Source: Paludibacteraceae bacterium (GTDB lineage: Bacteria; Bacteroidota; Bacteroidia; Bacteroidales; Paludibacteraceae). Taken from it: 64,000 bases of DNA. The notes under the pieces are model-generated. The model was not told the origin of the DNA and ran no database searches. It saw only the letters and a program-made list of their open reading frames with translations. Positions 1 through 64,000 of this stretch are shown piece by piece. Numbering within the stretch: the first letter of the stretch is position 1; each line of letters opens with the position of its first letter. The stretch spans positions 34,555 to 98,554 of the forward strand of contig JAFVBR010000022.1 of NCBI GenBank assembly GCA_017479885.1, read 5' to 3'. Both the position numbers and the translations under genes were made by a program.

Positions 1-204
1 GCCATTTTGGAGAGTTTCGATGAAGGTATGAACTGGACTGAACCTGACTCTGCTCACAACCACATGCCCGAAACCTATACCAATCGCGCGTACCAGTCCG
101 TGTTGGTTGACAGTAATCAGAATATCTATGTCATTGGAGGCAAATCGCGCACCCTGGTGTTCTCTGACGTTTACAAAGGCAGACTCAACAGCATCAACTG
201 GTGA
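1..204 (+). CDS. 3' end of a CDS entering from the left edge (Kelch/beta-propeller-like C-terminus, family uncertain)
   Basis: Frame is open from base 1 to TGA at 202-204. The tail NIYVIGGKSRTLVFSDVYKGRLNSINW resembles a terminal propeller blade. The TTG at 7 is not a credible start. Confidence 0.4.
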   Translation, partial: AILESFDEGMNWTEPDSAHNHMPETYTNRAYQSVLVDSNQNIYVIGGKSRTLVFSDVYKGRLNSINW

Positions 205-227
205 GACCGCTCTTCGCTTGTCAGTTG

Positions 228-1109
228 TTATTTCTTGAATAGTTTTGCCTTCTCTTCGTCGGTCAGACTGTCATAGCCCGATTGGCGTATCTTGTCGAGA
301 ATACGGTCTATCTCTTGCCTGTTTGCATCATCTTCTTTATCGGTGTCGGTATTGTTGCTGACAGGCTCCTGATAGTGGTAGCCCTCATAAGGGTTGTTCT
401 CTTTCTGTTTTCTGCTCATCTTGTTCTTCAGTCTCGCCCACCATTCTTTCAAATTGAAATTGGACGGCGTGGCACCGAAACTCTTGTCTGTCCGTTTCCA
501 TATCAGTATCAGCAGCCAGCCGAACAGCAGACCGCCCAAGTGTGCAAAGTGTGCCACATTGTCGCCCGAGAAGTTGCCCAAACCCGCAAACAATTCTATA
601 AAGGCGTATATAATGACAAATATCCTTGCGCGGATTGGTATGGGAATAGGGAAAATGAACAGTTTTGTGTCAGGAAACAGCCAGCCGAAGGCGAACAATA
701 TGCCGAACACGGCTCCGCTGGCGCCTATGGTGACTGCCAAACTGGCAGTCTGACCGTACATCATCCACCACACCAGTTCCTGCACTATGCCTGCACCTAT
801 ACCCGACACAAGGTAGTAGGTCAGAAAACGCTTGCTTCCCCACTGCTGCTCCAGCGGAGCGGCAAACATGAATACGGCAAACATGTTGAAAAACAAGTGA
901 GAGAAGTTGGCATGCATGAACATGTATGTCACAGGTTGCCACCAATGAAAGGCGCCTGAACCTATATAATACAATCCTAACCAGTTGGTTAGGTCAATCT
1001 GAAATCTGGTCTTCATCACAAGGTCTGCAAGCCAAAATATAAGATTTATTATAAGCAGGTTTTTGGTTACGGCCGGAATATTCGACCAAAAGGATGTTCT
1101 GTTCTGCAT
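228..1109 (-). CDS. rhomboid family intramembrane serine protease
   Basis: 293 aa, multi-TM. GASGAVFGILFAFG (GxSG Ser) and HFAHLGGLLFGW (His) motifs. Charged C-terminal tail. Confidence 0.85.
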   Translation of the reverse strand: MQNRTSFWSNIPAVTKNLLIINLIFWLADLVMKTRFQIDLTNWLGLYYIGSGAFHWWQPVTYMFMHANFSHLFFNMFAVFMFAAPLEQQWGSKRFLTYYLVSGIGAGIVQELVWWMMYGQTASLAVTIGASGAVFGILFAFGWLFPDTKLFIFPIPIPIRARIFVIIYAFIELFAGLGNFSGDNVAHFAHLGGLLFGWLLILIWKRTDKSFGATPSNFNLKEWWARLKNKMSRKQKENNPYEGYHYQEPVSNNTDTDKEDDANRQEIDRILDKIRQSGYDSLTDEEKAKLFKK

Positions 1110-1282
1110 AGTTTTTTGTTGTTGGTTATCTTCTTCTGTTGTATGTGCAGGCGTTTGAAATAAATATCGGTTCCTGCTTCTTCCTTAACTGCAAAAACCG
1201 TGCAATTTGTCGAAAAAGGTGTACATAATTAAGTTTTTGCAAAATTTTTACATTAAAAGTTTGCCGTTTGAAAATTATGTGC

Positions 1283-1290
1283 TATATTTG
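1283..1290 (+). promoter_or_regulatory. Bacteroidota -7 box TATATTTG upstream of the HU gene
   Basis: Matches TAnnTTTG about 68 nt before the ATG at 1358. Confidence 0.5.
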
Positions 1291-1357
1291 CACACGATTT
1301 CCGTATTCGTCGGATGTCAATAATGAAATTAAACGTTTAATTAACAAATTTATCATT

Positions 1358-1627
1358 ATGAACAAAGTAGAACTCGTTGCTGCTATCGCAGCTGAAGCTG
1401 GTCTTTCAAAGGCTGCTGCTCAGAAAGCTCTCGAGGCAGGCGTTAAAGCTGTTGCTGAGGCTTTGAAGAAAGGTGAGAACGTACAACTCATCGGTTTTGG
1501 TACATTCGCAGTTGTTGAGCGTGCTGCTCGTAATGGCGTTAACCCCGCTACTGGCAAGGCTATCAAAATTGCAGCTAAGAAAGTCGTTAAATTCAAAGCC
1601 GGTAAGGCTCTTGCTGAGGCTCTCTAA
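1358..1627 (+). CDS. hup: HU family DNA-binding protein
   Basis: [11 protein letters not shown]...[40 protein letters not shown] is a canonical HU/IHF fold sequence. Internal ATG at 1358 chosen; the 1268 extension has no homology. Confidence 0.9.
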
Positions 1628-1649
1628 TCAGAACTGTATAGCAGAAAAC

Positions 1650-1684
1650 GGGATTGTCATATATATGGCAATCTCTTTTTTTTT
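1650..1684 (+). terminator. rho-independent terminator after the HU gene
   Basis: About 10-bp stem GGGATTGTCA/TGGCAATCTC followed by a T9 run. Confidence 0.7.
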
Positions 1685-1727
1685 GTATTACCGTAGGAAT
1701 ATGTTTTCTCATTTCGCCAATTCTTTG

Positions 1728-1735
1728 TATCTTTG
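1728..1735 (+). promoter_or_regulatory. -7 box TATCTTTG upstream of gcvH
   Basis: TAnnTTTG match. It is followed by a G-poor repetitive leader (atcatcaaatc words) up to the ATG at 1797. Confidence 0.5.
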
Positions 1736-1796
1736 CACCGATTAAACAAATCATCAAATCTTTGAATTATCAAATCATCAAATCATATATATCGTT

Positions 1797-2174
1797 ATGT
1801 CTAAAATCCCCGAAAATCTGCGTTACACTCGTGAGCATGAGTGGATTCGCGTTGAAGGTGATGCCGCTTATGTTGGTATTACCGATTATGCCCAGTCTGA
1901 ATTGGGTGAGATAGTGTTTGTTGACGTTGACACCGTAGGTGAGACCATCGCACAAGGCGAAGTTTTCGGCACGGTTGAGGCTGTTAAAACCGTCAGCGAC
2001 CTCAATATGCCTGTAACAGGCGAAGTGCTTGAGTTCAATGAAACTCTCAACGACCAACCCGAACTCGTCAACAACGACCCCTATGGAGAAGGCTGGATGA
2101 TAAAGATCTCTGTCAACGATGCTGCAGAACTTGACAATCTGCTTGACGCTGCTGGCTATCAGGCTGTCATCTGA
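1797..2174 (+). CDS. gcvH: glycine cleavage system protein H
   Basis: 125 aa. [33 protein letters not shown] and the lipoyl-lysine context [10 protein letters not shown]. Confidence 0.9.
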
Positions 2175-2201
2175 GTTGAGATAATATTAGTAAGATTAAT
2201 A

Positions 2202-2236
2202 AGAGAGAGAATATGTGTTGTTCATATTCTCTCTCT
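2202..2236. terminator. bidirectional hairpin between convergent genes
   Basis: Perfect 14-bp stem AGAGAGAGAATATG/CATATTCTCTCTCT, loop 2216-2222. Confidence 0.6.
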
Positions 2237-2268
2237 TTATGTTGTTATGGTAGGTTGTCAATATGACC

Positions 2269-3027
2269 TTATTGCAAATCCAGTGTCGGCTGCTGTGCTA
2301 TGCTTTTCTGAATCTGCCGGTCGGTCTCAGGAGTGAGTTTTTTCTCGCCTGTGCGATAATAATATATTACCCCGTAGTTCTGGCAGCACCGCATCTTCTC
2401 GTATGGCAGTTTCTGTCTGTAGTAGTACTCCACCTGGTTCCAGATGTCAAGTATCAGTTTGTCTGCCTGTTCGCGCAGCGGACCAAGGTCTTCGTAGGTG
2501 CGGTTGGTCGTCTTCTTGTGCATACGCTGGGTGACTTGGTGCTCTTTGAAGATGTCGTAGTGCACCTTCACTTTCGATATCGTGGGGTTGTATATCGGAA
2601 AGCCCCCCATTCTTACGCGCTCTGTCTCGCCGTCTATGATGTTTTGGCCCCACACCAACAGGTCCTCTTCAGATGACAGGTCGGGCAGAATATGGTTGTT
2701 TACATCGAGTTTGTAAAGTTCTTTCTGCTCTTTCTTTATGTCACCTCTTATTACTGCCAGGTTCAGCACTTGTATGAAGTGGCTGATGTACATGCGCGCA
2801 TTGCTCACAATGTGTCTGTAGCGCTTGTTGGCGTTTACCTTCGTCTGGAAATTCTGGTGATATTGCTGCACCTGGTTCTCAAAGATGAGCAAAAAGCGCT
2901 GAGCCTCGTTGAGAGTGCGGTAGGTCAGCACTTGCTCCGTAAAGTCTGCTTCGCTTGCTCTCTGCACTGCATCGTGCAATGCTCTGAGGCGCGCTTGGTC
3001 GGTGTTGGGTAATCTTCTGTAAGGCAT
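2269..3027 (-). CDS. conserved hypothetical protein
   Basis: ORF trimmed to the internal ATG (MPYRRLPNTDQARL...) because the longer form overlaps the upstream polyprenyl synthase gene. No family recognised. Confidence 0.55.
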   Translation of the reverse strand: MPYRRLPNTDQARLRALHDAVQRASEADFTEQVLTYRTLNEAQRFLLIFENQVQQYHQNFQTKVNANKRYRHIVSNARMYISHFIQVLNLAVIRGDIKKEQKELYKLDVNNHILPDLSSEEDLLVWGQNIIDGETERVRMGGFPIYNPTISKVKVHYDIFKEHQVTQRMHKKTTNRTYEDLGPLREQADKLILDIWNQVEYYYRQKLPYEKMRCCQNYGVIYYYRTGEKKLTPETDRQIQKSIAQQPTLDLQ

Positions 3028-3104
3028 GATTCTGGCGCGAATAGATGGTTGGAAATTCGTGCGAAACAACTCTTCGCACGTTTCTGCCTGCAAAGTTATA
3101 CATT

Positions 3105-4067
3105 TTATTCTTTTCTCGCAAGCAATTTCTCCGCTAATTTGATAAGAATCAGTTTTTTTTCTGATGAAACACTCAGTTTGTCCAGTTCTGCGAGTGCTAT
3201 GTCTGTGTGTTTTTTCATCTCCTCTTCGCATGCCTGACGCACATTCAGACCTGTGTATATTTCCGTAACTGCGGCTATTTTCTCTTGGGAGTCCATACTC
3301 TTGTCAGCGAGCAGTCTGCTGAGTAGGTTGCGCTCTCTGTCGCTTGCCGACTGCATGGCTGTGAGCAGCATAAATGTCTTCTTGGCGCATAGTATGTCGC
3401 CGCCTGTAGCCTTGCCGAAAGTCTCGGGATTGCCATATACGTCAAGCAGGTCGTCCTGCAGTTGGAAGGCGAGACCTGTCTCTATTCCGTAGTTGTACAG
3501 TGCTGTCTGGTCGGCTTCACCCGCACCCGCTATCAGGGCGCCTGTCTGCAGAGCGTTCGCAAGCAATACTGAGGTCTTCAGCCGTATCATCATCATGTAG
3601 TCCTCTATCTGTACGTCGTCTCTTGTCTCGAAATCCACATCGTATTGCTGGCCCTCGCATATCTCTGTTGCCATCTTGTTGAACAGGCGTAGCACCTCGG
3701 GCAGTACGTCGGCTCTCACTTTCGACAGCAGTGAGTAGGCTTCTATCAGCATCTGGTCGCCCGACAGAATGGCGGTGTTCTCGTTCCAGCGTACGTGCAC
3801 TGTGGGTCTGCCGCGGCGCACTGAGGCTTTGTCCATCACGTCGTCATGCAGCAGAGTGAAGTTGTGAAACACCTCCAATGCCAATGCTGCCGGCAGCACT
3901 TCTTCGCGCTTGCCGTCAAACATGTCGGAGGCTATCACTGCAAGCGAGGGTCTCAGGCGTTTGCCTCCTGCACTCAGTGTGTATCCTATCGGTTCGTACA
4001 AACCCCGCGGCTCTCTCTGCCAGTCGAGTTCGGCTATCGCCTGCTGAACATACTCTGTCGCTGTCAT
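3105..4067 (-). CDS. polyprenyl diphosphate synthase (trans-IPPS family, chain length unknown)
   Basis: First DDxxD motif LLHDDVMD and second motif FQLQDDLLDV. 320 aa. Confidence 0.85.
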   Translation of the reverse strand: MTATEYVQQAIAELDWQREPRGLYEPIGYTLSAGGKRLRPSLAVIASDMFDGKREEVLPAALALEVFHNFTLLHDDVMDKASVRRGRPTVHVRWNENTAILSGDQMLIEAYSLLSKVRADVLPEVLRLFNKMATEICEGQQYDVDFETRDDVQIEDYMMMIRLKTSVLLANALQTGALIAGAGEADQTALYNYGIETGLAFQLQDDLLDVYGNPETFGKATGGDILCAKKTFMLLTAMQSASDRERNLLSRLLADKSMDSQEKIAAVTEIYTGLNVRQACEEEMKKHTDIALAELDKLSVSSEKKLILIKLAEKLLARKE

Positions 4068-4088
4068 AGCTGTGATATCAAGTCTTTG

Positions 4089-5063
4089 TCAGAAACTGTC
4101 TTCTATTATGTCGGTCAGCACGTCTTTCATCTCCAAACCAGCCGCTCTCACCTGCTGAGGTATGAAACTGGTAGCGGTCATGCCCGGAGTGGTGTTCACC
4201 TCCATCAGGTTCACCTGCCCGCTCTCTAATATTATGTAGTCGGTGCGGATAATGCCGTGGCAGCCGATGATGCTGTACAGGCGCAGTGTCTCCTGCTGAA
4301 TCTGCTTTGTCAGCTCCTCTGATATGCGGGCGGGGGTAATCTCGTCTGACTCGCCGTTGTATTTGGCCTTGTAGTCGAAATATTCGTTGTGCGACACTAC
4401 CTCAGTCAGCGGAAACGCTACTGCCTTCTGCCGGGTCTTGTAAACGCCGCAGGTCACTTCCGTACCTTTCATGAAGGCTTCTATTATCACTTCGCCGCCC
4501 TCGCCCATTGCTACTTCTATCGCAGGTTGTATCTGCTCTTTGGTCTTCACTTTCGTGCAACCGAAACTGCTGCCGCCCACGTTGCTCTTGATGAAGCAGG
4601 GCAGACCTATCTCTTTCATCACGCGCTCGTCGCTTATCTCTTCGCCTCTTCTCAGCAGTATGGAGTCTGCTATGTTGAATCCGAATGAACGTAGATAGTG
4701 GTTGCACGCAAACTTGTTGTAGGTCAGGGCGGCGGCAAGCACGCCGCAGCAGGAGTAGGGTATCTTCATCATGTCGAAGTAGCCCTGCAGAAGACCGTTC
4801 TCGCCAGGACCGCCGTGGATGGTGATATAGGCGAAATCGAATGTGTGGCGTTGGCCCTGATAGGTGTATGAGAAATCGTTTTTGTCTATTGCCACGCGGG
4901 TGTTCTCGTCTATCTCAACCTGCCAGTCGTTGCCGCGCATTGCCACTACTAAGGCGTTGTATCTCTCCTTGTCTATAAACGACAGTATGCCGGCTGCACT
5001 GCGCAGCGAGACATCATGTTCGGAGGTGTCACCTCCTGCCACTATTGCTATGTTGCGTTTCAT
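4089..5063 (-). CDS. ddl: D-alanine--D-alanine ligase
   Basis: 324 aa. N-terminal IAIVAGGDTSEHDVSLRSA, ATP-grasp core, C-terminal EVNTTPGMT. Confidence 0.9.
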   Translation of the reverse strand: MKRNIAIVAGGDTSEHDVSLRSAAGILSFIDKERYNALVVAMRGNDWQVEIDENTRVAIDKNDFSYTYQGQRHTFDFAYITIHGGPGENGLLQGYFDMMKIPYSCCGVLAAALTYNKFACNHYLRSFGFNIADSILLRRGEEISDERVMKEIGLPCFIKSNVGGSSFGCTKVKTKEQIQPAIEVAMGEGGEVIIEAFMKGTEVTCGVYKTRQKAVAFPLTEVVSHNEYFDYKAKYNGESDEITPARISEELTKQIQQETLRLYSIIGCHGIIRTDYIILESGQVNLMEVNTTPGMTATSFIPQQVRAAGLEMKDVLTDIIEDSF

Positions 5064-5133
5064 ATTCTTTGATTGATTGTGTTTCAGAGTGTTTTGGGGA
5101 TTATGTTGATATGTTTTGTCAATTGCGTTTTAC

Positions 5134-5198
5134 CTCGTTTGGTCTATAATTTTATCTCTTTTGGTTTATAATTTTATCTCGTTTGGTCTATAATTTAT
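5134..5198. repeat. 22-bp tandem repeat x3 inside the ddl 5' leader
   Basis: CTCGTTTGGTCTATAATTTTAT / CTCTTTTGGTTTATAATTTTAT / CTCGTTTGGTCTATAATTTAT, read directly. Confidence 0.9.
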
Positions 5199-5217
5199 TC
5201 AATGTCTGTATTAGTTG

Positions 5218-5225
5218 CAAAATTA
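5218..5225 (-). promoter_or_regulatory. -7 box TAATTTTG (minus strand), probable ddl promoter
   Basis: CAAAATTA on the plus strand, about 155 nt upstream of the ddl ATG. Confidence 0.4.
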
Positions 5226-5446
5226 CAACAAATATCTCATATAGGCAAATCATATTCAAATCACTGCCAAATCATAACAAAAACATATTCAATTCAAACC
5301 CAAGTCATCTTCACTTCAAGTCTGAGTCATGCTCACTTCATATCCGAATCAGTTTCCCTTCAACCCCGCATCAAGTTTCACTCACCTGTATTTTGTTTTC
5401 GCCGCCCTCACTCTTTGCTGTCATTCTACTTTCATTCTCCTTGCTT

Positions 5447-5534
5447 TTCCCTATTTTTATTGGTCTGTTATTGGTTGATTATTGGACGATTATTGGTAGA
5501 TTATTGGATGATTATTGGTAGATTATTGGTTGAT
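5447..5534. repeat. 11-bp phased tandem repeat, about 8 units (TTATTGGnnGA)
   Basis: ttattggtctg ttattggttga ttattggacga ttattggtaga ttattggatga ttattggtaga ttattggttga ttaccgtatga. Confidence 0.9.
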
Positions 5535-5650
5535 TACCGTATGATTCGTCTGCAACGTGCCTAATTCCGGCATTTCGTCTCCATTCCCGTTGGCACTCTG
5601 CTGGCGCAATCGTTGCTCTCCTATTGCCGAATAAGGCTTTGTTTTTCAGT

Positions 5651-5700
5651 AAATACACGAAAATATTTGTGTATTTGCAAAACTTGCACTACTTTTGTAG
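5651..5700 (+). promoter_or_regulatory. promoter block (TTTG -33 at 5666-5669, TACTTTTG -7 at 5690-5697), duplicated at 36912-36960
   Basis: Near-identical roughly 49-nt copy elsewhere in the window. -33/-7 spacing is 20 nt. ATG at 5708 only about 10 nt after the -7 box. Confidence 0.6.
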
Positions 5701-5707
5701 TCGAAAC

Positions 5708-6454
5708 ATGAAAAAGTGCCTTTACATATTGCTTCTGACGCTCCTGCCTCTCTGCTCGTTTGCTGATGTACGCCTTACTCTCAAGTCCGGGCACACTCTT
5801 ACGGGCACCGTTGTCTTCCGCAACGAGGAAGTGATTGTTGTCAAGTCCGCCGAGGGGCAGCGCTTTCAGTATCCGATGTCCGAAGTGGCTGATATTGCGG
5901 AAGTTGATGAGCAAGCTATCAAGAACGAAGATACCAAACCCGTCACCGCTGCCAAGAAGGTGGGTGTATCGCTGCATCTGTCCGGAGGACCGGCTTTTAT
6001 TCCCCACGATGCTGCCGGAGGAGCTTTCGATGCTATGGTATTCGTAGGCGCCTGCAATTTGTTGGACAAGCACATTTTTATCGGCGGAGGTGTGGGATAC
6101 GAGAGTTTCTTCATGTTTCCTGTAGGAGAGCACAATTTTTCTACTGCCTCTTTCATTCCTGTGCAGGTGCGCTTTTCTGCTCCTTTGATGCCGACTCGCC
6201 ACGCCCCTGCTCTCGGTTGTTCCCTCGGTTACGGATTCTCTCCTAAAGGTATCGGAAAAAGTGGTATTTGTGCTTCTTTGGATGCCGGGTGGAGATGGCA
6301 GATAAACGAGAAAATGGCAATGTTTGCAGGCATCACAGCCGCTTTTCAGCAAGGAAAAACATCTGTCGATGAAACTATTGATGACAAAACTTATACCTCT
6401 GATGCCGTTAGAAACTTCTGCAAGCTGGGTCTGAAACTTGCTGTGCAGTTCTGA
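5708..6454 (+). CDS. secreted protein, probable outer-membrane beta-barrel
   Basis: Signal peptide MKKCLYILLLTLLPLCSFADV. Alternating hydrophobic G/Y-rich segments. Terminal ...LKLAVQF. ATG at 5708 chosen. Confidence 0.55.
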   Translation: MKKCLYILLLTLLPLCSFADVRLTLKSGHTLTGTVVFRNEEVIVVKSAEGQRFQYPMSEVADIAEVDEQAIKNEDTKPVTAAKKVGVSLHLSGGPAFIPHDAAGGAFDAMVFVGACNLLDKHIFIGGGVGYESFFMFPVGEHNFSTASFIPVQVRFSAPLMPTRHAPALGCSLGYGFSPKGIGKSGICASLDAGWRWQINEKMAMFAGITAAFQQGKTSVDETIDDKTYTSDAVRNFCKLGLKLAVQF

Positions 6455-6473
6455 CAAACACTATTTTGCTGCA

Positions 6474-6674
6474 ATGAGACGATATGCAAGTCGTGGGAGA
6501 AAGTTGCCGAGAAAGAATAGGCTTACAGTGCTACTTAACGAAAGTGAGCAGCGGGCACTTGATGCCTATTGCCGCAGATACAGAATACAGAACAAAAGCC
6601 GTTTCGTGCGTGAGACACTCATGAAGAATATTCTCCACAGGTTCGATGCCGACTCGCCTACTTTGTTCGACTGA
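6474..6674 (+). CDS. small ribbon-helix-helix-like protein (hypothetical)
   Basis: 66 aa. Basic N-terminus, then RLTVLLNESEQRALDAYC (beta-strand plus helix pattern typical of RHH). Confidence 0.4.
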   Translation: MRRYASRGRKLPRKNRLTVLLNESEQRALDAYCRRYRIQNKSRFVRETLMKNILHRFDADSPTLFD

Positions 6675-6742
6675 TAACCTGTTAGTGAAATACCAAACAT
6701 TGATTAGTTAACTGACATCATTAATTATAAATTCAACTTTTT

Positions 6743-8140
6743 ATGAAGAAACATTTATTTTATGCAGTGTTCATGGCCATGCTCATGACTGCATGCAACT
6801 TCTCTTCAACTATCATCGTTACTCCCGCTACACAGACCCTGCCCAAGGAGGGCGGTGAGTTCACTGTATCAGTAACTACCGAGGCCGAAACCAGCGAATG
6901 GACTGCCGAGTGCGACAGCACCTGGCTCCACATGGACAAAACATCCGGCACCGGCAGCGGCAAGGTTAACGTTACCGTTGATGCCAATCCTTATGCTACT
7001 ACTCAGAGCACTGTCATTCGTTTCCGTGACGAAAAGAATCTTGTTCAGGTTATTGTAATGCGTGAAGGTACTGGCGAAAACAACTCCGGCGAGAAACCCT
7101 CACAGAACCCCAATGCACCTGTCAAGGTCGATGTTACTGAAATCGAGGCACCTGCTGAAGGAGGCACCTACGACGTACAGGTTACTGCCGATGCTGACCT
7201 TAAATGGTCGGTTGCATCAAGTGCTTCATGGGTAAGATCCAATATCGGACTGGAGAAAGGCAACAAGAAAATCACTCTCACTGTTGATGCTGCTCCTGCT
7301 ACCACCTACGACCCGACCGAGGCTGTCGTTACTCTCAAACCCCAGACTTCTACCTCTGACGATGAGAAAACCTACATCCGTATCACCCGCGCAGGCCAGC
7401 CCGCACCCGTATTCACTATCGACAAGGGCAGAAAAGTGATGTTCGCCCCGGGCAACCTGCAATATCGTGCTTTAGGGAATACATGGCGTTTTGCAGACCA
7501 CCAATATACAATTATTGGTGCAGACAACCAATATATCTCCGCAACCAACTACGACTACATCGACCTCTTCGGCTGGGGCACAAGCGGATACAACGAGTGC
7601 TACCCCTATCTCTTCGCTAAAGATGCGCAATATGGTCCCGAGGGGGCAACTGATATAGAAGGAACTGAGTATGACTGGGGTGTTTACAACTCCGATAAGA
7701 TTGAAAACAGTCCTAACAAGAGTTACAAATGGTTCACCCTCAGCAGCATGGACTGGAATCAGATTATTGACCATAATGTTTCCACCCTTGGCACATGCAA
7801 CGGAGTTAAGGGTATTTTCATCTATCCTGACGGAATGTCGGCAGTAGGAGGAGAAACATTCGAAGATTATAATTCTTTTATTGTTACCGAAGAGTCATGG
7901 CTTGTAGAAAACGGAGTGATCTTCCTTCCGAATGCAGGAATGCGTATTAACGAAAAGGAAATTAGTATAGGAATTTACGGAAAATATTGGACAAGTACTG
8001 CTCATGAAGCAACAGGTGCCGGCATGGTGGAGTTTAGTGCTAACGAGACCACAGGTGATGGTGAAATATATACTTTGGGTAGTCCCAATTGCAGACATTA
8101 TGGTCTGCCTGTCCGTCTCGCAAGAGAAGTCAACTACTAA
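6743..8140 (+). CDS. BACON-repeat lipoprotein with C-terminal FISUMP/DUF1566-like domain
   Basis: Lipobox LMTAC. Two repeats of the P.EGG.F.V.V....W type. C-terminal FAPGNLQY..WRFA..DLFGWGTSG..FLPNAG..YWTST..GLPVRLA, shared with the paralogue at 30897-32846. Confidence 0.65.
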   Translation: MKKHLFYAVFMAMLMTACNFSSTIIVTPATQTLPKEGGEFTVSVTTEAETSEWTAECDSTWLHMDKTSGTGSGKVNVTVDANPYATTQSTVIRFRDEKNLVQVIVMREGTGENNSGEKPSQNPNAPVKVDVTEIEAPAEGGTYDVQVTADADLKWSVASSASWVRSNIGLEKGNKKITLTVDAAPATTYDPTEAVVTLKPQTSTSDDEKTYIRITRAGQPAPVFTIDKGRKVMFAPGNLQYRALGNTWRFADHQYTIIGADNQYISATNYDYIDLFGWGTSGYNECYPYLFAKDAQYGPEGATDIEGTEYDWGVYNSDKIENSPNKSYKWFTLSSMDWNQIIDHNVSTLGTCNGVKGIFIYPDGMSAVGGETFEDYNSFIVTEESWLVENGVIFLPNAGMRINEKEISIGIYGKYWTSTAHEATGAGMVEFSANETTGDGEIYTLGSPNCRHYGLPVRLAREVNY

Positions 8141-8141
8141 T

Positions 8142-8309
8142 TTAACGTGAGTTCGATATAAGCGGAATCGTCATCGTCATCCTGAACTTGTTTCAGGATC
8201 TCGTCGAGCATCAATGCAGTATACATAGATAAGAACTTGTTTCAGGATCTCATTCCTGCCGAAGTACTAACATCAAGAATATAAACTTCTTATATCGAAC
8301 TCACGTTAA
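8142..8309. repeat. MITE/REP-like element with 21-bp perfect terminal inverted repeats
   Basis: TTAACGTGAGTTCGATATAAG at 8142-8162 is the exact reverse complement of 8289-8309. Internal 19-bp direct repeat GAACTTGTTTCAGGATCTC at 8184-8202 and 8233-8251. The first copy sits in the hairpin ATCCTGAA-cttgt-TTCAGGAT. Confidence 0.8.
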
Positions 8310-8365
8310 GTTATATGTAGAGATTGTAATTCATTCATAGAGACGCATAACAATACGTCTCCACA

Positions 8366-8413
8366 TAAAAAGAAAAGCCTAATCAGCACATACTGTTTAG
8401 GCTCTTCTTTTTC
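8366..8413. terminator. bidirectional terminator between convergent genes
   Basis: Stem AGCCTAA/TTAGGCT (8376-8403), flanked by an A-run upstream and a T-run downstream. Confidence 0.6.
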
Positions 8414-8490
8414 CAATCAGCATAGTAGTCTTTGCTCTTTGTTCTGTAGCACCAGCGGTCTTAACTCCTAAGCGCCAGCGGTCCTACCTC

Positions 8491-9372
8491 CTAAAAGTAC
8501 TTGGTCTCTTTTCCTACTATGCTTGTCAGTAGATTGTTGGCAAGACGGCTTGCTCCAAAGCGGAAATTCTTGTTGTTGAGCCATTCCTCGCCCAATACCT
8601 CTTTCACTATTGTGTAGTGCTGCACTGCCTCTTCTGTTGTGCTTACTCCGCCTGCTGGCTTGTAACTTACCTTCACGCCAGTCTTCTCATACCAGTCTTT
8701 TATGGCGCGGCACATTACGTAGGTAGCCTCAGGTGTGGCATTAACGGCTATCTTGCCCGTACTTGTCTTTATGAAGTCGGCTCCTGCCTGCATCGCCAAT
8801 AGAGAAGCGTTGTATATGTTCTTTACTCCTCGCAGTGCACCTGTCTCAAGTATCACTTTCATGTGTACCGGAGCCTTGCATGCCTCGCGCAGTTCACATA
8901 GTTCGTCATACACCTCCTGATATCTGCCTTCAAGGAATTTGCCTATCGAGATAACCACGTCTATCTCTGTTGCACCTGCCTGAATGGCAAGCAGAGTCTC
9001 AGCCACTTTTACCTCAATGAAAGTCTGGGACGCAGGGAATCCTGCACTCACTGAGGCTATGCCGATAGGCTCCTTCAGGTGTTCTTTCACGGTGCTTACC
9101 ATGGCGGGATACACGCATATTGCTGCTACGTTCGGAATGTCGGGATACTGGGCACTGAAACCATTGACCTTCTGTGCCATTCCGCTCACTTTCTCCACTG
9201 TGTCATCACCGTTGAGTGTGGTCAGATCTATTTGGTGCAGACATTGTTTCCATACTGCTGCATTGTTGTTCTCTGCAAAGTGACCGGCAAGAATGTTCTG
9301 TACCTCTTGCTTCACTTCTTCGTCTGTCATTTGCCAGTTGTACTGGGCAAACAATTCGTTGAACTTATCCAT
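8491..9372 (-). CDS. deoC: deoxyribose-phosphate aldolase (long form)
   Basis: 293 aa. IDLTTLNGDDT, EIDVVISIG, and the Schiff-base lysine context DFIKTSTGK. Confidence 0.85.
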   Translation of the reverse strand: MDKFNELFAQYNWQMTDEEVKQEVQNILAGHFAENNNAAVWKQCLHQIDLTTLNGDDTVEKVSGMAQKVNGFSAQYPDIPNVAAICVYPAMVSTVKEHLKEPIGIASVSAGFPASQTFIEVKVAETLLAIQAGATEIDVVISIGKFLEGRYQEVYDELCELREACKAPVHMKVILETGALRGVKNIYNASLLAMQAGADFIKTSTGKIAVNATPEATYVMCRAIKDWYEKTGVKVSYKPAGGVSTTEEAVQHYTIVKEVLGEEWLNNKNFRFGASRLANNLLTSIVGKETKYF

Positions 9373-10052
9373 TATTCTTCTGTTTTAGTGTTTAGTCTTG
9401 CAATTATTGTTTCGTTGCCCGTTACTGCATCACCTACCTCTACCATCATCTCTGTATCGAGAGGCAGATACATGTCAACGCGCGAACCGAACTTGATGAA
9501 ACCTAAATGAGTGTTGCGGGTGGCGGCTTTGCCGGGCTTGGCGTATGTAACTATCCTTCGTGCCATTGCACCTGCTATCTGTCTTACCAGTATCTTCTCA
9601 CCCGACTTGGTCTCTATTAACACCAGTGAACGCTCGTTCTCTGTGGAGGATTTAGGCAGCCATGCACCTTTGTGTCTCCCGCTCTGGTGTTCCGAGCGGA
9701 GCACTGTGCCTTCTATAGGATACCAGTTCGCGTGTACATTGAACGGCGACATGAAGATGCTCACTTGCAGACGCTTCTCGTTTAGCACTTCGGTCTCGTC
9801 TGTCTCTTCTATTACCACCACTCGACCATCGGCAGGTGCTACTATAAAGTCAGGGTCATCTACTTCTATTATACGCTCCGGGTTGCGGAAGAAGTATGTA
9901 ACAAAGCAAAGCAGTATGGCGGTAATTGAGAGAGTCAATGCAAATACCCAGTGATGTGAATACAAAAACACGGGTATATTGACTAAGAAGGCTATCAGCA
10001 CCACCACTATCAGTGAGTTCCGCCCTTCTCTATGTATTCTTGGTCGTTTCAT
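9372..10052 (-). CDS. psd: phosphatidylserine decarboxylase proenzyme
   Basis: 226 aa. N-terminal TM helices and the self-cleavage region GFIKFGSRVD (GS site). Stop overlaps the deoC start (TAATG). Confidence 0.85.
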   Translation of the reverse strand: MKRPRIHREGRNSLIVVVLIAFLVNIPVFLYSHHWVFALTLSITAILLCFVTYFFRNPERIIEVDDPDFIVAPADGRVVVIEETDETEVLNEKRLQVSIFMSPFNVHANWYPIEGTVLRSEHQSGRHKGAWLPKSSTENERSLVLIETKSGEKILVRQIAGAMARRIVTYAKPGKAATRNTHLGFIKFGSRVDMYLPLDTEMMVEVGDAVTGNETIIARLNTKTEE

Positions 10053-10186
10053 ATTAACTTTTATCTTTCATCTAATAACTTTCATCAAATAACTATTATC
10101 AAATAATTATTATCTAATAACTATCATCAAATAACTTTCAACTTATAAACTTCTCTAAACTCTCAACTCTCCACTTTCAACTTCTT
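10053..10186 (-). repeat. 134-nt psd leader completely lacking C on the sense strand, built of degenerate words
   Basis: No G on the plus strand from 10047 to 10196 (hand check). Words such as atcaaataact, ctcaactct, tttcaact repeat. Confidence 0.9.
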
Positions 10187-10624
10187 TCAACTCTTCGCCC
10201 ATTCGTCAAATGGCATTTGTGCGAGCATATCCGCAGCCTGGTCCAGTCCCTCTTGTATTTTCTTGTCAAGCATCATCTTGAACATCATGGGCAGGTCGGC
10301 TTTTATTGTCAGTCTCAGCCGTGTGTCATGCTCTTCTATTTGCTTCATCTGTATCCACAGATTGGCTTCTACAGGTGCACCTTCCACGCCAAACTTCACC
10401 GTCTTCATCGGTTCGCGGTCAACTATGCGGATGCATATCTTCTGACCAAGACCGTCAACCTTGAAACGTACAAAATCCCGCTCGGACTCCATCTCTTTGA
10501 TTTTGTCCTGCGGAATCATGTGCTTTACTCTCTCTATGTTGCTCAAGTCGCTCAGCACTGCATATATCGACTCTGCCTGTGCCGACGACTTGCTTGTCTT
10601 GCTTTCGTATTTTACTTCTGCCAT
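10187..10624 (-). CDS. SRPBCC-superfamily protein (CoxG/polyketide-cyclase-like)
   Basis: 145 aa. The size and the AESIYAVLSDLSNIERV start are typical of SRPBCC proteins. Assignment is from memory only. Confidence 0.45.
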   Translation of the reverse strand: MAEVKYESKTSKSSAQAESIYAVLSDLSNIERVKHMIPQDKIKEMESERDFVRFKVDGLGQKICIRIVDREPMKTVKFGVEGAPVEANLWIQMKQIEEHDTRLRLTIKADLPMMFKMMLDKKIQEGLDQAADMLAQMPFDEWAKS

Positions 10625-11250
10625 CTCAGCGGATTCTTTTGCCAGTTGCGGAATATTGTTACATCGTCTTCTGATATGTAGCCGGTCTCAAGTGCGCGGG
10701 CAAGTACGGCGTCAAAACCGCAAAGACTGGTATGTTTGATGTCTGCCTGCTCAAATCGGCGTGTCGTATCTGCAAATTCATAGTTGAAAATAGAAATCAG
10801 ACCCGATACCTTGCACCCGTTCTTTCTGATTGCATCTACCACCTTCATGCTGTTCTGACCTACCGAAACCTGGTCTTCTATGATGACTACATTCTGTCTC
10901 GGGCGCAGGTCGCCTTCTATCATGTTCTCAAAACCGTGATCTTTGGGAGTAGGGTGAACATAAATGAAAGGCAGCGACAACTCTTCAGCCACCAGCATGC
11001 CCATTGCAATGGCATTGGTCGCTACGCCTGCTATCACCTCAGCTTCAGGATACAATTCTATCACTTGGCGTGCCAACTCAACTTTTATGATGTTGCGCAT
11101 TCGCGGATAGGACAGAATCTTACGGTTGTCGCAATATATAGGCGAAGTCCAGCCGGTTGCCCATGTAAACGGGTTCTGAGGCTGGAGCTTGATAGCTTTC
11201 ACTTGTAGCAGTTTCTGCGCGATAAAACTCTCTAAGTTTTTCATAATCAC
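10612..11250 (-). CDS. pyrE: orotate phosphoribosyltransferase
   Basis: 212 aa. FTWATGWTSPIYCDNR and the PRPP loop VVIIEDQVSVG. Confidence 0.9.
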   Translation of the reverse strand: MIMKNLESFIAQKLLQVKAIKLQPQNPFTWATGWTSPIYCDNRKILSYPRMRNIIKVELARQVIELYPEAEVIAGVATNAIAMGMLVAEELSLPFIYVHPTPKDHGFENMIEGDLRPRQNVVIIEDQVSVGQNSMKVVDAIRKNGCKVSGLISIFNYEFADTTRRFEQADIKHTSLCGFDAVLARALETGYISEDDVTIFRNWQKNPLRWQK

Positions 11251-11359
11251 AATCTTTTTTTGTCGAAAAAGTTACTATTTTACTTGCTACAAAGATAAGG
11301 CGTTTTTCTCAATATACAAAATATATTTTTTATGTTCTGCAACATATATTTTCTGCGTA

Positions 11360-12163
11360 CTACTGCTTGTTTTCGTACTTTGCTATCTGCGCCGATGCTA
11401 TATTCTTCTGTTGTTCCAGTTGTCTTACATCACGCATCATTGCCACAAGCAGGCATGTCTCGGCAAGTGCCTGTTTCTCGTTTTGAGAAAGGTAATATAC
11501 ATAGTCACTGTTGCCGCTCAAAGTGACTTTTATTCCTGAGTCCTTGTTGTTGGCAATGAAACCCAGTGCCGTCAGTGCATCTTCTTCCGCAAGACTGAGA
11601 ATCTCGTATTTGTTGCCGTCGGAGTCGAACGAATGATTGCTTCCCGAGAAAGTCTGAAAGTCTTCGCCGACGGTGAATGTTACATTCTCGTGTTGCAGAG
11701 ACTTGCTGCCGTAATAGTAGCTCTTCAGTACTGTCCGCATATCTTCATTGATATATGCCTGTATGAAGCAGCGGTTGATGTTACGGTCGGTAGGTAGCAG
11801 TTTGTGTACATAACGGCCGTAGTTCTCGTATTCTCCGTTCTTCTCGCGGTAGAACTTTTTAATCATATTGTCCACTTGGGGCAGAAGAGGTTGAAGCAAC
11901 GAGTCGGAGTATTGCAGATTGCGTTGTGCCTCTATATATACAATACTGTCCATCAGTGCTTTGGCATTACGGCGGGCGTCTATCTGTTTCGGATAGAGCA
12001 GATGAACGGAGTCGAGTTGCATCTTGGCGGCGTTCAGATTGCCGTCGTCAACAAGTTGGCGTGCTGTCTGTACACGTGCCTGGGCAAGTTGTGCCTGCTT
12101 CTGTTTGGAGTCGCAGCCTGCCAGCACAATCAGAATGACTGCAAGGAAAATAGTCTTTTTCAT
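11360..12163 (-). CDS. hypothetical lipoprotein
   Basis: Lipobox LAGC. 267 aa, no recognised domain. ATGA overlap with the upstream HAD gene. Confidence 0.6.
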   Translation of the reverse strand: MKKTIFLAVILIVLAGCDSKQKQAQLAQARVQTARQLVDDGNLNAAKMQLDSVHLLYPKQIDARRNAKALMDSIVYIEAQRNLQYSDSLLQPLLPQVDNMIKKFYREKNGEYENYGRYVHKLLPTDRNINRCFIQAYINEDMRTVLKSYYYGSKSLQHENVTFTVGEDFQTFSGSNHSFDSDGNKYEILSLAEEDALTALGFIANNKDSGIKVTLSGNSDYVYYLSQNEKQALAETCLLVAMMRDVRQLEQQKNIASAQIAKYENKQ

Positions 12164-12825
12164 ATTCTGTTGGTTTTAATAAGTTTGGTTAGTTGATATG
12201 GTTCATTGATAATATAGTCCGGTTGATATTGTTGCAGCAGTTCTTTGCTGCAGAACCCCCAACTGCATGCAACCGATTTCAGACCTGCATTCTTGGCTGT
12301 CTGCATATCGACATCTGAGTCGCCGATATAAATGATATATGAGGAGTTAGGGGTGATGTTCAGACTGCTGATGATGTCGCTTACTATCTGTGGGTCAGGT
12401 TTGCGGGGGCAACCTTCTCTTTCTCCGAATACGGCATCGAATATGCCGGGGAAATAATGATTGATAAGGTCTTCTGTGGCGGCCTGGTATTTGTTGGATG
12501 CAACTGCCAGAAGCCATCCTTCTGTTTTCAATGTCTGCAGTGTGTCTTCTATTCCGTCATAGGGTTTTGTGTGCACTTTGTTGTGTCGGTTATAGTACGG
12601 AATAAACGATTGACGTAGTTTGAGTATGTTCTCCTGACTTTTCTTTCCTTCAGGCAATGCTCTTTCTATCAAGCGGTTCACTCCGTTCCCTACCAGATGA
12701 GGATATTCGTCAGCGGTATGAAGCGGGTAGCCCGATTCTGCAAGTGCATGATTGCACGCAGCACCAAGGTCGGCTATAGTGTTGAGCAAAGTGCCGTCAA
12801 GGTCGAATATTGCAAGTTTGGTCAT
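12160..12825 (-). CDS. HAD-family hydrolase (phosphoglycolate phosphatase-like)
   Basis: Trimmed to MTKLAIFDLDGTLLNT (DxDGT motif), with a later GDSDVDM motif. The longer ORF runs through a tRNA-like sequence and is an artefact. Confidence 0.8.
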   Translation of the reverse strand: MTKLAIFDLDGTLLNTIADLGAACNHALAESGYPLHTADEYPHLVGNGVNRLIERALPEGKKSQENILKLRQSFIPYYNRHNKVHTKPYDGIEDTLQTLKTEGWLLAVASNKYQAATEDLINHYFPGIFDAVFGEREGCPRKPDPQIVSDIISSLNITPNSSYIIYIGDSDVDMQTAKNAGLKSVACSWGFCSKELLQQYQPDYIINEPYQLTKLIKTNRI

Positions 12826-12947
12826 CAGGTGTTTTGATTGTTGGTGATTAGTAGTATATTCTGCTACAAAGATACTGCTAATTTGTGAATCAGGCAAAAT
12901 ATAAGTATTATAAAAACAAAAAAAGAGCAATGCTCTTTCTTTGCCTT

Positions 12948-13028
12948 TGGTTGCGGAGGCTGGGATCGAACCAACGACCGTCAGCTGACGGATATGAGCC
13001 TGACGAGCTACCACTGCTCTACTCCGCG
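12948..13028 (-). pseudogene. aberrant initiator-tRNA(Met) copy with expanded anticodon arm
   Basis: Identical to the tRNA at 13311-13385 except that loop A becomes T and TGAA is replaced by GTCAGCTGAC (+6 nt). This breaks the TCAGG/CCTGA stem and creates the 12-nt palindrome CGTCAGCTGACG. The CAT anticodon triplet is retained. Followed by a hairpin plus T-run. Confidence 0.75.
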
Positions 13029-13267
13029 GCAATCAGACTATGTATGAAAGCTCTTCCTCTGCTTGTTTTTAGTTGTTTTTCTCTCATCATTGCCTGCTGC
13101 TTGTTATCATAGTTTTCAGAATAAATGATTCTCCATGGTTGAAAAGTTTTAGTCCAACCCTTATTGTTCGGGTGATTGTGCGCAATGATTCTGTTCTCAA
13201 TATCAGAAGTATATCCGATATAGATTTTGTTGAAGATGTCACTATATAGTACGTACACTGTGAACAT
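13019..13267 (-). CDS. small GIY-YIG nuclease-superfamily protein
   Basis: 82 aa. VYVLYS..IYIGYTSDIENRIIAHN...REKQLK (GIY-YIG, Arg and Glu elements). The last 10 nt including the TAG stop lie inside the tRNA-like sequence. Confidence 0.8.
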   Translation of the reverse strand: MFTVYVLYSDIFNKIYIGYTSDIENRIIAHNHPNNKGWTKTFQPWRIIYSENYDNKQQAMMREKQLKTSRGRAFIHSLIAAE

Positions 13268-13310
13268 AGGATATAAGTGTTACAAACAAAAAAGGAGAAT
13301 GAATCTCCTT

Positions 13311-13385
<75 letters not shown>

Positions 13386-13411
13386 ATATTCTTTCTTTAC
13401 GAAAGCGGATG

Positions 13412-13419
13412 CAAAGGTA
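13412..13419 (-). promoter_or_regulatory. -7 box TACCTTTG for tRNA-fMet
   Basis: The block GCGGATGCAAAGGTA(G/A)TGCAAA is shared with the tRNA-Cys upstream region at 15338-15359. Confidence 0.6.
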
Positions 13420-13472
13420 GTGCAAATATTTGACATGTGCAAGAGATAATCGATTTTCTTCCCAATATTTGT

Positions 13473-13700
13473 TCAGTTTTCCTTCAGTCCGGCGAGAATA
13501 TCCTCTGCTTTTTCCATGTCTGTTTCAAGAATCATGATGCGGTATCCGCTCACTGACGAACCGAACAGAGGATAAAGTTGTGCGCCTATCTCGTTTGCTA
13601 TGAAACATTGCACCCCGTTTTGTTCGAGAGCGTCTTTGACATACTGCGCCTCGGGCAGTGTGTCGCAGGTTAGAAACAATATGGTTTTATCGGAAGACAT
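13473..13700 (-). CDS. small DUF2007-like protein (putative signal-transducing fold)
   Basis: 75 aa. TILFLTCDTLPEAQYVKDALEQNGVQCFIANE resembles the DUF2007 pattern. Called from memory. Confidence 0.4.
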   Translation of the reverse strand: MSSDKTILFLTCDTLPEAQYVKDALEQNGVQCFIANEIGAQLYPLFGSSVSGYRIMILETDMEKAEDILAGLKEN

Positions 13701-13740
13701 ATCTATTCTCTATTCCCGGTTGTCAATTGTTCACGACCCC

Positions 13741-15174
13741 TTATCCGACTGACCCTTCGAGAGAGACTTGCAGCAGTTTCTGTGCTTCTACGGCAAACTC
13801 CATTGGCAGTTTGTTCAGTACGTCTTTGGCATAACCATTGACAATCAGTCCTACAGCATCTTCAGTGCCGATACCGCGTTGCTGGCAGTAGAAGAGTTGG
13901 TCTTCGCTTATTTTGCTTGTAGTGGCTTCGTGTTCCACAATGGCAGTCGGATTCTGAATCTGCATGTCGGGGAAGGTGTGTGCTCCGCATTTGCTTCCAA
14001 GCAGCAGAGAGTCGCATTGACTGTAGTTGCGTGCACCTTCGGCACCCGGCACCACTTTTACAAGTCCGCGATAAGAGTTCTGGCTGCGGCCTGCAGATAT
14101 ACCTTTCGATATGATGCGCGAGGTGGTGTGCTTACCGATATGAATCATCTTGGTGCCCGTGTCTGCCTGCTGATAGTTGTTGGTTACTGCAACCGAGTAA
14201 AACTCTGCTGATGAATGGTCGCCGCGCAGTATGCATGACGGATATTTCCATGTGATGGCACTGCCGGTCTCCACCTGAGTCCAACTGAGACGGGCATTCT
14301 CGTGGCACAATCCGCGTTTGGTGACGAAATTGTAGATACCTCCCTTTCCGTCTTTGTCGCCCGGATACCAGTTTTGCACGGTGGAGTATTTCACTTGGGC
14401 ATCTTTATGAACAATGATTTCCACTATGGCGGCGTGCAGTTGGTTCTCGTCACGCATAGGAGCGGTGCAGCCCTCAAGATAACTGAGGTAGGCACCTTCG
14501 TCAGCAATAAGCAGTGTGCGCTCAAACTGACCCGTGTTGCCGGCATTGATGCGGAAATAAGTGCTGAGCTCCATAGGGCAGCGCACTCCCTTGGGAATAT
14601 ATACAAACGAGCCGTCGGAGAACACAGCAGAGTTGAGTGCGGCATAGAAGTTATCGGTAGGCGGAACAACCGAGCCGAGATATTGCTTTACAAGGTCGGG
14701 GTGCTCGCGCACTGCCTCGCTGATAGAGCAGAAGATAATGCCTTTTTCGGCAAGAGTCTCGCGGAATGTGGTCTTCACCGATACCGAGTCCATTACAGCA
14801 TCCACAGCCATATTGCCTGCCAGTGCCGCACGTTCTTCAAGAGGTATGCCAAGTTTGTCGAAAGTCTTCATAAGCTCCGGGTCTATCTCTTTCTGCTCAC
14901 CTTTCGTGGTTTTAGGTGCTGCGTAATATGATATGGCCTGAAAGTCGATTTCAGGTATGTCAAGATGTGCCCAAGTCGGAACTTTCATCTTCTGCCAGTT
15001 GCGTAGTGCACGGAGGCGGAAATTCAAGAGCCACTCCGGCTCCTGCTTCTTTTGAGAGATAAGGCGTACCACATCCTCATTGAGACCTTTGCTTATGATA
15101 TCGGTCTCAATATCGGTAGTGAATCCGTACTTGTAGTCACTGTTGGTAATATCTTCAATAATCTTCTCTGCCAT
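13741..15174 (-). CDS. sufB: Fe-S cluster assembly protein SufB
   Basis: 477 aa. Collinear with SufB throughout ([51 protein letters not shown]). Confidence 0.95.
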
Positions 15175-15242
15175 AATTAGAATTGTGAGACTGCTGAGGC
15201 GGCGGGGAATGTAAAAGAGCTGCCTGTTCAGACAGCTCTTTC

Positions 15243-15316
15243 TGGAGGTACCTAGCAGATTCGAACCGCTGTCCCCGGTTTTGCAGACCGGTCCCTAACC
15301 ACTCGGGCAAGGTACC
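15243..15316 (-). tRNA. tRNA-Cys (anticodon GCA)
   Basis: Acceptor GGTACCT/AGGTACC, anticodon loop CTGCAAA, T-loop TTCGAAT, CCA encoded. Followed by the hairpin AAGAGCTG..CAGCTCTT. Confidence 0.9.
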
Positions 15317-15344
15317 CTGTTTGCACTTTTTCCAAATGCGGATG

Positions 15345-15352
15345 CAAAGGTA
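15345..15352 (-). promoter_or_regulatory. -7 box TACCTTTG for tRNA-Cys
   Basis: CAAAGGTA on the plus strand, 29 nt upstream of the tRNA 5' end. Confidence 0.6.
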
Positions 15353-15425
15353 ATGCAAACTTTTCAAATACGCAAGAGAAAATAAATATTCTTACGTATT
15401 TGTGCCGAGTTTTTCTGAAGAAAAC

Positions 15426-16706
15426 TTATTGTTTCTTCTTGTTTTTCAACTTCTTTACTTCCTCCTCGAGGGCGGCAATCTCTTTCTCCTGGTTGTTGAT
15501 AGTGGTGAGGAGTTCGTTGAGTTCTTCGTTCTCGATAGTGGTAGGATATTGCTCGTCAACCAGCTGGAGGAAATCGGAGAGTACATTCATGTAGTTGGTG
15601 AACGCATCGTAAGCCGACTCGTAGTGCGAACCACCGTGGTCAATGTGGTTCATGTAGCGCAAATGGTTAATGTCTTGCAGAATGAGCCAATCGTTCTTAA
15701 GGCGTTTGTCCTGACACAGACGTACACGCTCAGCCACGGCATACAGTTTCTGTATAGCCTCCTGCTGGAGGTCGTTGCCGTTGTATGCGGCAAGGTCTTT
15801 GGCTTCTCCTGTCCAGGTGACGGGATAGGGAATAGGAATAGTGTCGGCAGCTTGCAGTTTCTTGGCTGCTTCTTGCGGAGTGAGGAACCCTATTTCTTTC
15901 TCAAGGGCATAGAAGGGGAGAGCCTTGAGGAAAGCGAAGATGCCTGTATCGGCATTCTGGCGTATGCCGAAGGTCTCGGCTCCGAGCCAGATGTTGACAA
16001 TCTGCTCTTCCTCGGGCAGCATGCTGAGTTGCTGTGCATACTTCTCTGCGTCCATAGGATAGTTCTTCCACGAAGGGTCGGAGAAATGGAAACTGAGTTC
16101 GTCGCTGAGGGCGGTGTTGCGCAGCATCAGTTTGAGCTTGGAGTTGACAGCGGAGTTATAGAGGTAGTTAGGCGATTTCCATGACAGAATATGCTTGGCA
16201 CCTTCGGTCATGACTGTTTTGTAGCCCAGATGCAGTAGTTGGTCGCCAATCTCATCGCTATACAGCAGTTCGGTGTTCCATACGGTGACAGGCTTTTGTG
16301 AGAAAAGTTCCTGAATCTGCTCGGAATGACGTTTCAACTGCTCTTCAAAGTCAAGTTTGTTGTATTCGGCAGCAAGAGAGTAGGCGTAGGGAGTGCAGAC
16401 AAACTCTACGCATTTGGTCTGAGCCAGTTCTTTGAGCAGGTCAATCATCTCGGGTGCATACTGCTGGAACATGTCAAGCAGTATGCCGCTGACAGAGAGT
16501 GCACAATGGAACTTGCCGTGCGAGAACTTAATCATCTCTTTCAGGGTTTGGCAGAGAGGCATATAGCTTTTCTCTACAAGCCATGAGATATTCTCCTCGG
16601 TCTGCATGTCATCGTAGTAGTAGTGGTCTTGCCCTATTTCAAAGAAACGATAGCGTTTCAGACGGTAAGGGGCGTGGAATTGGAAGCAAAAACTTATATT
16701 TTTCAT
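15426..16706 (-). CDS. glycoside hydrolase family 57 protein (alpha-amylase-like)
   Basis: MKNISFCFQFHAPYRLKRYRFFEIG... is a typical GH57 N-terminus. Start trimmed to the ATG at 16706 (the MGGVGGGF extension comes from a GC-rich hairpin). Confidence 0.8.
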   Translation of the reverse strand: MKNISFCFQFHAPYRLKRYRFFEIGQDHYYYDDMQTEENISWLVEKSYMPLCQTLKEMIKFSHGKFHCALSVSGILLDMFQQYAPEMIDLLKELAQTKCVEFVCTPYAYSLAAEYNKLDFEEQLKRHSEQIQELFSQKPVTVWNTELLYSDEIGDQLLHLGYKTVMTEGAKHILSWKSPNYLYNSAVNSKLKLMLRNTALSDELSFHFSDPSWKNYPMDAEKYAQQLSMLPEEEQIVNIWLGAETFGIRQNADTGIFAFLKALPFYALEKEIGFLTPQEAAKKLQAADTIPIPYPVTWTGEAKDLAAYNGNDLQQEAIQKLYAVAERVRLCQDKRLKNDWLILQDINHLRYMNHIDHGGSHYESAYDAFTNYMNVLSDFLQLVDEQYPTTIENEELNELLTTINNQEKEIAALEEEVKKLKNKKKQ

Positions 16707-16769
16707 AAAACCTCCCCCGACCCCTCCCAAGGAGGGGAGACCTGCGGGGTGCAGGGTTCTTAGTTTGTA

Positions 16770-18029
16770 TTATCTGTTATATATTACTTTGTCGTAAATG
16801 GCTCGAACCTTGAGTCCTGCATCGTACCAGCGGATGTTGTTCACCTCTTCGCGTCCGAGTTCGCTGAGCGATTTGTACATAGCGGGATACTTGACGATTG
16901 AATAGATGGCATCTGCCATGGCATCGATATCCCAGTAGTCGGTTTTGATGGCATGTGTCAGTATCTCTGCGCAACCCGACTGGTGGGAGATGATGCTGGG
17001 GCAGCCCACCTGCATAGCCTCCAGAGGCGAGATGCCGAATGGTTCGCTCACAGAGGGCATGATATATACATCGCTCTCAGCAAGCATCTCCTGCACTTGT
17101 TTGCCTCTCATGAATCCCGGGAAATGGAAGCGGTCTGCAATACCGCGACGAGCCACGAGGTCAATCATTTCGTTCATCTTGTCTCCCGATCCTGCCATCA
17201 CGAAGCGTACCCCTTTGGTTTTTGAGAGTACCCGTGCAGCAGCTTCCACGAAGAACTCGGGTCCTTTCTGCATGGTGATACGTCCGAGGAAGGTGACAAT
17301 CTTGTCTTTGCGCGGGTGCTTCTGGAACTCCTCAGGGTGCGGCAGAGGCTCCACTGCGTTGTGGACGGTGGATACCTTGGCAGGGTTGATGCCGTATTTC
17401 TCAATCACGGTGTTGCGGGTAAGGTTACTTACGCACATAATGTGGTCGGCCTCTTCCATTCCGCGTTTCTCTATGGCGAACACAGTGGGGTTGACATTGC
17501 CGCGCGAGCGGTCGAAGTCGGTGGCATGCACATGGATGACAAGCGGTTTGCCTGAGATATGTTTGGCAAACACTCCGGCGGGGTAGGTGAGCCAGTCGTG
17601 AGAGTGAATGATGTCGAAGTCAAGACTGTGCGCAAGAACGCTTGCCACAGCCTCATAGTTGCCTATTTCTTCAATCAGGTTGTCAGGATAGCGTCCCGAG
17701 AAGCCTACGCAACCGAGGTCATCGGTGCCGATACGCGTGAAGTCGTAATGTATGCCATTGCGAAGATGGTAGTATTCTTCGGGTGACATCTTGCCCTCCA
17801 TACGCTGGCGCACGTAGTCATAGTTGTTGTCTTTCCAGACGATAGGTACAGAGTTGGCACCTATAATGCGCAGGAACGACTGGTCTTCATCGCCCCATGG
17901 TTTGGGAATGACGAAGGTGATGTGCATGTCTTCCTGCTGCGCCATTCCGCGGGTCAGACCGTAACTGGCAGTGCCGAGACCGCCGAGGATATGGGGAGGA
18001 AACTCCCAACCAAACATTAACGCATTCAT
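16770..18029 (-). CDS. GT4-family glycosyltransferase (glycogen-synthase-like)
   Basis: 419 aa. N-terminal EFPPHILGGLGTA and the C-terminal motif PSVSEPFGISPLEAM (E-x7-E). Confidence 0.8.
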   Translation of the reverse strand: MNALMFGWEFPPHILGGLGTASYGLTRGMAQQEDMHITFVIPKPWGDEDQSFLRIIGANSVPIVWKDNNYDYVRQRMEGKMSPEEYYHLRNGIHYDFTRIGTDDLGCVGFSGRYPDNLIEEIGNYEAVASVLAHSLDFDIIHSHDWLTYPAGVFAKHISGKPLVIHVHATDFDRSRGNVNPTVFAIEKRGMEEADHIMCVSNLTRNTVIEKYGINPAKVSTVHNAVEPLPHPEEFQKHPRKDKIVTFLGRITMQKGPEFFVEAAARVLSKTKGVRFVMAGSGDKMNEMIDLVARRGIADRFHFPGFMRGKQVQEMLAESDVYIMPSVSEPFGISPLEAMQVGCPSIISHQSGCAEILTHAIKTDYWDIDAMADAIYSIVKYPAMYKSLSELGREEVNNIRWYDAGLKVRAIYDKVIYNR

Positions 18030-19978
18030 TGATTCTCCTCCTTACTCATTTGTTCAACTGTTTTTAAAACTGATATGACTGCCGCCACAGACGGAGCATA
18101 ACTCATACCTCCGTGACCTTTGTATGGCGGGTTGCCGTCGTAAATCTCGTTGAGTGTGCCGATAGTAAGTTCCGACATCTCCACTTCGTATCCTACGAGC
18201 AGACGCTGCATGAAGCCGAGTCCGCTATACTTATATATATTGCTGTATGCACGCGCGTATGCGGCAATGGTGCACGGCCAAACAGGTCCGTTGTGGAAGT
18301 TGTGGTCGCGCTCGTGTTGTCCGCCTATATATACAGGTCGGTAATCGCCGCTCTTGGGTGAGATGGTGCGCAGTCCGCGCGGAGTGAGCAGTTCCTTGGT
18401 GCAGATGTCCACCACTGCCTTCTGCTGCTTGCGGTCAAGCGGGGAGTAGGGCAGTCCTGCCGCCCAAATCTGGTTGGGTCTGACTTCGCGGTTCTGGTAG
18501 GCATCGACCACGTAGTCGTACAGATAGAAGCCGTTCCAGAAAGTATCAACGAAGGCACTCTTGCACAGTTCAGCCTGATATGACATGAGGTCAGAGCGGT
18601 GCTCTTGTCCCAACAGGCGGAGTATGTCGGCAGTGAAGCAAAGAGCATTGTACCACAGAGCATTGATTTCCACTACGTAGCCCGTACGCGGAGTGATAGG
18701 TCTGCCGTTCTCCATGGCATTCATCCAAGTGGCGGGGCGTTGCGTGCCGTCAACCCATACAAGTCCGTTGGAGTGGAGGAACATGCGCGGATGCTTCTGC
18801 TTACGTATGAACTCTATCACGTCGGCACAGAGTTGTCCGTATTTCTCTGCCGCCTCAAGGGGAGTGGTGTAAGCGGCATATTGCTGTATGGCGCGAATGA
18901 ACCAGAGCAGTGCATCGGGTTCGTCCATTCCGCTGAGACGAATGTTGGCGTAGTCGCCATTGAGGAAAGCACGGACTTCGTCAACAGCTGTCTTGTCCAT
19001 GATAGCCTCCCAGTATTCTGGTCGGTCGATTTGCAGAGTGCACGACGGGAGTGAGAAGAACTGTTCGCGGGCAGTGGCTTTGAACCACGGGTAACCTGCC
19101 AGCAGATGGCACTTGTCGCCTTCGCGCTTGTAGAACTGTGCCGCAGAGTTCTTCAGGCAGGCGAACATGTCGGAGCGTGTGATGCGGCGAAGCATCTCTT
19201 TGTCCCATGTCTGCTTCAGTGTGCGCGGATTGACTTCGGTAATACCGGCTGCGAAGATTACCGATTCGCCTTTCTTCATAGGCAGTTCGAACCAACCCGG
19301 CACGAGCAGGTCTTCCTTGTATTCATAGCCGCGCTCCTGTTCTTTCTGATACTCGATGTCTTTGTACCAGTTAGGGTTGTGGGTGTAGGTTACGGCTTTG
19401 GAGAACTGCATGAAGAGTTGCGGAAACTCGGGATACATGCGGTTGACACGACCGTTCTGCACTTCGTCCATATTGCTGTTGGCACGCGGATTCTCGTGCG
19501 TGAGTTCGTTCACGTTGCGGAAAGCAAGGAAAGGCTTGAATCGCAAAGTGGTAGGCGAGTGAGCCTCTACAAGAGTGTAGCGGATGAGCACTCGGGGTTC
19601 GAAACTGACAAGCATGCGCTCCTTTGTGAGGATGACACCGCCCACACGGTAGGTGGTCTTGGAGATGACCTCACAGTCGAACTCGCGGATATACTTGTGT
19701 CCGTTGGGTGAGAACTGGTTCTCGCCGTACTTGTGCAGACCGAGGTTGAACTCGGCTCCATGCTGGATTACCGTCTCATCGAGCGATGAGAGCAGTACAT
19801 AGTTGTCATCGCTCAACTGAGGAAGAGGCAGCACCAGTTGTCCGTGGTACTTGCGCGTGTTGCAGTCCACAAGAGTGGTACTGTTGTAAGCGCCTGCACG
19901 GTTGGTGCGTATCATCTCTTTCGAGAGCGACCGCTCAAGGTTGATGAGTAACGACTTGTCGAAATTTAAATATGACAT
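18026..19978 (-). CDS. glycogen debranching enzyme (amylo-alpha-1,6-glucosidase family)
   Basis: 650 aa. N-terminal GDE_N-like region (AGAYNSTTLVDCNTRKYHG) plus a C-terminal (alpha/alpha)6 region (GPVWPC, GTLNEIYDG). ATGA overlap with the GT4 gene. Confidence 0.8.
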   Translation of the reverse strand: MSYLNFDKSLLINLERSLSKEMIRTNRAGAYNSTTLVDCNTRKYHGQLVLPLPQLSDDNYVLLSSLDETVIQHGAEFNLGLHKYGENQFSPNGHKYIREFDCEVISKTTYRVGGVILTKERMLVSFEPRVLIRYTLVEAHSPTTLRFKPFLAFRNVNELTHENPRANSNMDEVQNGRVNRMYPEFPQLFMQFSKAVTYTHNPNWYKDIEYQKEQERGYEYKEDLLVPGWFELPMKKGESVIFAAGITEVNPRTLKQTWDKEMLRRITRSDMFACLKNSAAQFYKREGDKCHLLAGYPWFKATAREQFFSLPSCTLQIDRPEYWEAIMDKTAVDEVRAFLNGDYANIRLSGMDEPDALLWFIRAIQQYAAYTTPLEAAEKYGQLCADVIEFIRKQKHPRMFLHSNGLVWVDGTQRPATWMNAMENGRPITPRTGYVVEINALWYNALCFTADILRLLGQEHRSDLMSYQAELCKSAFVDTFWNGFYLYDYVVDAYQNREVRPNQIWAAGLPYSPLDRKQQKAVVDICTKELLTPRGLRTISPKSGDYRPVYIGGQHERDHNFHNGPVWPCTIAAYARAYSNIYKYSGLGFMQRLLVGYEVEMSELTIGTLNEIYDGNPPYKGHGGMSYAPSVAAVISVLKTVEQMSKEENQ

Positions 19979-20019
19979 AAATATGATAGTTTGTTTTTTT
20001 AACGGAATAGTTGATTCTA

Positions 20020-20190
20020 TTATAGATTTTCATTGGTGAGTATATTGGTATTGCTGTCTGTTGAAATATCCGATTGAGCAATTTCAACAGGTGGTTCTGC
20101 AATCTCACAATCACAAGGAAGTTCAGGTTCACAACTCCACAACATTAGTGCAGAGAAGAACATTGCGCAAATAATAAAAATATTTTTCAT
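20020..20190 (-). CDS. small Cys-rich lipoprotein (hypothetical), last gene of the island
   Basis: Trimmed to MKNIFIICAMFFSALMLWSCEPELPCDCE. 56 aa. Confidence 0.4.
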   Translation of the reverse strand: MKNIFIICAMFFSALMLWSCEPELPCDCEIAEPPVEIAQSDISTDSNTNILTNENL

Positions 20191-20218
20191 ACAAAATAGT
20201 AATTTGTTGTTTTGTCTT

Positions 20219-21958
20219 TTATTGCTTGATGAATTTTGCTTGCAGTTGTTCGCCGTCAACGGTTAGAGCACGAACAATATACATTCCTGCTGGTAGCGAT
20301 GAAACGTTTATCTCTGTCTCCGTGGTTTGCAAAACGGGTTGACCACTGAGAGAATAGATAGTGATAACAGATATTTCCTTTGAATAATATATATTGAGGA
20401 TGTTGTTAACGGGATTAGGGGTTATTTTTAATAAATTCGACTTATATGTGCTTCTCTTTAACTTTGACATTCTAGGTTGTGGGACATTGTTATTTGAATT
20501 GGTCTCCTCTTCATAAGTTACGCAATGCATATCTTTAATTGTGATGTGAACATCAGATCCAGATTTTAGATGTACTCCATTTGTTAAATGCACAAAATCG
20601 CCAGAATAGATCAATGCCCTCTGACCGGATTCTACCTCTCTGTTTGAGATTATTAATCCTCCACCATTTAGCTCAGCGTGTTCATTCTCCCAAATGATGG
20701 TATCTGCCACTGTTTTTATAGTACAATTAGGTTCCGGACGAATATAGAATAATGCTCCCTGCCAATGATTGTAATTACTATGTATTGTGTCCAATATACC
20801 ATCATGGTCTTTATCGTATATATCAGTTACAGATATGCTATCCAGTGAGAAATAATCATTGTGCATTCCATTCCAGCCGAAATTTATATGAAATCTGCCC
20901 ACCCCATTATATCCATCAACTACAAAGATATGTCCATTAGAATAGAATGAATCAACACCACCATTATATATAACTGGTCTTCCCTCCTGTAGTTCACGAA
21001 TCACTTTATTAGTCCAACCTGAGGTTAGTATTTTTGAGTAATGTTGCATTGTATGAGAATACCCAAAAAACATCAATGCATTATCCAAATAAAACTGGTC
21101 ACTTGTAGATTCATTAGATTTATATTTTGTTTTTAATCTAAAGCCACAATCTCTCATTAATTTTGCAATCATATTAACATGCGGAATAGGTGTAGTGTTG
21201 GTTACGTTCGCTGGCATTATACTCCAATCATATTCACTTAACCTCATATTATTACTTGGCTTCCCATTTTTAGAGATTGTGTCAGGAACCATTGCCGCAT
21301 AAGGAAATTTATAGTACCACATCACTTGAGCCATGGCAACTGCTCCACAACCAACATATGTATGTCCGCAATGACCATCTGCATTATACCATGTAGGGCA
21401 CAATTTGTTATAGTATTTGTCGCAATCATTGACCGAAGCATTTGAGAAACTTTGGTTCCATTTGTTTTCCAACGTTTTTTCTCCTAACAATGGCGCTACA
21501 GCACCTGATGTCCTTGTTAGAAGCGGTTGACGGTTAATTATTCTATTCCAATCTTCATTTACGACATCAATACTATCAGAAGAGTTATGCAAGAAACTCA
21601 TAACATCTTCATAATATGAATACAATTCTAAGGCGGCTGGCGGAATATCATTCCAGTCAGGTTTATTTGCACATTCTACCAGAATAGGAACTGCACGCAA
21701 GTCTGACGAAACGACATAATACTTATCATTCTCGTGAACAAGAAAGAGATTAGCTTTTCCTGCAGGCGAAATCATTGAAACTTTAGTTGTATCAATATTC
21801 TTGCTTTCATTTTCATCATTCCAAGAACTCAAGCTCTGATGTTTCACGGCCAAGACTGCTAATTCCTTTGTGACAGAGTACCTGTTATTTGCAACTAATG
21901 AGCAACAATAACTTAGGGTTATTATCAAACTCAATAATATGTTGTGAAAAATTTTCAT
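20219..21958 (-). CDS. peptidase C10 (streptopain/SpeB-like) with T9SS C-terminal sorting domain
   Basis: Catalytic Cys context VGCGAVAMAQVMWYYKFP, His context SNGHIFVVDGYN, FGWNG. C-terminal roughly 70 aa Por_Secre_tail-like (ITPNPVNNIL...GMYIVRA...FIKQ). Confidence 0.85.
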   Translation of the reverse strand: MKIFHNILLSLIITLSYCCSLVANNRYSVTKELAVLAVKHQSLSSWNDENESKNIDTTKVSMISPAGKANLFLVHENDKYYVVSSDLRAVPILVECANKPDWNDIPPAALELYSYYEDVMSFLHNSSDSIDVVNEDWNRIINRQPLLTRTSGAVAPLLGEKTLENKWNQSFSNASVNDCDKYYNKLCPTWYNADGHCGHTYVGCGAVAMAQVMWYYKFPYAAMVPDTISKNGKPSNNMRLSEYDWSIMPANVTNTTPIPHVNMIAKLMRDCGFRLKTKYKSNESTSDQFYLDNALMFFGYSHTMQHYSKILTSGWTNKVIRELQEGRPVIYNGGVDSFYSNGHIFVVDGYNGVGRFHINFGWNGMHNDYFSLDSISVTDIYDKDHDGILDTIHSNYNHWQGALFYIRPEPNCTIKTVADTIIWENEHAELNGGGLIISNREVESGQRALIYSGDFVHLTNGVHLKSGSDVHITIKDMHCVTYEEETNSNNNVPQPRMSKLKRSTYKSNLLKITPNPVNNILNIYYSKEISVITIYSLSGQPVLQTTETEINVSSLPAGMYIVRALTVDGEQLQAKFIKQ

Positions 21959-22572
21959 AACGTAATTCTCTTGAATATGACTCCCTTGTTGTTCATTTCC
22001 TCTTCAAAATCATCGCTCTCAAGCATGAAAGAAATTATCTCAATATGGTATTTTTGTATAGAGTCACAATATTCTCGATCGATTATAGTAGTTTCATCCT
22101 GAGAACAAGTATAAATGTTAAAAATATTTTCTTCAAAATCTGATAAGCTCTTAGAATATATCCAATAAGCCTTTTCTATTAAGTCATTGCGTGATGGTGT
22201 CTCAGGAGGCCAATTTTGTGGATACTCTGTAAAATCAGACCATGGTAACAAAATAAATCGTCTTTGATCATTTAAGAACCATGTAGGATCCCATTTGTAA
22301 TCAACAAAAACATAATCTTTTGGCAATCCTATATATGGATTTTTCCCTAAAACATCAGATTTACACACTGTAAAGTCGTGGCACATACAAAAGCCAACAC
22401 GATCAATGACAGGTGGCATTATATAATTCTCATACTCATGTTTTTTGAATTTAATTATTGTCCACCACGGAGATTCTGGGGGAGGGGGAGGCATGCCATG
22501 ATCACATTGACAAAACATGAATGACAATAATAGACAGATTAAGACTTTTAATATGATACCACTTGTTTTCAT
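21955..22572 (-). CDS. secreted hypothetical protein translationally coupled to the C10 peptidase
   Basis: Signal peptide/lipobox-like LSFMFCQC, PPPPP linker, 205 aa. ATGA overlap with the C10 start. Confidence 0.6.
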   Translation of the reverse strand: MKTSGIILKVLICLLLSFMFCQCDHGMPPPPPESPWWTIIKFKKHEYENYIMPPVIDRVGFCMCHDFTVCKSDVLGKNPYIGLPKDYVFVDYKWDPTWFLNDQRRFILLPWSDFTEYPQNWPPETPSRNDLIEKAYWIYSKSLSDFEENIFNIYTCSQDETTIIDREYCDSIQKYHIEIISFMLESDDFEEEMNNKGVIFKRITL

Positions 22573-22573
22573 G

Positions 22574-24007
22574 TTATTTGCTTATGAGGCTTTCCAGTTC
22601 TTTTATTATCTCGTCCTGCTGAATAGTGTAAATTGTCAATTCCTCCACTTTCTGCAGAAGTAAGATGACTAATTTATCCAAACTAACACCATTTTCCTGC
22701 ATTTCTTCTGCTGAAGGAATCTCCGGCAGGTGTTTGTATGTATTAATGAAGGCCTTAGTCTCTTGCAGAGAACGCAGATTATAATCACTATCAAATACGA
22801 AATCGGCTCCGGAAGTCGATCTCACGTATATATCATCTGCTACAATATTTGTTGCTTTAATATTTGAAGTGGTAACAGAATCAGTGGCTCTGAGTTTTGT
22901 TGAATGAATATCTGTAGCCAATAAATTCCCGTTCACCTCTAATTTATAATTAGGATTATTTGTTCCTATTCCCACATTACCATTGCTGTTAAGTATTGTA
23001 ACCCATGTTGTTGGTGCAGTTTCATTTATGTTAGTATTGAAAGTCTTGAAATATAAATTTTGGTCTGCTCCGCTTGAGATTTCACCATTGGCAACCATTA
23101 TAGGCTTATAGAAATAGAAACGAGGTAATGAGGTATGAAAATGTGAATACGACCAACCCTGCGCACCAATTGTTGTAGTACCGGCATCTGTTCGTATGGT
23201 CAGTGCTCCTAAAGTGCCGTTTCCCCTGACATAACCATTAATATGCAATGTTTCTTCGGGCTCGTCAGTCCCTATTCCCACGTGACCGTTGTTGTCTATT
23301 GTCAATCGCGTAGTGTTGTCTGTCCTCAGTTCCAGTTGCTCCTGCCCGTAAGGGTTTATCTTTCCTCCCGCGATATACAGAGGTTTGCTGAAGAAGAAAG
23401 CCGGCCGGTCTGTATAAAAATGCGAGTAGTTTGCATTGGCGGCACCAATCTCAGTTGTGCCCTCGGTGGTGCGGATGCGCCAGGAACCGCTCTCTCCGTC
23501 TCCTCGCACAGGACCGTTCACATGCAGTCTCTCCTGCGGCTGAATGCCTACACCCAAATTCGAGTATATCACTTGGTCTGATGTTCCTGTGTTCATATAC
23601 CGATATGAGAGTTTGAACCCGCGATATATCTCTCCGCTGTTGCCGTTAACAGACAAGAGGACAATGCGGAAAACATGATTCGATGTATATGCCTGAACAC
23701 TACCCGTCATCGGCTGGTAGTTATAGTTTAAAACATCATGCTCTGTATGGTTCTCATCTTCGGTATATATATGTAGTGCATCTATTGCACCACCCGGATT
23801 CAAATCTATAATGTATTCAAACTCTACGTAATTATAATCTTCGGGTATGGAAAATTGCCACTCCTTGATTGTACATTTTTCATAGTCATCTCCCCAACAT
23901 TCAATACTGGTGCCGGGGTTGGTAATGACAGGTTGCACAACAGGACATTCTGCAAACAACGACAATGGCAGAACAGCAAACAATATATTCAGTACTGACT
24001 TTTTCAT
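22574..24007 (-). CDS. fibre-like repeat protein (CUB-like N-domain, about 100-aa repeats carrying GxVGIGT motifs, C-terminal coiled coil)
   Basis: Signal peptide. N-domain ends GFKLSYRY. Motifs NLGVGIQPQERLHVNG, GHVGIGTDEPEETLHINGY, GNVGIGTNNPNYKLEVNG. Tail ...HLPEIPSAEEMQENGVSLDKLVILLLQKVEELTIYTI. Confidence 0.7.
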   Translation of the reverse strand: MKKSVLNILFAVLPLSLFAECPVVQPVITNPGTSIECWGDDYEKCTIKEWQFSIPEDYNYVEFEYIIDLNPGGAIDALHIYTEDENHTEHDVLNYNYQPMTGSVQAYTSNHVFRIVLLSVNGNSGEIYRGFKLSYRYMNTGTSDQVIYSNLGVGIQPQERLHVNGPVRGDGESGSWRIRTTEGTTEIGAANANYSHFYTDRPAFFFSKPLYIAGGKINPYGQEQLELRTDNTTRLTIDNNGHVGIGTDEPEETLHINGYVRGNGTLGALTIRTDAGTTTIGAQGWSYSHFHTSLPRFYFYKPIMVANGEISSGADQNLYFKTFNTNINETAPTTWVTILNSNGNVGIGTNNPNYKLEVNGNLLATDIHSTKLRATDSVTTSNIKATNIVADDIYVRSTSGADFVFDSDYNLRSLQETKAFINTYKHLPEIPSAEEMQENGVSLDKLVILLLQKVEELTIYTIQQDEIIKELESLISK

Positions 24008-24384
24008 TGCTTCTGCCCTCCTATTGTCTTGCTACTGATTGCCTCGCGTCTTGTATGTTGTTTTACTTGCATGGTAGCATATTGCTCGTCTGTCAGAATA
24101 TTTCTCATCTGCATGCTGTATTCCTTCCATGCTGCTGCCTTGGCTTCAACAAGTGCCTTGTCATCAGAAGCATATCCCGAATTGGCAGCAACCACAGCTT
24201 CGGCATATCTTGTCGTTGCAGCAGTCAGTCGGGTTGTCTGTTCTGCACTCAGCTGAACATCTGCCGTCACATCCTGCACCATCTCCTGAGCCAAGGTTTG
24301 CGGACTTTTCTGCAAGGAAGAGGTCTGTGCCGTTACAGGAATCATCATCCCCAGCAATGCTGCAATAATAATGGTCTTCTTCAT
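24004..24384 (-). CDS. small secreted LTxxQ-motif protein (Spy/CpxP-like?), full-length copy
   Basis: Signal peptide MKKTIIIAALLGMMIPVTAQ. LSAEQTTRL and LTDEQYATM motifs. 126 aa. ATGA overlap with the fibre gene. Confidence 0.65.
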   Translation of the reverse strand: MKKTIIIAALLGMMIPVTAQTSSLQKSPQTLAQEMVQDVTADVQLSAEQTTRLTAATTRYAEAVVAANSGYASDDKALVEAKAAAWKEYSMQMRNILTDEQYATMQVKQHTRREAISSKTIGGQKQ

Positions 24385-24412
24385 ATTAAATAATATTTTG
24401 TTGTTCTGTTTC

Positions 24413-26434
24413 TTATTGTTTTATGAATTTTGCTTGTAGTTGTTCTCCATCAGTGGTTATTGCACGCACTATATACATTCCTGCAGGTAGCGCAGCAACA
24501 CTAATCTCTGTCTCTGCAGTTTGCAATACAGGTTGACCACTGAGAGAATAAATGATAACCATGGACAATTGCTCTGTTGAATTGATAGTCAAAATGGTAT
24601 TAGCGGGATTTGGAGAAATATAAAACTTCTCATTAGCCTCTATGCTTTTATCATTATCTTGATATGATGCCTTGTCTTCAGAATTAATATTTCGTCTCAT
24701 TAAAGCAGGAGCAGAACTGTTATTTGCTTGCGGTTGTTCTATATAGGCATGGAAAGTACCTCCACGTTCAACGCGAAAACCAGGTTTAAGATGAATCTTG
24801 TCTGTTGCCTTGAAAGTTACATTGCTACCTGATTTTACTACTACATTCCCATAAGGAACTGCATTTGTAACAGAGTAACCTGCAAAAATCTCAGGGTAAT
24901 ACTCTATGATACTTGTGCCACTTTCGTATGTCTTGTTCTGTATATATTGTCGTCGGGCTTCTTTTACTGCTTCATAAGCATTGACCAACCCATACCCTAC
25001 TTCCTCATTCCATGTTCCATCAGAATATGTTGTATTAAATGAATACCTCGTCAATTTGTAAGCGGTCTTTCTAATGATTGAGCGAACTTGCGACCAAGTT
25101 AAATCTGGATTAACAGATAACATCAAAGCTGCTATACCTGCAACAAAAGGGCATGCCATAGATGTACCTGAAGGATTATCATATTGATCATGAATATCTG
25201 TTGTCCATATTAATGTCCCAGGTGCCACAACATCTAATCTTTCACCATAGTTAGAAGTGGTTTTTCTTATTCCAGTTTCATTTATATTGCCTACCGAAAT
25301 TGTATGTATATTAGACGAAGGATAATTAATTGTGTCTTTAGAATCGTTGCCAGATGCGCAGACTACAATGCATCCTTTTTTATCTCTTCCTTTATTAACA
25401 GCCTCTTTTATCACTTTATTTAATATAGTAGTTTGTTCCTCATATGACCAAGAGTTACTTATTACATCAGCATGGGACGTATTGATTGCATATCGAAAAG
25501 CTTTAATATTCCAACTAACTTTTGAATACCAATGATGTTCTCTCTTTTTTTTGTTGAATAGACTATATGCCTTCCTAATCGGAATAATTTTACTATTATA
25601 TGCTACACCAACACAACCAATGTTATTATTTACCGCAGCTATAATACCTGCACAATATGTTCCGTGTCTATCTGCTTTATTTGGGAAAGATGCATCGGCA
25701 TATCCTCCATTTATACCTCCTCTATTCCCATCTGTGCAATCATAACCTGGTAACATGTTATCATATAAATCAACATGGGTTAAATCTACTCCTTCATCAA
25801 TAACCGCTACACGTATGTTTTCACCTGTTGATAAAGTCCACGCTTCTGGAGCATTTACATCAATCATAGGATCAAGAATGTTATTTAATCCCCATTGGTA
25901 TGAATATTTGGGGTTATTAGTTTCATTGGATAATGCTTGCTTTGATATAATCATGTAATCAGGTTCTGCAATTCGACAAAAAGTGGAATCAGATGTTACT
26001 TTATTACAGATGCTGTCTATTTTAGTATAAGATAGATTTCTTACGGATAAAGTAAAACAAGCAGGAGTTCCTATAATCGTATCAATACTTATAATATTAG
26101 ATAGTAAGCCGTAGTGATTTAACAATAGTGATAAGTCATTGACGTCATACAAAATAATCGTATTTTGCATTGCGCATTCTGTATCTTGTTTCTTCCATAC
26201 AGGGGAATAGAAAATAGCATTATTTGTGCATGCAGTGTCATTATTAACATGATATGTTTCACCTATATATGTTTTTAAACCTATTCTATTTATGTAAAGA
26301 CTATCAAAAACATTTAAATCTTTGTTGGTAATGCATAAAGTACTATCTGTCTGCACCCATCCTTCATTATATTGTGCAAACAAATTTATACTTATACTTA
26401 ATATAAGTATTATTAATAGAAAGTGTGATTTCAT
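24413..26434 (-). CDS. subtilisin-like S8 serine peptidase with T9SS C-terminal sorting domain
   Basis: Asp VAVIDEGVD, His HGTYCAGIIAA, Ser GTSMACPFVAGIAALM. C-terminal sorting domain has 40 of its last 46 residues identical to that of the C10 protein (hand count). ATG at 26434 preferred over TTG at 26443. Confidence 0.85.
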   Translation of the reverse strand: MKSHFLLIILILSISINLFAQYNEGWVQTDSTLCITNKDLNVFDSLYINRIGLKTYIGETYHVNNDTACTNNAIFYSPVWKKQDTECAMQNTIILYDVNDLSLLLNHYGLLSNIISIDTIIGTPACFTLSVRNLSYTKIDSICNKVTSDSTFCRIAEPDYMIISKQALSNETNNPKYSYQWGLNNILDPMIDVNAPEAWTLSTGENIRVAVIDEGVDLTHVDLYDNMLPGYDCTDGNRGGINGGYADASFPNKADRHGTYCAGIIAAVNNNIGCVGVAYNSKIIPIRKAYSLFNKKKREHHWYSKVSWNIKAFRYAINTSHADVISNSWSYEEQTTILNKVIKEAVNKGRDKKGCIVVCASGNDSKDTINYPSSNIHTISVGNINETGIRKTTSNYGERLDVVAPGTLIWTTDIHDQYDNPSGTSMACPFVAGIAALMLSVNPDLTWSQVRSIIRKTAYKLTRYSFNTTYSDGTWNEEVGYGLVNAYEAVKEARRQYIQNKTYESGTSIIEYYPEIFAGYSVTNAVPYGNVVVKSGSNVTFKATDKIHLKPGFRVERGGTFHAYIEQPQANNSSAPALMRRNINSEDKASYQDNDKSIEANEKFYISPNPANTILTINSTEQLSMVIIYSLSGQPVLQTAETEISVAALPAGMYIVRAITTDGEQLQAKFIKQ

Positions 26435-26435
26435 A

Positions 26436-27023
26436 TTATTCAACTATTTTAAATGCTATTTCAAATTGAGGTAATTTAATCCAAGTCGTATCTGGTTTAG
26501 TATCGTAATATGAGTTAAAATAATAATCCCCCAAGTTCGGAATAGGACGGTGTCGGTATCTTAACAAATAGTTTCCTGCCTTTATCTTACAATCACTTAT
26601 ACGCCCGAACAGAAACTCTCCTCCTATAGGCAATTCTTTAACATGTGTTGAATCTATTATTATCGCAGGGCTATCCCAACCGGATGGTTGTGACCAGTCT
26701 CTTATTGGTTGAGATGTAAATTGATGAAACTGTATGGACTCATCGATGTAATATTTGAAAGAGTCAGTAGGATTTAGAAATCTTTCTTCTGCACTTAATG
26801 GGATTTCAGAAGAGTCATTTATAATGTCAAAATGTAATATAAAGTTCTCTCTTTCTTTATACGTTGTGGACAATTCTCCTTTTGTCGTTGTCAAATAATA
26901 ATGAAATGATATTCCTTCGTAATTATATACCATAGGATTACCTATATTTTCTCGAACAATAATATTATTATCGCAAGAAACAATACAAAGTATAACAAAT
27001 AAATATAAACTACATTTTTTCAT
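26436..27023 (-). CDS. hypothetical lipoprotein immediately upstream of the S8 peptidase
   Basis: Lipobox IVSC. 195 aa. The stop TAA is 1 nt before the peptidase ATG. Confidence 0.6.
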   Translation of the reverse strand: MKKCSLYLFVILCIVSCDNNIIVRENIGNPMVYNYEGISFHYYLTTTKGELSTTYKERENFILHFDIINDSSEIPLSAEERFLNPTDSFKYYIDESIQFHQFTSQPIRDWSQPSGWDSPAIIIDSTHVKELPIGGEFLFGRISDCKIKAGNYLLRYRHRPIPNLGDYYFNSYYDTKPDTTWIKLPQFEIAFKIVE

Positions 27024-27085
27024 GATATGTAATCTAACTAATCTGAATATTGCTTTAATCTAACAAGAACTATTTAACTGGTGAC

Positions 27086-27883
27086 TTATTTGTTTAAGTT
27101 TTGGATTTTATCTGTCAAATCTTGAATAATTCTATTTTGTTGTTGAATAGTTTCTTCTTGATTTATGGTATATAAAGTTAGTTCTTCTATTTTTTGCAAC
27201 ATCAGTATTACCAGTTCTTTCACGTTTACTCCATTCTGCTGCATATCTTCTGCAGAAGGAATGCCTGGTAAATGTTTGTTGTTTTCTATGAAAATCTTAA
27301 CATTTGATAACGGATGTAAATCATACTCCTCGTCGAAGACAAAATCTGCGCCATTATTTACATTTATAAGTACTTCATTTGCATGTATAGTTCCATTTAC
27401 ATCTAATTTGTATTCAGGATTATCTGTTCCTATACCGACATTCCCCTTATTCATGAACCAACTGTTGCCTGTGGTATGTAAATGAATCTTTTCTTCTTGA
27501 ACGCCGTTAGCTGTAGCACTATACATCCTAAGTCGAGAAAAGAGGGTATCGCCGTTATAACCACCCGGAACCAAGTCAACAGAATTATGTGAATAAACTC
27601 CTCGTGGAGTTCCCAGTACCAAACTATGTCCTTCCCAAAAAAGGTGACTGCGCTTCCAATCTCCATTTGCTCCATGCTCTATAGAATCCGTGTGCAGATA
27701 TACGTCCCCATTCACATCAAGTTTATGTTGTGGATTATCAGTACCGATTCCCACATTCCCGGTTCCGTATTGTATCCTCATGTGCGTAGTGTTGAAGGTC
27801 TGTAGTTGCAGGTCAACACGTTCTATCGAACTTATCACTCCTCCTTGCACTGACAATGGCTTGTTGAAATAAAACTTCGGCAT
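27086..27883 (-). pseudogene. 5'-truncated paralogue of the fibre-like gene (no signal peptide, no CUB-like domain)
   Basis: Begins MPKFYFNKP, equivalent to residue ~290 (LPRFYFYKP) of the 477-aa copy. Retains GNVGIGTDNPQHKLDVNG, GNVGIGTDNPEYKLDVNG and the HLPGIPSAEDMQQNG...IEELTLYTI tail. Confidence 0.7.
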
Positions 27884-28061
27884 ATTTAGTAGTAGCCAAG
27901 GTCAGTCGGGTTGTCTGTTCCGCAGTCAACGGAACATCTGCCGCCACATCCTGCACCATCTCCTGAGCCAAGGTTTGCGGACTCTTCTGCAAGGAAGAGG
28001 TCTGTGCCAAAGCAGGATTCATCATCCCGAGCAATGCTGCAATAATAATGGTCTTCTTCAT
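27813..28061 (-). pseudogene. truncated second copy of the small LTxxQ gene, fused out of frame to the truncated fibre gene
   Basis: 54 of the first 62 residues are identical to the 24004-24384 product, up to ...YAE. It then reads through the fibre sequence in another frame to a TGA. Confidence 0.7.
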
Positions 28062-45168: not shown

Positions 45169-46989
45169 ATGGACATCATTCATCTTCTTCCCGACAGTGT
45201 AGCCAACCAGATTGCTGCAGGCGAGGTTATTCAGCGCCCTGCTTCGTGTTTGAAAGAGTTGGTGGAGAACTCGCTTGATGCGGGTGCCAAACATGTGGAT
45301 ATCATTGTCACCGATGCAGGCAGAACACTGTTGCAGGTGGTTGACAACGGTATGGGCATGAGTCCCACCGATGCCCGTATGGCTTTCGAGCGTCATGCCA
45401 CTTCGAAGATATCGAAGGCAGCCGACCTCTTCAATCTTCACACCATGGGTTTCCGTGGCGAGGCCTTGCCTTCGGTAGCCGCGGTGGCACAGGTTGAGGT
45501 GCTTACCCGCCGCAGGGACGACGAGGTTGGCACCCTGCTCCGTATAGAAGGTTCGCGAGTGGTAGAGCAGAATGAGGCACAATGTCCTGCAGGTACCAAC
45601 TTCAAGGTAAAGAATCTGTTTTTCAATACTCCCGCCCGACGCCGTTTTCTGAAGACCAACAGCACTGAATTGCGCAATATAATAAACGAGTTTTACCGCA
45701 TAGTGCTTGTCAACCCCGATGTTCATTTCACTTTTACGAGTGACGGAGAGTTGCTGTTCGACCTGCCCGCTTCTTCTCTCAAGCAGCGTATAGACAACGT
45801 GTTCGGCAAGTCTTCGCGTAAGAGTTTTGCCTCGCAACTGGTTGACGTAAAGGCAGAGACAGCTGTTGTCTCCATTTATGGTTATATAGGCACGCCCGAG
45901 TCTGCCACCAAGCAACCGCAGCAATACTTCTTCGTCAACGGGCGCTACATGCGTCATCCGTATTTTCACAAGGCAGTGCTCACTTCGTTTGCCGGTATGC
46001 TGGCACCTGAGCAGCAACCCCACTATTTCATCTATTTATCGCTCAATCCGGAACTTATCGATGTCAATATTCATCCTACGAAGACTGAAATCAAGTTTGC
46101 CGACGAGCAGATGATATGGCAGATTCTGCTGGCGGCGCTTCGCGAGAGTCTTGGGAAGTTCAACATCACTCCATCTCTTGATTTCGACCGCGAAGGAGAC
46201 CTTGACATCCCATCGTCTGTAAACATCAATCCTGACAATGTGCATGCGCCGGAAGTGAGAGTGAACCAGCAATACAACCCCTTCAATGTTAACCATACAA
46301 GCAATCCTGCAGGTTGGGAGAAACTCTATCAACCTGTTGCACACAGCATAGTCAGTGCGGCTTCCGACACTCTGCCTGAGACCGACCTGCCGACAGTGTC
46401 GGAACAGGCTCTTTTCCCTGCTGACATATCACTTGCACAACCATCGCAATACAAAGAGCGTTATATACTTCTGCCTTCTGCCGACGGATTGCTTTTCCTC
46501 GACCAGCACCGTGCTCATGCCGCCGTGCTCTATCGCCAGTTGCGCGAGCAGATAAGCAGCAAGAAGGGTGTGATGCAGCAGGTGCTTTTCCCCGAGGTGC
46601 TTGACCTTAGCGCCGAGGACTCGGCTCTGCTGCTGCAGATGAAAGACGAATTGAGAAGTGCCGGCTTTGAGATAACACAGATTGCCCGCAACTCGTTCTC
46701 TGTTGACGGAGTGCCTGCCGAGTTGGGCAATAGCAACCCGCTTCGCGTTTTGCTCGACATACTGCATGCTGTGTCGGAGACGGGCGTAACTACTCGTGAG
46801 CAGTGGGAGCACCGTATCGCTCTTGCTCTCTCCGAGGCCGCGGCTATTCCTGCCGGCAAGACGCTGCAAGAAGACGAGATGCGCGACCTTGTGGAGCGCT
46901 TCGCTGCACTGCAGGATACAAGCTATTCGGCTGAGGGCAAGCGTATTTACGCCCTGCTCAGCGACAGCGAAATAAAGAAGATGTTTTGA
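45169..46989 (+). CDS. mutL: DNA mismatch repair protein MutL
   Basis: IHLLPDSVANQIAAGEVIQRPAS, LVENSLDAGA, DNGMGM, GFRGEAL. Confidence 0.95.
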   Translation: MDIIHLLPDSVANQIAAGEVIQRPASCLKELVENSLDAGAKHVDIIVTDAGRTLLQVVDNGMGMSPTDARMAFERHATSKISKAADLFNLHTMGFRGEALPSVAAVAQVEVLTRRRDDEVGTLLRIEGSRVVEQNEAQCPAGTNFKVKNLFFNTPARRRFLKTNSTELRNIINEFYRIVLVNPDVHFTFTSDGELLFDLPASSLKQRIDNVFGKSSRKSFASQLVDVKAETAVVSIYGYIGTPESATKQPQQYFFVNGRYMRHPYFHKAVLTSFAGMLAPEQQPHYFIYLSLNPELIDVNIHPTKTEIKFADEQMIWQILLAALRESLGKFNITPSLDFDREGDLDIPSSVNINPDNVHAPEVRVNQQYNPFNVNHTSNPAGWEKLYQPVAHSIVSAASDTLPETDLPTVSEQALFPADISLAQPSQYKERYILLPSADGLLFLDQHRAHAAVLYRQLREQISSKKGVMQQVLFPEVLDLSAEDSALLLQMKDELRSAGFEITQIARNSFSVDGVPAELGNSNPLRVLLDILHAVSETGVTTREQWEHRIALALSEAAAIPAGKTLQEDEMRDLVERFAALQDTSYSAEGKRIYALLSDSEIKKMF

Positions 46990-47013
46990 TTAGTAATTTT
47001 TGTTTTTTTGTCT

Positions 47014-47829
47014 ATGAAAAAAATGTTTTTCTTCGCTTTGATTGTTTTGGCAAGTTGCAGCCGTTCGCCCGTGCAACTCACCATTCTGCATACCAACGAC
47101 ACTCACTCGCAGATAGAGCCTCGCGAGGGCGACAACCGCGGAGGCTATGCCCGGCGTATGAGTGTGATTGCCGAAGAGCGCCTTGCCGACCCTGACCTCA
47201 TACTGCTTGATGCAGGCGACTTCTGGCAGGGCACTCCGTATTTCAATTTTTTTCGCGGCGAGGTGGAGATAGAGGCTATGAACCGTATGCACTACGATGC
47301 TGCTACCCTTGGCAATCATGAGTTTGACAATGGTGTGAGTGCTCTTGCAGAGCAACTGCGTAAGGCTGAGTTTGCGATAGTATGTGCCAACTACCGCGTA
47401 GAGAACACTCCGCTTGACGGGATAGTGAAACCATACATCATTCTTCGCCGCAAAGGGCTGAAGATAGGTATTATAGGTCTCGGAGTCAACCCTGCATCGC
47501 TGGTTGCGGCCGACAATTTTGCACCTCTTGTATGGGAGCATCCTTTTCCTGTAGCCGACAGTCTTGCCTGCATGCTGAAGAGCAGAGAGCGTTGCGACCT
47601 TGTGGTCTGCCTGTCGCATCTGGGCACAACGGTCAGCCACGGAGATACCGACAGCATCTGCGATGTGACCCTTGCCCGCCAGTCTGCCGACATAGACGTA
47701 ATAGTGGGCGGACATACCCACAGGGTGGAGAATCTGACTGTGAAGAATCGTCTGGGGAAAGAGGTGCTTGTGGTTCAAACGGGCAAAAGCGGCATGAATC
47801 TGGGCAAGATCACAATACAAACAGAGTGA
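47014..47829 (+). CDS. metallophosphoesterase, 5'-nucleotidase N-terminal-domain type
   Basis: Lipobox LASC. HTNDTHS, GDFWQGTP, GNHEFD motifs. No C-terminal nucleotidase domain in this ORF. Confidence 0.75.
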   Translation: MKKMFFFALIVLASCSRSPVQLTILHTNDTHSQIEPREGDNRGGYARRMSVIAEERLADPDLILLDAGDFWQGTPYFNFFRGEVEIEAMNRMHYDAATLGNHEFDNGVSALAEQLRKAEFAIVCANYRVENTPLDGIVKPYIILRRKGLKIGIIGLGVNPASLVAADNFAPLVWEHPFPVADSLACMLKSRERCDLVVCLSHLGTTVSHGDTDSICDVTLARQSADIDVIVGGHTHRVENLTVKNRLGKEVLVVQTGKSGMNLGKITIQTE

Positions 47830-47999
47830 GAAACGACTTGCCTATATATACCATAAATATTGCGCTTTGGCACTTTCTTTCACTAAAATTTGCATATTTG
47901 AAAACAAAGTAGTAATTTTGCCGCGTTTTTGCGCAATATGCCATTTAATGGATATGCAACATGAATTTGAAAAAGTTTAACCTATAATAATTAAAGCTT

Positions 48000-48239
48000 A
48001 TGTCTGAAATTGAAAACAAAGTTAAGGCCATCATCGTGGAGAAACTTGGTGTTGAAGAATCAAAGGTTACCATGGACGCTAATTTCCAGAACGACCTCAA
48101 TGCTGACTCGTTGGATACAGTTGAACTCATCATGGAGTTTGAGAAGGAATTCGGAATCAGTATTCCTGATGAAGACACTGAGAAGATTTCTACAGTTGGT
48201 GATGCAGTGAAGTATGTAGAAGAGGCAACTCAAGCATAA
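48000..48239 (+). CDS. acpP: acyl carrier protein
   Basis: 79 aa. [17 protein letters not shown] (phosphopantetheine Ser). Confidence 0.95.
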
Positions 48240-48260
48240 TCTCTTATCTTTTTGGCAATA

Positions 48261-48318
48261 GGTTGTAGCGCGAGTACGCCGCCTTCTCGGAGTACGCTGC
48301 TGCAACCTTTGTTTTTTT
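48261..48318 (+). terminator. hairpin plus T-run between acpP and fabF (partial terminator)
   Basis: GGTTGTAGCG.../...CGCTGCTGCAACC stem followed by TTTGTTTTTTT. Confidence 0.55.
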
Positions 48319-48344
48319 AAGTTCAGCATAGTTTTTATATAATC

Positions 48345-49598
48345 ATGGAATTAAAACGTGTAGTGGTTACGGGCTTAGGTGCTGTCACTCCCCTCGGCAA
48401 CGATGTGCCCTCCACTTGGGATGCCATGCTCCGCGGTGTAAGCGGGTCGGCGCCAATCACTCATTTCGATGCCTCACTGTTCAAAACCAAGTTCGCGTGC
48501 GAACTGAAGAATTTCGACGCCGAGCAACTTCTTGAGAAGAAAGAGGCCCGCAAACTCGACCCCTTTGTGCACTATGCACTTTTTGCAGCACAAGAGGCTA
48601 TGGACGACTCCGCTCTCAATCTGAATGCCGAGGACAAAGACCGAATGGGATGTATATGGGCAAGCGGTATGGGCGGATTGCGCTCCTTCCAGGAGTGTGT
48701 CGAAGAGTTTATGAGCGGCGACGGAACACCACGTTTCAACCCGTTCATCATTCCCAAGATAATAACCGACATAGCTGCCGGACATATCTCTATCCGTTTC
48801 GGTTTGCGCGGACCAAACTATGCAACCACATCCGCTTGTGCTTCGTCATCGCATGCTATAGCCGATGCTTTCAACCTTATCCGTTTGGGTAAGGCTGACG
48901 TGATGGTGACTGGCGGCAGCGAAGCGGCAGTAGAATATACCGGCGTGGGAGGCTTCAATGCCATGCATGCCCTTTCCACACGCAACGAATCGCCTGAGAC
49001 CGCATCCCGGCCGTTCTCCAAGAGCAGGGACGGATTCGTGCTCGGAGAAGGTGCTGCCGCACTCGTGCTCGAAGAATACGAGCATGCAGTTGCCAGAGGT
49101 GCCAAGATTTATGCCGAACTGTCAGGCGCAGGACTCAATGCTGACGCTTATCACATGACCGCACCCGACCCTGACGGCAACGGGGCTGCACTGGTGATGC
49201 AACTGGCTATCGAAGATGCCGGACTGCAACCCGCCGATATCGACTATATAAATGCTCATGGTACGTCTACGCCTCTTGGTGATATTGCCGAGATAAAAGG
49301 TATAATAGCCGTGTTTGCAGAGCATGCCAGGCAGATGAACATCAGTTCAACCAAGTCGATGACAGGTCACCTGCTCGGAGCCACAGGTGCTCTGGAGGCT
49401 ATTGCTACGGTGCTCGCAGTAAATAACGATATAGTGCCGCCTACCATCAACCATGCTGATGACGACGTGGACGAGCAGATACCCGAGTGGCTCAATCTCA
49501 CATTCAACCGTGCCCAGAAACGTACGGTCAACTTTGCTATCTCCAACACTTTCGGTTTCGGAGGGCATAACGCTTGTCTGGTATTCAGCAAAATCTGA
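48345..49598 (+). CDS. fabF: beta-ketoacyl-ACP synthase II
   Basis: 417 aa. Active-site Cys in ATTSACASS, HGTSTPLGD, GHLLGATG. Confidence 0.95.
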   Translation: MELKRVVVTGLGAVTPLGNDVPSTWDAMLRGVSGSAPITHFDASLFKTKFACELKNFDAEQLLEKKEARKLDPFVHYALFAAQEAMDDSALNLNAEDKDRMGCIWASGMGGLRSFQECVEEFMSGDGTPRFNPFIIPKIITDIAAGHISIRFGLRGPNYATTSACASSSHAIADAFNLIRLGKADVMVTGGSEAAVEYTGVGGFNAMHALSTRNESPETASRPFSKSRDGFVLGEGAAALVLEEYEHAVARGAKIYAELSGAGLNADAYHMTAPDPDGNGAALVMQLAIEDAGLQPADIDYINAHGTSTPLGDIAEIKGIIAVFAEHARQMNISSTKSMTGHLLGATGALEAIATVLAVNNDIVPPTINHADDDVDEQIPEWLNLTFNRAQKRTVNFAISNTFGFGGHNACLVFSKI

Positions 49599-50353
49599 GA
49601 GGTTTGATACTGAGTTTTCTCAATAAGATTTTTCACAAAAAAAAGTTCTCCGCACGTCAGGGAGAACTTTATTCTTATGTCTGCTCGCTTGTAGAGGTTA
49701 CTCCCCGCGATTTTGCTCTCTATGAGCAGGCTCTGACCCACCGTTCTGTATCCGGCAGGAGCAACGAGCGTCTGGAGTATCTTGGCGACGCCATGCTGGG
49801 TATGGTTGTTGCCGACTGCCTCTACCACCTGTTTCCGGGCGAAGGCGAGGGCTTTCTCACCCGTGCCCGCTCCAATGCCGTTTGCAGGCATAACCTCAAC
49901 CGAGTGGCAAAACAGATAGGCATCAACCGACATCTGCATACGGGTGCTCCGCTGAAGAAGAACACTGAGAACATCTATGGCAATGCGCTTGAAGCGTTGG
50001 TAGGAGCAGTCTATCTGGATGCCGGCTATGAGGCGGCTACCGCCTTTGTGCGCAAAGTGCTCGTAGGGAAAGACGGCGCATACCTCAGGCAACTGTCGGA
50101 GCACGAGACCGACTTCAAGTCCAGACTGCTGGAGTATGCAAGGGCGCACAATCTCAATGCGGAGTTCAGCCTGATTGACGAGCAATACGATGCGCATACC
50201 GACCGCCACACTTTTCTTTACGGAGTGAGTATCGACGGCAACGAAGTGGCACGTGCAACGGGCTCTACCAAGGCGCATGCACAGCAGGCGGCTTCGCGAA
50301 AGGCGCTGAAGAGTATGGCGGGGCTTCGCCCCGGTTTAACGTCCGTTGACTGA
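49574..50353 (+). CDS. rnc: ribonuclease III (start codon uncertain)
   Basis: ERLEYLGDAMLG signature and a C-terminal dsRBD. The only upstream in-frame starts are non-ATG (TTG at 49574 or later). Confidence 0.85.
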   Translation: MSGIQQNLRGLILSFLNKIFHKKKFSARQGELYSYVCSLVEVTPRDFALYEQALTHRSVSGRSNERLEYLGDAMLGMVVADCLYHLFPGEGEGFLTRARSNAVCRHNLNRVAKQIGINRHLHTGAPLKKNTENIYGNALEALVGAVYLDAGYEAATAFVRKVLVGKDGAYLRQLSEHETDFKSRLLEYARAHNLNAEFSLIDEQYDAHTDRHTFLYGVSIDGNEVARATGSTKAHAQQAASRKALKSMAGLRPGLTSVD

Positions 50354-50401
50354 TGGACTCTTTAATACATTCAGAGACGGCAGCATTAAAAATTAAGACT
50401 A

Positions 50402-51019
50402 ATGGATTTCGTAGTTCACTATGGCAGCCACCTTGAGGTAAAGGGCAACGGCGTCATTACGCTTGAAGATATAGAAAACCATAAGTATCTCGAGCGCGAC
50501 TGGCCGCGCATCTACTTCTCCGATGGCATAACCGCTATAGGAGAATGAGTGGTGGACGTATTCCCGAGGTTGAAATGCATTGGTCTGCCGCCAGGTCTGA
50601 CCGACATCGGTCTGACGAGCGGCTTGCTTGCTTTCCTACAGACCAACCGGCCTTGTGTAAAGGGTTGGCGTGGCACTTTCTCCGAGCGCTTTGCACGCAA
50701 TTTCTCCCTCCCTTTCAGGCATGCAGACATAGAGATAGGGTGGCGGCGAGTGGAAGAGCCTTACCCCTCGAATACTTGTCTCACTCTCCGTTTTGACGAT
50801 AGTGACGACCGTCCTTATCTCGAATTCAACGAGTTCTCTTCGGGCTCGTCGGCAGGCAACAACGGTGGCGGAGTATATTGCAAAGACCTGCCTGCGGATT
50901 TTCTGAAGACCGAAACATTACTCTCGTTTGCAGAGCGCCTGCCGAGCTACAAGCAAATCATTCTCAAAAACGAACTCCTTCGCCTGCTCTTTCAAGGGGA
51001 GAAGTCTTCACGTTGCTGA
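50402..51019 (+). pseudogene. hypothetical ORF interrupted by one in-frame TGA (50546-50548)
   Basis: ATG at 50402 and the GTG ORF at 50549 are in the same frame: ...ITAIGE[TGA]VVDVFPRLKCIGLPPGLTDIG. The IGE-W context suggests TGG changed to TGA. Confidence 0.5.
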
Positions 51020-51114
51020 TTCTGACCGCCAGGGGTGTTGGTCACCCTTACGGCACAAAAAAATGCGGGAGCCGAGGCTTCCGCACTTATAAAGCATTGT
51101 CAAAAAACTGCTTG

Positions 51115-51312
51115 TTAGATCAGACTGACAGTGGTTTCTTTCTCGTTTACGTCGAATGCTATTTTGCCTTCGCGGGCAAGCCATCCAAGTGCGAGGTTAA
51201 GGTCTGCTACTTTCAGTTTGGTTGCTTTTTTCAGTGCTTCAGTTGTGAGGTCACCGCCTTGCAGTGCGTTCCAGACGAGTCCGGCATTCTCACCGATTTT
51301 TGCTGTTAACAT
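51115..51312 (-). CDS. small winged-helix protein (DUF2582-like)
   Basis: 65 aa. AGLVWNAL...LNLALGWLAREGKI pattern. Confidence 0.5.
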   Translation of the reverse strand: MLTAKIGENAGLVWNALQGGDLTTEALKKATKLKVADLNLALGWLAREGKIAFDVNEKETTVSLI

Positions 51313-51528
51313 AATAATACCTTATATTAAGTTGATTAAAATTGTGTTTGCGGTTTCATTCCGCTTCTGTAATCGGCCGCAAAATTACAAAAAAGATTTA
51401 ATACCGCCAAATTTATTGACATTTTGTCAGAAAATTGTCATTATCTTTCGCAAAAAATGTTTTGCCCATACTATAAAAAATGATTACCTTTGCACAGACA
51501 ATACAGACTACTGAAAAAGCACATTATT

Positions 51529-54132
51529 ATGGATACTTATCGTTTCAGGAAACATATTCATCGTCTGCCGGGGAAAGTAATTCATGCTGTTCCTCTGCCT
51601 GACCCGCAGGTAACCGAAGGTAACGGAGCCCGTCGCAGGGTGGGCGATATATGTATCAGCAGCGGCTTCAAGCAGGCGTTGCTGGTTACCGACCGCACGC
51701 TCAGAGCTATGGGCTACGAGCAGGCTGTTGCAGACTCGTTGAGTGCAGCGGGAGTGGGTTATTCAGTGTTCAGTGACATCAACTCCGAGCCGAATACAGA
51801 TATCATAGAGGCAGGCCGACAGCAGGCGTTGGAGCACAAAGCCGACTGCATAATAGCCCTTGGAGGCGGGTCGGTGATGGATAGTTGCAAGATGATTGCC
51901 GCCAGTGTGCGTATGCCCCATCTGCCCGTCAATGCGTTGCTGCTGAAGTTCCTGCCCGTGCCGGGAACCACGTTGCCGCTCATCATGATTCCTTCCACCG
52001 CAGGCACAGGTGCCGAGACCACTGTGGGTGCAGTCATCTCCAATGAGCACGGGGTGAAGAGTTCTACCGTATTGATAGGACTGAACGTGAGTCACGTGGT
52101 GCTCGATAGCGAACTGACCGTCCATGCACCCGAGCAGGTGACAGCCGCCTGCGGCATAGATGCTCTCAGTCACTGCATAGAAGGGGCTGTGAGCGATACA
52201 GATGTTGACGATGAGGACATGCATATGTCGATGGAGGGAATACGTCTTATACTGGAGAACCTGCCCGTAGTGATGAGTGAACCTGAGAACACTGAGGCAC
52301 GCCTTGCTCTCTGCAGAGCGGCTATGTATGGCGGAAATGCCATCAACACCCAGCTTGCCGGCTACGTTCATGCTTTCGCCCACAGCATAGGCGCTCTCTA
52401 TCACCTGCCCCACGGCAAGGCTATCTCTATCATGCTGATGCCCGTGCTGGAGTTTCAGAAAGACGTATGCCAGGATAAATACAAAGCCCTTGCCGATTAC
52501 TGCGGAGTGCCGGATTTCCTTCAGGCGGTGCGCCACTTGATGGCTGAATGCGGCATGGACAGGATTGAGTCGCCTGTACGCGCCTGCGACCATGAGACTC
52601 TTATTCCGATGATTGCTGCCGACTCAATCAACTATTCGGCACCCGTCACGCTCAACAATAACGATATACGCCAACTTCTAAAACAAGTTACTATGGACAC
52701 ACCCAAAACCGACATCACCTACACCGAGACCTCCGTCCGCGAGATTGTGGAGGCGCAACGCCGTTTTTTCCGTACAGGCACAACGCTGCCCGTTGGTTGG
52801 CGCAAACGCCAACTACGCCGCCTAAAGGCTGCTGTCCTGGCGCACGAGAAAGAGTTTGAAGAGGCTCTTGCAGCCGACCTCGGCAGGAGTGCCGTGGAGG
52901 CTTATCTGTGCGATATAGGTCCTATAGTGGTAGAAATAAACGAGATGTTGGCAGGTCTCAGTCGTTGGGCACGACCGGAAAGGCATTTCAGCGGACTGAT
53001 GTGTTTCCCGAGCATAATGACCAAAGTGTACAAGATGCCCTACGGTGTCTCGCTCGTTATCAGTCCTTTCAATTTTCCGATACTGCTCACTATCGGTGTA
53101 GTGGCAGCAGCAATGGCAGGCGGCAACACGGTGGTAGTCAAGTCCAGTAGCAAATCGTCCGCATCAACGGCTGCCCTCAAGCGCTTCTTTGCCGAGGTGT
53201 TCCCGCCCGAGTATGTAACGCTTATCGATGGTGGTCATGATGTGGCGGATATGTGCCTGGCACAGCGTTTCGACAAGATTTTCTACACAGGTTCGCCCTC
53301 GGTGGGCAAGCATGTACTCGCCGAGGCTGCCAAGAATCTCACTCCCGTGGCGCTCGAACTGGGAGGTGAGACGGGTAACTGGTGCGTTGTCCGCAAAGAT
53401 GCCGACCTGAAGGATGCCGCACGCAAGATTGCCTTCTTCAAACTGACCAATGCCGGACAGATTTGCATCAACATCAACCAGATAGCGGTTGCCAAGGAGG
53501 TGGCTGAACCTTTCCTCGACGAACTGCAACGTGCTTTCGTCAGTCAGATAGGCGAACATGCCGAGCAGAACTCCGAGTACCCGCGACTGATCACAGCTGC
53601 GGCATACGACAAGTGTGCGCGGCTGGCTGACGAGTACCGCAAGCGCATAGTCTTTGGCGGCAAGGGTAATCCCGACACGCTCAAATATGCTCCCACAGTC
53701 ATCTATCCCGTAGGCATCGACGAGCATATAGTGCAGCACGAGTTGTTCTGCCCTCTGCTGCCTGTAGTGCCTTTCAACGATGATGAGGCGGATGCGCTGA
53801 TGGAGACTATCGCCGACCGTGAGCACCCGCTGGCTATGTATCTCTTCACGAAGAATATCCGCTGGGCTAACCGCGTGATGCAGACCCAGCAGTTCGGCGG
53901 AGGCTGCATCAACGAGGTGTGCATACACATGATGGTTAAAGGTGTGCCGTTCAATGGCACTGGTCATTCGGGCATGGGCGCTTACCATGGTGAGTGGGGG
54001 TTCCGCGAGTTCACTCATCCACAGACTGTGCTTCGAGGCAGCCGTTGGTTCAACCTCCCGCTGCGCGAACATCCATATACAGGCGATGCCGGCAGAAAGA
54101 AGATGTGGCTGCTAAGGTTGTTTGAGAGATAG
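51529..54132 (+). CDS. fusion protein: N-terminal iron-containing alcohol dehydrogenase plus C-terminal class-3-like aldehyde dehydrogenase
   Basis: N-half: GGGSVMDSCK and HAFAHSIGALYHLPHG. C-half: ISPFNFP, FYTGSPSVGK, ELGGETG, NAGQICIN. Single uninterrupted frame. -7 box TACCTTTG at 51485-51492. Confidence 0.8.
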   Translation: MDTYRFRKHIHRLPGKVIHAVPLPDPQVTEGNGARRRVGDICISSGFKQALLVTDRTLRAMGYEQAVADSLSAAGVGYSVFSDINSEPNTDIIEAGRQQALEHKADCIIALGGGSVMDSCKMIAASVRMPHLPVNALLLKFLPVPGTTLPLIMIPSTAGTGAETTVGAVISNEHGVKSSTVLIGLNVSHVVLDSELTVHAPEQVTAACGIDALSHCIEGAVSDTDVDDEDMHMSMEGIRLILENLPVVMSEPENTEARLALCRAAMYGGNAINTQLAGYVHAFAHSIGALYHLPHGKAISIMLMPVLEFQKDVCQDKYKALADYCGVPDFLQAVRHLMAECGMDRIESPVRACDHETLIPMIAADSINYSAPVTLNNNDIRQLLKQVTMDTPKTDITYTETSVREIVEAQRRFFRTGTTLPVGWRKRQLRRLKAAVLAHEKEFEEALAADLGRSAVEAYLCDIGPIVVEINEMLAGLSRWARPERHFSGLMCFPSIMTKVYKMPYGVSLVISPFNFPILLTIGVVAAAMAGGNTVVVKSSSKSSASTAALKRFFAEVFPPEYVTLIDGGHDVADMCLAQRFDKIFYTGSPSVGKHVLAEAAKNLTPVALELGGETGNWCVVRKDADLKDAARKIAFFKLTNAGQICININQIAVAKEVAEPFLDELQRAFVSQIGEHAEQNSEYPRLITAAAYDKCARLADEYRKRIVFGGKGNPDTLKYAPTVIYPVGIDEHIVQHELFCPLLPVVPFNDDEADALMETIADREHPLAMYLFTKNIRWANRVMQTQQFGGGCINEVCIHMMVKGVPFNGTGHSGMGAYHGEWGFREFTHPQTVLRGSRWFNLPLREHPYTGDAGRKKMWLLRLFER

Positions 54133-54258
54133 CCGAGCAGGACATGATTTGCGCGAATATGTTTTTTTTTGTAACTTTGCAGCATTATTGCGAGCAATAA
54201 AAATTAATCAATAATATTTAATATACCTTCCGTTATACGAAGGCGCAAAGAATCAATT

Positions 54259-55620
54259 ATGGTACATGATTTGTATATTCTGATGATCACGGCAGGCGTA
54301 GTAAGTCTGCTTTTCAAGTTGCTTAAGCAACCGGTGGTGCTGGGCTATATTGTAGCCGGCATATTGGTAGGTCCTCACCTGTTCGGCGAGAAGTTTGTTG
54401 ATATGGAGAATGTGGAGACGTGGGGCAACATCGGCGTGTTGTTCGTGTTGTTCTGCATCGGTCTCGAGTTCCGTATGAAGAACCTGTTTGAGAGTGGCAA
54501 GGTGGCGCTCATAGGAGCGGCCACCATAGTTGTCGGTATGATGCTTCTGGGTTACGGGGTAGGTCGTTTGGCTGAGTTGGACTCTATGAACTCGCTCTTT
54601 CTGGCTGCTATGCTCTGTATGTCGAGCACCACTATCGTGATGAAGGCCGTTGACGAGGCAGGTTTGGGCAAAGCGCGTTTTGTGAAGGGTGCTACCAGTA
54701 TCCTTATCTTCGAAGATATAGTGGCAGTGGTGCTGATGGTGCTGCTGTCAAGTATTGCTGTCAAGAACAGTTTCGAAGGAGTGGAACTGCTGAAGAAAGT
54801 GGGAGTGCTCGCCCTGACTCTGGCCGTTTGGTTTATTGTCGGTATTCTCATTATCCCCACGTTGTTCCGCTGGGTGCGCAAGTATCTCAACGACGAGATT
54901 CTTATTGTCCTCTCCCTCGGCTTGTGCCTTGGTATGGTGCTGACCGCCGAAGAAGCAGGATTCAGCAGTGCTCTCGGTGCTTTTGTTATGGGTATGATTC
55001 TTGCCGAGACCAAAGAGTCGCACCGCATTGAGCACCTGATGGCTCCGCTCAAGAATGTGTTTGCGGCTATATTCTTCGTGTCGGTAGGTATGATGATCAA
55101 CCCCTCGTCGCTGGCTGAATACTGGCCTTCCATACTGATTGTTGCCGTTGTTGTCATCGTTGGTATGATAGTGTTCGGCACATTGGGTTGCTGGTGGGGA
55201 GGCGAGACGCTGAAAGACGCCATGCAGACTGGTTTTGCTTTTGTGCAGATAGGCGAGTTCTCGTTCATCATTGCTGCCCTTGGAAGCAAACTGAATGTGA
55301 CTGACCCTGCTATTTATCCTATCATCGTGGCAGCCAGTGTGCTGACCACTTTCCTCACGCCGTATATTATGAAGGCAGCCGTGCCCTGCTACGATTTTCT
55401 TTACAAGCACGCTTCTCCGCGTCTGCGCGACAAGATAGACCGCCGCGAGCAGCATGTGGCACAAGCAGAGCAGGCAGAGTTGGCTGTCACGGATGATGGC
55501 TCACCAACGCGTGCCGACAAGGTGCGTCATGCAGTACGCCGCACGGTGGTGACGAAACGTCTGGTCAACCTCTTCTTCAAGAACATGAGCGAGAACGACC
55601 AGCCTGCCAACGACAAATAA
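54259..55620 (+). CDS. cation:proton antiporter (CPA2/Kef-type membrane domain)
   Basis: 453 aa, about 12 TM. N-terminal LLFKLLKQPVVLGYIVAGILVGP. Confidence 0.75.
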   Translation: MVHDLYILMITAGVVSLLFKLLKQPVVLGYIVAGILVGPHLFGEKFVDMENVETWGNIGVLFVLFCIGLEFRMKNLFESGKVALIGAATIVVGMMLLGYGVGRLAELDSMNSLFLAAMLCMSSTTIVMKAVDEAGLGKARFVKGATSILIFEDIVAVVLMVLLSSIAVKNSFEGVELLKKVGVLALTLAVWFIVGILIIPTLFRWVRKYLNDEILIVLSLGLCLGMVLTAEEAGFSSALGAFVMGMILAETKESHRIEHLMAPLKNVFAAIFFVSVGMMINPSSLAEYWPSILIVAVVVIVGMIVFGTLGCWWGGETLKDAMQTGFAFVQIGEFSFIIAALGSKLNVTDPAIYPIIVAASVLTTFLTPYIMKAAVPCYDFLYKHASPRLRDKIDRREQHVAQAEQAELAVTDDGSPTRADKVRHAVRRTVVTKRLVNLFFKNMSENDQPANDK

Positions 55621-55641
55621 GCAGTTTTGACAATACTTTAT

Positions 55642-55674
55642 AAGTGCGGAAGTTTCGGCTTCTGCACTTTTTTG
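55642..55674 (+). terminator. rho-independent terminator after the antiporter gene
   Basis: Stem AAGTGCGGAAG/CTTCTGCACTT followed by TTTTTG. Confidence 0.7.
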
Positions 55675-55727
55675 TATGTTGTAAGAAAGCAAAAATGCTT
55701 GCCCTAATAACGGACAAGCATCTTTTG

Positions 55728-55812
55728 CGGAAAGTGAGGGATTCGAACCCCCGAACCCTTTCAGGTCAACGGTTTTCAAGACCGCCGCGATCGACCACTC
55801 CGCCAACTTTCC
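55728..55812 (-). tRNA. tRNA-Ser (anticodon UGA)
   Basis: Acceptor GGAAAGT/ACTTTCC, anticodon loop CTTGAAA, long variable arm, T-loop TTCGAAT. CCA not encoded. Confidence 0.9.
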
Positions 55813-55825
55813 TCATTTGCGGCTG

Positions 55826-55833
55826 CAAAAGTA
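55826..55833 (-). promoter_or_regulatory. -7 box TACTTTTG for tRNA-Ser(UGA)
   Basis: CAAAAGTA on the plus strand, 14 nt upstream of the tRNA 5' end, in the context GCTGCAAAAGTA. Confidence 0.6.
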
Positions 55834-56037
55834 CAGCAAATTTCTGAAATGTGCAAATCAGTTTGCACATTTTAGTGAAAAAGCTGTACTTTGGCTACAT
55901 GAGCACAGCGAATGTAGAAAAGTTTCTTGTTTGAAATGTGTAAATCAGTTTTTCCTATTTTAACAATTCGTTCCTGCTTTGCTTAAAGATTTCATCTCAT
56001 ATATAAGAAATATATATTAGAGAAACGGCTGCAAAGA

Positions 56038-56110
56038 TAAAAATAAGGGCTGTCTCCCGACAACCCTTATCCACAAAAATTAACCTTAAATCTAATACTA
56101 TGAAAAAATC
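56038..56110 (-). ncRNA. candidate ~73-nt small RNA (promoter box to intrinsic terminator)
   Basis: -7 box TATCTTTG (56117-56124, minus strand). Hairpin ATAAGGGTTGTC-ggga-GACAGCCCTTAT (56043-56070), then a U-run that merges into the next -7 box at 56032-56039. Confidence 0.25.
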
Positions 56111-56441
56111 ACGCTGCAAAGATATATAAACTTTTTTAATCATGCAACATAAATGTCATAAAATATAACTTTTCTTTACAAAATTCACTTTTTTGTGGTG
56201 TTTTATTAGCAATTTGCAATATTATTCATGCAATTTAATATTTTTTCATTAGTTACTCCTTCCCCTCCATTTTTTGTGGGTTATATAGTAGTTTTATGGT
56301 CAAATTATATGTTGTTGAGTGAAAATAACGGATAGTGTATTTCTGACTTCCTCTTTTCACCGTTTATTTTTGCGTGTCTAAGAAAGTTTCACTATCTTTG
56401 CACACTCAAAAAGCAAGTAATGACGAATAAGCAAGGCTGTA

Positions 56442-57731
56442 ATGTTGAAAGAGTTTCAAATGATAGCCAAGACCTTCAAGGGTCTGGAGCAGGTGTTGGC
56501 AGATGAGCTCCAACATCTTGGAGCACACGACATCAAGACGGAGCGTCGAGCCGTGTCGTTCCAAGGTGACAAACGCTTGATGTACAAGGCTAATCTCTGG
56601 TTGCGCACTGCTTCGCGCGTGCTCAAACCTGTTGCTGTCTTCCGTGCCAAGGATGCCGATGAAGTGTATGAAGCGGTGAGGCGTATTGATTGGGAACAAT
56701 ACATGTCGCTCGATACCTCCTTTGCCATTGATGCCACTGTTTATTCCGAGACTTTTACGCACTCGCGTTATGTCACCTACCGCGTTAAAGATGCCATTGC
56801 CGACTATTTTACTGAGCGTTATCAGAAGCGCCCGAATGTGCGTGTTGACGGTGCCGACCTGATTATTAACGTACATATATCGCACGACACGGTTACCGTT
56901 TCGCTCGACTCTTCTGGTGAGTCGCTTCATAAGCGCGGTTGGCGTACCGGACAGACTGCCGCTCCCATCAACGAAGCTCTTGCCGCAGGCCTGCTGTTGC
57001 TCGCCGGTTGGAAAGGCGACCGCGACTTGGTTGACCCCATGTGCGGAAGTGGCACTTTCCTCATTGAGGCGGCTATGATTGCTCTGAATATTCCTCCCGG
57101 AATCTATCGTCAGGGCTTCGCTTTTGAAAAGTGGAAAGACTTTGATGCCGCTCTGTTCGGCGAACTCTACAATGATGACAGCGAGGAGAGTGTGTTCAGT
57201 CACCACATATATGGTTCAGACACATCGTTTTATGCTGTGCGTGCTGCTGATAACAATGTTCGCAGTGCCAATCTGCAGAAATACATCTCTGTCCGCCAAT
57301 GCCCGATGCAGACCGTCCAGGCGCCTTCCCCTGACTGCCTGCTCATCACCAATCCGCCTTACGGCGAGCGTCTGGAGCCGAAGGATATAATGCATCTTTA
57401 CAGCGAGTTGGGCACAGCCCTCAAACATCATTTTGCAGGTGCTACGGCATGGGTTATTTCGTCCAACATGGAGGCATTGAAGGCTGTCGGACTCAAACCT
57501 TCAGAGAAGGTGAAAGTGCTTAACGGCGATCTTGACTGCCTGTTCTTGAAATACGAGTTGTTTGCAGGCGAAAGGAAGCAGTATCTGCACAATGCTGCCG
57601 GACAACCTGCCAAACCTCAGACTCCGAAAGGCAGACTCAAAACTCAGGCTCCCAAACAGCGCCAGACAAGGCCAGACAACCGTCCTGCAACAACTAAAAA
57701 CTCCAAACGACCCTCAAATAATCCTATATGA
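56442..57731 (+). CDS. THUMP-domain class I SAM-dependent RNA methyltransferase
   Basis: N-terminal THUMP-like region, DPMCGSGTF (motif I), NPPYGERL (motif IV), basic low-complexity tail. -7 box TATCTTTG at 56393-56400. Confidence 0.8.
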   Translation: MLKEFQMIAKTFKGLEQVLADELQHLGAHDIKTERRAVSFQGDKRLMYKANLWLRTASRVLKPVAVFRAKDADEVYEAVRRIDWEQYMSLDTSFAIDATVYSETFTHSRYVTYRVKDAIADYFTERYQKRPNVRVDGADLIINVHISHDTVTVSLDSSGESLHKRGWRTGQTAAPINEALAAGLLLLAGWKGDRDLVDPMCGSGTFLIEAAMIALNIPPGIYRQGFAFEKWKDFDAALFGELYNDDSEESVFSHHIYGSDTSFYAVRAADNNVRSANLQKYISVRQCPMQTVQAPSPDCLLITNPPYGERLEPKDIMHLYSELGTALKHHFAGATAWVISSNMEALKAVGLKPSEKVKVLNGDLDCLFLKYELFAGERKQYLHNAAGQPAKPQTPKGRLKTQAPKQRQTRPDNRPATTKNSKRPSNNPI

Positions 57732-58378
57732 ATCGTGTAGCATTGATAGTGGCGGGAGGCTCGGGTCTGCGTATGCAGACTGCAGTACCCAAACAATTCC
57801 TGATTCTTGCAGGCAAGCCTGTACTGATGCGTACCCTTGAAAAATTCTCGGGTTGCGAGATAGTTCTGGTATTGCCGGAACAGCATATCCCTTATTGGAA
57901 GACGCTCTGCAAACAATATGAATTCGCTGTACCCCACACGCTGGTAGCGGGTGGCGCCACGCGGGCGGAATCAGTGTTCCGCGGATTGCAATGTGTTGAT
58001 GATGACTCTCTTGTTGCTATTCATGACGGTGTGCGTCCGCTTCTGCCGCAGTCAATGATTGAAGAAGGATTCCGTTTGGCAGAAGAGAAAGGCAATGCCG
58101 TGCCGGTTGTCAGATTGTCTGACAGTATCCGCCTCATAGAGTCGGGGATAAGCAGAGCTGTCCCCAGAGACGACTACCGCCTGGTCCAGACGCCGCAGAT
58201 ATTCCGTGCCGGAGAGATAAAACACGCTTACAGAAACAGCAGCGCGGACATGTTTACAGACGATGCTTCAGTGTTCGAAGCCGATGGCAAAACAGTTTGT
58301 CTTTACAATGGTGACCCGATAAATATAAAAATCACAAGACCTACCGATCTGATTTTTGCAGAGTCCTGCTTATGCTGA
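57728..58378 (+). CDS. ispD: 2-C-methyl-D-erythritol 4-phosphate cytidylyltransferase
   Basis: ALIVAGGSGLRM...PKQFL. 216 aa. ATGA overlap with the upstream gene. Confidence 0.9.
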   Translation: MNRVALIVAGGSGLRMQTAVPKQFLILAGKPVLMRTLEKFSGCEIVLVLPEQHIPYWKTLCKQYEFAVPHTLVAGGATRAESVFRGLQCVDDDSLVAIHDGVRPLLPQSMIEEGFRLAEEKGNAVPVVRLSDSIRLIESGISRAVPRDDYRLVQTPQIFRAGEIKHAYRNSSADMFTDDASVFEADGKTVCLYNGDPINIKITRPTDLIFAESCLC

Positions 58379-59559
58379 ATATCAACGACTACAACTATCC
58401 ATTGCCCGACGAGCGGATTGCCAAGTATCCGCTTCCTGAGCGTGACCACTCGAAACTTCTGCTCTATAAAGACGGCAACATAAAAGAACATGTGTTCTAT
58501 CAGTTGCCTTCACTTTTGCCTCATGATACACGACTTGTGTGCAACAACACCCGTGTTATTCAGGCACGACTCGTGTTTCACAAGCAGTCCGGAGCCCGCA
58601 TTGAGGTGTTCTGTCTCGAACCTGTCGTGCCCCACGACTATCAGCTCAGTCTTTCCTCTACGAAGCCTGTCGAATGGAAATGTATGATAGGCAACCTCAA
58701 GAAATGGAAAGAGGGCACTCTTGTTCTGCCTATAGACGTGAAAGGCATGCAAGTTCTTCTGCATGCCGAGCGTCTTGCCACCAACGGCAACACCCACACC
58801 GTGCGTTTCTCATGGTCAGACCCTTTGCTCTCTTTCGCCGAAGTGCTCGACAGTGCCGGTGAACTGCCTATCCCGCCGTATCTCAACCGACCTACCGAGG
58901 AGAGCGACAAAGTGACATATCAGACTGTCTATTCACGCATCAAAGGCTCCGTGGCGGCTCCTACAGCCGGTCTGCATTTTACCGATGCCGTGCTTGCTGA
59001 CCTTGCTCAGAGAGGTATTGAACGAACCGAACTCACGCTGCATGTGGGCGCAGGCACATTCCAGCCCGTGAAAACCGATGATGCCGACAAGCATGTCATG
59101 CATACCGAAATTATTGCAGTGCCGCGGCAGGCGATAGAAGAGATATTGTCATCACTCGGTCATATATGTGCTGTCGGCACAACTTCTATGCGCACCTTGG
59201 AGTCCTTATATTATATAGGGATGCATCCCGAGAACCCCGCTGTGGGACAAACCGAGCCTTACGACAAGGAATACGTCATGCCTGTCGCCGAGGCGTTGCG
59301 GAACATCATTGATTATCTCGACCGTACAGGTCAGCAGGTGTTGCATGCCGAGACTCAGATAATGATTAAACCGGGCTACAAGTTCCGCATAGTGGACATG
59401 CTCCTCACCAATTTCCACCAGCCCAAGTCCACATTGCTGCTGCTTGTATCGGCTTTTGTAGGTGAGGACTGGAAAAAGATATACACTTTCGCCCTTGACA
59501 ACGGTTTCCGATTCCTCAGTTACGGTGATTCATCCCTGTTGTTCAGACATAATGATTGA
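58372..59559 (+). CDS. queA: S-adenosylmethionine:tRNA ribosyltransferase-isomerase
   Basis: YNYPLPDERIAKYPL, PIPPYL, AAPTAGLHFT, GTTSMRTLES, TNFHQPKSTLL. Confidence 0.95.
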   Translation: MLNINDYNYPLPDERIAKYPLPERDHSKLLLYKDGNIKEHVFYQLPSLLPHDTRLVCNNTRVIQARLVFHKQSGARIEVFCLEPVVPHDYQLSLSSTKPVEWKCMIGNLKKWKEGTLVLPIDVKGMQVLLHAERLATNGNTHTVRFSWSDPLLSFAEVLDSAGELPIPPYLNRPTEESDKVTYQTVYSRIKGSVAAPTAGLHFTDAVLADLAQRGIERTELTLHVGAGTFQPVKTDDADKHVMHTEIIAVPRQAIEEILSSLGHICAVGTTSMRTLESLYYIGMHPENPAVGQTEPYDKEYVMPVAEALRNIIDYLDRTGQQVLHAETQIMIKPGYKFRIVDMLLTNFHQPKSTLLLLVSAFVGEDWKKIYTFALDNGFRFLSYGDSSLLFRHND

Positions 59560-60316
59560 TACTCACGCACATATTGACGACCCGCAGTACGCTTCCGATT
59601 TCCTTGCATTCCTTGACGAACAGCGCAAGGCAGGTGTGGAGGCTGTGGTGGTGCCGGGTGTGAATGTCGCTTCTGTGGAGACAGTGATGGCTGTGTGCAA
59701 TATGGCACCTGCATTCTGCTTCCCTGCTCTCGGTCTGCATCCGGAAGACGTAAAAGACGACTGGCAAAAGCAACTTGCCCCTATAGAACAGACTCTTGGG
59801 AAAGGAGAATGTGTGGCTGTGGGGGAGATTGGACTTGACTATTATTGGGACAAAACCTACATCAGACAGCAGAAAGAAGCTCTTGCCGCACAGCTGGAGT
59901 TGGCTCTTCAACTCAATCTACCTGTGCTCTTGCATAATCGCGATGCAACAGAAGATATGTTGCAGATGCTCCTGCCTTTCTCTAAAAGAGGACTCAAGGG
60001 AGTGATGCACTGCTTCACCGGCAGTCGCGAAACGGCGGAAAGAATACTGAAAATGGGGCTGTTCCTGGGTATAGGCGGAGTCCTGACATTCAAAAACTCG
60101 CATCTGCCGGATACTCTCAGGGATATCCCGCTTGAGAAAATAGTGCTTGAAACGGACTCGCCTTACATGGCTCCGGTACCATTCCGGGGCAAGCGGAATG
60201 AACCGAAATATATACGCTATGTGATTGAACGACTGACAGAAGTGTATCATCTGACGTATGCGGAAATAGAGGAGGTAACAAGCAGAAATGCACGCCTGCT
60301 TTTGGGTCTGGAGTAG
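59552..60316 (+). CDS. tatD: TatD-family metal-dependent hydrolase
   Basis: MIDTHAHID, GEIGLDY, LHNRDA, HCFTG, ETDSPYM. Confidence 0.85.
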   Translation: MIDTHAHIDDPQYASDFLAFLDEQRKAGVEAVVVPGVNVASVETVMAVCNMAPAFCFPALGLHPEDVKDDWQKQLAPIEQTLGKGECVAVGEIGLDYYWDKTYIRQQKEALAAQLELALQLNLPVLLHNRDATEDMLQMLLPFSKRGLKGVMHCFTGSRETAERILKMGLFLGIGGVLTFKNSHLPDTLRDIPLEKIVLETDSPYMAPVPFRGKRNEPKYIRYVIERLTEVYHLTYAEIEEVTSRNARLLLGLE

Positions 60317-60449
60317 ATAAAAATAGAAAAAAATAGGGTATGTGTGTGTATAATTAAAATAATTTTTGTAACTTTGCCGTCGGTTTCTGTGCAAACCATC
60401 CTAAACAACGCTGAACAATACTAAACCATCCTGATTTAAGGAAACAATT

Positions 60450-60537
60450 GGAGAGATGCTCGAGTGGTTGAAGAGGCACGCCTGGAAAGCGTGTAAACCT
60501 CAAAAGGGTTTCCGGGGTTCGAATCCCCGTCTCTCCG
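60450..60537 (+). tRNA. tRNA-Ser (anticodon GGA)
   Basis: Acceptor GGAGAGA/TCTCTCC, anticodon loop CTGGAAA, long variable arm, T-loop TTCGAAT. CCA not encoded. -7 box TAACTTTG at 60369-60376. Confidence 0.9.
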
Positions 60538-60582
60538 CAAAGAAAATAACAAACAATATAATAACTAAAAAAACACAAAAAC

Positions 60583-61398
60583 ATGAAAAAAGTATTTGCT
60601 ACCCTTACGGTTGTTGCTATGCTTGCTTTTGGCGGCAATGCAATGGTAATGGCTCAAGATGCTGCAGCTCCTGCAGCTGAGGAAACTACTCAAGTTGACG
60701 AACAGGCTCCTGCTGAGGAAGTGGTTGAAGCTGCTGAAGTTGAAGAAGGCGGCTTGGTTGCACTTCACAAGACTCTGAAAACCAAATTTATCGAAGGTGG
60801 TGCAGGCTTCATGGCTGCTACCCTCCTCTGCTTGGTGTTCGGTCTGGCTCTCTGCATCGAGCGTATCATTTATCTCAGTCTTTCAAAAACCAACACCAAG
60901 GCTCTCCTGAAGAATGTCGAAGACGCTCTCAAGAACGGCGGTATCGAGAAAGCTATGGAGGTTTGCCGTGAGACACGCGGACCGGTGGCAAGTATCTTCT
61001 ATCAGGGCCTGAGCCGCTACAACGAAGGCGTTGACGTTGTTGAGAAAACCGTCGCTTCCTATGGTGGCGTTCAGCTCGGTCTCCTCGAGAAAAACCTCTC
61101 ATGGATTACCCTCTTCATCGCTATCGCTCCCTCCTTGGGATTCTTGGGAACCATCATCGGTATGATCGAAGCATTCGACAAAATCCAGCAGGTTGGTGAT
61201 ATCTCGGCTACCGTTGTTGCCGGTGGTATCAAGGTCGCTCTGTTGACCACGTTGCTCGGTCTTATCATCGCTATCGTTCTCCAAATCTTCTACAACTACA
61301 TCCTTTCACTCGTTGAAGGTCTTGTTAACGAAATGGAAGACGCTTCCATCTCGCTGCTTGACATCGTGGTTGAATACGACAAGAGCCAGAAGAAATAA
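60583..61398 (+). CDS. exbB: MotA/TolQ/ExbB proton-channel protein
   Basis: Signal/acidic N-region, 3 TM, IAIAPSLGFLGTIIGMI...ALLTTLLGL. Confidence 0.85.
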   Translation: MKKVFATLTVVAMLAFGGNAMVMAQDAAAPAAEETTQVDEQAPAEEVVEAAEVEEGGLVALHKTLKTKFIEGGAGFMAATLLCLVFGLALCIERIIYLSLSKTNTKALLKNVEDALKNGGIEKAMEVCRETRGPVASIFYQGLSRYNEGVDVVEKTVASYGGVQLGLLEKNLSWITLFIAIAPSLGFLGTIIGMIEAFDKIQQVGDISATVVAGGIKVALLTTLLGLIIAIVLQIFYNYILSLVEGLVNEMEDASISLLDIVVEYDKSQKK

Positions 61399-61462
61399 TT
61401 GCGGTTGCTTGGGCAAACGTTAAACATTAAAACGTTAAACATTTAACAAAAAGTACACTGCA

Positions 61463-61942
61463 ATGAAAAATCTGAATTTAATCCCCAAAATCACTCTCTG
61501 GGTGCTTCTGGCACTCGGTATTGTGGCTTCCGTCATGTTCTATGCCGGAGGTAACGAGGCTCAGGGATTGGAGGTTGCAGGCGACATGCTCAACGTGCCT
61601 GTGTTCACCGGTCTCTTCCTCAACTGGAACTACATACTGCTTGCAATCGCAATCTGTGTTACCATCTGTGCAGTTGTCGCAAGTTTCGTACTCAAATTCC
61701 AAATGAACAAGAAGAAAGCCCTTGCTACACTGGGTGTTGTTTGCGGCTTTGTTCTCGTGGTAGTTGTCTGCTGGTTCCTCGGTAGCCCCGAGAAAGTCAA
61801 CATTATCGGCTACGAAGGTACCGATAACGTAGGCGCTATGGCTCAGATGACGGACGCCATTATGTATTTGACCTACATCCTGCTTTGCGGCGTTGTATGC
61901 GCTATCTGCTGGGGTGCTGTTTATACACGCATTAAAAAATAA
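61463..61942 (+). CDS. hypothetical 4-TM membrane protein within the ExbBD cluster
   Basis: 159 aa, four hydrophobic helices. Position typical of Bacteroidota exbB-x-exbD-exbD clusters. Confidence 0.55.
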   Translation: MKNLNLIPKITLWVLLALGIVASVMFYAGGNEAQGLEVAGDMLNVPVFTGLFLNWNYILLAIAICVTICAVVASFVLKFQMNKKKALATLGVVCGFVLVVVVCWFLGSPEKVNIIGYEGTDNVGAMAQMTDAIMYLTYILLCGVVCAICWGAVYTRIKK

Positions 61943-61947
61943 CGACT

Positions 61948-62541
61948 ATGGCAGGAGGAAAGAAGAAAGTTCCGGCTTTGAATGCCAGCTCTATGGCTGA
62001 CATCTCTTTCCTGTTGCTTATATTCTTCCTGGTTACTACCTCGATGGATGTGAGCCAGGGTCTCGCACGACGTCTCCCTGCTCCTATCCCACCTGATCAG
62101 AAAATTGAGGATACCGATATCAACAAGCGCAACCTGTTCGTTGTGAAAATCAACTCCATGAACCAGTTGCTTGTTCAAGGTCAGGAAATGAATGTAAGAC
62201 AACTGAAAGAGAAAGCCAAGGAGTTCATACAGAACCCCAATGACGACCCCAATCTACCCAAGGTGTTTACCGAGGATTTTGGTGAGCCGTTCGGTATGGT
62301 GGCTTATACTCCCGACCACGTTATTTCCGTGCAGAACGACGTTGACACACAGTATCAGGCATATCTCGATGTGCAAAACGAACTGGTGGCTGCATACAAC
62401 GAACTGCGCGAAGAGTGCGCACAGAAGTATTGTCACAAAAGTTTCAACGAGCTTGACGAGGAGACTCAGAAGGTAATCCAAAAGATTTACCCGCAGAAGA
62501 TTTCCGAGGCTGAGCCTAAAAACTATGGAGGAAGCAAGTAA
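61948..62541 (+). CDS. exbD: ExbD/TolR biopolymer transport protein
   Basis: N-terminal SMADISFLLLIFFLVTT TM helix, then a periplasmic domain. Confidence 0.8.
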   Translation: MAGGKKKVPALNASSMADISFLLLIFFLVTTSMDVSQGLARRLPAPIPPDQKIEDTDINKRNLFVVKINSMNQLLVQGQEMNVRQLKEKAKEFIQNPNDDPNLPKVFTEDFGEPFGMVAYTPDHVISVQNDVDTQYQAYLDVQNELVAAYNELREECAQKYCHKSFNELDEETQKVIQKIYPQKISEAEPKNYGGSK

Positions 62542-63011
62542 TGGCTAAGATTCGTCGTAATGAAAAGAAAGAGATGCCGGCGCTCAACACGTCGTCACTC
62601 CCCGATATCATCTTCATGCTCTTGTTCTTCTTCATGACTGTTACTTCTATGAAGGAGGTCAGCTATAAGGTCCGTTTCACCGTGCCGCAGGCTACCGAAC
62701 TCACCAAGATGGAGAAGAAGTCGCTTGTGCGCTATATCTACGTCGGTACCCCTACCGAGGAGTTCCGCAAACAATATGGTGCAGAAACACGTATCCAGCT
62801 TGACGATGCCTTTGCCGAGGTCAGCGAGATAGAAAACTATATAGTTAACGAGCGTTCTGCTATGCAGGAGTCCGACCAGGGACAGATGACCGTTTCTATC
62901 AAGGCTGATTCCAATACACGCATGGGTGTTATTGCTGACATCAAGCAGGCACTTCGTCGTGCATACGCACTGAAAATCAACTATGCTGCCACGCAGCGTA
63001 CTTCCTATTGA
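62541..63011 (+). CDS. exbD: ExbD/TolR biopolymer transport protein (second copy)
   Basis: LNTSSLPDIIFMLLFFFM TM helix. 156 aa. Start overlaps the previous stop. Confidence 0.8.
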   Translation: MAKIRRNEKKEMPALNTSSLPDIIFMLLFFFMTVTSMKEVSYKVRFTVPQATELTKMEKKSLVRYIYVGTPTEEFRKQYGAETRIQLDDAFAEVSEIENYIVNERSAMQESDQGQMTVSIKADSNTRMGVIADIKQALRRAYALKINYAATQRTSY

Positions 63012-63031
63012 TACCGCTGGGTAAATCTGAT

Positions 63032-63072
63032 AAAGAGCAGAAGGTCGTCTCAAGGCGATACTTCTGCTCTTT
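63032..63072 (+). terminator. terminator hairpin after the exbD genes
   Basis: Perfect 12-bp stem AAAGAGCAGAAG/CTTCTGCTCTTT. Confidence 0.6.
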
Positions 63073-63090
63073 CTGATAAACATCATATTA

Positions 63091-63159
63091 CACCCGTGTA
63101 ACACCACCGTACTATCACCGTACTATCACCGTAATATCACCGTACTATCACCGTAACTT
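63091..63159. repeat. 11-bp phased tandem repeat, 5-6 units (CACCGTACTAT)
   Basis: cacccgtgtaa(cac) caccgtactat caccgtactat caccgtaatat caccgtactat caccgtaactt, ending 17 nt before the ATG at 63176. Confidence 0.9.
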
Positions 63160-63175
63160 CAAATTAACACTCCTT

Positions 63176-63871
63176 ATGTACTCTGCTCTTGAATATCAGT
63201 ATGTCATCTACGGACTCTTTGGACTCCTCACACTTGTCAGTTGGCTCGTGCAAAAGTCTCTTGAACAGAAGTTTAAAAAGTTCAGCCAACAACCCCTGCC
63301 TCTCACGGGCAGACAGGTCGCAGAGAAAATGCTCCGTGACAACGGAATATTTGATGTTGAGGTGGTCTCTGTGCAAGGACAGCTTACTGACCACTACAAT
63401 CCTGCCGACAAAACCGTCAACCTTTCCGACGCTGTCTTCGAACAAGCTAATGTCGCAGCTGCGGCAGTGGCGGCACACGAGTGCGGACATGCAGTACAGC
63501 ATCAGAAGGAATACGCTCCGCTCCGTCTCAGGTCTGCTCTCGTCCCGGCTGTAAGCTTCTCATCCAAGTATATGCCATGGATTCTGCTCGCCGGAGTGCT
63601 CCTTGTTAACCTCTCCGTTATTCCGCTCGGAGTGGGTATAGCCCTCTTTGCCGTAACCACTCTCTTCTCCCTTGTCACATTGCCCGTGGAGATAGATGCC
63701 AGCAGACGTGCAGTCCTCTGGCTCGAACAGGCAGGCATAACCAATGCGGAAACCACTCCCATGGCTAAATCTGCTCTGCGCTCCGCTGCTTATACCTATG
63801 TAGTGGCTGCACTCTCTTCTCTCGCCACTCTGCTCTATTATGTAGTTCTCTTACTCGGCAGACGAAAATAG
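63176..63871 (+). CDS. putative neutral zinc metallopeptidase (membrane, HExxH)
   Basis: AAHECGHAVQH motif. TM helices at both ends. 231 aa. Confidence 0.75.
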   Translation: MYSALEYQYVIYGLFGLLTLVSWLVQKSLEQKFKKFSQQPLPLTGRQVAEKMLRDNGIFDVEVVSVQGQLTDHYNPADKTVNLSDAVFEQANVAAAAVAAHECGHAVQHQKEYAPLRLRSALVPAVSFSSKYMPWILLAGVLLVNLSVIPLGVGIALFAVTTLFSLVTLPVEIDASRRAVLWLEQAGITNAETTPMAKSALRSAAYTYVVAALSSLATLLYYVVLLLGRRK

Positions 63872-63977
63872 TCGGGAGTTGCATATATGGAAAAATTGCT
63901 GTATCTTTGCAGTTGCTAACAATAAGTGATACTTGAATAGTAATAAATAACAACCAAAAACTGAAAACAAATAGCTT

Positions 63978-64000
63978 ATGAAGAAAATTTTACTTATTGC
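63978..64000 (+). CDS. 5' end of a CDS leaving the window (MKKILLI..., probable signal peptide)
   Basis: ATG at 63978, preceded by the -7 box TATCTTTG at 63902-63909. Only 7 codons visible. Confidence 0.3.

Follow-up and report, generated by a model that had tools for sequence, protein, structure and literature searches.

Mosaic structure of a secreted fibre gene in an AT-rich Bacteroidales island, with changes of nearest relative at a capping-loop motif

The window analysed here, a stretch of 64,000 nucleotides from a Paludibacteraceae bacterium (contig JAFVBR010000022.1), contains a 9.4-kb island on the minus strand (19980..29360) with a GC content of ~36%, as against 47-53% in its flanks. 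The island is bordered by a glycogen debranching gene on one side and by a mannose-1-P guanylyltransferase gene on the other, and it is made up of tandem cassettes of a small gene, a fibre gene, a lipoprotein gene, and a T9SS protease gene, wherein Pfam identifies C10 and S8 proteases with Por_Secre_tail domains. No integrase or transposase gene was found among its ORFs. Variable islands occupy the same chromosomal site in relatives, and the ManC-GDE site carries different cassettes in the related loci L001 and L003. In its deviant composition and its variable content at a conserved site, the region resembles a horizontally acquired island.

Two fibre genes are considered below. The intact copy, fib1 (22574..24007, minus strand), encodes a protein of 477 aa and overlaps by the tetranucleotide ATGA with small1 (24004..24384, minus strand), whose product is a secreted 126-aa protein that is weakly DUF4890-like and contains the words LSAEQ and LTDEQ. 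An ORF of 105-126 aa is located directly 5' of the fibre gene in all eight loci examined. The second copy, fib2 (27086..27883, minus strand), is a 265-aa remnant of a fibre of the type represented by the intact relative P0009.

The fib1 protein consists, in order, of a signal peptide, a CUB-like beta-sandwich, two MAT/tail-fibre-like repeats of ~100 aa, a variable tip, and a C-terminal coiled coil. An AF2 monomer model (pLDDT 77, pTM 0.37) includes a helix at residues 443-476 that is compatible with a coiled coil. By using Foldseek, we recovered as top matches to this model the MAT fibres Bd2133, Bd3182, and Bd1334, as well as CUB domains, and the structures matched include 8ond (E 8.5e-7), 8onc, and 8oml. 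The repeat region is likewise homologous to the Bdellovibrio MAT fibre 8ojn at the sequence level (phmmer E 2.7e-5). For the MAT fibres of Bdellovibrio bacteriovorus (Bd2133, Bd3182, Bd1334), 'tip swapping' has been explicitly proposed, and their beta-helix segments are closed by a capping loop with the consensus V-G-G/N-pi-x-x-P-x-x-x-L (Caulton et al. 2024, PMC10769870). The corresponding motif in fib1, V-G-x-G-T-x-x-P-x-x-x-L, is present as VGIGTDEPEETL at residues 243-254 and as VGIGTNNPNYKL at residues 345-356, with a third, looser copy at residues 152-161, and the phmmer alignments to 8ojn and 8ond fall exactly on these motifs. The repeated beta-helix with its capping loops agrees with a place for fib1 in the MAT/tail-fibre-like superfamily, whose members are intertwined homotrimers, an assembly that fib1 may share. 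As in MAT fibres, a conserved proximal part is combined with a diversified distal part: the related proteins P0002-P0008 are near-identical to residue ~349 and divergent beyond it.

Several features nevertheless distinguish fib1 from MAT fibres. Its host is a Paludibacteraceae-like gut/rumen organism of the Bacteroidales and not a predator, its N-terminal domain is CUB-like, and its variable tip does not form the end of the protein but precedes a conserved helical coiled coil, such that the last ~50-80 residues of P0002-P0008 are conserved again, unlike in MAT fibres. Genes of the fib1 type reside in AT-rich islands together with a small DUF4890-like gene, and mostly are then followed by genes for a lipoprotein and a T9SS protease. 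Membership in the S74 subgroup was rejected, as no Peptidase_S74 chaperone domain was detected in fib1 with Pfam (E <= 0.01) or NCBIfam (E <= 1); a marginal PDB match to MyRF (E 0.55) was the nearest indication. A literature search on the motif string returned nothing relevant, and this Bacteroidales fibre family has neither a Pfam nor an NCBIfam model.

Tail fibres of phages and tailocins become mosaic when variable receptor-binding tips are joined to a conserved N-terminal shaft by recombination at conserved motifs. The fib1 repeats match PHROG tail-fibre families (E 2e-12) and, as documented below, share with those systems exchange endpoints at short conserved motifs and incongruent trees for the proximal and distal parts. 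In contrast to phage loci, none of the island's ORFs is a phage structural, integrase, or lysis gene, fib1 carries a Sec signal peptide, and its neighbours are secreted proteases.

The initial annotation of this DNA had reported that the first ~290 codons of fib1 are host-like in composition and that an AT-rich segment begins at the peptide SLPRFYFYKP (23102..23131, minus strand; codons 293-302). Its GC counts for 60-nt lines proved accurate on recounting (0.67, 0.48, and 0.52 for the lines at 23461, 23281, and 23161; 0.37, 0.37, and 0.33 for those at 23101, 23041, and 22981). Maximum-likelihood segmentation of all sites placed the total-GC break after codon 286, at window position 23149 (2-lnL interval 23059-23180; permutation p 0.004, or p 0.001 over the whole small1-fib1 unit). 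This change-point is 18 nt upstream of SLPRFYFYKP, and the interval takes in the peptide, so that the reported drop is real for total GC. At synonymous sites it lies elsewhere. The best split for GC3 is after codon 250 (window position 23257; interval codons 242-271), where the value falls from 0.56 to 0.31, and a break at codon 292 is 4.1 lnL worse. Permutation over all of fib1 gives p 0.008 for this step, and the LLR is 13.5 when codons 91-400 are taken alone. The step is ~45 codons upstream of the peptide.

Given that the median GC3 for the host is 0.54 (5th percentile 0.39), the description as host-like is correct for codons 91-242 of fib1 (GC3 0.56) but not for codons 1-90 (0.36) or for codons 248-350 (0.31); the values for codons 351-400 and 401-477 are 0.24 and 0.42. 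The host-like patch (23267..23737, minus strand; codons 91-247; GC3 0.55-0.56) is the island maximum and differs from codons 248-400 with a Fisher p of 1.8e-6 for this post-hoc split. Note that the segment boundaries for the Fisher test and the groups for the AU tests described below were picked after seeing the data, which makes their nominal p-values optimistic. Within small1, the first 45 codons have a GC3 of 0.60 and the others one of 0.39. Because the whole island is AT-rich, it is these GC-richer patches that constitute the exception.

The displacement between the two break points can be traced to the repeats. GC3 is 0.57 and 0.60 in the two halves of repeat A and 0.35 and 0.29 in those of repeat B, and GC at codon positions 1 and 2 is 0.57 and 0.47 in A and 0.52 and 0.38 in B. 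The apparent ~40-codon lag of the total-GC drop behind that of GC3 is due to an abundance of codons for Gly, Ala, Thr, and Arg in the first half of each repeat, after which the GC of positions 1 and 2 falls at the motif P.F.F.KP, which occurs twice in fib1 (codons 201-209 and 294-302). A periodic amino-acid composition can thus shift a total-GC breakpoint off the true recombination junction, and it is GC3 together with the DNA of relatives that locates the junction correctly. Where repeats A and B have the same residue, the GC3 counts are 23/48 in A and 15/48 in B, which is the expected direction but not significant (sign test p 0.096), and therefore the synonymous shift is moderate.

This control, the periodicity at positions 1 and 2, which explains part of the total-GC profile, and the noise of 30-codon GC windows all speak for another account, wherein no exchange took place and a single vertically inherited gene owes its profile to amino-acid composition, to local selection on codon usage, or to chance. 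We regard this account as very improbable, since the GC3 step has the permutation support given above and since the closest relative by DNA identity changes at the same place, with trees that strongly conflict on either side. Amelioration toward the host was also considered as a cause of the GC-rich patch and, in its simple form, does not fit; the host of L001 is more GC-rich. With L003 as the outgroup, the main source of the difference in codons 91-242 is an excess of GC-to-AT changes on the L001 branch (13 vs 3), accompanied by a mild AT-to-GC excess on the fib1 branch (9 vs 5).

The DNA of relatives divides fib1 into segments of different affinity. A 5' block (23268..24556, minus strand) is 85% identical to L001 over a BLASTN alignment of 1291 nt and spans the CTD tail of the upstream protease gene, the leader, small1, and fib1 codons 1-247; the flanking housekeeping DNA is ~82% identical to L001. 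BLASTN blocks end at window positions 23268 for L001 and 22929 for L003. Per-codon comparison revealed that codons 234-240 match L001, whereas codons 243 and 246 and all those from 248 on match L003, which places the switch within the GHVGIGT motif (23267..23287, minus strand; codons 241-247), the position of the GC3 step. Repeat B (22961..23266, minus strand; codons 248-349; GC3 0.31) is L003/L006-like with 73-93% nucleotide identity and is unalignable to L001. Identity between fib1 and L003 is continuous across SLPRFYFYKP (0.88, 0.93, and 0.88, covering codons 289-308), and the nearest relative does not change there.

A second GNVGIGT motif (22961..22981, minus strand) is formed by codons 343-349. 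Similarity to L003 and L006 persists for ~10 codons beyond the motif, to about codon 359, and the tips of P0002-P0008 diverge from one another at about codons 349-362. The segment that follows is an orphan variable tip (22727..22960, minus strand; codons 350-427; GC3 ~0.24), whose best database match reaches 45% aa identity over codons 351-400 and for which no donor was found in this genome. The C-terminal coiled-coil segment (22577..22726, minus strand; codons 428-477) is again L001-like, with 82-87% nucleotide identity and a third-position identity of 0.64-0.74 at identical residues. Because these last ~50 codons are L001-like at synonymous sites, the replaced piece is internal to fib1 and stops short of the lipoprotein gene.

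Every exchange endpoint that we mapped coincides with the motif G[NH]VGIGT..P...L, and none with P.F.F.KP. Relative to L001, the endpoints are codons 241-247 for fib1 and codons 147-152 for fib2, and the exchange endpoint among the P0002-P0008 alleles is at about codons 349-362. Furthermore, P0010 corresponds to P0002 minus one repeat, deleted between two such GxVGIGT motifs. The close alleles used for these comparisons come from metagenome contigs, and all relatives are metagenome contigs or MAGs; a search of 200 species-representative genomes of the bacterial family recovered distant relatives only, with the C-terminal ~130 residues in common.

We also looked within the genome for a donor of the GC-rich patch or of the C-terminus. 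Whole-genome tblastn yielded only fib2 and a divergent 293-aa paralogue on contig C43, the 3' end of which is 76-82% identical to fib1 at the nucleotide level and thus no closer than L001. Recent gene conversion within the genome was rejected on these grounds.

Separate phylogenies of the two parts of the protein are incongruent, as the initial annotation had expected. In the tree of residues 1-242, fib1 and P0009 are sisters (support 100/99), whereas in that of residues 248-350 the two part, fib1 falling with P0002-P0008 and P0009 with P0019. The AU test on residues 248-350 rejects a clade of fib1 and P0009 (delta lnL 88.5, p 5e-7), and the reverse constraint on the data for residues 1-242 gives p 0.037. 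Trees were built from positional columns of a global alignment; BLAST-cut segments were dropped because they picked paralogous repeats, matching repeat A of P0009 with repeat B of fib1. The gene is thus a mosaic, with segments that have different nearest relatives and significantly conflicting trees.

These data make it likely that fib1 belongs, as a mosaic gene, to an uncharacterised family of secreted fibres resembling phage tail fibres and Bdellovibrio MAT fibres, that it was assembled by recombination at motifs that also mark module boundaries, and that the start of fib2 has a separate origin in a microhomology deletion. Recombination rather than convergent selection would have made the pattern, with family members changing by homologous recombination at short conserved stretches of DNA that are also structural module boundaries. 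The main anchor would be the capping-loop motif V-G-I-G-T-x-x-P-x-x-x-L that closes each ~100-aa repeat, and the GxVGIGT motif would act as the crossover site; two other anchors would be the conserved C-terminal helical domain and the upstream T9SS-CTD tail with the leader and small gene. Codons 1-247 and the small gene would share ancestry with L001, codons 248 to ~359 with the L003/L006 alleles, and codons 428-477 with L001 again, and codons ~360 to ~427 would be the orphan AT-rich tip. The synonymous-site step would then sit at the first junction, near window position 23266. It may be the L001 lineage whose distal part was replaced at codon 247, in which case the junction in fib1 is old and not recent. 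If crossovers do occur at these motifs, breakpoints are expected at GxVGIGT..P...L and in the KHLPEIPSAEEM region. Recombination at conserved motifs is a well known mechanism; it is the fibre family that is uncharacterised. The comparison with tip swapping in tail fibres made by the initial annotation is borne out by the identity switches and the tree conflict.

The truncated copy has its own pattern. In its first 40 codons, fib2 is 92-97% identical to L001 at the nucleotide level, and identity is 75-87% to about codon 160. It falls to ~60% after the GNVGIG motif (27428..27445, minus strand; codons 147-152), and close similarity ends at about codon 150. This motif is also the site of the composition break in copy 2 (all-site GC 0.46 to 0.30 at window position 27434, p 0.0005). 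The deletion described below distorted a global MAFFT alignment of both copies and left only its first ~250 columns usable, and we employed repeat families instead. One of these, D2, pairs 24198-24416 with 27875-28093 at 88% identity.

Homology to small1 stops exactly at ATGCCGAAG (27875..27883, minus strand), a 9-nt identity between the small gene and the fibre gene that is read as Y-A-E in the former (tATGCCGAAG) and as M-P-K in the latter; at the equivalent position, the L001 fibre has AAC ATG CCA AAG TTC. A microhomology-mediated deletion, unrelated to any graft, probably brought the two genes together at ATGCCGAAG, with loss of the intervening DNA. Truncated tandem paralogues are a known product of such deletions, and the fib2 case is an ordinary one, in which the junction by chance supplies an in-frame ATG for the remnant.

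The initial annotation had combined these elements differently, proposing that one AT-rich mobile unit, consisting of the distal fibre from P.F.F.KP, the coiled coil, the lipoprotein, and the protease, was grafted at P.F.F.KP onto a resident proximal fibre and that the truncated copy marks the same point. The overlap of the total-GC interval with the motif fits such a unit, as does AT-rich DNA that continues from the motif through the lipoprotein and C10 genes. In L006 and L039, which occupy one chromosomal site, the tip and all that lies downstream of it are different, and the divergence of the 5' block is near that of the flanks, so that the proximal part may be resident. The graft point itself, however, is not supported, given the GC3 break and the identity switch at codons 241-250 and the unbroken L003 identity across the motif. 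Nor is a coincidence with the truncation supported: fib2 aligns to fib1 in both P.F.F.KP registers, which makes the 'equivalent' position ambiguous, and in P0009 the switch of type is at residue 248 and MPKFYFNKP at residue 285, such that the truncation is 37 codons inside the fib2-type module. After MPKFYFNKP, copy 2 remains at 44-46% GC for 150 codons. A single unit is further contradicted by the return to L001-like sequence in codons 428-477 and by pairings of S8 protease and lipoprotein that vary between loci. In L001, the glycogen debranching gene comes immediately after the fib2-type distal part, with no lipoprotein or S8 gene in between, and L006 has an S8 protease, 63% identical to that of the window, that is preceded by another tip and another lipoprotein. 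We therefore consider a graft of this kind unlikely.

The head of the gene shows a further pattern in relatives. L003, L006, L039, and L040 have in common, at 96.6-98% identity, a 1.44-kb block that extends from the small-gene ATG, or from a point up to 67 nt upstream of it, to fibre codon ~355-362. The flanks of this block are unrelated, and the four loci represent three different chromosomal positions. Their hosts are divergent: the 561-aa neighbour proteins of L006 and L039 are 62% identical, and housekeeping proteins are 60-78% identical to those of G000 for L006 and 85-97% for L003. The L003-L006 host relation comes from this indirect comparison, as the MAG G201 (L003/L004) lacks the ftsA-murC region with the L006 flank genes. 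Head GC3 is retained at 0.42-0.46 in all four loci.

These observations would suit an origin of the step in fib1 as the 3' edge of an imported, GC-richer head (leader, small gene, CUB domain, and proximal repeats) that moved by recombination or gene conversion, and not as the 5' edge of an imported tip. The window's own head, however, reaches no more than 85% identity with its nearest relative, a value close to that of the flanks and consistent with vertical descent, and the three head copies within the window are only ~88% mutually identical, so that there was no recent homogenisation here. An imported head is thus an improbable source of the step in this genome, and motif-anchored recombination remains the preferred reading. 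By the same measure, the 'resident' proximal part of the initial annotation is plausible in the window but does not extend to relatives, wherein the GC-richer proximal module is the part with recent sharing between species, at 97-98% across unrelated contexts.

For rumen/gut Paludibacteraceae more broadly, we tentatively raise the possibility, which we hold to be rather doubtful, that the 1.44-kb head (a Spy/DUF4890-like small chaperone gene, the CUB domain, and proximal repeats) sweeps between species and sites, recombining at capping-loop motifs onto locus-specific AT-rich cassettes of a tip, in most cases with a private lipoprotein and a T9SS protease. Such a system would couple fibre specificity to a particular secreted protease. 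The near-identity of the head across divergent hosts in some relatives offers a lead on how gut/rumen Bacteroidales vary surface adhesins and the adjoining T9SS proteases.

Positions 19980-29360 form an AT-rich island (~36% GC versus 47-53% in the flanks) in a draft genome of 2.8 Mb and 46.7% GC; its nearest relatives at the protein level are MAGs with a Paludibacteraceae label. The island is flanked by a glycogen debranching gene and a mannose-1-P guanylyltransferase gene, and its genes, all on the minus strand, are arranged as tandem cassettes. Read 5′ to 3′ on that strand, the first comprises the small gene small1 (24384-24004), the fibre gene fib1 (24007-22574, 477 aa), lipo1, and a C10 protease with a T9SS tail. 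In the second, the 5′ part of another small gene is fused to the fibre gene fib2 (27883-27086, 265 aa), followed by lipo2 and an S8 protease with a T9SS tail. The third begins with a small-gene head near 29269-29361. In L006, a related metagenomic locus, the gene after the fibre gene encodes a 196-aa protein, and orf111 (28863-29198) matches its residues 89-196 at 75% identity. The third cassette therefore joins a small-gene head to the 3′ portion of a lipoprotein gene of the kind that follows the fibre.

The fib1 protein matches PHROG tail-fibre families (E 2e-12) and, by phmmer, the MAT fibres 8ojn and 8ond of Bdellovibrio; it has no S74 domain, and no Pfam or NCBIfam model fits. A Foldseek search with its AF2 model (pLDDT 77) gave Bd2133, Bd3182, and Bd1334 as top matches for the repeats and CUB domains for residues ~27-138, and the C-terminus is helical (443-476). 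None of 2102 homologues among 5.8 billion proteins has a Pfam domain. The V-G-I-G-T-x-x-P-x-x-x-L motif matches the "capping loop" consensus of MAT fibres (PMC10769870).

The initial annotation had placed a GC break in fib1 at the peptide SLPRFYFYKP (23102-23131), from hand-made counts per 60-nt line that were correct on recount. Using likelihood segmentation with permutation tests, we found that all-site GC is best split after codon 286 (23149; 2-lnL interval 23059-23180, which includes the peptide; p 0.004, and p 0.001 over the whole small1-fib1 unit). For third-position GC (GC3) the optimal split comes after codon 250 (23257, interval codons 242-271), with codon 292 worse by 4.1 lnL units. 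GC3 is 0.36 in codons 1-90, 0.56 in 91-242, 0.31 in 248-350, 0.24 in 351-400, and 0.42 in 401-477. By reference to 1211 long ORFs of the genome (median 0.54, 5th percentile 0.39), only fib1 codons 91-247 and small-gene codons 1-45 (0.60) are host-like; the earlier description of the small gene and first ~290 fibre codons as host-like holds for these parts but not for codons 1-90. Polarised third-position changes suggest that the ancestral codons 91-242 segment already had a GC3 near 0.5.

Repeats A and B of fib1 were then each halved at their own P.F.F.KP motif. GC3 and GC at positions 1+2 were 0.57 and 0.57 in A1 (codons 152-200), 0.60 and 0.47 in A2 (201-247), 0.35 and 0.52 in B1 (248-293), and 0.29 and 0.38 in B2 (294-349). 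The synonymous step falls between the repeats, and the drop at positions 1+2 is periodic, occurring within each repeat at P.F.F.KP because of amino acid composition. The two effects add up to the largest total-GC fall at the second P.F.F.KP, which is why the break had seemed to lie there. The GC break is real, but its informative position is the motif GHVGIGT (23267-23287).

DNA was obtained for eight loci, and the same position emerged from a codon-aware comparison, which divides fib1 into four pieces. Codons 1-240 of fib1 are nearest to L001, the locus encoding the fibre P0009 (75-95% nt), and codons 248 to ~355 to L003 and L006 (73-93% nt, versus only 35-63%, in an unreliable alignment, to L001). 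Codons ~360-425 have no near relative, the best match to codons 351-400 being 45% aa, and codons 428-477 are again closest to L001 (82-87% nt; third-position identity 0.64-0.74 at identical residues). At the resolution of single codons, the nearest relative switches inside G-H-V-G-I-G-T (codons 241-247, 23267-23287), and BLASTN block edges agree: the 85% L001 block spans 24556-23268, and the L003 block ends at 22929. P0009 (538 aa) resembles fib1 up to residue 247 and fib2 from there on, with NMPKFYFNKP at residue 285; either fib1 or the L001 gene may be the recombinant at codon 247.

Separate proximal and distal phylogenies, which the initial annotation had proposed, are incongruent. For residues 1-242, fib1 and P0009 are sisters (support 100/99); for residues 248-350, fib1 groups with the homologues P0002-P0008 and P0009 with P0019. 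The AU test rejected a {fib1, P0009} clade on the 248-350 data (delta lnL 88.5, p 5e-7) and, for residues 1-242, the converse constraint more weakly (p 0.037); these values are optimistic because the groups were named after the identities had been seen, but the effect is still large.

The break had also been equated with the truncation point of fib2. Homology between the two small-gene copies stops at 27875, and nine bases, ATGCCGAAG (27883-27875), encode Y-A-E in the small gene and M-P-K in the fibre. Since L001 has AAC ATG CCA AAG TTC at the corresponding place, the Met of fib2 is original to the fibre, and its junction arose by a microhomology deletion. In P0009, fib2-type sequence runs from residue 248 and MPKFYFNKP stands at 285, so fib2 is missing 37 codons from the start of its module. 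Given this junction and offset, and given that fib1 has P.F.F.KP twice and fib2 aligns to both, the apparent coincidence has two unrelated causes.

The exchanged unit had been thought to comprise tip, coiled coil, lipoprotein, and protease together. L006 and L039 do share upstream DNA and head (small gene, CUB domain, and proximal repeats) and differ in tip and everything downstream to the contig end. However, fib1 returns to L001-like sequence at its C-terminus, which makes the replaced piece an internal one. In L001 the fib2-type distal part lies directly before the debranching-enzyme gene; the L006 S8 protease is 63% identical to that of the window, yet stands behind a different tip; and the 196-aa protein preceding it equals orf111 in its 3′ part (75%), not lipo2. 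The proximal part, described as resident, is plausibly so in the window genome, judging from the 85% identity of its 5′ block to L001 versus ~82% for the adjacent glycogen genes. This does not extend to L003-type alleles, in which the head is the recently shared piece, in divergent hosts. Relative to the window genome, housekeeping proteins are 60-78% identical in L006 and the corresponding ones 80-97% in L003; between L006 and L039, the 561-aa neighbour proteins share 62% identity. A near-identical head with divergent neighbours suggests that the head was recently transferred between species or evolved in concert.

Outside fib1, exchanges fall at the same motif. The head, here the small gene with fibre codons 1 to ~360, is a block of 1.44 kb common to four metagenome contigs, L003 (7642-9085), L006 (7642-9085), L039 (3584-5003), and L040 (4263-5719), at 96.6-98% nt. 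It starts 0-67 nt before the small-gene ATG and stops at fibre codon ~355-362, with unrelated flanks on both sides at three different chromosomal sites, the one exception being the upstream DNA common to L006 and L039. GC3 in the four alleles is 0.42-0.43 to codon 349 and then 0.21-0.34 (significant in two), and P0002-P0008 are nearly identical mutually up to ...TILNSNGNVGIGT (~residue 349), where quite different tips follow. P0010 (363 aa) is P0002 (465 aa) minus exactly one repeat, repeat B, a natural deletion between two GxVGIGT motifs that shows that the same recombination varies repeat number. fib2 is 92-97% identical to L001 over 40 codons, 75-87% to ~codon 160, and ~60% past its GNVGIG motif (codons 147-152), and its all-site GC breaks exactly at this motif (27434, 0.46 to 0.30, p 0.0005). 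The likeness to phage tail-fibre mosaicism was thus right in kind and wrong in junction, linked truncation, and extent of the unit. As a mechanism the exchange is ordinary, and the more interesting leads are the fibre family and the head module that relatives carry in near-identical form.

Among 200 other family genomes searched, 31 have matches that are mostly confined to fib1 residues ~340-475, a stretch comprising the last capping loop, GADFVF...KHLPEIPSAEEM, and the coiled coil; by these matches, the widely shared part of the fibre family would be the C-terminal module, not the CUB head.

The 3′ end of the T9SS protease gene (CTD tail ...GEQLQAKFIKQ) and a ~30-nt leader (AACAACAAAnTAnTAT..ATG) repeat at cassette boundaries (20161-20419 and 24355-24613; leaders 24381-24408, 28058-28085, and 20187-20214) and also in L001. 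Together, tail and leader would serve as a 5′ anchor of homology at which cassettes could be exchanged or cross over unequally. Elsewhere in this genome, contig C43 (103000-110300) holds a third AT-rich island (27-41% GC) encoding a short 293-aa fibre paralogue, a 274-aa lipoprotein, and a 590-aa protein that ends in a ...FIKQ tail like the window T9SS proteases and is 33% identical (aa) to the S8 C-terminal region. Over its final ~50 residues, the C43 fibre is 93% identical (aa) to the corresponding part of P0009.

Directly before the fibre gene, an ORF of 105-126 aa is found in all eight loci (L001, L003, L006, and L038-L042), as is small1 in the window (24004-24384), which overlaps the start of the fibre gene (ATGA). 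The small genes of the window and L001 are weakly DUF4890-like, small1 has LSAEQ/LTDEQ words, and the copies compared (L001, L003, and L006) are 53-82% identical (aa) to it. The small-gene product may be a periplasmic chaperone dedicated to the fibre.
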